Of a stretch of DNA of 64,000 bases, positions 1 through 64,000 are shown one piece after another. The DNA is from Thermodesulfobacteriota bacterium (lineage in GTDB: Bacteria; Desulfobacterota_D; UBA1144; Nemesobacterales; JAJCZQ01), in the NCBI GenBank assembly GCA_965215275.1, contig OZ244044.1:477548-541547 (forward strand), in the 5' to 3' direction. The position numbers and the translations under genes were made by a program. The number at the start of each line of letters is the position of its first letter. Position 1 is the first letter of the stretch. The notes beneath the pieces are model-generated. The model ran no database searches and had not been told where the DNA came from. It saw only the letters and a program-made list of their open reading frames with translations.

Positions 1-609
1 TACGTATCCTCCGACAAGACCTATTACCAGCCCGGAACCGAACATCAGAAATACTTTTTGAACGTCAATAGAGAATATCCCGCTCGAGTGGTTCATCTGC
101 AAAACGACGTCAAAGACGAAAACCGCCATAATAACTCCAACCGGATCAATAAATACCCCTTCCTGCTCAAGGATGGTCCTCAAGTCCGACTTAACGTGAA
201 GACGCCTCAACAGAGGCTGAATTACAGTTGGTCCCGTAACGACCACAAGGGACCCGAATAAAAACGCCTGTGGCAGTGCAAAACCACCTATCAGCCAGGC
301 AAAAAATGCTGCTCCGATCATCGTGACCACTGCCCCTAAGGTGATCAGCACCAGTACAATGGAACCTTTGCTCTTTATCTCATCTTTCTCAAGGCTCAGT
401 CCTGCCTCGAACAGGATCACCGCGACAAAGATCTTGATTAAGGTCTCAAGCCCTTCGCCCAGTACCGAGGGATCAACAACGCCCAGCAGTTCCGGACCCA
501 GGCATATACCAAGCACCAGCAGAAATACAATGCTCGGAATGCTCGTCCAGGACGCGATTATCTGACATATAACACCGGCAATAAGTGCAATAACGATTAT
601 CGTTAGCAT
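1..609 (-). CDS. Cation/proton (Na+/H+) exchanger, CPA1/NhaP-like, N-terminal 203 codons; gene continues beyond the window start
   Basis: My own minus-strand translation from ATG at 609..607 (GAGG about 8 nt upstream) gives MLTIIVIALIAGVICQIIASWTSIPSIVFLLVLGICLGPELLGVVDPSVLGEGLETLIKIFVAVILFEAGLSL...LVVVTGPTVIQPLLRRLHV... It stays open to position 1 and shows serial hydrophobic helices. It is absent from the ORF track because no stop lies in the window. The + ORFs 58..261 and 323..565 are antisense shadows. Confidence 0.75.
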   Translation of the reverse strand, partial: MLTIIVIALIAGVICQIIASWTSIPSIVFLLVLGICLGPELLGVVDPSVLGEGLETLIKIFVAVILFEAGLSLEKDEIKSKGSIVLVLITLGAVVTMIGAAFFAWLIGGFALPQAFLFGSLVVVTGPTVIQPLLRRLHVKSDLRTILEQEGVFIDPVGVIMAVFVFDVVLQMNHSSGIFSIDVQKVFLMFGSGLVIGLVGGYV

Positions 610-691
610 ATACAGGCACCTCTTCCCTGTGAACCATCAACTGCGGAAGGAAGGAATATGTTAAGTAAATTTTTTCAATATCTCTATTGAT

Positions 692-718
692 TTAATGTAA
701 TAAAAAACATTACATTAA
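692..718. promoter_or_regulatory. Perfect 10-bp inverted repeat TTAATGTAAT-N7-ATTACATTAA (candidate operator) in a divergent intergenic region
   Basis: Read directly: 692..701 is the exact reverse complement of 709..718. It lies between the antiporter gene (start 609, -) and the small ORF at 739 (+). Confidence 0.4.
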
Positions 719-738
719 TACAGAGAAGGCTAAATCAA

Positions 739-927
739 ATGAAACCATTAAGCAAGAAAGAATGGGAAAAGATCAAAGAGAAAGAAAGACTGCTGAACGA
801 GATCAGTGAAGTGCTCAGGGTAAACGCCGACCAGATAGTCAGCAGACTCAACAAGTTCCTATCTGAAAATAAAGAAATGAAAAAAGAAATTGCCAGGCTG
901 ACCGATAAGATAAAAGCATCCAGGTAG
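739..927 (+). CDS. Small (62 aa) Lys/Glu-rich coiled-coil protein, function unknown
   Basis: ORF track; AGAAGG about 11 nt upstream of the ATG; heptad-like charged sequence; no recognisable family. Confidence 0.45.
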   Translation: MKPLSKKEWEKIKEKERLLNEISEVLRVNADQIVSRLNKFLSENKEMKKEIARLTDKIKASR

Positions 928-929
928 TC

Positions 930-2111
930 TCAGGTGGTAACCGTTTCAACCAGATGGTCCTGGCAGTCTGCAACCCTTTCACAGCATATCTGCTCCATGA
1001 CCTGCCTGGTCTGCATCTTCAGGGCGGAAATAGTGTGATCTCCGCCTTTTCTGCCAAGTGCCCCTACCCCGTACATAAAAGCCCTGCCCAGGAACGTAAA
1101 ATCCGCACCGCAGGCAAGACTTCTGATGATATCCGGACCTGATCTGATGCCACCGTCCATCATGATCCTTATCCTGTTTTTATACTTAGAGGATATTACC
1201 TTCAGAGCTTCTATCGTTGACTGTCCGGCGTCCAGCTGCCTGCCTCCGTGATTTGAAACTATGATCCCGTCAAAACCCAGCTGTACGGCTTTCTCCGCGT
1301 CCTTTTCGCTCGCAACGCCCTTGAGCACCAGTTTCGCTTTCCATTTATCACGAATACGCGACACCTTCTCCTCGTTCAGTCTTCCTGAGAAGGTCTCGTT
1401 CATGAACTGTCCCAGACCTTTCAGATCAAGACCCTTGGGCATGTACGGAATCAGATTCTCAAATCTCGGCCGGCCGTGTATGAGTGTATTAACCGCCCAT
1501 ACGGGTCTGCTTATCATCTGAACGACGTTCCTGACCGTCATTCTGGGAGGCATGGCAAGCCCGTTCCTTATATCCCTGGGTCTGTACCCGAAAGTGGGAA
1601 CGTCACAAAGGAGCACAAGCACCTTACATCCCGCATCTTCCACCCTTTGTATTATGCTGTCCATTACTTTATCCTCGGCCGGATGGTAAAGCTGAAACCA
1701 AAATCTGCCTTCGGTGATCTCACTGACCCGTTCTATACTGCTCGTACTCACCGTGCTTAAAACAAAGGGTATGTTATGATCATGGGCAGCTTCCGCCAGT
1801 ATATTTGCAGAATCAGGCCATATAAGTCCCTGAAGCCCGACGGGAGCAATACCAAAAGGGGCATCATAGGTAACTCCAAACAACTCGGTGCTCATATCCG
1901 ACCCTTTATATTCATTGAAGTACAGGGGAACGAGCTCCACTTTTCTTATATCAGAGACGTTCTTCCGTAGATTCACATCCTCGTTACAACCGCCATCCAG
2001 GTATTCAAATGCGAACTTCGGTATTCTTTTTTCTGCTCTTTTCCTCAGATCTTCAACAGTGGGATACTGGAGATCGAAGTGAAGTGGCGTCTTCGTTTTA
2101 TCCGAACTCAT
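930..2111 (-). CDS. FMN-dependent alpha-hydroxy-acid dehydrogenase/oxidase (L-lactate dehydrogenase / glycolate oxidase family)
   Basis: 393 aa with the family signature SNHGGRQLD and the TIM-barrel FMN pattern (GVASEKDAEKAV..GFDGIIVSNHGGRQLD...MDGGIRSGPDI). Confidence 0.9.
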   Translation of the reverse strand: MSSDKTKTPLHFDLQYPTVEDLRKRAEKRIPKFAFEYLDGGCNEDVNLRKNVSDIRKVELVPLYFNEYKGSDMSTELFGVTYDAPFGIAPVGLQGLIWPDSANILAEAAHDHNIPFVLSTVSTSSIERVSEITEGRFWFQLYHPAEDKVMDSIIQRVEDAGCKVLVLLCDVPTFGYRPRDIRNGLAMPPRMTVRNVVQMISRPVWAVNTLIHGRPRFENLIPYMPKGLDLKGLGQFMNETFSGRLNEEKVSRIRDKWKAKLVLKGVASEKDAEKAVQLGFDGIIVSNHGGRQLDAGQSTIEALKVISSKYKNRIRIMMDGGIRSGPDIIRSLACGADFTFLGRAFMYGVGALGRKGGDHTISALKMQTRQVMEQICCERVADCQDHLVETVTT

Positions 2112-2266
2112 ACCTAAATTCTATACAGTTAAACAGATGAATAAAAGGATCGAAACCGTCTGCAGTATCGCAGCGTGTCAGTAAAGTGCACATTCAGATA
2201 CTGTACCTTTATGACAATTGAATAAATTCACAAGAACAAGTAGCTTATAGACCCGAGGAATATACT

Positions 2267-3988
2267 ATGAAACTATCTCAATACTTCATACCAACGTTAA
2301 AGGAAAACCCTGCCGATGCAGAGATAATAAGTCACAGGCTTATGATACGGGCAGGCATGATAAGAAAACTTGCAGCAGGAGTATACGATTATCTGCCCAT
2401 CGGACTTAAGTGCATCAGGAAAGTGGAAAACATAGTTCGGGAGGAAATGAACAGAGCAGGAGCAATTGAACTTCTCATGCCATTTGTCTCCCCGGCCGAA
2501 CTTTGGAAGGAAAGCAAAAGATGGGATTACTATGGAAAAGAACTTTTAAGATTCAAGGACCGTGCGGATAGGGATTTCTGTCTGGGTCCCACTCACGAGG
2601 AAATAATCACTGATATCGTCAGAAAAGAAGTCCGTTCCTACAAACAATTACCTATAAACCTCTACCAGATCCAGACAAAGTTCAGGGACGAGATCAGACC
2701 GAGGTTTGGAGTAATGCGGGCAAGGGAGTTCATTATGAAGGACGCTTACAGTTTTGACGCCACGGACGAGGGAGCCGACAGGTCCTATATGCTTATGTAC
2801 GAAGCTTATAACAGAATATTCGAACGGTGCGGGCTTGAGTTCAAGGCGGTCCTTGCCGACACCGGCAACATAGGCGGGAACTTCTCCCACGAGTTCATGG
2901 TACTTGCACCCACCGGTGAAGATGTAATTATGAGTTCAACAGACTCGGATTACGCAGCTAATCTTGAACTTGCAGAAATAGGTATTACTGAAGACGAAAA
3001 AGAACGTGAAAGGTCCGGTAAAGATATGGAGATCATTACCGAGGTCGACACGCCGGATATGAAAACCGTTGAAGAAGTCGCCACTGACCTTAAAGTTACC
3101 ACAGACAGATTGATAAAGACCCTGATAGTTAAAACTGATAAAGAGATCATTGCGGCCCTGGTCAAAGGCGACGCGGAGCTCAGTCTGGCAAAGCTGAGAA
3201 AAACGGCCGGAGCGGAGTTTGCGGAACTGGCAAGTCCGGAAGTGATAAAAGAAAACACCGGCGGACCGCTCGGGTTCAGTGGCCCCGTCGGGATGAAAAA
3301 AAAGATAAGGATAATAGCGGACAGGTCCATCCGGAACGTTCAGAACGCCGTTACTGGTGCAAATAAAGCTGATAAGCACCTGACGGGAGTTAACGCAGGA
3401 AGGGATTTTGAAGCAGACCTATATGCCGACATTCGCCTGGCAAAAGACGGTGATAAATGCCCGGTATCAAAAAGCGGCAGTTTAAAGTCAACAAGAGGCA
3501 TAGAGGTAGGACACGTGTTTAAACTCGGGACCAAGTACAGCGAAGCTATGAACGCGACCTTTTCAGACGTGGATGGTAAAGAAAAGCCTTTTATTATGGG
3601 CTGCTATGGAATAGGGGTCGGAAGAACGTTAGCTGCGGCAATTGAACAAGGGAACGACGCGGCTGGAATTAAGGTCCCCGCACCAATTGCACCTTTCGAG
3701 ATATCTGTCATCCCAACTACCTTAAAGGACGAAAAGGTAAGGTCAGTATCTGAAAAAATTTACAAAGCCCTGAACAGCAAGGGTGCAGACGTACTTATTG
3801 ACGACCGTAACGAAAGTGCGGGAGTTAAGTTCAAAGACGCAGACCTTATAGGTATTCCTTTTCAGATAATAATCGGACCAAGAACCCTTGAGAACGAGGA
3901 AGCAGAAATGAAGGACAGGACTAATGGGGTATTAAAAAAGGTCAAGGTTGATGAGGTAGTGGACGAGGTCAGCAAGTTACTGGACTAA
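2267..3988 (+). CDS. proS: Prolyl-tRNA synthetase (bacterial type with editing insertion)
   Basis: 573 aa; N-terminus MKLSQYFIPTLKENPADAEIISHRLMIRAGMIRKLAAGVYDYLPIGL is typical ProRS; class II motifs (FRDEIRPRFGVMRAREF, GCYGIGVGR). Confidence 0.97.
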   Translation: MKLSQYFIPTLKENPADAEIISHRLMIRAGMIRKLAAGVYDYLPIGLKCIRKVENIVREEMNRAGAIELLMPFVSPAELWKESKRWDYYGKELLRFKDRADRDFCLGPTHEEIITDIVRKEVRSYKQLPINLYQIQTKFRDEIRPRFGVMRAREFIMKDAYSFDATDEGADRSYMLMYEAYNRIFERCGLEFKAVLADTGNIGGNFSHEFMVLAPTGEDVIMSSTDSDYAANLELAEIGITEDEKERERSGKDMEIITEVDTPDMKTVEEVATDLKVTTDRLIKTLIVKTDKEIIAALVKGDAELSLAKLRKTAGAEFAELASPEVIKENTGGPLGFSGPVGMKKKIRIIADRSIRNVQNAVTGANKADKHLTGVNAGRDFEADLYADIRLAKDGDKCPVSKSGSLKSTRGIEVGHVFKLGTKYSEAMNATFSDVDGKEKPFIMGCYGIGVGRTLAAAIEQGNDAAGIKVPAPIAPFEISVIPTTLKDEKVRSVSEKIYKALNSKGADVLIDDRNESAGVKFKDADLIGIPFQIIIGPRTLENEEAEMKDRTNGVLKKVKVDEVVDEVSKLLD

Positions 3989-3994
3989 ACTTTT

Positions 3995-4060
3995 TGGGAT
4001 CACATAACATAGTGACGAGGCTTCCAAAAAATTGATAACTTATTTTCAATTTAATATAAA
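3995..4060 (+). promoter_or_regulatory. Sigma70-like promoter (TTGATA-17-TATAAA) preceded by a conserved ATAGTGACGAGGCTTCCAA element; a second copy lies upstream of the IS1595 transposase (62904..62973)
   Basis: TTGATA at 4032..4037, a 17-nt spacer and TATAAA at 4055..4060. The upstream block TGGGA...CATAGTGACGAGGCTTCCAAAAAAT aligns with 62904..62944 (about 20 of 23 in the core). Confidence 0.45.
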
Positions 4061-4099
4061 AGTATGTAATTCCTAAACTTTAAAGAAAGGCACTTAATT

Positions 4100-5119
4100 A
4101 TGGCTATCTATACATTACAACACAGATCACTCAACAAAATTCACAAAACAGACTTCGGAATGGATGGAATAAAAGAAAAAGATCTACGAATTGCAATAAA
4201 AGAGCAAATTGAGATCATTGCCCCAGACTGTCTCGTGATTGCCGAAGAATTCTCACAATGGGAAGATTCTAATCACCGAATTGATCTTCTGGCAGTTGAT
4301 AAAAAAGCAAATCTTGTTGTTATTGAGTTTAAACACACTAAAACAGGAGTTCAAATGGAACTTCAATCTCTAAGTTATGCCGCAATGGTTTCAACGCTTA
4401 CTTTTAAAAGTGCTGTTGAAACATATCAAAAATATCTTGGAAGTAATGCTATGGCTGAATATAATCTTCTGAACTTTTTAGGATGGGAAAGACCACAAGA
4501 GGATAATTTTGCATCAGATGTTCGTATTATCTTGATATCAGAGGATTTTTCTACAGAACTGACAACTTCAATCAAGTGGTTAAATAAAAAAGATATAGAT
4601 ATCAATTGTATTCGTTTAACCCCATATAAACATCAAGAACAGGTATTTATTGATGTTCAGCAGATTATTCCATTACCGGAGACTGAAAAACGCCAAACCA
4701 GAATAAAAGAACAGTTAAAGGAACAAAAATCAGTAAGATCCGGGAATGACTATACTAAATATGTTTTTGAAGGAACCATTTATAACAAGAAAAACTTGGT
4801 CTTGGCCGTTATAAGTAAATGGTTTAAAGATTATTCTCCAGAAAATATCCAAGAATTACAGAAAATATTCCCTCAAAATCTACTCTCAAAGGGGTTGTTT
4901 GCTGAAGAAAAAAAGGCAAAAGAAATAAGAAACCGAACTGGACACACCAGACATTTTATTATAAATAATCAGATCCTTAAATTCCCTGACGGAAGTAAGT
5001 ATGCTATTTGTGATCAGTGGGGTGGCGAAGAACATAAGAGATTTATTATCCATGCTAAATCGCTCGGCTATGTAATCGAAGAAGCAAGAAACACACTTAA
5101 AATCTATGGTGGATACTAA
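4100..5119 (+). CDS. PD-(D/E)XK nuclease-fold protein (NucS/DUF91-like N-domain) with an uncharacterised C-terminal domain
   Basis: 339 aa; motif HRIDLLAVDKKANLVVIEFKHTK gives the D...E-x-K nuclease core; it is the first gene of an AT-rich patch. The family assignment is by motif only. Confidence 0.6.
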   Translation: MAIYTLQHRSLNKIHKTDFGMDGIKEKDLRIAIKEQIEIIAPDCLVIAEEFSQWEDSNHRIDLLAVDKKANLVVIEFKHTKTGVQMELQSLSYAAMVSTLTFKSAVETYQKYLGSNAMAEYNLLNFLGWERPQEDNFASDVRIILISEDFSTELTTSIKWLNKKDIDINCIRLTPYKHQEQVFIDVQQIIPLPETEKRQTRIKEQLKEQKSVRSGNDYTKYVFEGTIYNKKNLVLAVISKWFKDYSPENIQELQKIFPQNLLSKGLFAEEKKAKEIRNRTGHTRHFIINNQILKFPDGSKYAICDQWGGEEHKRFIIHAKSLGYVIEEARNTLKIYGGY

Positions 5120-5417
5120 CTAATAAAAAGTTGCCCAGAGTAAATCAAGCAAGTTCATACTTGTTAAAAGACTTAAAGCAGTAGATTTTATAGAATATGA
5201 TTATAGGGGGAGGTGGAAGGGGGACATAGGCGGGCTGTACATGAATAATATCCCCAGCTATTTACTACTATTTCTGGATAAGATGGAGATGATATTGTTA
5301 AAGCTCATATCACTGAATGGAATACTTTTAAAAGAGACATAATAAGATTAGATAAAGAAAATAATAGAGAAAGTCGTGGTAGCAAAGCAAGAAGATATCT
5401 TCGATAGGGAGGCATAT

Positions 5418-5807
5418 ATGAATAAAGATAAGAAAGTTGTAAACGAGTTTGATAATCCATCTCCATCTATGTCAGATTTTAAGAAGGAATTTAAAGACAA
5501 TTATAATATGGATGCTACAAAAGAATTTTATGTTGAAGAGTTAGAAGATATAAGAGATATACAATATCACGGTAAACATAAAGGATATAAGATGTTTACT
5601 TATTTTGATGATGAAAGAAATGAACTTCGTGGCAGATGTCCGGTGCTTGGTATAAGCATAGGGGAGAACTTTATTGGAAAGAAAGGCATCGATCCTATGG
5701 TTAAAGAGATAAAAGATGTTATAGATTGGTTTACTTCTGGTATCAGGGAAGGTGAAAGTAAAGGAGTATATTATAGTCCGTTTTTAAAGAAAAATATTAG
5801 AGTTTAA
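5418..5807 (+). CDS. Hypothetical acidic protein; paralogue of 28551..29156
   Basis: ORF 5376..5807, trimmed to ATG 5418 because GGGAGG lies 5 nt upstream. Its C-terminal about 100 aa aligns with the 201-aa ORF at 28551..29156 (YHGK[HY]KGYKMFTY ... SPFLKK[ND]I[RK]V). Confidence 0.7.
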   Translation: MNKDKKVVNEFDNPSPSMSDFKKEFKDNYNMDATKEFYVEELEDIRDIQYHGKHKGYKMFTYFDDERNELRGRCPVLGISIGENFIGKKGIDPMVKEIKDVIDWFTSGIREGESKGVYYSPFLKKNIRV

Positions 5808-5822
5808 TTAAAAGGAAATAAT

Positions 5823-5999
5823 ATGAAATTAAAAAGAAGGGAAATAGATCGTCTTAACGATCAGATGAAATATGTTATAGATGAATTGATAGGTATATCG
5901 GAAGCGTTGGAAATAGTAGAGGAAAAATTAGGGTTGGAAAGATACGATAGAAAGAAAAAGATAAAAAAGTTAAAGAAAACAGAAAAGAAATTAAAATAA
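5823..5999 (+). CDS. Hypothetical 58-aa basic/coiled-coil protein (below the ORF-track length cutoff)
   Basis: My translation gives MKLKRREIDRLNDQMKYVIDELIGISEALEIVEEKLGLERYDRKKKIKKLKKTEKKLK. AAGGAAA precedes the ATG, and the ORF is packed in the same orientation between neighbours. Confidence 0.45.
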   Translation: MKLKRREIDRLNDQMKYVIDELIGISEALEIVEEKLGLERYDRKKKIKKLKKTEKKLK

Positions 6000-6011
6000 G
6001 GAGAAAAGATA

Positions 6012-6281
6012 ATGGATATAAGAGAATTATCAGAAGATATGATTAAAAATATATCAGAAAATATAGTTAAATCTGTAGAAGAGAATATAAATAAACAAGT
6101 TAATGATAGATTAAAATTACATATGAAAGATGTTGAAAATTATATAAATAAAGAGATGGACTTATTTCACAAAGATGTGGATGAATTAAGAGAAGATATG
6201 AATAAACAATATAAGGAAAATAATGAATTGATAAAAGAATTAACGAATATGTTGATGGAGGATATGGAAGAAGAGGAGTAA
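6012..6281 (+). CDS. Hypothetical 89-aa acidic coiled-coil protein
   Basis: ORF track; AAGGAG 8 nt upstream; very low GC; no recognisable family. Confidence 0.55.
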   Translation: MDIRELSEDMIKNISENIVKSVEENINKQVNDRLKLHMKDVENYINKEMDLFHKDVDELREDMNKQYKENNELIKELTNMLMEDMEEEE

Positions 6282-6284
6282 ATA

Positions 6285-6407
6285 ATGGCTAAATTAAATT
6301 CTATTAGAATTGTGTTTGATAAAGATATTGATTCAAATTCTGAATCTTACAAACAAGTTTTGAATGAATATAAGATTATTTACAGGAATAAATTATGCCT
6401 AAATTAA
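6285..6407 (+). CDS. Hypothetical 40-aa ORF (MAKLNSIRIVFDKD...); its N-terminal motif recurs at 6395
   Basis: GAGGAG 7 nt upstream of the ATG. A second start at 6395 encodes MPKLRSIRVNFNKNNN... and then runs antisense into the clpB 3' end. Confidence 0.3.
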   Translation: MAKLNSIRIVFDKDIDSNSESYKQVLNEYKIIYRNKLCLN

Positions 6408-6453
6408 GATCAATTAGAGTTAATTTTAACAAAAATAATAATCCTGATTCTAT

Positions 6454-9039
6454 TTATCTCTTTTCATTAAAAACCAACTTTTTATCCTCACCTAACCCAA
6501 CGCACACCAAGTTCCCCTCTGTAAATTCACCATTGAGCAGTTTCGAAGCCAAGGGGTCCTGAACATATTTCTGTATGGTCCTTTTAAGAGGTCTTGCGCC
6601 GTAAACGGGGTCGTATCCAAGTTTCGCTATATGCTTCTTTACTTCATCGCTCAGCTCAAGCCTAATATTCTTCTCCTCCAGCCTTCTGCTCAGATAATCG
6701 ATCTGTATGCCGACTATTCTGACCAGCTGCTCTATTGCCAGTGGTTTGAAAATTATTGTCTCATCAATGCGATTCAAGAATTCCGGTCTAAAAGAACCTC
6801 TCAGAACTTCATTGACCTTTTTCACCATCTCATCCTCGTCAGATAAAAGTTCCTGAATATAATGACTTCCAAGATTAGAGGTCATTATGATCACCGTGTT
6901 CTTAAAATCCACGGTCCTCCCCTGTCCATCGGTCAGCCTGCCGTCGTCAAGGATCTGAAGCAGAATATTAAAGACGTCTCCGTGTGCCTTTTCGATCTCG
7001 TCAAACAGTATTACGGAGTACGGACGCCTTCTTACGGCTTCGCTTAACTGACCACCTTCTTCATAGCCAACGTAGCCGGGAGGTGCACCCACTAATCTCG
7101 AAACCGCATGCTTTTCCATATACTCGCTCATGTCGACCCTCACCATTGCACGTTCATCATCGAACATGAACTCCGCAAGGGCCCTTGCAAGCTCGGTCTT
7201 ACCCACGCCGGTTGGTCCAAGGAATATAAACGAACCTATCGGTCTGTCCGGGTCGGAAAGACCCGCACGAGACCTTCTCAACGCGTTTGAAACAGCTTCT
7301 ATTGCTTCATGCTGTCCAATCACCCTTTGAGAAAGCTTATCTTCCATGTGAACGAGTTTTTCAACTTCACCTTCCATAAGCTTTGAAACGGGCACGCCGG
7401 TCCATTTGGAAACGATCAGTGCAATATCCTCCGCTTCAACTTCCTCTCTGAGCATTTTTTTCTCTCCCTGCAGCCTGGAGAGTTTCCTGTTCCCATCTTC
7501 AAGTTCACTGTTCAGTTCCGGAAGCCTTCCGTAAAGGAGTTCCGATGCCCTGGACAGGTCCCCTTCCCTCTGGGCTTTTTCCGCGTCGGTCTTCTGCTGC
7601 TCGATCTTTTCCTTAATTTCCCTGATACCCGTTATTAACTCTTTTTCCCTCTGCCAGTGAGACTTAAGACCACCCGATTCCTCTTTTAAATTGGCCATGT
7701 TCTCCTCAATGGCTTTCAGTTTTTCTTTTGAAGCTTTATCTTTCTCCTTTTTCAGTCCCTCTTTCTCGATCTCCAGCTGCAGGATCTTTCTTTCGATCTC
7801 GTCTATATCGGTTGGCATTGAGTCTATTTCCATTTTAAGTTTGGCAGCCGCCTCGTCAATAAGATCAACGGCTTTATCGGGCAGAAACCTGTTGGAGATA
7901 TACCTGTCGGAAAGAACGCCTGCTGCGATAATCGCCTCATCCTTTATTTTTACGCCGTGGTGGATCTCATATTTTTCCTTCAGGCCACGAAGGATCGATA
8001 TAGAATCCTGCACGGAAGGTTCATCAACGAACACCTGCTGAAACCTTCTTTCAAGCGCGGCGTCCTTCTCGATGTATTTCCTGTATTCATCAAGGGTCGT
8101 TGCACCGATACAGTGAAGCTCCCCTCTTGCAAGCGCCGGCTTGAGCATGTTTGAAGCATCAAGTGACCCTTCAGCGCCCCCGGCACCCACGACGGTATGG
8201 ATCTCATCAATAAAAAGAATTATCTCACCTTGCGATTCAGATACTTCTTTCAACACGGCCTTTAATCTTTCCTCGAACTGACCTCTGTATTTTGCACCTG
8301 CAAGGAGAGAACCGATATCCAGCGTTATGAGCCTCTTGTTCTTAAGCCCGTCCGGAACGTCACCTTTTACTATACGCTGAGCAAGTCCTTCAACGATCGC
8401 GGTCTTTCCCACGCCCGGCTCCCCTATCAGCACGGGATTGTTCTTTGTTCTTCGCAAGATCACCTGTATGACCCTTCTTATTTCGTCATCCCTTCCAATA
8501 ACTGGGTCGGTCTTTCCCTGCTCCGCCAGTTCGGTAAAATCCCTGCCGTATTTTTTAAGGGACTGGAAAGTATCTTCTGGTGATTGTGTATCCACTTTCT
8601 GATTACCTCTTATCTTTTTCAATACCTCTATGATATTAGCTTTTGTAACGTTCCTTTCTTTAAGCCCTTCCTTAAGTTCAGACAGAGCGTTCTCTGCGAT
8701 CCCTATAAGCAGATGTTCCGTGCTTATGTACTGATCACCCAGGGAACCTGCTTCCCTTTCGGCGGTATTAAAACATTTATTAAGCTCTCTGCTCGTGTAT
8801 ACCTGCTCTGAATCGGACGTGACCTTCGGAAGTTTTCCAACCTCGTTCAATGCAAGCTGCCTGACCTCCTGAACGCTCGAGCCAAGGTGCTCAATGATCT
8901 CTGCTGGAATTCCCCGCTCGCTCAGCAGAGCGGCCAGCAGATGAGAGACGTCAATTACCTGGTTCTTTTCATCAGTTGCCAGACCCTGTGCTCCAACGAC
9001 CGCTTCCTGAGACTTTACCGTTAATTTATCAAATTTCAT
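6454..9039 (-). CDS. clpB: Chaperone disaggregase ClpB (two AAA+ modules plus coiled-coil M-domain)
   Basis: 861 aa; Walker A motifs GEPGVGKT and GPTGVGKT; long coiled-coil between NBD1 and NBD2; typical ClpB length. Confidence 0.97.
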
Positions 9040-9069
9040 GTTCTTAAAGTATTAACGAATTTCGATCAG

Positions 9070-9098
9070 GCAAGGGGTAATATTAAAATTTTTTCACC
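9070..9098 (-). promoter_or_regulatory. Candidate sigma32-type heat-shock promoter of clpB
   Basis: The minus strand reads GGTGAAA-N14-CCCCTTGC, compared with the E. coli consensus CTTGAAA-N13-15-CCCCATNT. It lies about 30 nt upstream of the clpB ATG. Motif match only. Confidence 0.35.
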
Positions 9099-9150
9099 TG
9101 TCAGAAGTAATTGACATAATTTTACCAACGAGCATATTTTTACAAGCGAG

Positions 9151-9224
9151 GTCCCCGTAGCTCAGCAGGATAGAGCACAAGATTCCTAATCTTGGGGTCG
9201 GAGGTTCGAATCCTCTCGGGGACG
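9151..9224 (+). tRNA. tRNA-Arg (anticodon CCT)
   Basis: Folded by hand: acceptor GTCCCCG/CGGGGAC, D-arm GCTC-AGCAGGATA-GAGC, anticodon arm CAAGA-TTCCTAA-TCTTG, variable loop GGGTC, T-arm GGAGG-TTCGAAT-CCTCT, discriminator G. 74 nt, CCA not encoded. Confidence 0.9.
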
Positions 9225-9791
9225 CGCGTTATCAAGTTCATCGTATTCAACGATCTTTTCCACTGCACTTACCAGATCGTCCAGCACGAAATCCGCTGTT
9301 TCCGATCTTTGCACGGAACCGGTCCTGACCAGTATCGTTCTTATATCCGTAATATTACCCGCTATAACGTCCCGCTCACTGTCCCCTACCATCCACGACC
9401 TTGACCTGTCCACGTTGTGTTTGCTTATCAGCTTTTTTATCATTCCGTTCTTGGGTTTTCTGCATGAGCAGATCACGTTGTACGGGGCAAGGGTCCCCAT
9501 CGGGTTGTGCGGACAGTATGAGAATTCCTCAAAGTAAAATCCATGGTCCTTAAAATGATCGTTCATATGCTCATGCAGTTCCCTTACGTCGTCCTCGGTC
9601 ATACAGCCCCTCGACACTCTGCCTTGATTGGTTACCAGAAAGAGTTTAAATCCATGATCGTAAAGCCTTTTCAGTGCCCTGGTAAACTCCTCCGGAATGT
9701 AGAAATCACCCACTCTGTAAATATAGTTATCCCCCTCTGCCGGTATAGTTATGGTCTTGTCTCTGTCAAAAAATACGGCTTTATTCATCAT
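9186..9791 (-). CDS. HAD-IIIA phosphatase, GmhB (D,D-heptose 1,7-bisphosphate phosphatase) / histidinol-phosphatase-like
   Basis: 201 aa; DxD motif FFDRDKT, VTNQ, Zn-type Cys cluster CPH...CSCRKP, and GDSERD. The last about 13 codons are antisense to the tRNA-Arg 3' half. Confidence 0.8.
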   Translation of the reverse strand: MMNKAVFFDRDKTITIPAEGDNYIYRVGDFYIPEEFTRALKRLYDHGFKLFLVTNQGRVSRGCMTEDDVRELHEHMNDHFKDHGFYFEEFSYCPHNPMGTLAPYNVICSCRKPKNGMIKKLISKHNVDRSRSWMVGDSERDVIAGNITDIRTILVRTGSVQRSETADFVLDDLVSAVEKIVEYDELDNARPREDSNLRPQD

Positions 9792-9809
9792 ATACTTGAA
9801 CGACGAGCA

Positions 9810-10514
9810 CTATAAATGCTTTATAATGGTCCAGATTATCTTATATCCGGCTTTTACGCTCCCGGATAAGGTCCCGGTAATTTTGGAAACCCCTATACGT
9901 TTTTTGTAGCTCACCGGAACTTCAACACATTTAAAACCTTTTTTAGCTGCCTTAACCTGCATTTCAACCGTCCAGCCGAAAGTCCTGTCCTTCATATCAA
10001 GCTGCTTTAATCTGCTGTATCTTACAGCTCTGAAGGGACCAAGGTCCGTAAACTCGGCGCGGTAAAGCAGCTTAATTAACAAAGTGGCAAGAAAATTACC
10101 AAAAACCGCCTGCGGAAGCATCGCACCTTTCTCTCTTTTTCCCCTAGTCCTCGAACCGATCACCAGATCATATTCACCATCCGTTATAGGTTTTACCAGA
10201 CAAGGCATCTCCCGGGGATCATCGGAGTAATCAGCATCCAGGAACACCACCACGGCAGGCTGATCGGAAACTTCCTTCGACCCTAAATATTCAAGTCCTT
10301 TAAGACAGGCACTGCCGTATCCCGTTTCAGGCTGATATAACACCGTTGCGCCTTTTGCTGAAGCAACTTCTGCAGTACGGTCAGTGGAACCGTTATCAAC
10401 GACTATAACCTCATTTACAGTACCGGAAGGGATCTCATCCAGTACAAACCCTATGGAACTCTGCTCGTTCAACGCGGGAATTATTACATCGACTTTATAC
10501 ATATATAATAACAC
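9810..10514 (-). CDS. Family 2 glycosyltransferase (dolichyl/polyprenyl-phosphate sugar transferase-like)
   Basis: 234 aa; VIIPALNE...VVDNGSTDRT...DADYSDD pattern of GT-A fold GT2 enzymes. Confidence 0.85.
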   Translation of the reverse strand: MLLYMYKVDVIIPALNEQSSIGFVLDEIPSGTVNEVIVVDNGSTDRTAEVASAKGATVLYQPETGYGSACLKGLEYLGSKEVSDQPAVVVFLDADYSDDPREMPCLVKPITDGEYDLVIGSRTRGKREKGAMLPQAVFGNFLATLLIKLLYRAEFTDLGPFRAVRYSRLKQLDMKDRTFGWTVEMQVKAAKKGFKCVEVPVSYKKRIGVSKITGTLSGSVKAGYKIIWTIIKHL

Positions 10515-10594
10515 GGTAATACCGTTAATTAGTCAAGAAATCAACTATCAAAAATCTGTACTGCTTCCATAAAGAACTGACGTGCAAGAGCGGC

Positions 10595-13500
10595 TTAACG
10601 ACCGAGACCGTGACGCACGTTCAGTACCAGGCTAAAGACCGACGGCACCAGAAACACGGTAAAAACGGTGGAAAATATCAATCCACCAACGATCACACTG
10701 CCAAGTCCACGATAAAGCTCGGACCCGGCTCCCGGGGAAAGAACAAGGGGCATCATACCGAACACGGTCGTCATCGTGCTCATAATGATCGGTCTTATCC
10801 TTGAATTAACTGACCGGATCACGGCCTGATCAAGAGGGAGTGCCTCGTTGCGTATGAAGTTCAAGGACTGATGGACGATAAGGATCGCATTGTTGACAAC
10901 TATCCCTATAAGGATCACAAAACCCAGCATAGTTATAATATCAAGTGACTGATAAGTAAAGAGATTTAAGAACCTAAGCCCTATAAAACCTCCCATGGAC
11001 GCAAGCGGTACGCTGAACATTATCACCAGAGGATACAGAAAGCTCTCAAATAACGATGACATCAGTAAAAATGCTATTGCAACTGCCAGGAGGAAGTTCC
11101 ACTGAAGTGCTTCCCTTGTTTCAGTAAGTTTGTCAGCCGTACCGGTCAGCTGGATGTTGAATTTTGATGGTATCTGACCACTCTGTTTCAGCGGACCGAT
11201 AACCTCGTCACGTATTTTATCGACCGCGCTCTCAAGGGGCATTTTCTCTGGCGGATTGATCTGTATGGCAATGGTCCTTTCCCTTTCATAATGATCTATC
11301 CGTTCGGGACCGTTCGTCAGCCTGGCATCGGCAAGCGACCCCAGAGTTACCAGTTTTCCATCCCCCACGTGGATCATTATATCCTCTATGTTCTGGGTCC
11401 GGCTGCTGAACCTGTCATCTCCTTTAATAACAAGGTCGATCTCCTGTCCATCAATAACGTAGTCGCTCACCTTGGCACCGTTTACAAGAGCCCGGACCAG
11501 AAATCCAAGCTCCCTGTTAGACAGACCAACGTCAGAAGCACGTTCCCTGTCGGTGATGAGCTGAAGTTCCGGATTACCCAGGTCCAGGCCGGGTATAGGT
11601 CTCATCTGAGAATCCGGCATTGCCCTGGTGGCGGCAAAGAATATCTTCCGCGTAACGTCAAGCAATCCCTGTATCTCGGAACCCGTTATCTGAACTTTTA
11701 TGGACCTGCCCTCTCCAAGTCCACGACTGAACAGGCTTGACTGAGTAACGACTGCAAACGTGCCTGGGATCTTTGAAAGGCTCTGCCGGATCAGAGGTAT
11801 TAACTCCTTAACTCTCCTCTCGTCCTCCGCCACTGCTCCCATAAAGACCTGACGTCCCCTTGCAACGTAGAAGAAGTTCTTTATTTCAGGATAGCCGTCC
11901 TCTGCTGACCTGGCAGCATGGGTATTCTGGACCAGATACGGTGATATATCGGCTTCGATCTGCTCACCGATGGATATGAACTCATCAACGTTGTATCCGG
12001 GTGGTGGTATAAGTATGCCAAAGACCAGGTTCCTGTTCCCCGTGGGCAGGTATTCCGTCTTTGGCACGAGCATGTAGCTGAACAGAACGGAAGCCGCAGT
12101 AAATATAATAATTACCATGATCTTTATTCTGACGTTATGAACTATAAGGGTTACAGCCGAGGAGATCAGTTCCGTGACCGATCTGCCAAGATCGTAAACG
12201 GACGACAGTAACCAGTGCTTTCTTTTTTCGAAGCTGCCGGCAACGTTCAGGATACCGGAAGCAACCGCGGGGATAACGGTAACGGACACTATAAGGCTCA
12301 GAATGACCGAGACGCTGACCGCAATAGCTATATCTTTAAACAGCTGTCCCGCCTGCTCTTCTATGAAGATTATCGGTAAAAACACCGCTGCCGTGGTCAA
12401 GGTGCTTGCAAACACGGCACCCCAGACCTCGACCGTACCGTCATAAGCGGCCTTGATCCTCGCTTTTCCCATCTGCATGTGTCTGTATATGTTCTCAAGC
12501 ACGACGATCGAGTTGTCTATTACCATCCCGACCGCAAAGCTCATACCTGCAAGACTTATAACGTTTATCGTTCGTCCCAGCAGGGCCATGAGCGTGAACG
12601 TGCCAATAACGCTTATCGGGATCGCGGTTGCAATGATCAGAACGCTGCTGCCGCTCCTCAGAAAAATAAACAGCACCGACACGGCAAGAAACCCGCCGAT
12701 TATCAAATTCCGCTTTACAAGGTCGATCGCATTTTTAATATAGCCCGACTGCTCATAAACGTTCTGAAGGTACAGGCCGTTCTCTCTTAACAGTCCCTCG
12801 TTCAATCTCTTCAGCTCCAGTTTCATGTTCTTTACGACCTCGATCGTGTTAGCACCACTTTCCTTCAGAGCGTTAATTGCGATCGCGGGTTCGCCGTTCT
12901 GTCTGACCGCGTACTGCGGGTCTTTGTAGCCAAGCTGCACTCTCGCCACGTCACTCAGGTACACGGGGTTTCCATTCTCGTTCCTTATAACGATCCTTCC
13001 CAATTCTTCCGGCGAACCGTATTCCCCGATGGTCCGTACAACGTACCTTCGCTTGCCTTCATCGAACGAACCGCCGCTGTAGTTCTCGTTCTCTCTGCTT
13101 ACGGCGTCTGCAAGCTCTCCGACCGTGATCCCTCTCAATGCAAGGTCGTTAGGGTCGAACACCACCTGCATCTCCCTTTCCTTGCCTCCGAACACGTTCG
13201 AAGACCCCACTCCGGCAACTCTTTCAAGTCTGGGTTTAATGAACTCCTCTGCAAAGTCGTGGTAGTTATATATATGTGTCTTGTTGTCCGGGAGAGGTTT
13301 CAGTATGAACCATGCTATCGCGTTCGACCTGGTATCCACGCTGCTGATGGTGGGATTGTCCGAATCATCAGGATACTCCTTGACCTGATCCAGCTTGTTC
13401 GAGACCTTAACGACCTTTGAATCCAAATCCGTACCGACTTCAAACTCAAGTACAACGGTCGCACTGTCCCCGGAACTTTCGCTCGTCAGTTCAACAAGTC

Positions 13501-13732
13501 CCTCCACGCCTTTGAGCTTCTCTTCCTGCTTGTTGACTATCTCGCTCTCGACCTCAAAGGGACTTGCACCTGGCCAGACCGTACTCACCGTGACCTTGGG
13601 ATTCTCAACGTCAGGGGTCAGCTGAACGGGAACGCGAAAAAGAGAGATCAGACCGAACAGGATTACGAATATAACCGCAACGGCCACGGTCACGGGACGT
13701 TTTATGGATGTCTCAACTAATTTCATTACCAA
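10595..13732 (-). CDS. RND efflux transporter, inner-membrane permease (AcrB/HAE family)
   Basis: 1045 aa; 12-TM/2-loop architecture; N-terminus ...SIKRPVTVAVAVIFVILFGLISLFRVPVQLTPDVE is typical ACR_tran. Confidence 0.95.
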   Translation of the reverse strand: MVMKLVETSIKRPVTVAVAVIFVILFGLISLFRVPVQLTPDVENPKVTVSTVWPGASPFEVESEIVNKQEEKLKGVEGLVELTSESSGDSATVVLEFEVGTDLDSKVVKVSNKLDQVKEYPDDSDNPTISSVDTRSNAIAWFILKPLPDNKTHIYNYHDFAEEFIKPRLERVAGVGSSNVFGGKEREMQVVFDPNDLALRGITVGELADAVSRENENYSGGSFDEGKRRYVVRTIGEYGSPEELGRIVIRNENGNPVYLSDVARVQLGYKDPQYAVRQNGEPAIAINALKESGANTIEVVKNMKLELKRLNEGLLRENGLYLQNVYEQSGYIKNAIDLVKRNLIIGGFLAVSVLFIFLRSGSSVLIIATAIPISVIGTFTLMALLGRTINVISLAGMSFAVGMVIDNSIVVLENIYRHMQMGKARIKAAYDGTVEVWGAVFASTLTTAAVFLPIIFIEEQAGQLFKDIAIAVSVSVILSLIVSVTVIPAVASGILNVAGSFEKRKHWLLSSVYDLGRSVTELISSAVTLIVHNVRIKIMVIIIFTAASVLFSYMLVPKTEYLPTGNRNLVFGILIPPPGYNVDEFISIGEQIEADISPYLVQNTHAARSAEDGYPEIKNFFYVARGRQVFMGAVAEDERRVKELIPLIRQSLSKIPGTFAVVTQSSLFSRGLGEGRSIKVQITGSEIQGLLDVTRKIFFAATRAMPDSQMRPIPGLDLGNPELQLITDRERASDVGLSNRELGFLVRALVNGAKVSDYVIDGQEIDLVIKGDDRFSSRTQNIEDIMIHVGDGKLVTLGSLADARLTNGPERIDHYERERTIAIQINPPEKMPLESAVDKIRDEVIGPLKQSGQIPSKFNIQLTGTADKLTETREALQWNFLLAVAIAFLLMSSLFESFLYPLVIMFSVPLASMGGFIGLRFLNLFTYQSLDIITMLGFVILIGIVVNNAILIVHQSLNFIRNEALPLDQAVIRSVNSRIRPIIMSTMTTVFGMMPLVLSPGAGSELYRGLGSVIVGGLIFSTVFTVFLVPSVFSLVLNVRHGLGR

Positions 13733-14783
13733 TTACGGAGGTTACCTGCACGGGCTGCATCGGACGCAGTCTTTCATTACCCCTCACGATGACCCGCTCA
13801 CCGGACGTAAGCTTGCCTTGTACCTCTACCAGACCCTCGTAAGATAAACCGATGATCACGTTGACCGGCTGGGCAAGGTTTCCCCTTACAACGAACACGA
13901 CCTTACCATTTCCGCCGTCGACAACTGCATCCTTTGGGACCATTTTAGCCTTTCTTGTCTCTCCGAGATGAAACAGTACCTTTGCCGACATTGAAGACTT
14001 AATTATATGATCGTCATTTCTTACCCTGACCTTTACCGGAAAGGTCCTTGACTTCGGATCGGCCTGAGGAACCACTGATATGATCTCTCCTGTAAACTTT
14101 CTGCCCGGTAATGAATACAGAGACGTCTCCACTGTGTCGCCAACGCTGACCAGGGACACGTATTTTTCAGGCAGTTCCACGACCATGTGAACATCGTCGA
14201 TGTTTATAAGTTCAACGACGCTGTCGCCACTGTCGAGCCACTCGCCGACCTGGCTGTACTCTTCGGTTATATAACCGTTGAACGGAGCCCTGATCTCCGC
14301 TTTGGATATATCATATTTAAGCCCGTTAATTCTGCTCTGAAGCAGTTCCTGCCTTGCTGCCAGCACGTCCCTTGAGGAAAACACATCGGTTATCTGGCTC
14401 TCTGAAGCTATACCTTTTTCACGCAGTTTTTTCGCCCTTTTCACCTTGTCCTGAGCGTACTTTAACTCCACGCTGGTCTCATTTTTAGCCTTTATGGCCT
14501 CATCCAGTAATATCTTCATCTTCTGGGTGTTCTGCCTTGCGATCATCCGTCCGGCCTTTACGTAGTCCCCCTCCAGATAAGGATATTCGATCACCATCTC
14601 GCTAACTATCGCTGAAACCAGACTTCTTTTCACAGGTTCGACCGTGCCGACAAGTTCCATGGGCTTTCTCAGGTCCTTTACCACTACTTCAGAGACGGTA
14701 ACCGGAACTGCAGGAACGGGCTGCGCCTGCAGAAGCTGAGATAAAGATAAAAAAGATATAAGCGTTATCAGAACTGTTTTCAT
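13713..14783 (-). CDS. RND efflux periplasmic adaptor (membrane fusion protein, HlyD family)
   Basis: ORF 13713..14843. The start is moved to ATG 14783 (MKTVLITLISFLSLSQLLQA signal peptide). It has a coiled-coil hairpin plus beta-barrel pattern and overlaps the permease start by 20 nt (operon). Confidence 0.9.
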   Translation of the reverse strand: MKTVLITLISFLSLSQLLQAQPVPAVPVTVSEVVVKDLRKPMELVGTVEPVKRSLVSAIVSEMVIEYPYLEGDYVKAGRMIARQNTQKMKILLDEAIKAKNETSVELKYAQDKVKRAKKLREKGIASESQITDVFSSRDVLAARQELLQSRINGLKYDISKAEIRAPFNGYITEEYSQVGEWLDSGDSVVELINIDDVHMVVELPEKYVSLVSVGDTVETSLYSLPGRKFTGEIISVVPQADPKSRTFPVKVRVRNDDHIIKSSMSAKVLFHLGETRKAKMVPKDAVVDGGNGKVVFVVRGNLAQPVNVIIGLSYEGLVEVQGKLTSGERVIVRGNERLRPMQPVQVTSVIGNEIS

Positions 14784-14988
14784 AACCGTCAGATAATTTG
14801 GCTGATCCAAGATCAGATGATAATTTTTGTTAATAAACACCACAAGACCTTTATTAAATCTACCATATTAATCACTAAAGATTGCCAGTAAATACCAAAA
14901 AACATCTAAAACTTTCTTGACAACTACTTCTAAAAACATAATTTATCTGTAAAATTAAAGATGAAAGCAAAGATAAAAGGAGTCCGTT

Positions 14989-15318
14989 ATGGCAAGTGAA
15001 GCAATTATTGAACTTAGCGATGCAAGTTTTGAATCAGAAGTAATTAAAAGCGAAAATCCCGTTTTAGTGGATTTCTGGGCACCTTGGTGCGGACCGTGTA
15101 AGGCACTTGCTCCGATCGTTGATGAAATATCAAGTGAATTTACAGATAAGGTTAAAGTGGGTAAGGTCAACGTTGATGATAACCCGGAAACCTCAATGAA
15201 GTTCGGTATCAGAAGCATACCAACTTTAATGGTGTTCAAAAACGGCGAGGTATTGGAACAGATCGTAGGGGCCGTGCCCAAGAGCGAAATAGAAAGAGTG
15301 CTTGAAAAAGCACTGTAG
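14989..15318 (+). CDS. trxA: Thioredoxin
   Basis: 109 aa; VLVDFWAPWCGPCK active site; AAAGGAG RBS. Confidence 0.96.
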   Translation: MASEAIIELSDASFESEVIKSENPVLVDFWAPWCGPCKALAPIVDEISSEFTDKVKVGKVNVDDNPETSMKFGIRSIPTLMVFKNGEVLEQIVGAVPKSEIERVLEKAL

Positions 15319-15419
15319 CAACAAACATAAATTTCTGTATACAGAAAAAAACGTTCATGAGTGATCAGTTAAGTACAGAAAAAACTTCATTAAGGTCTGA
15401 TACCTGTAAAGAGTAGATA

Positions 15420-15998
15420 ATGAACAGAAAGACCAACGTCCAATCCGGCGTACTTGCGCTCATAATCCTGCTGGTGGCTTTCAGCCGGCTTCTGCCGCTG
15501 CCTTTGAACTTTTCACCACTTGCGGCAATTTCCTTGTTCGCAGCCGCACATTTTACCAACAGGTGGAAAGCATTTTTGATCCCGGTCATCGCAACGTGGC
15601 TGACCGACCTTGTCATTATCAATACGGTCTACTCATATTACTACTCGGAGTTCGTCTGGTTTTACAGCGGGTTCTACTGGCAATATGCGGGTTACGCGGC
15701 AATTGTGCTTTTTGGAACGTTCCTGTATGCAAAAAATATCTCCGCCTTTAAAGTCACAAGCGGGGCAGTAGGTTCAGGAATAATATTCTTTCTCATATCC
15801 AACTTTGGCGTCTGGGTCTCAACTGCCACATATTCACCCGATCTGAGCGGACTGATCGCCTGCTACGTTGCAGGAATACCTTTCTACAAGGGAACGTTGC
15901 TCGGAGACCTATGCTTTTCCGTGCTGCTCTTTGGCGGTTACTATTTAATGCAAAGAAGATTTGCTTCACTGGAACTGCAGCGTTTGAAGTATGTATGA
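15420..15998 (+). CDS. Integral membrane protein of unknown function (about 5-6 TM)
   Basis: 192 aa hydrophobic ORF; the antisense ORF 15365..15622 is rejected. Confidence 0.7.
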   Translation: MNRKTNVQSGVLALIILLVAFSRLLPLPLNFSPLAAISLFAAAHFTNRWKAFLIPVIATWLTDLVIINTVYSYYYSEFVWFYSGFYWQYAGYAAIVLFGTFLYAKNISAFKVTSGAVGSGIIFFLISNFGVWVSTATYSPDLSGLIACYVAGIPFYKGTLLGDLCFSVLLFGGYYLMQRRFASLELQRLKYV

Positions 15999-16350
15999 GC
16001 ACAAAGTAAAGACCTGCCCAAGATGCGGCCAGGTTTTTGAGTGCAGACCGAACGACGTTACTAACTGCGGATGCTTTAACGTCTCTCTTACACAAGAAAC
16101 ACGGAACTTCCTGCAAAAGACGAAGTGGGATGACTGTCTGTGCAACAACTGCCTTAATCACTTTGGTAAACTGGGTCGGACGGTTCAAAAACACCAATTC
16201 CCAGCATCAGATGAAACGCTTACAGAAGGCATACATTATTATAAGGAAGATAAAGTCTGGATATTCACCGAACTATACCATTACCTCAGAGGATACTGCT
16301 GTCAAAATGGATGCAGACATTGTGTGTATGGATATAAAGAATCAGGATAA
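15991..16350 (+). CDS. Cysteine-rich small protein (N-terminal CxxC cluster plus C-terminal RGYCC..GCRHC motif, DUF5522-like by recollection)
   Basis: 119 aa; CPRCG...CGC...CLCNNC, then FTELYHYLRGYCCQNGCRHCVYGY. It overlaps neighbouring genes by a few nt on both sides (operon packing). Confidence 0.65.
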   Translation: MYEHKVKTCPRCGQVFECRPNDVTNCGCFNVSLTQETRNFLQKTKWDDCLCNNCLNHFGKLGRTVQKHQFPASDETLTEGIHYYKEDKVWIFTELYHYLRGYCCQNGCRHCVYGYKESG

Positions 16351-17098
16351 AGACAGTTTGCAAAGCAAGAGCAGAACTTACTTTAACTGGAGCGGTGGTA
16401 AGGATTCCACACTGGCACTGCATTACCTGCTTGAACAGAAAACACATAATATTGACCTGCTGCTGACCACCGTTAATCCGAAATTCAACAGAGTATCGAT
16501 GCACGGAGTTCGTAGAGAGGTTCTGGAGGCACAGGCAAGATCAATAGGTATCCAGCTTGAAGTACTTGAAGTGCCTGAAGACCTCACAATGCAGCAGTAT
16601 GATAAAAAAATGAACGACAAGATCCAGAAGCTTAGATCCCATAACTACACGCACACCGTCTTTGGGGATATTTTTCTGGAAGACCTAAGACGGTACAGGG
16701 AGAAAATGCTTTTTCCTCATGGTATAAAACCTGTTTTTCCTCTATGGAAGAAAAACACTCACATGCTGATCAAAGATTTTTTAAGGCTGGGATACAGGTC
16801 CATTATCGTCTGTATAAACACCTCTAAATTAGATGGCTCCTTTTTAGGAATGGAATTAAGTGAAGACCTGATAGAAAAACTGCCCGAAGACGTTGACCAC
16901 TGCGGAGAGAACGGAGAATTTCATACATTGTGTTTTGATGGACCCATATTTAACAAGCCACTGGATGTTTTCGCTGGACAGAAAGTCTTCAGAACTTACA
17001 AAGAGCCTTCCGGCCAGAATGAGAGCATTATATTTGGTTTTTGTGATGTAATAGTTAAAAAGGGGAATTATATATTAGAATCAAATCAAAATAATTGA
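16328..17098 (+). CDS. PP-loop ATP pyrophosphatase, MJ0570/Dph6-related (diphthine-ammonia-ligase-like)
   Basis: NWSGGKDS PP-loop motif and a conserved tail ...CGENGEFHTLCFDGPIF. The start is set to ATG 16328 (16307 is an alternative) because the 5' part of ORF 16037.. overlaps the Cys-rich gene out of frame. Confidence 0.8.
   Translation: MDIKNQDKDSLQSKSRTYFNWSGGKDSTLALHYLLEQKTHNIDLLLTTVNPKFNRVSMHGVRREVLEAQARSIGIQLEVLEVPEDLTMQQYDKKMNDKIQKLRSHNYTHTVFGDIFLEDLRRYREKMLFPHGIKPVFPLWKKNTHMLIKDFLRLGYRSIIVCINTSKLDGSFLGMELSEDLIEKLPEDVDHCGENGEFHTLCFDGPIFNKPLDVFAGQKVFRTYKEPSGQNESIIFGFCDVIVKKGNYILESNQNN
16863..17050 (+). repeat. Direct repeat, copy 1 (3' end of the PP-loop ATPase gene); copy 2 at 19115..19303
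   Basis: By-eye alignment shows about 88% identity over about 188 nt, e.g. TAGAAAAACTGCCCGAAGA...CATTGTGTTTTGATGGACCCATATTTAA.AAGCCACTGGATGTTTTCG.TGGACAGAAAGTC. Confidence 0.85.
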
Positions 17099-17154
17099 AA
17101 TATAAGCAAGTTGGTATAATACCAGTTAATAAATATCCTTAATATAAGGAAACT

Positions 17155-17255
17155 TTATATCGGGTGGGACAGTTCATGCTTCCGATAGGTGCTAAACGAT
17201 ATTATAAATAAGAAGGAAACGGAAGATAGAGAGGTTCTGCACTCATAACAGTATG
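17155..17255 (+). repeat. About 100-nt conserved intergenic element, copy 1 (copy 2 at 44786..44879)
   Basis: About 70% identity by eye, with shared blocks TTATAT.GG.TGGGA, CCGAT, AGAAGG.AACGG and an identical 15-mer ACTCATAACAGTATG followed by a T-rich run. Confidence 0.6.
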
Positions 17256-17307
17256 CTTTTCTTACTTTCCCATTGAAAATTTAACTATTTATTTTTGCGT
17301 ATTGGCC

Positions 17308-18042
17308 TTAAGGATTATTAGCTTGTATCAATTTTGGATTTTGCTTTTTCAGCCATTTGTAAAAACGCTCAGGGTCTTCAAACAGCGGAGGATTTGCACT
17401 CCGTTGTATGTAACCATCTTTAATTTCCAACCCTCCCCAATCATTTAGTATGTGTTTTTTTACACGGTAGACCTTACCTCGCAACTCACCGATTGGAATA
17501 CATTTCTCAAACCGCCCGGATACACCCTCTTTGCCTCTGACTACTATGTCTGAATCCTTCCGTTCAGCATTACGAGTATGGGCATTTTCATCAAACCGAT
17601 TAGGTTCTACATCTTTTACTCTCACAATCTCTTTTACTACCAATGCGCCGATAAGTGCATAAACAAGGTTGTCTTTTGTCTTTTTTATAGGCTCCAAACT
17701 GGCATAGAATACAACCAGATCGTCTTCTTTAAAATCCAGCAGTTTTTTCCCTCGAGAACTGGTATCGCCATATGTAAGGTGTTCAAAGTCTGGGTCCAGG
17801 TGCATATGCTTTTCTATTAAGTGGTCGGGTAATGAAATGCTGTCGTTATTACGCTTTGAGAAACTATCCAATGCCGGAACTATAAGCTTGGAATAGTATC
17901 TTTCCATACCAAGAGCGTTGGGTATTTTAGTTTGTTGTATAGGCACATATACAAAATCTCCTGTTTCCGGATTACAGGGAGCATTCCAATCGCCTGAATC
18001 TTCACTTCCGTCAATAGCTACTCGCACTAGTATAGCTTTCAT
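17308..18042 (-). CDS. Hypothetical protein, second gene of a two-gene operon (possibly Nmad3-like; unverified)
   Basis: ORF 17308..18048. The start is set to the second ATG (18042), 7 nt after AGGAGG. N-terminus MKAILVRVAIDGSEDSGDWNAPCNPETGDFVYVPIQQ. The RBS overlaps the stop of the upstream gene. Confidence 0.75.
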   Translation of the reverse strand: MKAILVRVAIDGSEDSGDWNAPCNPETGDFVYVPIQQTKIPNALGMERYYSKLIVPALDSFSKRNNDSISLPDHLIEKHMHLDPDFEHLTYGDTSSRGKKLLDFKEDDLVVFYASLEPIKKTKDNLVYALIGALVVKEIVRVKDVEPNRFDENAHTRNAERKDSDIVVRGKEGVSGRFEKCIPIGELRGKVYRVKKHILNDWGGLEIKDGYIQRSANPPLFEDPERFYKWLKKQNPKLIQANNP

Positions 18043-18057
18043 TAACATACCTCCTTA

Positions 18058-18639
18058 TTAATCGTTTGGATCTCCGTGTATTCCTGGTTTATGATTGTTT
18101 TTTAACCAAGATATAAATTTATCTATTTCGGGTTGATGATGATATTTAAGACGGGGAATATTTCCATCTTTTCCACGTGTATCTTCAAAAATTTTGGGGG
18201 TATCTTTTGCATTATCTCCAAAATAATAAAATTCCTCTTTCTTTGAAATAAACACATGGTTAGGATGTTTCATATCCTTGTCTTGCTGGTCTTTGTTACG
18301 AGGATGATCATCACTATTCGGGCATGGTTCTAATTCACCTTTACTATTTTTTCTATATATATTATCTCCACGTTCTTCCTTCCAATTACCTTTTTTATAC
18401 TTTTTTCTCTCAAAACGCGGGTCGTTAAAGTACTTATCAAAATCCATTTTTTCAGAAATTTCCATTGCGTATAGCAGTTTACTACCTCTGCTTTTATCTA
18501 AAAGACCTACTATCCAATCACCTTTTTTTAAATTTAACTCTTTATGATTAGGAACACAAAACGCTAACGTGCAGTATCCCCAGAAGGGGTTTGGAGCACT
18601 TCCTCCATCGTACGGAACTTTATATACACATACCTTCAT
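18058..18639 (-). CDS. Hypothetical protein, first gene of a two-gene operon (possibly Nmad2-like; unverified)
   Basis: 193 aa; AGGAGG 8 nt upstream; N-terminus MKVCVYKVPYDGGSAPNPFWGYCTLAFCVPNHK..GDWIVG resembles a widespread uncharacterised family (..GFAPNPF.G.CTLA.CKP..). Confidence 0.75.
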   Translation of the reverse strand: MKVCVYKVPYDGGSAPNPFWGYCTLAFCVPNHKELNLKKGDWIVGLLDKSRGSKLLYAMEISEKMDFDKYFNDPRFERKKYKKGNWKEERGDNIYRKNSKGELEPCPNSDDHPRNKDQQDKDMKHPNHVFISKKEEFYYFGDNAKDTPKIFEDTRGKDGNIPRLKYHHQPEIDKFISWLKNNHKPGIHGDPND

Positions 18640-18928
18640 ACAATATACCTCCTACATATTAATTTGGTTTTATGATAAACAATAATGGGCAGATTAATTA
18701 GCAGCTAATTCAATACCAGCCATTCCCACAAATGGTTTCTGATCTGCTTCTAACTCATTTGTTGAAAAGTTAAATAAAGCAAACCGAAGGATAAAACTAC
18801 AATACCTTTGCATAAATATGATGATGAACCCCCTTGTTTGCTCGGCACACTAAGCGCCGGGTCTTTGTCCATCATCAAAGGAATCTTTGAAGTTCCGCTT
18901 ATTCCCCTATAGGGGGTGTTTTATTCAC

Positions 18929-18954
18929 GGAGACCCGACATACGGGTTTCCTTT
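18929..18954 (+). terminator. Stem-loop GGAGACCCG-ACATA-CGGGTTTCC followed by TTT (intrinsic-terminator-like on the + strand)
   Basis: 9-bp stem with one G-T pair, read directly. A second short hairpin CCCC-TATA-GGGG followed by TGTTTTATT lies at 18904..18925. No + strand gene is annotated upstream. Confidence 0.3.
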
Positions 18955-19066
18955 GATAATGGACGATGAATAGTTTACTTAAAACAGAATATAGTGTCAA
19001 ATAGCTTTAGATTATGCCTTCAACCTGAATTAGAAAAAATGCTATAAATACTCAATTATTTCATGG

Positions 19067-19318
19067 ATGGGAAAGAAAAAAGTGCTAATAATAATTAACT
19101 ATGTGGCTATAAGAGAGGATTTAATAGAAAAACTGCCCGAAGATGTTAATCCCTGTGGTGAGAACGGAAAATTGCACACATTGTGTTTTGATGGACCCAT
19201 ATTTAATAAGCCACTGGATGTTTTCGTTGGACAGAAAGTCATCAGAACTTACAAAGAACCTTCTAATCAGAACGAGAACATTATATTTGGTTTTTGTGAT
19301 GTGACACTGACAAATTAA
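19067..19318 (+). pseudogene. Orphan 3' fragment of a PP-loop ATPase gene (displaced duplicate of 16863..17050)
   Basis: ORF tail ...EDLIEKLPEDVNPCGENGKLHTLCFDGPIFNKPLDVFVGQKVIRTYKEPSNQNENIIFGFCDV aligns with the C-terminus of 16328..17098. The first about 15 codons are unrelated, and there is no PP-loop. Confidence 0.8.
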
Positions 19319-19420
19319 ACTGTTCGTTGCAAACTGTGTAGTTGACTTACAAACCAATTCACAAGAACCTAGTATAGAGGAAACTATTCTTGACATTCAG
19401 TTGGAATAAAAGTATTATAT

Positions 19421-19744
19421 TATGACAATGCAGATTTTTATACCCCCCCCCCCCATCAATCCCGTAGCAAACGCGACACTCCTAAATGGGAGAACAGAAC
19501 TTCATTTTACAGGAATAATCTAGAGTTTTTACGAGCAACAAATAGTAATAGTGTTTTTCTAGTAGTAACAGACCCACCTTTTAATAAAAACAAGGTTTTT
19601 TCCGCTATACCTGGCAGTTCAGTTTCTGAAATAAAGTTTCAGCATAGATTGTCTTGGGATGACTCTGTTTATGAAAAACGGGGAGATGAAATCACTGATA
19701 ACCTTACTATACGTCAAGCTATGTATGTAGTTTCCACTATTTAA
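19421..19744 (+). pseudogene. N-terminal stub of an N6A/N4C DNA methyltransferase (DPPF motif IV only) carrying an in-frame C12 tract
   Basis: My translation gives MTMQIFITPPPHQSRSKRDTPKWENRTSFYRNNLEFLRATNSNSVFLVVTDPPFNKNKVF...KFQHRLSWDDSVYEKRGDEI...* (107 aa, open by my reading although not listed in the ORF track). The pattern N.LEFLR...S..L.VTDPPF matches the N-terminus of DNA methylase N-4/N-6 enzymes. No AdoMet motif I follows. Confidence 0.55.
19443..19454 (+). repeat. Homopolymer C12
   Basis: Counted directly (tacccccccc ccccat); it lies in codons 8-12 of the methyltransferase stub. Confidence 0.95.
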
Positions 19745-19760
19745 GAGGAGGACAATTAAA

Positions 19761-20471
19761 ATGAAAACAATAAGTCAATACAAATACGAAATTACCATGG
19801 TCCTTTTAATCTTACTTATGGGTCTTGGCGTTCTTTTTTTCTTCAAGTCTTTTTTTGACACTGGTATTAACGACTTAACTACTGAAATATTGGCTGCATT
19901 CCTAGGTTCTATAATAACTGTTATGATCACAATGCTAATAATCCGCCAGCAAGGAAGTATAGAAAAGGCTCAAGAAACTGCCGCCACCAGCAAAACCATA
20001 ATTTTTGAAAAGAAACTTGAATTATTTAGGTTATTTATTCGCACTTATACCAAGTGTGCCATAGACGGTAAACTTGAAAAAAAAGAATTAGGAGAGTTAG
20101 AAGAATTATCGATGGCTATTTCACTTCTATCTCACAAAGTGCAAGTAATAGGAGGCTCATCAGAAGATTTGTTGGATAAATTGAGCCGTTTTATCCTGCA
20201 ACTACAAATATTCAATTTAAAGGACCCAGAAGAATGGGGAGAAGACGAAGAGAAAAAATATGAAAAATATTTCAAATTAGATGAAGAACCCGATCCCAAA
20301 AAACCCAATCCCCCAGAACCAATGTCCATAACAGAAATAATGAATATAATGAGAATGGAACTTGCAGTAAATCAATTAGTTGATAACGAAATAGAAGGAG
20401 ATAACTACAAAAAAGAAAATTACAAATTCACTAAAAGAATGTTGAGATATAGAGAATATAGAAACAATTAA
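19761..20471 (+). CDS. Hypothetical 2-TM membrane protein with an acidic/coiled-coil cytoplasmic tail
   Basis: 236 aa; GAGGAGG RBS; two N-terminal hydrophobic helices, then a charged domain; no recognisable family. Confidence 0.7.
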   Translation: MKTISQYKYEITMVLLILLMGLGVLFFFKSFFDTGINDLTTEILAAFLGSIITVMITMLIIRQQGSIEKAQETAATSKTIIFEKKLELFRLFIRTYTKCAIDGKLEKKELGELEELSMAISLLSHKVQVIGGSSEDLLDKLSRFILQLQIFNLKDPEEWGEDEEKKYEKYFKLDEEPDPKKPNPPEPMSITEIMNIMRMELAVNQLVDNEIEGDNYKKENYKFTKRMLRYREYRNN

Positions 20472-20725
20472 AAAGCCAATTTAAAAATTATTGTAGTTAG
20501 TTTTGTTTTGTATAATTTACTTTAAAAACTTTTATAACTTTTTCACGACAACGGTTCTTTAAAATAATAAACCAATTAGCCACTTGAAGATGCTCCACCC
20601 AACCCAGCTCTTTATAAAATCTCATTTTGGTAGGTATTTTAATTCAGTCCCTAATTATCTTTGCAATCATCATACCATTTTGTTATAATTTTTTTAGTTA
20701 TTTTTATTTTAGGAGGAAAAATGAA

Positions 20726-20953
20726 ATGACTAGTCTGAAAGTGCGTCAAATCGGCAACTCTCTTGGTGTTGTATTGCCAAAAGAAGTATTAACTCGGTTA
20801 AACATTACCGATGGAGATGTTTTGTATCTCACAGATCTTCTGGATAATTCCATACAGATCACGTCCTTTGACCCAGCTTTTGAAGATCAGATGAAGGCGG
20901 CAGAAGAAATAATGGAAAAATATAGCAATACATTGCGAGAACTTGCTAAGTGA
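20726..20953 (+). CDS. AbrB/MazE/SpoVT-fold antitoxin (partner of Doc)
   Basis: ORF 20627.. trimmed to ATG 20726 (AGGAGG 9 nt upstream). MTSLKVRQIGNSLGVVLPKEVLTRLNITDGDVLYL is the looped-hinge-helix swapped-hairpin motif. The stop overlaps the toxin start (ATGA-type coupling). Confidence 0.85.
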   Translation: MTSLKVRQIGNSLGVVLPKEVLTRLNITDGDVLYLTDLLDNSIQITSFDPAFEDQMKAAEEIMEKYSNTLRELAK

Positions 20954-21336
20954 ACGAACCTATATGGATTGTCAGTTCCGTAGCTAACTCCATACACAAT
21001 GCAGTGATCGCTAAATATGGTGGGGGAACATCTGGTATCAGAGATGAAGGCTTGCTTGAATCAGCACTTGCCCGCCCCATTAACTCCCATGCCTATGGCC
21101 AAACGGACCTGTGTGCTCTGGCCGCAAGCTATGCCTACGGAATTGCTCGCAATCACCCTTATATTGATGGGAACAAACGTACTGCATTTGTCACAGCTTG
21201 TCTCTTCCTACAAACCAATGGACTTGAAGTAACTATGGATGAAGCGATTGCAACTACGGCAATGCTTGACCTTGCAGCGGGGAAAATCAGCGAAGAGGAG
21301 TTTGCAACATGGTTGCACGCTCATACCAAGAAATAA
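20950..21336 (+). CDS. doc: Doc (death-on-curing) family Fic-fold toxin
   Basis: 128 aa; Fic/Doc motif HPYIDGNKRTAF. Confidence 0.9.
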   Translation: MNEPIWIVSSVANSIHNAVIAKYGGGTSGIRDEGLLESALARPINSHAYGQTDLCALAASYAYGIARNHPYIDGNKRTAFVTACLFLQTNGLEVTMDEAIATTAMLDLAAGKISEEEFATWLHAHTKK

Positions 21337-21361
21337 TCCTGTATTACTTTAAACTCTACCC

Positions 21362-21844
21362 TCAAGACCAGGGTTCTTTAAAATAATGAACAAAATTAGC
21401 TACTTGCGGACGCTCCGTCCAGCCCAGTTTCTTATAAAATCCCATTTTATAAGAAGGTTTTTCTTTCCCGTTTGTTACCATCAACCTATAAGCGTCCCTG
21501 TTTTTTCCTTCATTGATAACCGACTTGATCAACAATCTGCCCGCACCTTTTCCGCTTGCCGAAGGCAGAACAAAAACGTCGGACACGTAACCCTCAACGC
21601 TGCCAAGCATAATGAACGGAACCCAGTGAACGTTGATAAACCCTATCACACTGCCCTGCTCGTCAATGGCAACGTAGACCGTATGTCCTTCCGGGTCATT
21701 TAAGGCATGATCGATCAGGAGTTTAATTGGGTTGGCAACTTCCTGCCTGGACATTGAGTTCCTTCTTTCAGACCAGCCTATCTCCTGCAAAATACCTGCC
21801 ATTGAGTAAGCATCTTCTATAACTGCCTTTCTGATCTTCAGCAT
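21362..21844 (-). CDS. GNAT family N-acetyltransferase
   Basis: 160 aa; acetyl-CoA-binding pattern ...VLPSASGKGAGRLLI... Confidence 0.85.
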   Translation of the reverse strand: MLKIRKAVIEDAYSMAGILQEIGWSERRNSMSRQEVANPIKLLIDHALNDPEGHTVYVAIDEQGSVIGFINVHWVPFIMLGSVEGYVSDVFVLPSASGKGAGRLLIKSVINEGKNRDAYRLMVTNGKEKPSYKMGFYKKLGWTERPQVANFVHYFKEPWS

Positions 21845-21857
21845 CGTTTTTTCTCAG

Positions 21858-22628
21858 TTAGTTCCCCTTCAGACTTTCCAAGACCTGCCTCAGTCTGCCA
21901 ACTGTCTTCTCCGAAGCCAAACTGACGGCTATGTCCTTGTCTGAAGACCCCGATATTTCCTGGATCTTCCGGAAAACATCACCCCTCATTGCTTTTTTCG
22001 CAATTGAATAAGCATAGATATTATCATCTTTAAACTCCGAGGCATGACTGGTCGCTATATCCATCAAGCGGCCACTTGTAGTAACGTCATGGAAAACCCC
22101 CAACTTCAACGCCTCCTCAGGACCATAAAGAACACCCCTGAATATCATCTCCTCGGCCCTCCTGCTGCCAACCGAGTATTTTACTATCTCTGCAAAGGCA
22201 CTCGGCATTGGAAATCCAACCGTGATCTCGTTCAAGCCAAATTTTGCATCCGTGTTCACTGCAAATCTCATATCACAGCAAAGTGCCAGTATAAGCCCGC
22301 CCGCTATTGCGTGACCGTTGATCGCACCTATTACGGGAACTTCTAGCTCAAAAACCCTCAATATGGAATTCCTGAACGTGTCATACCAGCTTTGTATCGC
22401 TTTTTTGTCTCCACTTTCAAATATAGGTATACAGTGGTTCAGATCGATACCAGCTGAAAAAACGTTACCCACGGAGGTCAGTACGACCGGCTTGTTCCCG
22501 TGCTGACTTTCAATCAGGTCAAAAGCGTTATTGAGGTCAGTAAAAAAAGCATCGTTCATAATATTGAGCTTATTAGAAGCCATCCTTACGACCACCACGC
22601 CTTCCTTTTCATCTATCAGCCAGTTCAC
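21858..22628 (-). CDS. Enoyl-CoA hydratase/isomerase (crotonase) family protein
   Basis: 256 aa; FSAGIDL oxyanion-hole motif and GHAIAGGLILALCCDMR. Confidence 0.9.
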   Translation of the reverse strand: MNWLIDEKEGVVVVRMASNKLNIMNDAFFTDLNNAFDLIESQHGNKPVVLTSVGNVFSAGIDLNHCIPIFESGDKKAIQSWYDTFRNSILRVFELEVPVIGAINGHAIAGGLILALCCDMRFAVNTDAKFGLNEITVGFPMPSAFAEIVKYSVGSRRAEEMIFRGVLYGPEEALKLGVFHDVTTSGRLMDIATSHASEFKDDNIYAYSIAKKAMRGDVFRKIQEISGSSDKDIAVSLASEKTVGRLRQVLESLKGN

Positions 22629-22684
22629 GACTGCTCCTTTAATTCAGGGAATTATTTTAAACCTTTGCTAAAAACTGCCATAAC

Positions 22685-24382
22685 TCACCTGATCATCTTT
22701 ACCCAGGAATCCCTAAGTGTAACGGTTCTGTTAAAAACCCGCTTATCGTCCGAACCGTCCTTGGGGTCCAGAATAAAATACCCTTTCCTCTCAAACTGAT
22801 AATTAACTCCTGCTTTTGCATCAGCAAGTCCCGGTTCCAGAAGCGCGTTGCTGATCACTCTGACGGAGTCCGGGTTTAAAAGTTCCCTGTAATCCCGGTT
22901 CGGGTCGTGAACCGGATCAGCAGCCGTAAACAACCTGTCATAAAGCCTGATCTCCGCCGTTATGGCGTGCTTTGCACTAACCCAGTGGATAGTACCTCTG
23001 ACCTTTCTTCCGTCTGACGACCTGCCACCTTTTGTTTCCGGGTCGTAAGTACAGTGAACTTCCTTTATTTCTCCGGTTCTGTCGTCCTTTATGAGATCAA
23101 CACATTTAATGTAGTACGCGTACCTAAGTCTCACTTCACTGCCCGGAAAAAGCCTGAAATATTTTTTAGGCGGGTCTTCCATAAAATCGTCCCTGTCAAT
23201 ATAGATCTCTCTGCTGAACGGTAAAAGGCGAATACCGTCATCAGGATCTTCTGGATTGTTAACCGCTTCAACCTCTTCCTCTCGGTCAGCCGGGTAGTTA
23301 ACTATCACGACCTTAAGCGGATCAAGCACGCCCATTACCCGTAACGCCTTTTTATTCAGGTATTCCCTGATACTGTGCTCCAGCAGGGAAAAATCGATCA
23401 CACTGTCGTTCTTGGTAATGCCCACCCGCTCACAGAAACTCTTTATGGACCCCGGGGTGTACCCTCTTCTTCTCAGTCCCGCTATCGTGGGCATCCTCGG
23501 GTCATCCCATCCTGATACATGACCTTCGTTTACAAGCTCGGTAAGCATTCGCTTGCTGAGGACCGTGTAGCTGAGAGACAGCCTTGCAAACTCTATCTGC
23601 TGCGGACGATATATACCGAGCTGGTCCAGGAACCAGTTATAAAGAGGTCTGTGGTCTTCAAACTCCAGCGTGCAGAGCGAATGAGTAATTCCTTCAATTG
23701 AATCCGACTGCCCATGTGCCCAGTCATAAGTGGGATACACGTACCATCTTTCACCCGTGTGGTAATGAGGCGTCTCAAGTATCCTGAACATAACGGGGTC
23801 TCGCATGTTCATATTACCGTGGGCCATGTCGATCTTTGCCCTAAGCACGTGCGTGTGCTCGGCAAATTTGCCGGTCCTCATCTTGTCAAAAAGCTCTAGG
23901 TTTTCCTCTACCGACCTGTTCCTGTACGGACTTTCCCTTCCAGTCTCGTTCAAGGTCCCCCTGTACTGCCTGATCTCATCGGCGCTCAGACTGTCGACGT
24001 AAGCCCTTCCCTTCCTGATAAGATCAACTGCAAATTCACACAGCTTTTCAAAATAATCAGACGCATAATGGGTCCTGTTTCCCCAGCCAAATCCCAGCCA
24101 TTTTATATCTTCCTTGATAGATCCAACGTACTCCTCCTCTTCTCTGGCCGGGTTAGTATCATCAAAACGAAGGTTGCAGGTGCCCCCGAACTCTTCGGCT
24201 ATACCGAAGTTAAGACAGATCGCCTTTGCATGCCCTATGTGAAGACAGCCATTGGGTTCCGGAGGAAACCGCGTGACGACCTTTCCGTCGTTCTTGCCCG
24301 TTTTTATATCATCGTCAATTATAGAACGGATAAAATCACGCGTCTGGACCAACGTCCTATGTTCTGACCCTTCTTTATTCAT
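22685..24382 (-). CDS. glnS: Glutaminyl-tRNA synthetase
   Basis: 565 aa; [17 protein letters not shown] (HIGH), VLSKR (KMSKS-like), and a C-terminal anticodon-binding beta-barrel pattern. Confidence 0.96.
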
Positions 24383-24418
24383 GAAAAGTTAAAAAAGACC
24401 GCGGACAAAAGCAGCTGG

Positions 24419-24979
24419 TCAACTGTTTTTCCACTTGATGTTACAACCTATGCTCGGTACCTGGCTGCCGGATATTTCCTTTCCCTCGATCAGATCGTCA
24501 AGCACCTTTCTTATATCTGAGCCCGTAACGGGTTTTTCGTTCCCGGGCCGGGAATCGTCCATCTGACCACGATAGACCAGTTTAGAATCCCCGTCATAGA
24601 TAAAAAAGTCCGGCGTGCAGGCGGCATCGTAGGACCTTGCAACTTCCTGCGTCTCGTCAAACAGGTATGGAAAAGGATAGCCGAGCCTGTGAGCAACGGC
24701 TTTCATGTTATGAGGAGAGTCGTCGGGATAATTTTCCACGTCATTCGAATTTATCGCAATGAACTGCACGCCCCGAGGCAGGTAATCGTTTGCCAGATCA
24801 ACCAGACCGGTCTGAATATGCTTTACGTAGGGACAGTGATTACAGATAAACATTATCACGGTCGCAGTATCCGATTTCAGTTCGTCCAGACTCACGTCCT
24901 GCCCGCTTACCGCGTCCGGAAGTTTAAATCCCGGGGCGGCCGAACCGAGCGGCACCATTGTTGATGGAGTTAAGACCAT
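24419..24979 (-). CDS. Thioredoxin-fold thiol-disulfide oxidoreductase (AhpC/TSA-redoxin-like)
   Basis: 186 aa; CNHCP active-site motif in a redoxin context. Confidence 0.8.
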   Translation of the reverse strand: MVLTPSTMVPLGSAAPGFKLPDAVSGQDVSLDELKSDTATVIMFICNHCPYVKHIQTGLVDLANDYLPRGVQFIAINSNDVENYPDDSPHNMKAVAHRLGYPFPYLFDETQEVARSYDAACTPDFFIYDGDSKLVYRGQMDDSRPGNEKPVTGSDIRKVLDDLIEGKEISGSQVPSIGCNIKWKNS

Positions 24980-24994
24980 AATGCTTCCTCCGGT

Positions 24995-25627
24995 TTAATT
25001 ATTTTGATCACTGAATCCAATATCACTATGAGAACCATCGCAGTAGGGTTTGTTCTTTGAAGCACCACATCTGCACAGACTGTAATGCTCCCGGGAAGGA
25101 GGCTGAAGTTCTTCAGGGACGTTTATCCCGATACCGCCAACCACGTTATAAGGTCCGTTCCGAGCGACCTTGATCTCAGCATCTCTTTCAAAATCCCTGA
25201 CCTGAAAATTACCGACCGAATAGCTCAGTGCACCGGATGGACATCTTTCAACGACTTTTTTTATCTGATCGGCTGCAGCACCGTCGGGACGGATCCACGG
25301 CTTGGAACTAACGTCAAAGACCGAACTTAATCCCGATACACATTCTCCGGCGTGACAGCAGACCGCTCTGTTGTCGTAAATGGTCACTTCCTTTCCTTCG
25401 TAAGAAGTCTCTCTGTTTAAAGAAGCCGTTCTTTCTCTTTCTGACGTAAAACCCGCTTTCCTGTGCGTACCGTCGCAAAATGGTTTGTTCGAGGAACTGC
25501 CGCACCTGCAAAGAGCTATCTTTTCATCCGTTTTTACCGCGGACCCATTTGCATCCGTCAGTTTTTTCAGATTATCAACGATCAGGGGACCGTCGCTCAG
25601 CACGTCAATTTTAACTTTATCGCTCAT
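24995..25627 (-). CDS. CDGSH iron-sulfur domain protein (two CDGSH motifs flanking a Cys-rich ferredoxin-like segment)
   Basis: CRCGSSSNKPFCDGTH and CRCGASKNKPYCDGSH, read in the 210-aa ORF. Confidence 0.88.
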   Translation of the reverse strand: MSDKVKIDVLSDGPLIVDNLKKLTDANGSAVKTDEKIALCRCGSSSNKPFCDGTHRKAGFTSERERTASLNRETSYEGKEVTIYDNRAVCCHAGECVSGLSSVFDVSSKPWIRPDGAAADQIKKVVERCPSGALSYSVGNFQVRDFERDAEIKVARNGPYNVVGGIGINVPEELQPPSREHYSLCRCGASKNKPYCDGSHSDIGFSDQNN

Positions 25628-25771
25628 AAACCTTCCGACCTTTTACCTTCATATAATGAAAAGATAGCACAGGATCAGGGTAAATTCCAATAAGTAAGTT
25701 ATATATCATCAGCCAGAACGGAACGAGCAGCAATAAACCCTGATCATCATCTTTTCAGGTCACACTGAACT

Positions 25772-26440
25772 TCAGGACAGAAGATCCCTTACTCTCTTTA
25801 TACGGTCTTCTACAGGCTCCTGCTCCTCAGGGGTCTGTGGAACGTTCATGCCTTTAATTACGGCAGGTCTTTTACCTATCTGCTCATACCATCTTTTAAG
25901 GTTCGGGAACTGCTCCAGATCAATTCCCGCCCACTCGTGCGCGTCTATCCACGGCCAGTGCGCAATGTCAGCTATTGAATACTCCCCGGCAATGAACTCA
26001 CTTTCTGACAGCTGTCCGTCCATAACGCCGTACAGTCTTTTCGTCTCGTTCTGGTAACGGTCAATAGCGTACTGTATTTTCTCGGGAGCGTACCTGTAAA
26101 ACACGTTCGCCTGCCCCTGCATCGGACCGACCCCCGCCATCTGGAACATGAGCCACTGTATAACGCGGTATCTGGCTTTACCCGATACAGGCAAAAACTT
26201 TCCGGTTTTTTCTGCCAGATAGATAAGTATTGCCCCGGATTCGAACAGACAAAGGTTTTCATTATCCTCATCTATTATTGCAGGTATCCTGCCGTTGGGA
26301 TTGATACGAAGGTACCAGTCCTGTTTCTGCTCCATTTTTTCCAGGTCCACCGAACGGGTACTGTACTCAAGCCCCATTTCTTCAAGTGCAATTGAAACTT
26401 TCCTGCCGTTCGGCGTAGCCGCCGTGTACAGTCTGATCAC
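25772..26440 (-). CDS. Glutathione S-transferase (nu-class, YfcG/YghU-like)
   Basis: 222 aa; [18 protein letters not shown]...[13 protein letters not shown]-terminal GST pattern. Confidence 0.88.
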
Positions 26441-26480
26441 CTTTTAACCTCTGTTACTGACGTTAAATTCGTTTTTCTTT

Positions 26481-28328
26481 TCACTCTGCCGACACGTGCT
26501 CAAGTATACTGTAGATCCTTCCGACCATGTTCTGCGGTTCATCTATCAGTCCCGCCATAAGAAGTGAATTATCGTATATCTGCTCGACAACGGTCTTTGC
26601 CAGAGGCTCGTCCTTCTGTCTTAGCAGGTTAAGGTTTTTTATCAGCTTATGCGAATCGTTTATCTCCAGCCTTACCTTGTAGTCGGTTTTTTTACTCTTG
26701 TCCATAAAGTTTGCAAATCTTCTCATGCTGTGGGTCATCATTTTATCCGTGTTAAGTGCGACCACGGGACTGTCGATCAGTCTCGTACTGACCTTCACTT
26801 CCTCGACCTCATCACCTAAAGTATCCTTGATCCAGCCGCAGAGGTCCTTTGATTCATCCTCGCTTATCAGGCTCTTTTTGTCCCTGGACGTTTTAAAATC
26901 AAGGTCTGCCGTGTCAACGGAGACGACCTTCCTGCCGTCAAACTCCTTTATACCGTTAATGACAAAGTCATCGATCGGTTCGTAAATATAAATCGCCTCC
27001 AAACCGCGGTCCTTGACCACCTCCATCTGCGGACTGCCGTCGATCAGTCCCCTGTCGTTCCCAAAGGCGTAGTATATCTCCTTCTGATCGTCCTTCATAC
27101 CAGAAACGTAGTCTTCAAGGGATTTAAGCTCTCCCTTGTCGGTTGATGAGGTCTCGAACATCAGCAGTTTTTGCAGCTGTTCACGGTTCAGGAAATCAGA
27201 AGATGCACCTTCTTTGATAAAAAACCCGAACTTATTATAGAATTCCGAGTATTTCTTTTTATCTTTTTTTGATTCGTCAGACAAGAACCTGATAAACCTC
27301 TTCGTTATTGCCTTTCCCAGTTTGTCCATAAGGGAGCTGTCCTGCATGCTTTCCCTTGAAATGTTCAAAGGCAGGTCCGCACTGTCAACCACCCCTTTTA
27401 AAAATCTGAGCCACTCCGGCAGAAAGTACTTCGGACTTGAATCTATCAGTACTCTTTTACAGTAGATGCTCACTCCCGGATCGACCCGTCCAAGTCCCGG
27501 TATCTCCGGGTTCTCCGTTGGAACGAACAGCAGTGCATTTATTTCGATCGGTGCATCGGAACTGAAATGCAGTGTATAGTTCGGATCGTCAAAGGCGTTT
27601 GACTGGAATTTATAAAACTCCTTGTATTCGTCCTCTTTTATATCGCTTTTGTTTCTCAGCCATATAGCTTCGATCTTGTTTATCTGCTCACCATCAAGTT
27701 TTATAGGGAACTGAACGAATCCTGAATATCTGTTCAGTACATCCTTGACCCTGTGGGTATCGGAAAATTCCTTATACTCATCCTTTAAAAGAATAACTAC
27801 CTTCGTTCCCCTTCTGTTGCCTTTTACCTTCTCGACCTCGAACGTTCCCGAACCATCGCTCTTCCACAGAAGGTGCTCCTCTTTGCTTTTCCAGCTGCGA
27901 GTATAGACCTCCACACTCTTTGCGACCATGAACGAACTGTAAAATCCCACTCCGAACTGCCCGATCAGGTTTTCGTTTACGGATCTTTCCTCCTTTATGG
28001 ACTCCAGAAATCGCTTTGACCCTGAATGAGCGATAGTTCCCAGATTTTCCACCAGTTCGTCCCTCGTCATACCGACCCCAAAATCCGTTATCGTGATGGT
28101 ATTGTCCTTCTCACTTGTTTTGATCTCTATCTCAAGAGGCAGTTTCTCGTCAAATATCCCCTTTTCCGTCTGCTGGATGTATCTCAGTTTCTCAAGTGCA
28201 TCGGAGGCATTGGAAACAAGTTCTCTTATAAATATCTCCTTGTCCGTGTACAAGGAGTGAACAACAATGTCCAGAAGCTGCTTTACCTCTGCCTGAAATT
28301 CATGTCTGTCTGACTTTTGCTTCGCCAT
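26481..28328 (-). CDS. htpG: Molecular chaperone HtpG (Hsp90)
   Basis: 615 aa; FQAEVKQLLDIVVHSLYTDKEIFIRELVSNASDALEKLRY, the GHKL ATPase N-domain. Confidence 0.97.
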   Translation of the reverse strand: MAKQKSDRHEFQAEVKQLLDIVVHSLYTDKEIFIRELVSNASDALEKLRYIQQTEKGIFDEKLPLEIEIKTSEKDNTITITDFGVGMTRDELVENLGTIAHSGSKRFLESIKEERSVNENLIGQFGVGFYSSFMVAKSVEVYTRSWKSKEEHLLWKSDGSGTFEVEKVKGNRRGTKVVILLKDEYKEFSDTHRVKDVLNRYSGFVQFPIKLDGEQINKIEAIWLRNKSDIKEDEYKEFYKFQSNAFDDPNYTLHFSSDAPIEINALLFVPTENPEIPGLGRVDPGVSIYCKRVLIDSSPKYFLPEWLRFLKGVVDSADLPLNISRESMQDSSLMDKLGKAITKRFIRFLSDESKKDKKKYSEFYNKFGFFIKEGASSDFLNREQLQKLLMFETSSTDKGELKSLEDYVSGMKDDQKEIYYAFGNDRGLIDGSPQMEVVKDRGLEAIYIYEPIDDFVINGIKEFDGRKVVSVDTADLDFKTSRDKKSLISEDESKDLCGWIKDTLGDEVEEVKVSTRLIDSPVVALNTDKMMTHSMRRFANFMDKSKKTDYKVRLEINDSHKLIKNLNLLRQKDEPLAKTVVEQIYDNSLLMAGLIDEPQNMVGRIYSILEHVSAE

Positions 28329-28550
28329 ATTAAATTCTCCCGTGTATAAAAGTGTGAATAAAAAATAATTACGGTTTGATAATATTCAAGACCTGTTTTT
28401 GGACAATTACATCCCATACAAGTAATTACAGGATCTCATAGTATGCGGAACTTTGAAAAATCCTTTCGAGGGCTTCATTCATAGATAAGGGACTTTCTTA
28501 CCGTATCTAACTGAAAATCCCATGGAGTAATCCCGTCTAATTTTGAACTT

Positions 28551-29156
28551 TTAAACTTTAATATCTTTTTTTAAAAAAGGACTCCAGTATCCTGTACCTT
28601 TTTCTCTGATACTATAAACAGTATCGTCTATAAGATATTTTAACTCTTCAACTATAAGATCAACATCTTTTTTATGTCCGATACAACTTTCCGGTATGGT
28701 CAAACCAAGTATATGGTTTACAGCTAAAAGGGTATCATTGTAAGTATTAATATAAGTAAACATTTTATATCCTTTATATTTACCATGATATTTAATATCC
28801 TCTGCTGTCTTTAGTTCTTCAGCATAAAACTCTTCCGTAATATCCATACCATATTTGTCATAAAATTCCTTCTTAATATCTGATATAGATTTATCATCAA
28901 ATTCATCTATATGATCTTCATCTTCGTCTGTACATTCATTTGCAAGAATTTCCTTTGCTTCTTTATCACGCGTTATATTTTTCTTTTTATCTTCTTTTAT
29001 TATATATTTTGTAAAATTATTGAATTCTTCAATTTGTTTAAAACTTATATCATCATCATCATTTCCAGAAACAATAATATATAAATTAGGATGATGTTTA
29101 TGATGTAACATTCTATGATTATTCCCAATTATTTCTTCATACATATCTTCATTCAT
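28551..29156 (-). CDS. Hypothetical highly acidic protein; paralogue of 5418..5807
   Basis: 201 aa; the C-terminal about 100 aa aligns with the 5418..5807 product; AT-rich patch; AAGGAG upstream. Confidence 0.7.
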   Translation of the reverse strand: MNEDMYEEIIGNNHRMLHHKHHPNLYIIVSGNDDDDISFKQIEEFNNFTKYIIKEDKKKNITRDKEAKEILANECTDEDEDHIDEFDDKSISDIKKEFYDKYGMDITEEFYAEELKTAEDIKYHGKYKGYKMFTYINTYNDTLLAVNHILGLTIPESCIGHKKDVDLIVEELKYLIDDTVYSIREKGTGYWSPFLKKDIKV

Positions 29157-29211
29157 ATTTTTATTACTCCTTAAACTCTGATTATTTTTCCTAAAAATGT
29201 GTTTAAATAAT

Positions 29212-29325
29212 CTCCACCAGATTTTTTTAATAAAAGAAACAAACTCATCTACCTACAAGATCTTTAAATCCTTCGATTACAAGATAAATATCTCTTTTAT
29301 TTCCAATATCAGGTTATGACAATCC
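29212..29325 (-). pseudogene. Degenerate relic of the C-terminus of a further copy of the 5418/28551 family
   Basis: The minus-strand translation GLS*PDIGNKRDIYLVIEGFKDLVGR* parallels GLTIPESCIGHKKDVDLIVEELKYLIDD of the intact copy. It contains an in-frame stop and a frameshift. Confidence 0.35.
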
Positions 29326-29403
29326 AGAAACTTTCAAAATCTCACAGCCGTTAAAATATGGAAGTCCAGGATAACGATACTTAACTCTGTTCGTCTTCAG
29401 CCT

Positions 29404-31028
<1,625 letters not shown>

Positions 31029-31029
31029 A

Positions 31030-32454
31030 ATGAAACACAGAACGCTTTTTGACAAAATATGGGACGCTCACGTGATCTACGAGCAGGATCAGAAGCCAAC
31101 CCTTTTGTACATTGATCTGCACCTGGTGCACGAGGTGACCTCTCCGCAGGCATTCGAAGGACTGAAACTGAACGACAGAACGGTCAGAAGGCCCGACCTG
31201 ACCTTTGCGACCATGGACCACAACGTTCCCACCACTGACAGGTCCATGCCCATAGAAGATGAAATATCCGCACGGCAGATGGAAACCCTCAGACAGAACT
31301 GCAACGTGCATGGAATAGAACTTTACGGGATCAAGACCAACAGTCACTCTCAGGGGATCGTTCACGTCATCGGTCCCGAGCTGGGGCTTACAAGACCGGG
31401 TATGACGATAGTATGCGGGGACAGCCATACTTCAACCCACGGAGCTTTTGGATCGCTTGCGTTCGGTATTGGAACAAGTGAGGTAGAGCACGTGCTTTCA
31501 ACCCAGTGTCTCTGGCAGAACAAACCCAGTGTATTTGAAATAAAGATAGAAGGTGAAAGGCAATACGGGGTCAGTGCAAAAGATATAATCCTGAGCATTA
31601 TAGGCAGTATAGGAACCGCAGGTGCCACGCAGCACGTAGTTGAATACAGGGGCAATGCGATCGAAGATCTGTCAATGGAAGAAAGAATGACCATCTGTAA
31701 CATGTCGATCGAAGCAGGCGCAAAAGCAGGAATGATAGCACCTGATCAGAAAACGTTCGATTACGTCAGAGGGAGAAAATACTCACCAGCTGGAAAAGAC
31801 ATGGATGAAGCACTGGCTTACTGGCAAAGCTTGAAAACCGATGATAACGCGGTATTTGACAGGTCCATAACCCTGAACGCATCAGAGATGGCCCCTCAGG
31901 TAAGCTGGGGAACGAATCCGGGTATGGTAACCGACGTTACTGCCAAAGTCCCAGACCCCAAACGAGTAAATGACGAAGAGGAAAGGAAATCGGCGATGCA
32001 CGCACTTGAGTACATGGACTTAAAGCCCAATACCCCGATCGAAGATATAAGGATCGACAGGGTATTTATCGGGTCGTGTACGAACGCCAGACTTGAAGAC
32101 CTGACGGCTGCTGCCAGGGTCGTAAAGGGTAAAAAGATCGCTGCAAGCGTCAGAGCAATGGTCGTTCCCGGATCGCAGGTGGTAAAACTGAAAGCTGAAA
32201 AGATCGGACTGGATAAGATCTTTAAAGAAGCAGGGTTCGAATGGCGGGAGGCAGGCTGCAGTATGTGCCTTGGGATGAACGCGGATATCCTCTCTCCTGG
32301 AGAAAGATGTGCAAGTACATCGAACAGGAACTTTGAAGGCAGGCAGGGCAAAGGGGGAAGGACCCACCTGGTAAGTCCCATAATGGCAGCGGCAGCGGCC
32401 ATAAAGGGACATTTTGTGGACGTCAGATCCCTGGAACTCAATAAGGAAATATAA
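31030..32454 (+). CDS. leuC: 3-isopropylmalate dehydratase large subunit
   Basis: 474 aa; aconitase-family Fe-S motifs ([26 protein letters not shown]). Confidence 0.95.
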
Positions 32455-32465
32455 AGAGAACAACA

Positions 32466-33083
32466 ATGGAAGCGTATATTAAAGAAAGCGGGATAGTTGC
32501 TCCTCTGGACAGGGCCAACGTGGACACGGACCAGATAATCCCGAAACAGTTCCTTAAAAGAATAGAAAGGACGGGTTTTGGAGAATTCCTGTTCTATGAC
32601 TGGCGCTATAAGGACGACGGTACGCCAGATCCTGATTTTATTTTAAATCATAAAAAATACAAAGGTGCCAGTATACTTATTGCAAGGGATAACTTCGGAA
32701 GTGGCAGTTCAAGAGAGCATGCACCGTGGGCACTCAAAGAATATGGATTTAAAACGATAATAGCCCCTTCCTTTGCGGATATTTTCTACAATAACTGCTT
32801 TAAGAACTCCATTCTGCCTGTGGAGATGGACAGAGAGGTGGTCAATAAACTTTTTGAAAATACCCTCCTTACCGACCGTTATGAATTAACGGTAGATCTG
32901 GAGGAACAGAAAATACACGATCAGATGGGAAGTTCATGGAGCTTTGAAGTGGACGGGTCTAAAAAAGAAGCATTATTAAAAGGCCTTGATGACATATCTC
33001 AGACGCTCTTACTTGAAAAACACATCAAGAAGTACGAAGAATCCATCAAGGATAAACCGTGGACACAGCCACAAAGGTCCTGA
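32466..33083 (+). CDS. leuD: 3-isopropylmalate dehydratase small subunit
   Basis: 205 aa; [15 protein letters not shown] swivel-domain motif; directly follows leuC. Confidence 0.95.
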
Positions 33084-33121
33084 TAATCACAAAGCAGTAA
33101 CTGCAAACAGAGAACGATACG

Positions 33122-33994
33122 ATGAACCCACTGTTAATCGATTTTGAAAAGTTCCTGAAATATGAAAAAAACTGTTCCGGGCACACGGTTCGTTCATACC
33201 TGAGCGACCTTGGCGAGTTCATGGCCTTTCTGGAAGAAAACTCCACCTTTCTCAAAGACGTCAGTGTAAAGGAGATCAAGGCGTATCTGCTCCTGATGCA
33301 TAACAAGAATTCCAGATCGACCGTTTCAAGGAAACTCACGACCTTACGGTCTTTCTTTGACTTCCTCGTCGGCAAAGGCGCTTTGGAGAAAAATCTCCCG
33401 AAACTGATCCCGCTCCCAAAGAAAGAGAAACCCCTTCCTGTATTCCTGTCAGTTGATGAAGCCTATGCACTGATAGATTCGGTAAAAGAAGACGACGTCT
33501 TATCCATAAGGAACAAGGCTGTACTGGAGGTCCTTTACTCCACCGGGATCAGGGTCAGTGAGCTGTCCAACATCAGGATACTGGAGATCGACAGGGCTCA
33601 AAATACCATAAAGGTCACAGGGAAAGGCAGAAAGGAGAGATTAGTACCCTACGGTTCAAAAGCGGATAAGGCCATTGCCAGTTACCTGAAGCTGCGGCAC
33701 GAACTGAACCCGAAACAGGACTATCTTTTTCTGAACAACAGAGGGACACGACTTACGGCAAGAAGTATTGACAGAATAGTTAAAAAATACGGTATACTGA
33801 GCGGTATTTCAAAAAAGATCGGACCCCACTCGCTCAGGCACACGTTCGCAACTCACCTGCTGGGCAATGGAGCTGATCTGAGGGCAATTCAGGAACTTCT
33901 GGGACATTCGAGTTTGTCCACAACGCAGAAATACACCCATACCTCCGTTGAAAAATTAATGAACATATATGATAAGACCCATCCCAGGGCATAG
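33122..33994 (+). CDS. xerC: Tyrosine site-specific recombinase XerC/XerD type
   Basis: 290 aa; R...[12 protein letters not shown]...[15 protein letters not shown] catalytic pattern. The xerC-hslV-hslU synteny is common. Confidence 0.88.
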
Positions 33995-34002
33995 GGACCT
34001 GT

Positions 34003-34536
34003 ATGAAAGACTTTCATGGAACTACGATAGTTTGCGTAAAAAAGAACTCAAAGGTAGCCCTTGGGGGAGACGGACAGGTCACTCTCGGGGACACGGCCAT
34101 TAAGCATTCGGCAAAAAAGGTCAGAAAGATATACGAAGACAAGGTATCCATAGGTTTTGCCGGCTCAACGGCGGACGCTATCACGCTTTTTGACAAGTTC
34201 GAGGCAAAGCTTCAGGAATTTGGAGGTAATCTGAAACGGTCGGCGGTGGAGCTTGGAAAAGACTGGAGAACTGACAAGGTCCTGCGAAGATTAGAAGCAC
34301 TGCTCATAGTTGCAGACAAGAACTATATGTTCCTCATATCCGGCAGCGGCGACGTAATAGAATCCGATGATAACATCCTGGCAATTGGCTCAGGCGGGGC
34401 ATATGCAAGGGCAGCGGCAAAAGCCCTTTCTGAATTTTCCGATATGGAACCGGAAGATATCGTGAGAAATTCCCTGGAGATAGCCGCTGAAATCTGTATT
34501 TACACGAATAACAACATTACTATTGAGGTTATATAA
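34003..34536 (+). CDS. hslV: ATP-dependent protease subunit HslV
   Basis: 177 aa; N-terminal ...GTTIVCVKK (Thr nucleophile after processing). Confidence 0.96.
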
Positions 34537-35892
34537 ATGACCAAGCAGCCATTTTTTACTCCACGAGAAATAGTTTCTGAACTGGACAAATACATTATTG
34601 GTCAAAATAAAGCCAAGAGAGCCGTATCGATCGCCCTCAGGAACCGCTGGAGAAGGCAGCGGGTTTCCAAAGAGTTAAGGGACGAGATCTCTCCCAAAAA
34701 TATCCTGATGATCGGTCCCACGGGCGTGGGAAAGACCGAGATCGCCCGAAGGATGGCAAAACTGGCACAGGCTCCCTTCATCAAGATCGAGGCTTCAAAG
34801 TTCACTGAAGTCGGTTACGTGGGCAGGGACGTGGAATCCATGATCCGCGATCTGACCGAGATAGCGATCAAAATGGTCGCAGACGAGGAAATAGTCAGAG
34901 TTAAAACAAAAGCAGAGGAATTAGCAGAAGAAAGAATGCTTGACCTTCTGGTACCACCACCTCCCAGTGCTTCTTCCCCAGACCCTGACGACGAATCCAA
35001 ACCTCGTGAAAAAACCGAGACCACACGTGAAAAATTCAGAAAACTTTTAAGAAAAGACAAACTGAACGACAGGTACGTTGAAATTGAAGTAACTGCCAGG
35101 CATAGCCCGATACAGGTATTCAGCACGTCCGGTATAGAAGAGATGGACGTCAATTTATCCGATATGCTCGGCAACTTCATTCCAAAGAAAACAAAAAAAA
35201 GAAAAGTAAAAGTACCCGAAGCAATGGAGATATTCATTCAGGAAGAATCACAAAGACTGGTGGACATGGATAACGTTGTTAAAACGGCCATAGAGAGGGT
35301 GGAGGAGTCAGGGATTGTATTTATTGACGAAATTGATAAGATCGCCGGCAGGGAAAGCAGTGCAGGACCGGACGTGTCAAGAGAAGGCGTCCAGAGAGAC
35401 CTGCTTCCAATAATAGAAGGATGCACCGTAAATACAAAACACGGAATGGTAAAAACCGACCATATATTATTCGTGGGAGCAGGAGCCTTTCACGTTTCAA
35501 AGCCATCTGATCTAATTCCTGAACTTCAGGGAAGATTCCCTATAAGGGTTGAACTTGAAGCACTAAAAAAGGAAGATTTTATATCCATATTGACGGAACC
35601 AAAAAACGCACTTACCAAACAGTACGTAGAACTTATGAAAACGGAAGATATAAAACTTGTTTTTCGAGATGACGGCATTGAAGAAATAGCTGACGCGGCA
35701 ACGCAGGTCAATGACGCAACTGAAAATATTGGTGCAAGAAGGCTTCATACTATTCTCGAAAAGCTGCTGGACGAGGTTTCATTTGATGCTCCGGAGATGA
35801 TAAACAAAGTAGTGGAAATTGATTCAAAGTATGTGTCAAATAAAATCTCCGACATACTGCAGGACAGGGATCTAAGCAGATATATTCTGTAA
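34537..35892 (+). CDS. hslU: ATP-dependent protease ATPase subunit HslU
   Basis: 451 aa; [21 protein letters not shown], with Walker [14 protein letters not shown]. Confidence 0.97.
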
Positions 35893-35919
35893 CTTCTGCC
35901 ATTATCCACACCAATTCTA

Positions 35920-36105
35920 TTTACGGAACAGTAAAGACTGGTTTGTCGATACCACTGACTGCCTTTTATAAGGGATTATCGGTAAAATCGTTATATGTAA
36001 ACAGCCTGAAGCATGTACTGTTCGGCACCACTGCTTCCCACAACAATATAGTACATTCCCGATATGAGGCGAATTTGCTATCAGATTATTGTTGCCGTCA
36101 CACAA
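35920..36105 (-). pseudogene. Frameshifted, internally deleted relic of a fourth protease paralogue (end of N-domain plus start of S8 domain)
   Basis: The minus strand reads LCDGNNNLIANS, then (shifted frame) LISGMYYIVVGSSGAEQYMLQAV, then ..FTDNPL..QW-like DNA. Compare QLCDSNDDLIASS...RLRPGTYYIVVGSSGADSYQLTV...NFTDDPLYGCQWHL in the intact copies. Confidence 0.6.
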
Positions 36106-36141
36106 ATGTAAATTAGTTCAATGTTTTGAAAAAACGCATTG

Positions 36142-39100
36142 CTACAGATTTATATAAGACCTTCTCTTCCTTCTGATCAATACTGATACAGGTATCAGCA
36201 TCAGACATGCTATTACTCCGAACAGTCCAGAAACAACGTCGTTCTGATCGGAAATTGCACATCCTCCTCCACCACCAGCTTCAGTATCTGGTGTTGGTCC
36301 CGGTCTCGGCGGAGCAGGACGATTCACTACCCTGATCGTGAAACTCAACTCAGCCATATCCCCATCTTCGTCTGTTACCGTATACGTGTAAGTATCAGAC
36401 GATGATACACTGGTGGGTGTTCCGCTTATCACTCGGGTAGATGCGTTAAAATCCAGTCCAGTTGGTAATGCTGGTGTTAAACTGTATCTTAATGTTCCAT
36501 TCCCTCCTGCTGCCTCAGGCAGTGTTACTGTTACTGCTGTACCCACCACATAATTCCTATTAGTAACTGTTGCACTGCCAAAGGTTGGCACGTCAGATCC
36601 TACCGTGATCCCGAACGTCAACTCAGCCATATCCCCGTCTTCGTCCGTTACAGTATATGTATAAACTGTCCTGCTCGCTGCAGTAACCGGTGTCCCGCTT
36701 ATTACTCGGGTGTTATTGTCAAAATTCAATCCAGTCGGTAATCCAGGGGTTATACTGTACCTTAATACTCCATTCCCTCCTGCTGCCTCAGGCAGTGTTT
36801 CTGTTACTGCTGTACCGGTTATATACTCCTGATCATCTATCGTATCACTGAAGCCTGGTTCTTCGTTTGCAGCCACCGTGATCCCGAACGTCAGATCAGT
36901 CGTATCCCCGTCTTCGTCCGTTACTGTATATGTATAAACTGTCCTGCTCGCTGCAGTAGTCGGTGTCCCGCTTATCTCTCGGGCAGATGCATTAAAATCC
37001 AATCCGGCAGGTAATCTAGGGGTTATACTGTAAGTTAATGGAGCATTCCCTCCCGTTGCTGCAGGCAGCGTTACCGGAAGGTTTGTCATTTTTCCTGCTA
37101 CATACTCCTGATCAGCTATCGTATCGCTGAAGCCTGGTTCTACGTCTGCTGATATCGTGATACCGAACGTCAAATCAGCTGTATCCCCATCATCATCCGT
37201 TACTGTATATGTATAAGCCGTCCTGCTCGCTGCAGTAGCCGGTGTCCCGCTTATTACTCGAGTGTTAATGTCAAAATCCAATCCAGTCGGTAATGCCGGG
37301 GTTATACTGTAAGTTAATGGAGCATTCCCTCCCGCTGCTACAGGCAGTGTTACCGGAAGGTTTGTTCCCGTCCCTGCTATGTACTCCTGATCAGCTATCG
37401 TATCGCTGAAGCTTGGTTCTTCGTTTGCAGCTACCGTGATCCCGAACGTCAGATCATCCGTATCCCCATCTTCATCCGTTACAGTATATGTATAAGCCGT
37501 CCTGCTCGCTGCAGTAGTCGGAGTTCCACTTATCACTCGGGTAGCAGGGGTAAAATCCAATCCGGCAGGTAGTCCAGGGGTTATACTGTAAGTTAATGGA
37601 GCATTCCCTCCCGTTGCTGCAGGCAATGTTACCGGAAGGTTTGTTCCCGTCCCTGCTATGTACTCCTGATCAGCTATCGTATCGCTGAAGCCTGGTTCTT
37701 CATTTGCAGCTACCGTGATCCCGAACGTCAGATCATCCGTATCCCCATCCTCGTCCGTTACTGTATATGTATAAGCCGTCCTGCTCGCTGCAGCAGCCGG
37801 TGTTCCGCTTATTACTCGAGTGTTACTGTCAAAATCCAATCCAGTCGGTAAAGCCGGGGTTATACTGTAAGTTAATGGAGCATTCCCTCCCGTTGCTGCA
37901 GGCAATGTTACCGGAAGGTTTATCGTTTTCCCTGCTACATACTCCTGATCACCTATCGTATCGCTGAAGCCTGGTTCTACGTCTGCTGATATCGTGATCC
38001 CGAACGTCAGATCATCCGTATCCCCATCCTCGTCCGTTACTGTATATGTATAAACTGTCCTGCTCGCTGCAGCAGCCGGTGTTCCGCTTATTACTCGAGT
38101 GTTACTGTCAAAATCCAATCCAGTTGGTAATGCAGGGGTTATACTGTAAGTTAATGGAGCATTCCCTCCCGCTGCCTCAGGCAGTGTTACCGGAAGGTTC
38201 GTTGCTGTCCCTGCTACATACTCCTGATCATCTATCGTATCACTGAAGCCTGGTTCTTCGTTTGCAGCTACCGTGATACCGAACGTCAGATCAGTCGTAT
38301 CTCCATCTATGTCTTCTACCGTATATGTATAGGTATTCTTACTTGCTGCAGCAGTCGGTGTCCCGCTTATTACTCGAGTGTTACTGTCAAAATCCAATCC
38401 AGTTGGTAAAGCAGGGGTTATACTGTAAGTTAATGGAGCATTCCCTCCCGCTGCTACAGGCAGTGTTACCGGAAGGTTAGTTGCTGTCCCTGCTACGTAC
38501 TCCTGATCAGCTATCGTATCACTGAAGCCTGGTTCTACGTCTGCAGCTATTGTAATACCAAACGTCAAATCAGTCGTATCTCCATCTATGTCTTCTACCG
38601 TATATGTATAGGTATTCTTACTCGCTGCAGTAGTTGGAGTTCCGCTTATCGCTCGGGTAGCAGGGGTAAAATCCAATCCAGTTGGTAAAGCGGGAGTTAT
38701 ACTGTAAGTTAATGGAGCATTCCCTCCTGCTGCCTCAGGCAGTGTTACCGGAAGGTTTGTTGCTGTCCCTGCTACGTACTCCTGATCAGCTATCGTATCA
38801 CTGAAGCCTGGTTCTACGTCAGCTGATATCGTGATACCGAACGTCAGATCATCCGTATCACCATCTTCGTCCGTTACTGTATATGTATAAGCCGTTCTGC
38901 TCGCTGCAGCAGCCGGTGTCCCGCTTATTACTCGAGTGTTACTGTCAAAATCCAATCCAGTCGGTAATGCCGGGGTTATACTGTAAGTTAATGGAGCATT
39001 CCCTCCCGCTGCCTCAGGCAGTGTTACCGGAAGGTTTGTTGCCGTACCTGCTATGTACTCCTGATCATCTATCGTATCACTGAAACTTGGCACTTCGTTT

Positions 39101-46142: not shown

Positions 46143-46481
46143 ATGTCCGAAGACAGGGAAAAACTGGGATTTGTAAAAGGAACTGAAAGGGTCACAGAAA
46201 AAAAGCCCCTGTTAAAAAAGCCGGACATGTACAGGATAGTTCTCCTGAACGACAACTACACGCCAAGGGATTTCGTTGTATGGGTAATTATGAAAATCTT
46301 CTACAAGACACAGGAAGAAAGCAGCAGGATAATGCTTGAAGCACATATAAAAGGAAAAAGTACAATAGGCGTTTATACTTACGATATAGCAAAGTCAAAA
46401 ATCGTTCAGGTCAACGATCTGGCTCATCAGTACGAACATCCGTTAAAATGTACTCTGGAAGTTGAATCTGGAGGAGAATGA
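46143..46481 (+). CDS. clpS: ATP-dependent Clp protease adaptor ClpS
   Basis: 112 aa; YRIVLLNDNYTPRDFVVWVIMKIF core; precedes clpA with a 4-nt overlap. Confidence 0.95.
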   Translation: MSEDREKLGFVKGTERVTEKKPLLKKPDMYRIVLLNDNYTPRDFVVWVIMKIFYKTQEESSRIMLEAHIKGKSTIGVYTYDIAKSKIVQVNDLAHQYEHPLKCTLEVESGGE

Positions 46482-48727
46482 AATTGATTCTCTCGGAAGA
46501 ACTTGAAAGGACCTTATACAGGGCATATAAACAGGCAAAGGACCGCAGGCATGAGTTTATAACCCCTGAACACCTCCTGCTTGAACTGATAAACGATGAA
46601 GTTGCCTCAGTTGCACTGATCAGGTGCGGGGCTGATCTGGAAGTCTTAAAAGGGTCCCTGGAGGACTTTTTAAAGGACAAGATACCCAGTATAACGTCAG
46701 AACCGTCTCCGGAACCCAAATACTCCGACGGCAGTAAATACGTACTGAAACTTACCTCCATCCATGCAGAAACAGCTGAAACGACAGAGATCAACGGATG
46801 TAACCTGCTGATCTCCATGTTCAGACTGCACGAGTCCCATGCGGTATTTTTCCTGCTTGAGCAGGGACTGAGCAGATATGAGTTGGTAAAATACATCTCG
46901 CACAGATCAGTGCTGTCCTCAGACCTTGAAGACACAGGCCACAAGAACGCGGAAAAAGCCGTAACGGAAACAAAAAAGAACAAACGGGACGCTCTTGCTG
47001 CTTTTTGCACAGACCTTGTAAACAACGCCCAGGAAGGCAGGATAGATCCGATAATCGGCAGAGAGAACGAACTTGAAAGAGTGGTTCATATACTGTCAAG
47101 ACGCAGAAAGAACAATCCCATATTGGTCGGGGACGCAGGAGTTGGAAAAACCGCGATCGCAGAGGGGCTTGCCTACAAGATCGTCAAAGGAGAAGTACCC
47201 AAAGACCTCAAGGATACAAGTATATACGCTCTGGACATGGGAACTCTGACGGCAGGTACCAGATACAGAGGGGATTTTGAAGAAAGACTGAAAGGAATAA
47301 TAGAGGCCGCAAGGAACAGTCCTTCGACAGTGTTGTTCATTGACGAGATACACACGGTCATTGGAGCCGGTGCCGTGTCGGGTGGAAGTCTTGATGCCTC
47401 GAACATGCTGAAGCCCGTTCTTGCCAGCGGCGAAATAAAGTGCATAGGAACGACGACCCTGAAGGAGTTCAGAAGTATATTCGAGAAAGACAACGCACTT
47501 GCCAGACGTTTCCAGAAGATCGACGTGCACGAACCGAGCGAAGATGAGTCCATAAAAATACTGAACGGTATTAAGAAGTACTATGAAAAATATCATAAGG
47601 TCTATTACTCTCCAAAGGCCATCAAGGCATCAGTTGAACTGTCCGCAAAGTTCATGAACGACAGGAGACTTCCCGATAAGGCAATTGACGTTCTTGACGA
47701 GACGGGTGCCGCGGTCAAGCTGAGGAACGATTTGAAAGAGTACGCACAGGTAACCGTCAAGGACGTTGAAAGCACCGTTGCAAAAATAGCAAAAATACCT
47801 TCCCGAACGGTCAGAGCTGAGGATAAGAACCTGCTTCTTAACATGGAAGACAGTCTGAAAGAGCATATCTATGGTCAGGACAAGGCCATTGAAAAGCTCG
47901 TAACCTCCATTCATATCTCCCGCTCCGGACTGAAGGAACTACACAAGCCGATCGGGTCATTTATGTTCTCCGGACCCACCGGCGTCGGTAAAACGGAACT
48001 TGCTAAAAAACTTGCAGATATACTGGGAACGGAATTCATCAGGTTCGATATGAGCGAGTACATGGAAAAACATACCGTCTCCCGGCTCATAGGTTCACCC
48101 CCTGGCTACGTTGGTTTTGACCAGGGAGGACAGCTAACGGAGGCAGTAAACAGGTCGCCCCACTCAGTACTGCTACTTGATGAGATCGAAAAAGCACATG
48201 AAGATATATACAACGTGCTGCTTCAGGTCATGGACCACGCTTCTCTGACGGATTCAAACGGCAGAAAGGTCGACTTCCGGCAGGTTATTCTCATATTCAC
48301 CACTAATACCGGTTCAAAGGAAAGTTCAAAACGAAACGTTGGATTTACCCAGAAGGAGTTCGAAGACAAAAGCAGTGAGGCAATTGAAAGCTTTTTCAGT
48401 CCTGAATTCAGAAACCGGCTGACCGCAATACTGAAATTTAACTCCCTTGCCCCCGTCACCATTGAAAAAATAGTTGACAAGGTCATCAGAGAACTGGAAG
48501 ACCGGGTCAAGGCAAAGAAAATAAGAATAAAACTATCAGAAGAAGCAAGAAAGTACATTGCAAAAAACGGTTACGACGCACTGCTCGGAGCAAGGCCGAT
48601 CAAGAGGCTCATTGATAACGAGATCACAGAAAAACTGTCCAGAGAACTGCTGTTCGGAGATCTGCCGGTCGGCGGAACGGTAAGCGTCGTTCTGGAGAAA
48701 GGTGATCTGAAGCTCCTTTACAGTTAA
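46478..48727 (+). CDS. clpA: ATP-dependent Clp protease ATP-binding subunit ClpA
   Basis: 749 aa; two AAA+ modules ([16 protein letters not shown]), no M-domain, follows clpS. Confidence 0.96.
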   Translation: MKLILSEELERTLYRAYKQAKDRRHEFITPEHLLLELINDEVASVALIRCGADLEVLKGSLEDFLKDKIPSITSEPSPEPKYSDGSKYVLKLTSIHAETAETTEINGCNLLISMFRLHESHAVFFLLEQGLSRYELVKYISHRSVLSSDLEDTGHKNAEKAVTETKKNKRDALAAFCTDLVNNAQEGRIDPIIGRENELERVVHILSRRRKNNPILVGDAGVGKTAIAEGLAYKIVKGEVPKDLKDTSIYALDMGTLTAGTRYRGDFEERLKGIIEAARNSPSTVLFIDEIHTVIGAGAVSGGSLDASNMLKPVLASGEIKCIGTTTLKEFRSIFEKDNALARRFQKIDVHEPSEDESIKILNGIKKYYEKYHKVYYSPKAIKASVELSAKFMNDRRLPDKAIDVLDETGAAVKLRNDLKEYAQVTVKDVESTVAKIAKIPSRTVRAEDKNLLLNMEDSLKEHIYGQDKAIEKLVTSIHISRSGLKELHKPIGSFMFSGPTGVGKTELAKKLADILGTEFIRFDMSEYMEKHTVSRLIGSPPGYVGFDQGGQLTEAVNRSPHSVLLLDEIEKAHEDIYNVLLQVMDHASLTDSNGRKVDFRQVILIFTTNTGSKESSKRNVGFTQKEFEDKSSEAIESFFSPEFRNRLTAILKFNSLAPVTIEKIVDKVIRELEDRVKAKKIRIKLSEEARKYIAKNGYDALLGARPIKRLIDNEITEKLSRELLFGDLPVGGTVSVVLEKGDLKLLYS

Positions 48728-48774
48728 GTTTCAGGGACATTCTTTCATCCGTATTTAAAGACCGTTTTAAAATT

Positions 48775-49812
48775 TTGATCATGGCAGAGATAAATAACAC
48801 CAAGAACAGTATGGTCCAGTTCGTATATCCCGAACATGCCAACAACCTCGGGACGCTTCACGGAGGACGACTGATGGACTGGATCATGCTGATCGGCACT
48901 ATCACTTCGTCAAGATTTTCAAAGTCCACGACGCTTCTGGGTGCAACGGACAGTATAGACTTCATAAATCCGATCAAGATAGGCGACATCGTGATGCTTG
49001 ACAGCTGGATAGAATACGTGGGAAGCTCATCTCTGGAGGTTGTCGTCAGAGTGTATTCTGAGAACATCGAGACGGGGGAGAAAAAGTTCATTACGCTTTC
49101 GAATCTGGCATTTGTTGCGATCGGAGACAACGGAAGACCAAAACATATCGACAAGAAGATGATACCTAATAACAGCAGAGAAGAGAGGCTGATCCGAAAA
49201 GCCGAGGAAAGGAAGAGAAGAAGGCTTCCGGAGATACAGAAAAGAAAGGAGAAGGTACTGAACGCTCTGGACGAGACCGAAACGACCAGGTTCAACCTCT
49301 GCACCACAAGTCCGGCAATGCCCGAGGATGCATTTTTTCACGGAAGTTATATGTCCGTGGGAAAACTCCTTAAATATATTGACGAAAGTGCAAGCATACT
49401 CGCGATGAGGTATGCAAAGGGAGTGCTCGTAACCGGATCTCTGAACAATCTGTTTTTCTACTCACCCATTAAAGTGGGAGAGGCCGTTATACTGAACGCC
49501 GGGATCACCTACGTGGGATCGACTTCAATAGAAATTGCAACGAAGATCAATTCTGAAAATATGGAAACAGGCGAAATAAAGCACGTCTGCACGACGTTCC
49601 TGACCTTTGTTCACATCGATAAAGAGGGAAAGATCAAACCCGTGCCGAAATTTCAACCTGAAACACCTTATGAGATCAGAGAATGGAAAGAAGCAGAACG
49701 CAGAAAAAGTGTACGTGTGGAAAGAGTGAAAGACATTAAAATGCATGCAGGTGGTTACCTTGATGATTATAAAAACACCGTAACCGGCAAGGAAGGTCAG
49801 TCAGCCGTTTAA
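48775..49812 (+). CDS. Acyl-CoA thioesterase with two hotdog domains
   Basis: 345 aa; duplicated ...N..G.LHGGRLMDW... / hotdog pattern with a charged linker. Confidence 0.85.
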   Translation: MIMAEINNTKNSMVQFVYPEHANNLGTLHGGRLMDWIMLIGTITSSRFSKSTTLLGATDSIDFINPIKIGDIVMLDSWIEYVGSSSLEVVVRVYSENIETGEKKFITLSNLAFVAIGDNGRPKHIDKKMIPNNSREERLIRKAEERKRRRLPEIQKRKEKVLNALDETETTRFNLCTTSPAMPEDAFFHGSYMSVGKLLKYIDESASILAMRYAKGVLVTGSLNNLFFYSPIKVGEAVILNAGITYVGSTSIEIATKINSENMETGEIKHVCTTFLTFVHIDKEGKIKPVPKFQPETPYEIREWKEAERRKSVRVERVKDIKMHAGGYLDDYKNTVTGKEGQSAV

Positions 49813-49827
49813 TTACAGTTTGATACC

Positions 49828-50646
49828 ATGTCTGAAAATTCAACTGGCAACAGATCCATTGGCATATTTGACTCTGGTATCGGTGGACTGACGGTAGTTA
49901 AGGAAATAATAAAACTGCTGCCTCGTGAAAACCTTATATATCTTGGTGATACCGCAAGAGTTCCATACGGAACCAAATCAAAGAATACCGTAATTAAATA
50001 CGCCGAGAGCAACGCTAATTTTCTTTTATCCAAAGGTATAAAGATCCTCATCATAGCCTGCAATACCGCCTCAGCTTACTCTCTGGACGCTTTAAGGAGT
50101 AAATTATCCATACCGGTAATGGGAGTAATAGAACCCGGTGCTGAAAAAGCCGCACAAGTTACATCAAATGGAAAAGTTGGGGTGATCGGTACTCCGTCAA
50201 CGATCAGAAGTGAGGCCTACAGCAAAGCTTTGCTCAGCATCAACGGCGATCTTGAGATATTCCAGAAACCCTGCCCCCTGTTCGTTCATCTTGCAGAGGA
50301 AGGATGGCACGACGGCGATATTTTACTACAGGTAGCGCAAAAATACCTGAACGATATGGTCCGGCGGAAAATCGACGTTTTAATACTTGGATGCACGCAC
50401 TACCCTATACTGAAAGACACCATAAAAAAAGTGGTTGGTGAAGACGTTACGCTTATAGACTCCGCTGAAGAAACGGCCAGTGAACTGCTCAGGATAGTGA
50501 CGGCAGGCAGAACAGGCAGCTCCGGGCAAAAAGAAATAACAAGAGACTTCTACTTAACCGACGACTCTGAAACTTTTATTGATATTGCAAGTAAGTTCCT
50601 TGGAGATGATATATCTGAGATCAAAGTAACGGATATAGTACTATGA
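49828..50646 (+). CDS. murI: Glutamate racemase
   Basis: 272 aa; IGIFDSGIGGLTV, IIACNTAS, LGCTHYP motifs. Confidence 0.96.
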   Translation: MSENSTGNRSIGIFDSGIGGLTVVKEIIKLLPRENLIYLGDTARVPYGTKSKNTVIKYAESNANFLLSKGIKILIIACNTASAYSLDALRSKLSIPVMGVIEPGAEKAAQVTSNGKVGVIGTPSTIRSEAYSKALLSINGDLEIFQKPCPLFVHLAEEGWHDGDILLQVAQKYLNDMVRRKIDVLILGCTHYPILKDTIKKVVGEDVTLIDSAEETASELLRIVTAGRTGSSGQKEITRDFYLTDDSETFIDIASKFLGDDISEIKVTDIVL

Positions 50647-50686
50647 CCAGGGGATAACGGTCTTATGAGGACCATAAAAAGTACAG

Positions 50687-53608
50687 ATGTTCCTAAAAAC
50701 TGACTATCTGCTGTGTTTTTTATTTGCCTTCATGTGTTTTATGTCCATTGAGGCATATGGTCAGACCAGTGTTGATCATTGCGACTCCAGTGAAACGCCT
50801 GAAGCTACCTTGACAGTGGACGCAGCGGCACACGATGGAAGCTTTGAAAATACCGGTGCTGATCCGCATTATTTTCAGATAGACGCAGCATCCGATATTA
50901 ACGTAGAAATAACGACAACTGGTATTGCTGACGGTTTTTTACAACTGTGTGACGGCAGCGATGATCTGATAGCAAGCAGTACTAACAGAATTCCAGCTCG
51001 CCTCAGACCTGGAACGTACTATATCGTTGTGGGAAGCAGTGGTGCTGACAGTTACCGGCTTTCAGTTGCAACAGATACTGATTATAACGACCTGTTATCT
51101 GATTGTGGGAACGTTACCACCGATTTTAATGATCCATTATACGGCTGTCAGTGGCATCTGAAAAATACGGGTCAGTGGATTTTCAACGGGCAGAGAATAA
51201 CCGCCGGCGAAGATATAAACACAGAGGGAGTGTGGAATGATGGAATATCCGGCAGTAGAGTTAACGTGGCAGTGGTAGACAGTGGTATGGACCCCTTGCA
51301 TGAGGACCTGGTCGCCAATGTAAATCCCAGCCTGAACCATGATTACTCTGGAAACGGTAATGTATTTGATCCTTCAAGTGCTCATGGTACACGTGTAGCG
51401 GGCGTTATAGCAGCAGTGGGTGATAATGGGATCGGTATAAGGGGGATAGCACCTCAGGCAAGTATCTATAATTATAACCTGGTAACGGAAGGTAATGGTA
51501 CTTCCGCTAACATAGCAGATGCTATGACCCGTAACCATATTACAACTGCGGTATCCAACAACAGTTGGGGACCGGATGGTATACTCGTTCTTTTCTCCGC
51601 TGGTAGAACCTGGGAACTGGCAGTGGAAACAGGTATCAGGGAAGGGTTTGGTGGTAAAGGAATTTTTTATGTCTATTCAGTTGGAAATGGAGGTGATGAA
51701 TTCGACCAGGCTAATTTTGCGGAGTTTTCTAATTATTATGCCGTGACTCCCGTCTGTTCAGTAGACGCTTTTGGCAGAAAAAGTCTTTTTTCGGAAGAAG
51801 GAGTAAATCTGTGGATATGTGCTCCAGGTTCGCTTATTACAACGACAGATAATAAAGACCGCTATAACTTTGGGGTTAGCGGAACGTCATATTCCGCTCC
51901 GGTCGTTTCAGGGGTCGCAGCACTGATGCGTGAGGTAAACGGTGACCTTAGCTGGAGGGACCTGAAACTTATACTGGCAGCTTCAGCCCGCAGGAACGAC
52001 CCGACCGATCCGGGCTGGAAGACGGGAGCACTTAAATACGGTTCTGATACAGACAGTTATAGTTACAATCCAAAGTACGGTTTTGGCGTAGTGGATGCCG
52101 AGGCAGCAGTAGAACTTGCCGAGAACTGGACTAACGTTCCAAGGATGAGAACTCAGACTGCTTCCTCGGGTAATATTAATACAGCGATCCCCGATCACAC
52201 AGGTGGAGCAGACGGAGAAATTCTTTCCAGCCTGAACGTATCCGATACTGATATTTTTACAGAATTCGTTGAGGTCAGTATCAATTTCTCTCACGCTTTT
52301 TTTCCAGATCTGGAAATACAGATAACGTCCCCTGGTGGCACTGTGTCGCAACTTACTGAGGAATATGTAGAAGGAGCGATATCGTACATATCTGACGGTT
52401 TACTCCCCAGGAACGACTTTGATTACAGCTCCTACACTCATCGTTTTGGTTCAGCCAAACACCTCGGAGAGGACCCTGCTGGAGAATGGATTTTGAAGAT
52501 CGATGATACTGAAGAGGTAGATACCGGGACTTTACACTCATGGAGCATTAAAGTTTATGGGCATAAGACCGTAGAAGGTACGGCACCAAGCTTTGACGGT
52601 AAGACGATAACTAATAAGGAATATGTAACGGGCAGAGCAATAACAGCAGAGAAGCTGCCTGAAGCAGCGGGAGGGGATGGAACATTAAGATACAGTATAA
52701 CGCCAGCATTACCGACTGGATTGAGTTTTGACAGTAACACCCGAGTAATAAGCGGGACACCGACTACTGCAGCGAGCAGGACGGCTTATACATATACTGT
52801 AACGGACGAAGACGGGGATACGGCTGATTTGACGTTCGGGATCACAGTAGCTGAAGACGAAAAACCAACTTTCAGTGATACGATAGATGATCAGAAGTAT
52901 ATAGCAGGGACGGCAACGAACCTTCCGGTAACGCTGCCTGAGGCAGCAGGAGGGAACGCTCCATTAACTTACAGTATAGATCCTGCATTACCGACTGGAT
53001 TGAGTTTTAACGCATCCACCCCACCCCACGAAATAAGCGGAACACCCACTACTGCGATACCTGAGACCCCTTATACATGGAGTGTTACAGATGTAGATGG
53101 AGATACAGCTGAGTTGACGTTCAGAATAACTATAGAAGAAGACAGCACTCCGGACCTTGACGGTACGACAGTTTCTACTCAAATGGAGTACACATACACA
53201 GCAGGGAGACCATTAACGCTGCCTGCAGCAACGGGAGGAAATCCACCAGTTACTTACAGTATAACTCCTGATCTGCCAGCTGGATTGATATTTAACGAAG
53301 TTACCCGGGTAATAAGTGGCACACCCAGGAGCGCATCGTCTGGAACTTACACTTATACGGTAACGGACAGGAATGGAGATATGGATAAGGTGACTTTCAT
53401 ACTCAGTGTAGAGGTTTCTTCTTCTCCAGGACCAACAACAACACGAAGACCAGGAACGTCAGGTACTGATGCAGGAGGTGGAGGAGGATGTGCTGTCTCC
53501 CATCAGAGAGGCGTTGTTCCTGATATGCTCGGAGCAGTAGCATGTCTGATACTTATACCTGTATCAGTACTAGTTAAAAGGAATAGAAGGTCTCAGATAA
53601 AGACTTAG
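50687..53608 (+). CDS. Secreted kexin-like S8 serine protease with PPC-like N-domain, P-domain, 3 Ig-like repeats and GGGGC-TM-KRNRRS anchor
   Basis: 973 aa; VAVVDSGMD / SAHGTRVAG / SGTSYSAPVVSG; P-domain ...HSWSIKVYGH; C-terminus GGGGGCAVSHQRGVVPDMLGAVACLILIPVSVLVKRNRRSQIKT. Confidence 0.92.
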   Translation: MFLKTDYLLCFLFAFMCFMSIEAYGQTSVDHCDSSETPEATLTVDAAAHDGSFENTGADPHYFQIDAASDINVEITTTGIADGFLQLCDGSDDLIASSTNRIPARLRPGTYYIVVGSSGADSYRLSVATDTDYNDLLSDCGNVTTDFNDPLYGCQWHLKNTGQWIFNGQRITAGEDINTEGVWNDGISGSRVNVAVVDSGMDPLHEDLVANVNPSLNHDYSGNGNVFDPSSAHGTRVAGVIAAVGDNGIGIRGIAPQASIYNYNLVTEGNGTSANIADAMTRNHITTAVSNNSWGPDGILVLFSAGRTWELAVETGIREGFGGKGIFYVYSVGNGGDEFDQANFAEFSNYYAVTPVCSVDAFGRKSLFSEEGVNLWICAPGSLITTTDNKDRYNFGVSGTSYSAPVVSGVAALMREVNGDLSWRDLKLILAASARRNDPTDPGWKTGALKYGSDTDSYSYNPKYGFGVVDAEAAVELAENWTNVPRMRTQTASSGNINTAIPDHTGGADGEILSSLNVSDTDIFTEFVEVSINFSHAFFPDLEIQITSPGGTVSQLTEEYVEGAISYISDGLLPRNDFDYSSYTHRFGSAKHLGEDPAGEWILKIDDTEEVDTGTLHSWSIKVYGHKTVEGTAPSFDGKTITNKEYVTGRAITAEKLPEAAGGDGTLRYSITPALPTGLSFDSNTRVISGTPTTAASRTAYTYTVTDEDGDTADLTFGITVAEDEKPTFSDTIDDQKYIAGTATNLPVTLPEAAGGNAPLTYSIDPALPTGLSFNASTPPHEISGTPTTAIPETPYTWSVTDVDGDTAELTFRITIEEDSTPDLDGTTVSTQMEYTYTAGRPLTLPAATGGNPPVTYSITPDLPAGLIFNEVTRVISGTPRSASSGTYTYTVTDRNGDMDKVTFILSVEVSSSPGPTTTRRPGTSGTDAGGGGGCAVSHQRGVVPDMLGAVACLILIPVSVLVKRNRRSQIKT
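52583..53416 (+). repeat. Three diverged about 93-aa Ig-like (He_PIG/CADG-type) coding repeats
   Basis: Three occurrences of LP.A.GG...(L/V).YSI.P.LP.GL.F......ISGTP......YT..VTD..GD. Confidence 0.85.
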
Positions 53609-53883
53609 CAACGCAGTCCTTTCCAAAGTACTTAACGAACTGAGGTCTTTCCTTCAGGATAAAGGAATAACAGTGCGTAGAAAACCAAAGATAAATCTAC
53701 CAGCAGATGGGGATTTTTATGGCATTGATGCTTGTTTTTTAAGTCTCGGACAACAAGGTATATACACGCCATTATACTATACGCCAAATCAAGACTTAAA
53801 AAATCTGATAAAAACCGACGGAGTAATATAATTTGCTAACTTAACCGTGTAATTCTATTAACCCTTACTATGAGAACGGGTCA

Positions 53884-54891
53884 TTAATCAGCCAGAGCAG
53901 ATTTTAGTTCCTCGGTCAATACGGGCAACACTTCAAAAAGGTCACCACATATACCATAATCAGACTTTTGAAAGATCGGCGTTTCAGGGTCCTTATTAAT
54001 AGATACTATCACCTTTGACGTTCCCATACCCGAAAAATGCTGAACAGCACCTGATATTGCAACTGCAAAGTACAAAGTAGGCGAAACGGCTTTACCGGTC
54101 TGCCCCACCTGCATGTCATAGGGACAATACCCTGCATCCACTGCCGCCCTTGTTGCACCTGCTGCTGCTCCAAGTACATTGGCAAGTTCGTAAATATATT
54201 TAAAGTTCTCCTCGCTCCCCAAGCCTCTTCCTCCAGATACCACTCTCTGAGCTTCTGTAAGTTCAGGTCTGTCAGACAATTTGGTCTTAAGCTCAACGAC
54301 TTTAATTTTTATATCGTCATCGCTTATGTCTATCTGCTCGGCAATAACCTCAGGAGATAAAGAGAACTCCTCCTCTTTGTAAGTGTTCGGTCTTATAGTT
54401 GCCATCATCACGTTATCTGAATGGAATTCAACTTCAGATATCGCCTTACTGGAATGCGAATATCTTTTAACTTTTAACCTGTTGTCATCCGTAAGACCTA
54501 CTTCTATTGCTTCCATTGCAAGACCTGACCCTGTCCTTGCCGCAACTCTCGGAACGTAGTCTTCCGTAAAAGCGGTATTTCCCGCCAGAACGACATGAGG
54601 ACGATGCCTGTTAATAAGTTCCGAAAGTGCCTTTACGTAACCGTCGGGAGTAAAGTCCTTTAATTTCGGATCATCAACCACGTAAACCTTATCAGCACCG
54701 TATTTTCCCAGTTCCTGGGCTTTTTCCGTTACGCCATCGCCCATTAAAACCCCACAGACGGTACCACCGATCTTTTCCTGCATGGACCTTCTGGCTTCGG
54801 AAAGAGCTTCAAAAGATACCTTCCTGATACTTCCATCTATTTTCATATCTGCAACTACCCATATTTCATTGTTCATTAATAGACCCTCCAA
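53884..54891 (-). CDS. etfA: Electron transfer flavoprotein alpha subunit
   Basis: 335 aa; C-terminal FAD-binding pattern ...VVSGGRG...QVGQTGK.V.P.LY.A.GISGA.QH..G; the start is probably the internal MNNEIWVV. Confidence 0.93.
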   Translation of the reverse strand: MEGLLMNNEIWVVADMKIDGSIRKVSFEALSEARRSMQEKIGGTVCGVLMGDGVTEKAQELGKYGADKVYVVDDPKLKDFTPDGYVKALSELINRHRPHVVLAGNTAFTEDYVPRVAARTGSGLAMEAIEVGLTDDNRLKVKRYSHSSKAISEVEFHSDNVMMATIRPNTYKEEEFSLSPEVIAEQIDISDDDIKIKVVELKTKLSDRPELTEAQRVVSGGRGLGSEENFKYIYELANVLGAAAGATRAAVDAGYCPYDMQVGQTGKAVSPTLYFAVAISGAVQHFSGMGTSKVIVSINKDPETPIFQKSDYGICGDLFEVLPVLTEELKSALAD

Positions 54892-54909
54892 ATTATAATA
54901 AAATGAAAA

Positions 54910-55743
54910 TCATATAACCTTTGCGTCATCCTTCAGAAGCCTGACCAGTTCCTTTACCGACTGAGAGATCTCCTCACCCTTGACCGTGGTATCATCAGAA
55001 CCCTTTATAATCTTCAACTTTCTGGAAATTTCAGGAATGACGATCTTTACCGTCTTTACCTTAGATCCGTTTTTCCCCACGGCGTCCCTTGAAATCCCAA
55101 GGGCATCAAAGTCTATTTCATCCAGAGTTACCTCTTTCACGGGTTTTTTCTTGGCTTTCATAATACCCGGAAGCGAGGCATACCTGGGTTCATTCATGGC
55201 GTCAGGACAGGTAATCAGGACCGGGAGAGGAACTTCCACCACTGCTGAACCACCATCTATCTCCTTCTGACAGACCAGCCTGCTCTCACTGATGTCGATC
55301 ACCTTGCTTACAAGGGACACATGAGGAATGTTCAGTTCCTCGGCCAGCTGAACCGGGACCTGCACGGATTCATCATCTATGACCTTCATACCCGTCAGAA
55401 CAAAACTCACGTCTTCAAGCTTCTTGATCTCACTTGCCGCAATTTTAGCCAGAGTGTAATTATCCGTCTCGGCAAAACCTTCATCCTTTATATGCAAACC
55501 CGAATCCGCACCCATCGCCAGTGCCTGTCTGATGGCTTCGATCGCTCTTGCGGGACCGGCTGTTGCTATGATCACTTCCCCTCCAAGTTTTTCTCTGGTT
55601 TCGAGCGCTTCCTCAACCGCAAATTCATCGTAAGGGTTCAGTATCCACTTAACTTCCTCGGTATCGATACTGTCCCCACCCGGTGAAACGGATACTCTGG
55701 CTTCGGTATCAAGGGTTTGACTTATGTACACAACGATTTTCAT
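54910..55743 (-). CDS. etfB: Electron transfer flavoprotein beta subunit
   Basis: 277 aa; MKIVVYISQ...NPYDEFAVEEAL pattern; upstream of etfA. Confidence 0.93.
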   Translation of the reverse strand: MKIVVYISQTLDTEARVSVSPGGDSIDTEEVKWILNPYDEFAVEEALETREKLGGEVIIATAGPARAIEAIRQALAMGADSGLHIKDEGFAETDNYTLAKIAASEIKKLEDVSFVLTGMKVIDDESVQVPVQLAEELNIPHVSLVSKVIDISESRLVCQKEIDGGSAVVEVPLPVLITCPDAMNEPRYASLPGIMKAKKKPVKEVTLDEIDFDALGISRDAVGKNGSKVKTVKIVIPEISRKLKIIKGSDDTTVKGEEISQSVKELVRLLKDDAKVI

Positions 55744-55922
55744 AACGTCCTCCTAGTCTATTTTTTGTCGCTGGATCCTTTGAAGTTCAAATCTAATCAT
55801 ATTTGGGAACCCAAATCAGCTTGATATATAATATCTAAATAAAAATCCTGAATTTTATATCGTGAAAACGGATTGTCAAGATTGACAGGCATCTCCCCCG
55901 TTCGCCTGGATAAACTACCGTA

Positions 55923-56786
55923 ATGGACTCCTTTAAACTTCTCGTCCTGGTCTTTATAATTATAACTTGGGGTTATTCCTGGGTACTTATGAAACAGGCT
56001 CTTGAATTTATGATGCCGCTGACCTTCGTAGCCCTGAGGGTCGCCGTTGGTGGATTGGTTATTTTGCCTTTCATGCTGAGGGACAGATCATTTGAACTGT
56101 CAGGCTTTTTCAAGACCGATCATCTGGTACTTGGTATTCTTCAAACTACGGCAATGTTCGGACTTCTGATCTGCGGAATGAAGTTTGTAACTGCCGGTAA
56201 AACTGCCGTTGTTCTGTACACAATGCCCGTCTGGACCAGCCTGCTGCTCCATTTTGCCGTTAAAGAAAGACTGAACCGACAACAATGGCTTGGAGTTATG
56301 TCCGGACTTGCCGGCATGATCTGTATACTCGGATGGGATACACTGGTCAGCCAGGACAGAAATACGATCTTTGGAGAGATACTCATACTTCTTGCGGCCA
56401 TTTCATGGGCAGTAGCGAACATATGGGTGAAATTCCGATTGAAAAACAACAAGCCCATGCTGCTCAACGGCTATCAGCAGCTGACAGGTGTGGTATTTTT
56501 GATCGCTCTCTCAATATCCACGGAAGGACTTTTCAAGGTCGAATGGAACTATTTCTCAGTATATATAATCCTGTTCACCGGCGTTATAGCTTCCGCAGTG
56601 AACTTTTCGGCGTGGTTTTACCTGCTGAACACAACTGATGTAAATCTGGCGGCATATCCCTCATTATTGGTACCGGTCTGCGGACTGATATTTGACTGGA
56701 TAATACTGGGAACGACCTTAGATATGGGATTAATAGCCGGGGGAGCTTTTATAATCCTGGGTATTTATAAAATTTCAAAAAGATAA
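55923..56786 (+). CDS. EamA/DMT-family transporter (10 TM)
   Basis: 287 aa with a duplicated 5-TM EamA pattern. Confidence 0.85.
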   Translation: MDSFKLLVLVFIIITWGYSWVLMKQALEFMMPLTFVALRVAVGGLVILPFMLRDRSFELSGFFKTDHLVLGILQTTAMFGLLICGMKFVTAGKTAVVLYTMPVWTSLLLHFAVKERLNRQQWLGVMSGLAGMICILGWDTLVSQDRNTIFGEILILLAAISWAVANIWVKFRLKNNKPMLLNGYQQLTGVVFLIALSISTEGLFKVEWNYFSVYIILFTGVIASAVNFSAWFYLLNTTDVNLAAYPSLLVPVCGLIFDWIILGTTLDMGLIAGGAFIILGIYKISKR

Positions 56787-56792
56787 TACTGT

Positions 56793-64000: not shown

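Follow-up and report, generated by a model that had tools for sequence, protein, structure and literature searches.

A C-terminal tail of an expanded subtilase family as a probable Cys-type sorting signal with a candidate myxosortase-like partner

Three S8/P-domain proteases encoded in the 64,000-nucleotide stretch of DNA analysed here (the window) have homologous C-termini of 44 residues each, and we propose, with a probability of roughly 60%, that this tail is a family-dedicated, uncatalogued variant of the Cys-type C-terminal sorting signals and is cut by a myxosortase-like CPBP protease. In our best reading the tail is grouped with MYXO-CTERM, Synerg-CTERM and JDVT-CTERM in one class, and its host is an uncultured diderm bacterium in which the carriers form a hugely expanded family of stalked subtilases. 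The proposal is based on the architecture, residue conservation and copy number of the tail, its absence from the catalogued models, a CPBP gene with intact motifs in the same genome and the adjacency of an orthologue of that gene to a carrier gene in a sister MAG.

The tail module and its carriers in the window

The translations of the three intervals agree with an earlier note on this DNA, which had described three proteins ending in one homologous 44-residue module with a tripartite layout (a Gly run with a Cys, a helix and a basic end). Specifically, each tail opens with GGGGG-C, followed by a stretch of 11 residues of polar or mixed character and by a hydrophobic helix of 17 residues (LFGVIACLMLIPVSVLI and variants; Kyte-Doolittle peaks of 2.2-2.4), and closes with a basic RRKRR or KRNRR, five residues and the stop. 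When the six-frame translation of the window was searched with an HMM of the tail, exactly three copies were found (93-107 bits), the next best match scoring below 6 bits. The elements of the three copies are as follows.

36142..36276, minus strand: tail copy 1, GGGGGCAISDQNDVVSGLFGVIACLMLIPVSVLIRRKRRSYINL and stop, which terminates the giant protease (translation; tail HMM 103.5 bits)
42281..42415, minus strand: tail copy 2, GGGGGCSVSDQNDVVSGLFGVMTCLMLIPVSVVIRRKRRSYIKM and stop (translation; tail HMM 107.3 bits)
53474..53608, plus strand: tail copy 3, GGGGGCAVSHQRGVVPDMLGAVACLILIPVSVLVKRNRRSQIKT and stop (translation; tail HMM 93.1 bits)
36259..36261, minus strand: invariant Cys codon of copy 1, position 0 of G-G-G-C-x-x-S-x-Q (column statistics, 62 tails)
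42398..42400, minus strand: invariant Cys codon of copy 2 (column statistics, 62 tails)
53489..53491, plus strand: invariant Cys codon of copy 3 (column statistics, 62 tails)
36175..36225, minus strand: hydrophobic helix of copy 1, LFGVIACLMLIPVSVLI, in which the core L-x-L-I-P-V-S is near-invariant (Kyte-Doolittle peak 2.44; column statistics)
42314..42364, minus strand: hydrophobic helix of copy 2, LFGVMTCLMLIPVSVVI (Kyte-Doolittle; column statistics)
53525..53575, plus strand: hydrophobic helix of copy 3, MLGAVACLILIPVSVLV (Kyte-Doolittle; column statistics)
36160..36174, minus strand: basic cluster RRKRR of copy 1, with a predicted cytoplasmic location (column statistics)
42299..42313, minus strand: basic cluster RRKRR of copy 2 (column statistics)
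53576..53590, plus strand: basic cluster KRNRR of copy 3 (column statistics)

By inspection, all three carrier genes open with a hydrophobic leader ending in AYG/Q, and they share the same order of modules up to the P-domain.

36142..41390, minus strand: carrier gene 1, with signal peptide, PPC-like, S8 and P-domain modules, 11 He_PIG repeats and tail (ORFs, translation, Pfam)
40785-40797: C13 run (G13 on the gene strand) that splits the frame of carrier gene 1 (homopolymer seen in the sequence)
41295-41390, minus strand: signal peptide of carrier 1, near-identical to that of carrier 2 (by inspection)
42281..44371, minus strand: carrier gene 2, 696 aa, with signal peptide, PPC-like, S8 and P-domain modules, a short Pro/Thr linker and tail (translation, Pfam)
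44297..44371, minus strand: Sec-type signal peptide of carrier 2, MQVPSFYLLCFVFASMCFMSIGAYG/Q (by inspection)
50687..53608, plus strand: carrier gene 3, 973 aa, with signal peptide, PPC-like, S8 and P-domain modules, three He_PIG repeats and tail (translation, Pfam)
50687-50761, plus strand: signal peptide of carrier 3, also near-identical (by inspection)

As had been noted earlier, the window itself holds no processing enzyme: a check of its ORFs revealed no polytopic membrane protease or sorting enzyme, the membrane ORFs being a Na/H exchanger, a DUF6580 protein, an RND pump, an EamA protein and one 2-TM ORF without assignment. The 211-aa ORF that lies between the tandem proteases (41412-42047) was considered as a sorting factor and dropped because it is single-pass, with one TM segment, and lacks protease motifs.

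Catalogued sorting signals and a candidate enzyme

Each of the four described Cys-type tails is paired with a CPBP (bioRxiv 10.1101/2023.06.07.544157), and for MYXO-CTERM both the cleavage by MrtX and the dependence on the Cys have been shown experimentally (PMC11980579). The earlier note could not match the motif to any signature and proposed a scan with the CTERM models; the scan agrees with this in that no NCBIfam CTERM model reached its cutoff on the tails (46 tail scans), and what it returned were sub-threshold matches, mainly to Synerg-CTERM and JDVT-CTERM. The weak matches of 40 tails among 18,950 NCBIfam models are, all but three single ones, to sorting-tail models, namely Synerg-CTERM (35 of 40 tails), JDVT-CTERM (20 of 40), Heimdall-CTERM (9), LPXTG (5) and MYXO-CTERM (TIGR03901; 2 of 40, E 0.013), and most are models of Cys-type tails, in keeping with the comparison originally drawn. 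The best Synerg-CTERM match (TIGR04564) has 14.5 bits against a cutoff of 22.5 (best E 0.0054) and the best JDVT-CTERM match (NF033191) has 13.8 bits against a cutoff of 27, while for GlyGly-CTERM (TIGR03501) and PEP-CTERM (TIGR02595) there was none at E<=10 in the 46 tail scans, in which HMMER filters may hide very weak ones. With scores that are sub-threshold or absent, and given the feature mismatches, we reject membership in any of Synerg-CTERM, JDVT-CTERM, MYXO-CTERM, GlyGly-CTERM and PEP-CTERM.

Outside the window, the genome encodes a myxosortase-like CPBP. In the sister MAG GCA_964348445.1, a 211-aa PF02517 gene (L007:9043-9678) lies 322 bp upstream of the tail-bearing protease P0030 on the same strand, and P0151 (214 aa), which is encoded outside the window on the window's own 1,990,023-bp contig, is 96% identical to it (202/211 residues). 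The match to Pfam PF02517 and three catalytic motifs, EEFFFR at 126, FAIAH at 152 and HFMAN at 201 (consensus EExxxR, FxxxH and HxxxN), identify the candidate as a CPBP/Rce1-like glutamic intramembrane protease. Its eight best NCBIfam matches contain all seven Mrt models, with ranks 1-5 all Mrt. The candidate (P0148/P0151) scores 67-69 bits on MrtP, 64-65 on Mrt_core, 58 on MrtC, 57-59 on MrtS and 44-45 on MrtX, and thereby exceeds one generic enterobacterial CPBP used as a control (n=1; 29, 39, 30, 30 and 20 bits, respectively) by 25-40 bits. It does no better than this control on MrtJ (33.5-34.8 vs 33.9 bits; cutoff 75) and falls below every curated Mrt cutoff, including those of Mrt_core (NF040914; 64.4-65.4 vs 100), MrtP (250) and, by far, MrtS (130). 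A phmmer search of PDB sequences with the CPBP gave no match, and AlphaFold2 run on it without an alignment gave a mean pLDDT of 50, too low for a usable model.

The adjacency of the CPBP and protease genes is a single case, since the second assembly that shows it is probably from the same population, and would arise by chance at about 5% (with some 45 of roughly 1,900 genes being protease genes). The stretch between the two genes contains a terminator-like hairpin and a promoter-like site, and five of the six neighbourhoods sampled in the sister MAG are without a candidate enzyme. After the client gene that adjoins the CPBP comes a phosphatidylinositol-phosphate-synthase-like gene (L007:12578-13270).

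Comparison with the known Cys-type systems places the tail beside them rather than within any one of them. Like the tail described here, Synerg-CTERM of the Synergistota (with MrtS, NF040589) has a Gly/Ser-rich cluster with a single invariant Cys at its abrupt end, a Leu-rich helix with a near-invariant Pro and a basic end. However, it is 27 residues long rather than 44 and has no spacer, whereas the Cys and the helix here lie 11 residues apart, S+3 and Q+5 being invariant and D+11 near-invariant; nor are its carriers confined to one protein family. JDVT-CTERM of the Pseudomonadota (with MrtJ, NF033192) resembles the tail in its Gly-rich motif with one invariant Cys, in a near-invariant acidic residue at the entry of the helix (D-P at +9, compared with [S/P]-D at +10/+11 here) and in that the sorting enzyme can adjoin its client, but the order and spacing of the motifs differ, and there is about one client per genome rather than at least 37. 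MYXO-CTERM (MrtX/MrtC/MrtP; Myxococcota, Bradymonadales) is likewise of the Cys-type tripartite kind with many clients per genome, its second Cys is optional as here, its one housekeeping CPBP need not adjoin the clients, and MrtP and Mrt_core, on which our candidate scores best, are models of this system. Its helices, however, lack Pro and charged residues, in contrast to the P+23 and D+11 of this tail, and its clients are unrelated proteins.

Haft lists eight attributes of tripartite sorting signals (bioRxiv 10.1101/2023.06.07.544157, Methods), and seven of them hold for this tail: its place at the extreme C-terminus, many copies per genome, signature residues, the helix, the basic cluster, N-terminal signal peptides on the carriers (by inspection) and homologues in other lineages that do not have it. 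Attribute 7, many pairs of carriers that are otherwise unrelated, does not hold for it because all 15 clusters recovered in the profile search described below and the carriers in the genome itself share the same modules, and the tail could thus be no more than a conserved anchor particular to this family. It should also be noted that the signals Haft assigns to intramembrane proteases have no spacer between Cys and helix, which makes the 11-residue polar stretch atypical.

Conservation of the tail and alternative explanations

The tail ends 36 of the 40 listed paralogues (383-1218 aa) on the 1,990,023-bp contig, which with the 1545-aa window ORF gives at least 37 tail-bearing ORFs, and the signal is thus not private to three proteases as first thought. 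Relatives also carry it in the sister MAG and on a small number of metagenome contigs. When 1.84 billion representative proteins were searched with a profile, 15 clusters were returned, all of them built from PPC-like, S8, P-domain or He_PIG modules, the modular protease family to which every carrier belongs, and two pattern scans with tail alignments found no tail in 185,579 species-representative genomes. Out-group homologues with an identity of about 50% in S8+P lack a TM tail, and many end in another C-terminal module, ...DYFxGxIxxxxAxxVIxLYFSS. A subtype-B tannase from the metagenome scan (L003), which ends in GGGGGCSVSYGTGSISYLLFLIPVAIAIRKRIR and scores 16.6 bits on the tail HMM, is a possible cousin that we discounted as evidence; a search with its tail as query found nothing.

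Conservation was assessed over 62 non-redundant tails. The signature is G-G-G-C-x-x-S-x-Q, in which the Cys, S+3 and Q+5 are present in 62/62 tails and the three Gly in 61-62/62, the variation being confined to one stray sequence. Asp+11, L-x-L-I-P-V-S and R-R-K are near-invariant, with the helix Pro (P+23) in 59 tails, R+29 in 58, R+30 in 59, K+31 in 54 and R+33 in 56. There are no indels from the Cys to the C-terminus, a distance of 39 residues in 45 of the 62 tails and of 48 at most. The second Cys, inside the helix, had been taken as conserved, and it varies, with Cys in 41 tails and Ser in 19. The conserved positions extend through the interior of the helix to the cytoplasmic side, and the same positions are kept in other assemblies.

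We consider it possible, if unlikely, that the tail is a permanent, unprocessed inner-membrane anchor that leaves the proteases facing the periplasm, its apparent conservation reflecting the descent of every carrier from a single ancestral gene. The confinement of the carriers to one modular family is consistent with this, as is the way in which tail identity merely follows that of the catalytic domain (Spearman rho 0.64 and means of 67% vs 69% over 496 paralogue pairs), and it is in line with the lack of a cognate enzyme in the window and with a cleavage by the CPBP that is itself only proposed. However, hydrophobicity would suffice for an anchor, yet the tail has a fixed length and about 20 positions that are invariant or nearly so (the Gly run and Cys, S+3, Q+5, D+11 and L-I-P-V-S among them), even though the catalytic region drops to 55-60% identity between paralogues, and it is as strongly conserved as the catalytic core. 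Moreover, the genome has a myxosortase-like CPBP, the orthologue of which is the neighbour of a client gene in the sister MAG, and the long Ig-like stalks would probably be hard to fit into the periplasm.

Very improbable in our view is a signal of the GlyGly-CTERM kind, with a rhombosortase cutting behind the Gly run as it does in VesB of Vibrio and with the Cys being incidental. The Gly run directly before the tail, the helix and the basic end would agree with it, and GlyGly-CTERM is known from secreted serine proteases of diderm bacteria (VesB), which are retained at the surface after T2SS export. Nevertheless, the silence of the GlyGly-CTERM model on these tails, the Cys in every one of them, which is the mark of the Cys-type class, and the polar stretch between the Gly run and the helix all argue against it, since GlyGly-CTERM has neither an invariant Cys nor such a spacer. 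The enzyme also differs, being a rhomboid for GlyGly-CTERM where our candidate is a CPBP, and no rhomboid gene was found in the ~150 kb of the sister MAG that were sampled, a small fraction of that genome.

Equally hard to sustain is concerted evolution, in which gene conversion among more than 40 paralogues would produce an apparent conservation with no specific partner protein: the earlier impression of near-identical tail DNA, on which it could draw, holds for copies 1 and 2 (91% in the tail vs 79% in S8+P) but not for copy 3 (78-79% to the others, no better than the 79-83% of its S8+P-domain region), and the tail diverges with the catalytic domain, distinct subtypes persist among paralogues (for example ...ASLMLIPVSVVIRRKIR vs ...ACLILIPVSVVIRRKRR), synonymous differences build up (dS 0.18-0.55, with tail dN/dS of 0.2-0.86 and hence below 1) and the invariant positions recur in other assemblies.

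Proposed processing pathway and significance

In the pathway that we propose for the family-dedicated Cys-type signal, the precursor would be exported by Sec through its N-terminal signal peptide, and the helix together with RRKRR would keep it in the inner membrane, the protease and its Ig-like stalk lying in the periplasm. The invariant Cys that closes the Gly run would then be modified, probably with a lipid, and P0151, as a myxosortase-like CPBP/Rce1-type glutamic intramembrane protease, would recognise the conserved helix and remove the tail distal to the Cys. The mature protein would cross the outer membrane and remain on the cell surface via its modified C-terminus. The modification of the Cys, the cleavage, the export route and the surface anchoring are all deduced by analogy; stalks of up to 11-15 Ig-like repeats would fit a place on the cell surface better than a periplasmic tether.

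A more far-reaching version, which we regard as rather improbable, is that the tail represents a new signal class through which one small myxosortase-like CPBP provides a common handle for at least 40 phase-variable surface subtilases. What would set this class apart is the polar spacer, invariant as C-x-x-S-x-Q...[S/P]-D, that connects the lipidation Cys to the Pro-containing helix. The chemistry of anchoring might then be out of the ordinary as well: the phosphatidylinositol-phosphate-synthase-like gene that follows the client gene beside the CPBP hints at an inositol lipid as the C-terminal anchor, which would be the equivalent in bacteria of GPI-type anchoring.

Cys-type C-terminal tails with an Rce1-like protease as their processing enzyme have been known only since 2023, and among them only MYXO-CTERM with MrtX has been tested experimentally, in 2025. 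The tail described here would extend them by a variant whose signature differs and whose host is not among the lineages so far described. Such tails escape current annotation models, and the carriers are consequently annotated as S8 peptidases and nothing more. With 214 aa for the CPBP and 44 aa for the tail, the putative enzyme-substrate pair is compact and could show which tail residues a myxosortase-type protease reads. For the organism, the finding means that one type of tail marks at least 37 paralogous and probably phase-variable proteases, presumably at the cell surface, within a genome of 2 Mb.

The tail and its carriers

We propose, with a probability of roughly 0.6, that the 44-residue module at the C-terminus of three proteases in the window (the tail) is a Cys-type sorting signal processed by a candidate CPBP protease, found in a sister MAG (GCA_964348445.1) and with a close counterpart in the genome of the window. 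The three copies, each with the coordinates of its sub-parts verified against the sequence, are:

36142-36276, minus strand: copy 1
42281-42415, minus strand: copy 2
53474-53608, plus strand: copy 3

By translation and Pfam, the carriers are S8 subtilases with a proprotein-convertase P-domain and mutually homologous C-termini, containing 0, 3 or 11 He_PIG Ig-like repeats. Each tail runs from G5-C through 11 residues (A/S-I/V-S-D/H-Q-...) and a 17-residue hydrophobic stretch to RRKRR or KRNRR, with five more residues before the stop. Run on all six translated frames of the window, a tail HMM recovers the three copies at 93-107 bits, with no further match above 6 bits. The codons of the Gly run are a GGT/GGA mixture, which excludes a slippery homopolymer. 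The first protease gene is interrupted by a C13 run (40785-40797). Other C homopolymers are a C11 just upstream of the start codon of this same giant gene (41394-41404), an intergenic C12 at ~19.4 kb (19443-19454) and, in the sister MAG, C9/C10 runs just before or at protease gene starts (L007:9954-9962 and L007:19371-19380; L007 is contig CAYGCP010000010.1). Neighboring features are:

41412-42047, minus strand: 211-aa ORF between two tandem proteases, one N-terminal TM segment, no Pfam match
63007-63948: IS1595-type transposase at the window end
Sister MAG L001:12313-12936: 207-aa ORF, no Pfam family on record, just downstream of a protease gene
Sister MAG L001:9264-9677: Cas12f1/TnpB-like fragment between two protease paralogues

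Residue counts among 62 non-redundant tails (Cys = position 0; several single exceptions trace to one stray sequence)
Cys 0, Ser+3, Gln+5: 62 each
Three Gly before Cys: 61-62
Asp+11: 55
Leu+19, Leu+21: 61 each
Ile+22, Pro+23, Val+24: 59 each
Ser+25: 60
R+29, R+30, K+31, R+33: 58, 59, 54, 56
Second Cys (+18): Cys 41, Ser 19

The second Cys in the helix, which the earlier note counted as part of the motif, is thus frequently replaced by Ser. From the Cys to the C-terminal end these 62 tails are free of indels, and 45 of them have a length of 39 residues.

Comparison with catalogued sorting signals

The three window tails and 40 diverse tails all stay below the cutoff of every NCBIfam CTERM model, which bears out the expectation that the tail matches no known CTERM signature. 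Weak matches come from Synerg-CTERM (35 of the 40 tails; best score 14.5 bits, cutoff 22.5), JDVT-CTERM (20 of 40; best score 13.8 bits, cutoff 27) and MYXO-CTERM (2 of 40; best E 0.013). GlyGly-CTERM and PEP-CTERM give zero matches in either set, and processing of the rhombosortase type seems very improbable to us. Set against the known Cys-type signals (Haft, bioRxiv 10.1101/2023.06.07.544157), the tail resembles Synerg-CTERM in the helix Pro and in a Gly cluster that a Cys closes, and JDVT-CTERM in the acidic residue at the helix entry, but its length and its polar stretch of 11 residues, in which a Ser and a Gln are invariant, set it apart from both and from MYXO-CTERM.

The tail shows seven of the eight attributes of tripartite signals in the same work, including the eighth, since out-group homologues (~50% identical in S8+P) do not have the TM tail and many carry another C-terminal module. 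The attribute it lacks, the same tag on unrelated proteins, leaves room for the main rival, that the tail is an unprocessed family-specific anchor, which we regard as rather unlikely. Many out-group S8/P-domain proteases (P0076-P0146) end in a conserved module of ~45 residues (...D-x-D-x-D-G-x-I-x-x-x-E...DYFxGxIxxxxAxxVIxLYFSS) that resembles an EF-hand or dockerin, with just a sub-threshold EF-hand_6 match in Pfam. Separately, a subtype-B tannase on a metagenome contig (L003:441-2000, LDZR01002123.1) has the C-terminus GGGGGCSVSYGTGSISYLLFLIPVAIAIRKRIR, which resembles the tail but is shorter, belongs to an unrelated enzyme and likewise stays below every NCBIfam CTERM cutoff.

Distribution and conservation

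The window-encoded proteins map to a 1,990,023-bp contig, on which a search with the S8+P region listed 40 paralogues of 383-1218 aa; the tail ends 36 of these 40, and the remaining four are truncated ORFs. Counting a 1545-aa window ORF, the 2-Mb genome holds at least 37 tails. The same family occurs in the sister MAG and in a few ENA/JGI contigs. An eight-tail profile run against 1.84 billion representative proteins returned just 15 clusters with E <1e-10, all pieces or variants of this modular family, and two pattern scans did not find the tail in 185,579 species-representative genomes. The tail is therefore restricted to one lineage and one family, yet it is not private to the three proteases, as the earlier note had supposed. 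It is also retained on protease-less derivatives of the family: P0020 (261 aa, L005:8759-9544) lacks a protease domain and has just a PPC-like domain, a single He_PIG repeat and the tail. Stalked S8/P-domain paralogues number at least 40 on the 1,990,023-bp contig (P0035-P0123), and many of their gene calls begin within the S8 domain, a hint that frame breaks are widespread.

The near identity at the DNA level described in the earlier note holds for copies 1 and 2 (91%) and fails for copy 3 (78-79%, like the rest of its gene). Among the most diverged pairs, identity is 60-81% in the tail versus 57-67% in the catalytic region, the tail being equal or better. Averaged across 496 own-genome pairs, identity is 67% in the tail and 69% in the catalytic region, and the two co-vary (rho 0.64); hence the tail is not homogenised across the family, and we give very little credence to pure concerted evolution as the source of its conservation. 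Tail dN/dS is 0.2-0.86 (dS 0.18-0.55).

A candidate enzyme and the proposed processing

As previously noted, the window contains no candidate processing enzyme, its polytopic ORFs being a Na/H exchanger, DUF6580, an RND pump and EamA. The enzyme search covered sampled tail-gene neighborhoods in the sister MAG. On CAYGCP010000010.1, the tail-bearing protease P0030 is preceded on its own strand, 322 bp upstream, by a 211-aa PF02517 (Rce1-like/CPBP) gene; another tail gene follows 7 kb farther along. The adjacency of CPBP and protease is a single case with a chance expectation of ~5%, and the stretch separating this pair contains a terminator-like site and a promoter-like one. The gene order in L007:5526-13270 is S41 peptidase (MXAN_5808-family long C-terminal-processing peptidase, TIGR03900, 746 bits, above cutoff), Gly-zipper lipoprotein, CPBP, tail-bearing protease and CDP-alcohol transferase (phosphatidylinositol-phosphate-synthase-like, 148 bits, below cutoff).

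The candidate carries all three CPBP motifs. Seven of its eight best NCBIfam matches are the myxosortase-type (Mrt) models, all seven of them, five filling the top five places, and none of the seven reaches its cutoff.

Bit scores of the candidate CPBP and of the single control, one generic Providencia CPBP
MrtP: 67-69; control 29
Mrt_core: 64-65; control 39
MrtC: 58; control 30
MrtS: 57-59; control 30
MrtX: 44-45; control 20
MrtJ: 33.5-34.8; control 33.9

An exact-sequence look-up of the candidate places a 214-aa member of its cluster (P0151), with 202/211 residues identical, on the 1,990,023-bp contig, and the genome of the window thus encodes a myxosortase-like CPBP.

In the mechanism that we propose, the precursor would be exported via Sec, after which the helix and basic cluster would keep it in the inner membrane. 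By analogy with work on MYXO-CTERM and MrtX (PMC11980579; bioRxiv 10.1101/2023.06.07.544157), the Cys may then be modified, followed by an intramembrane cut distal to it and transfer of the protein to the cell surface. The class of signal is already known; the tail signature and the enzyme subfamily lie outside all curated models.
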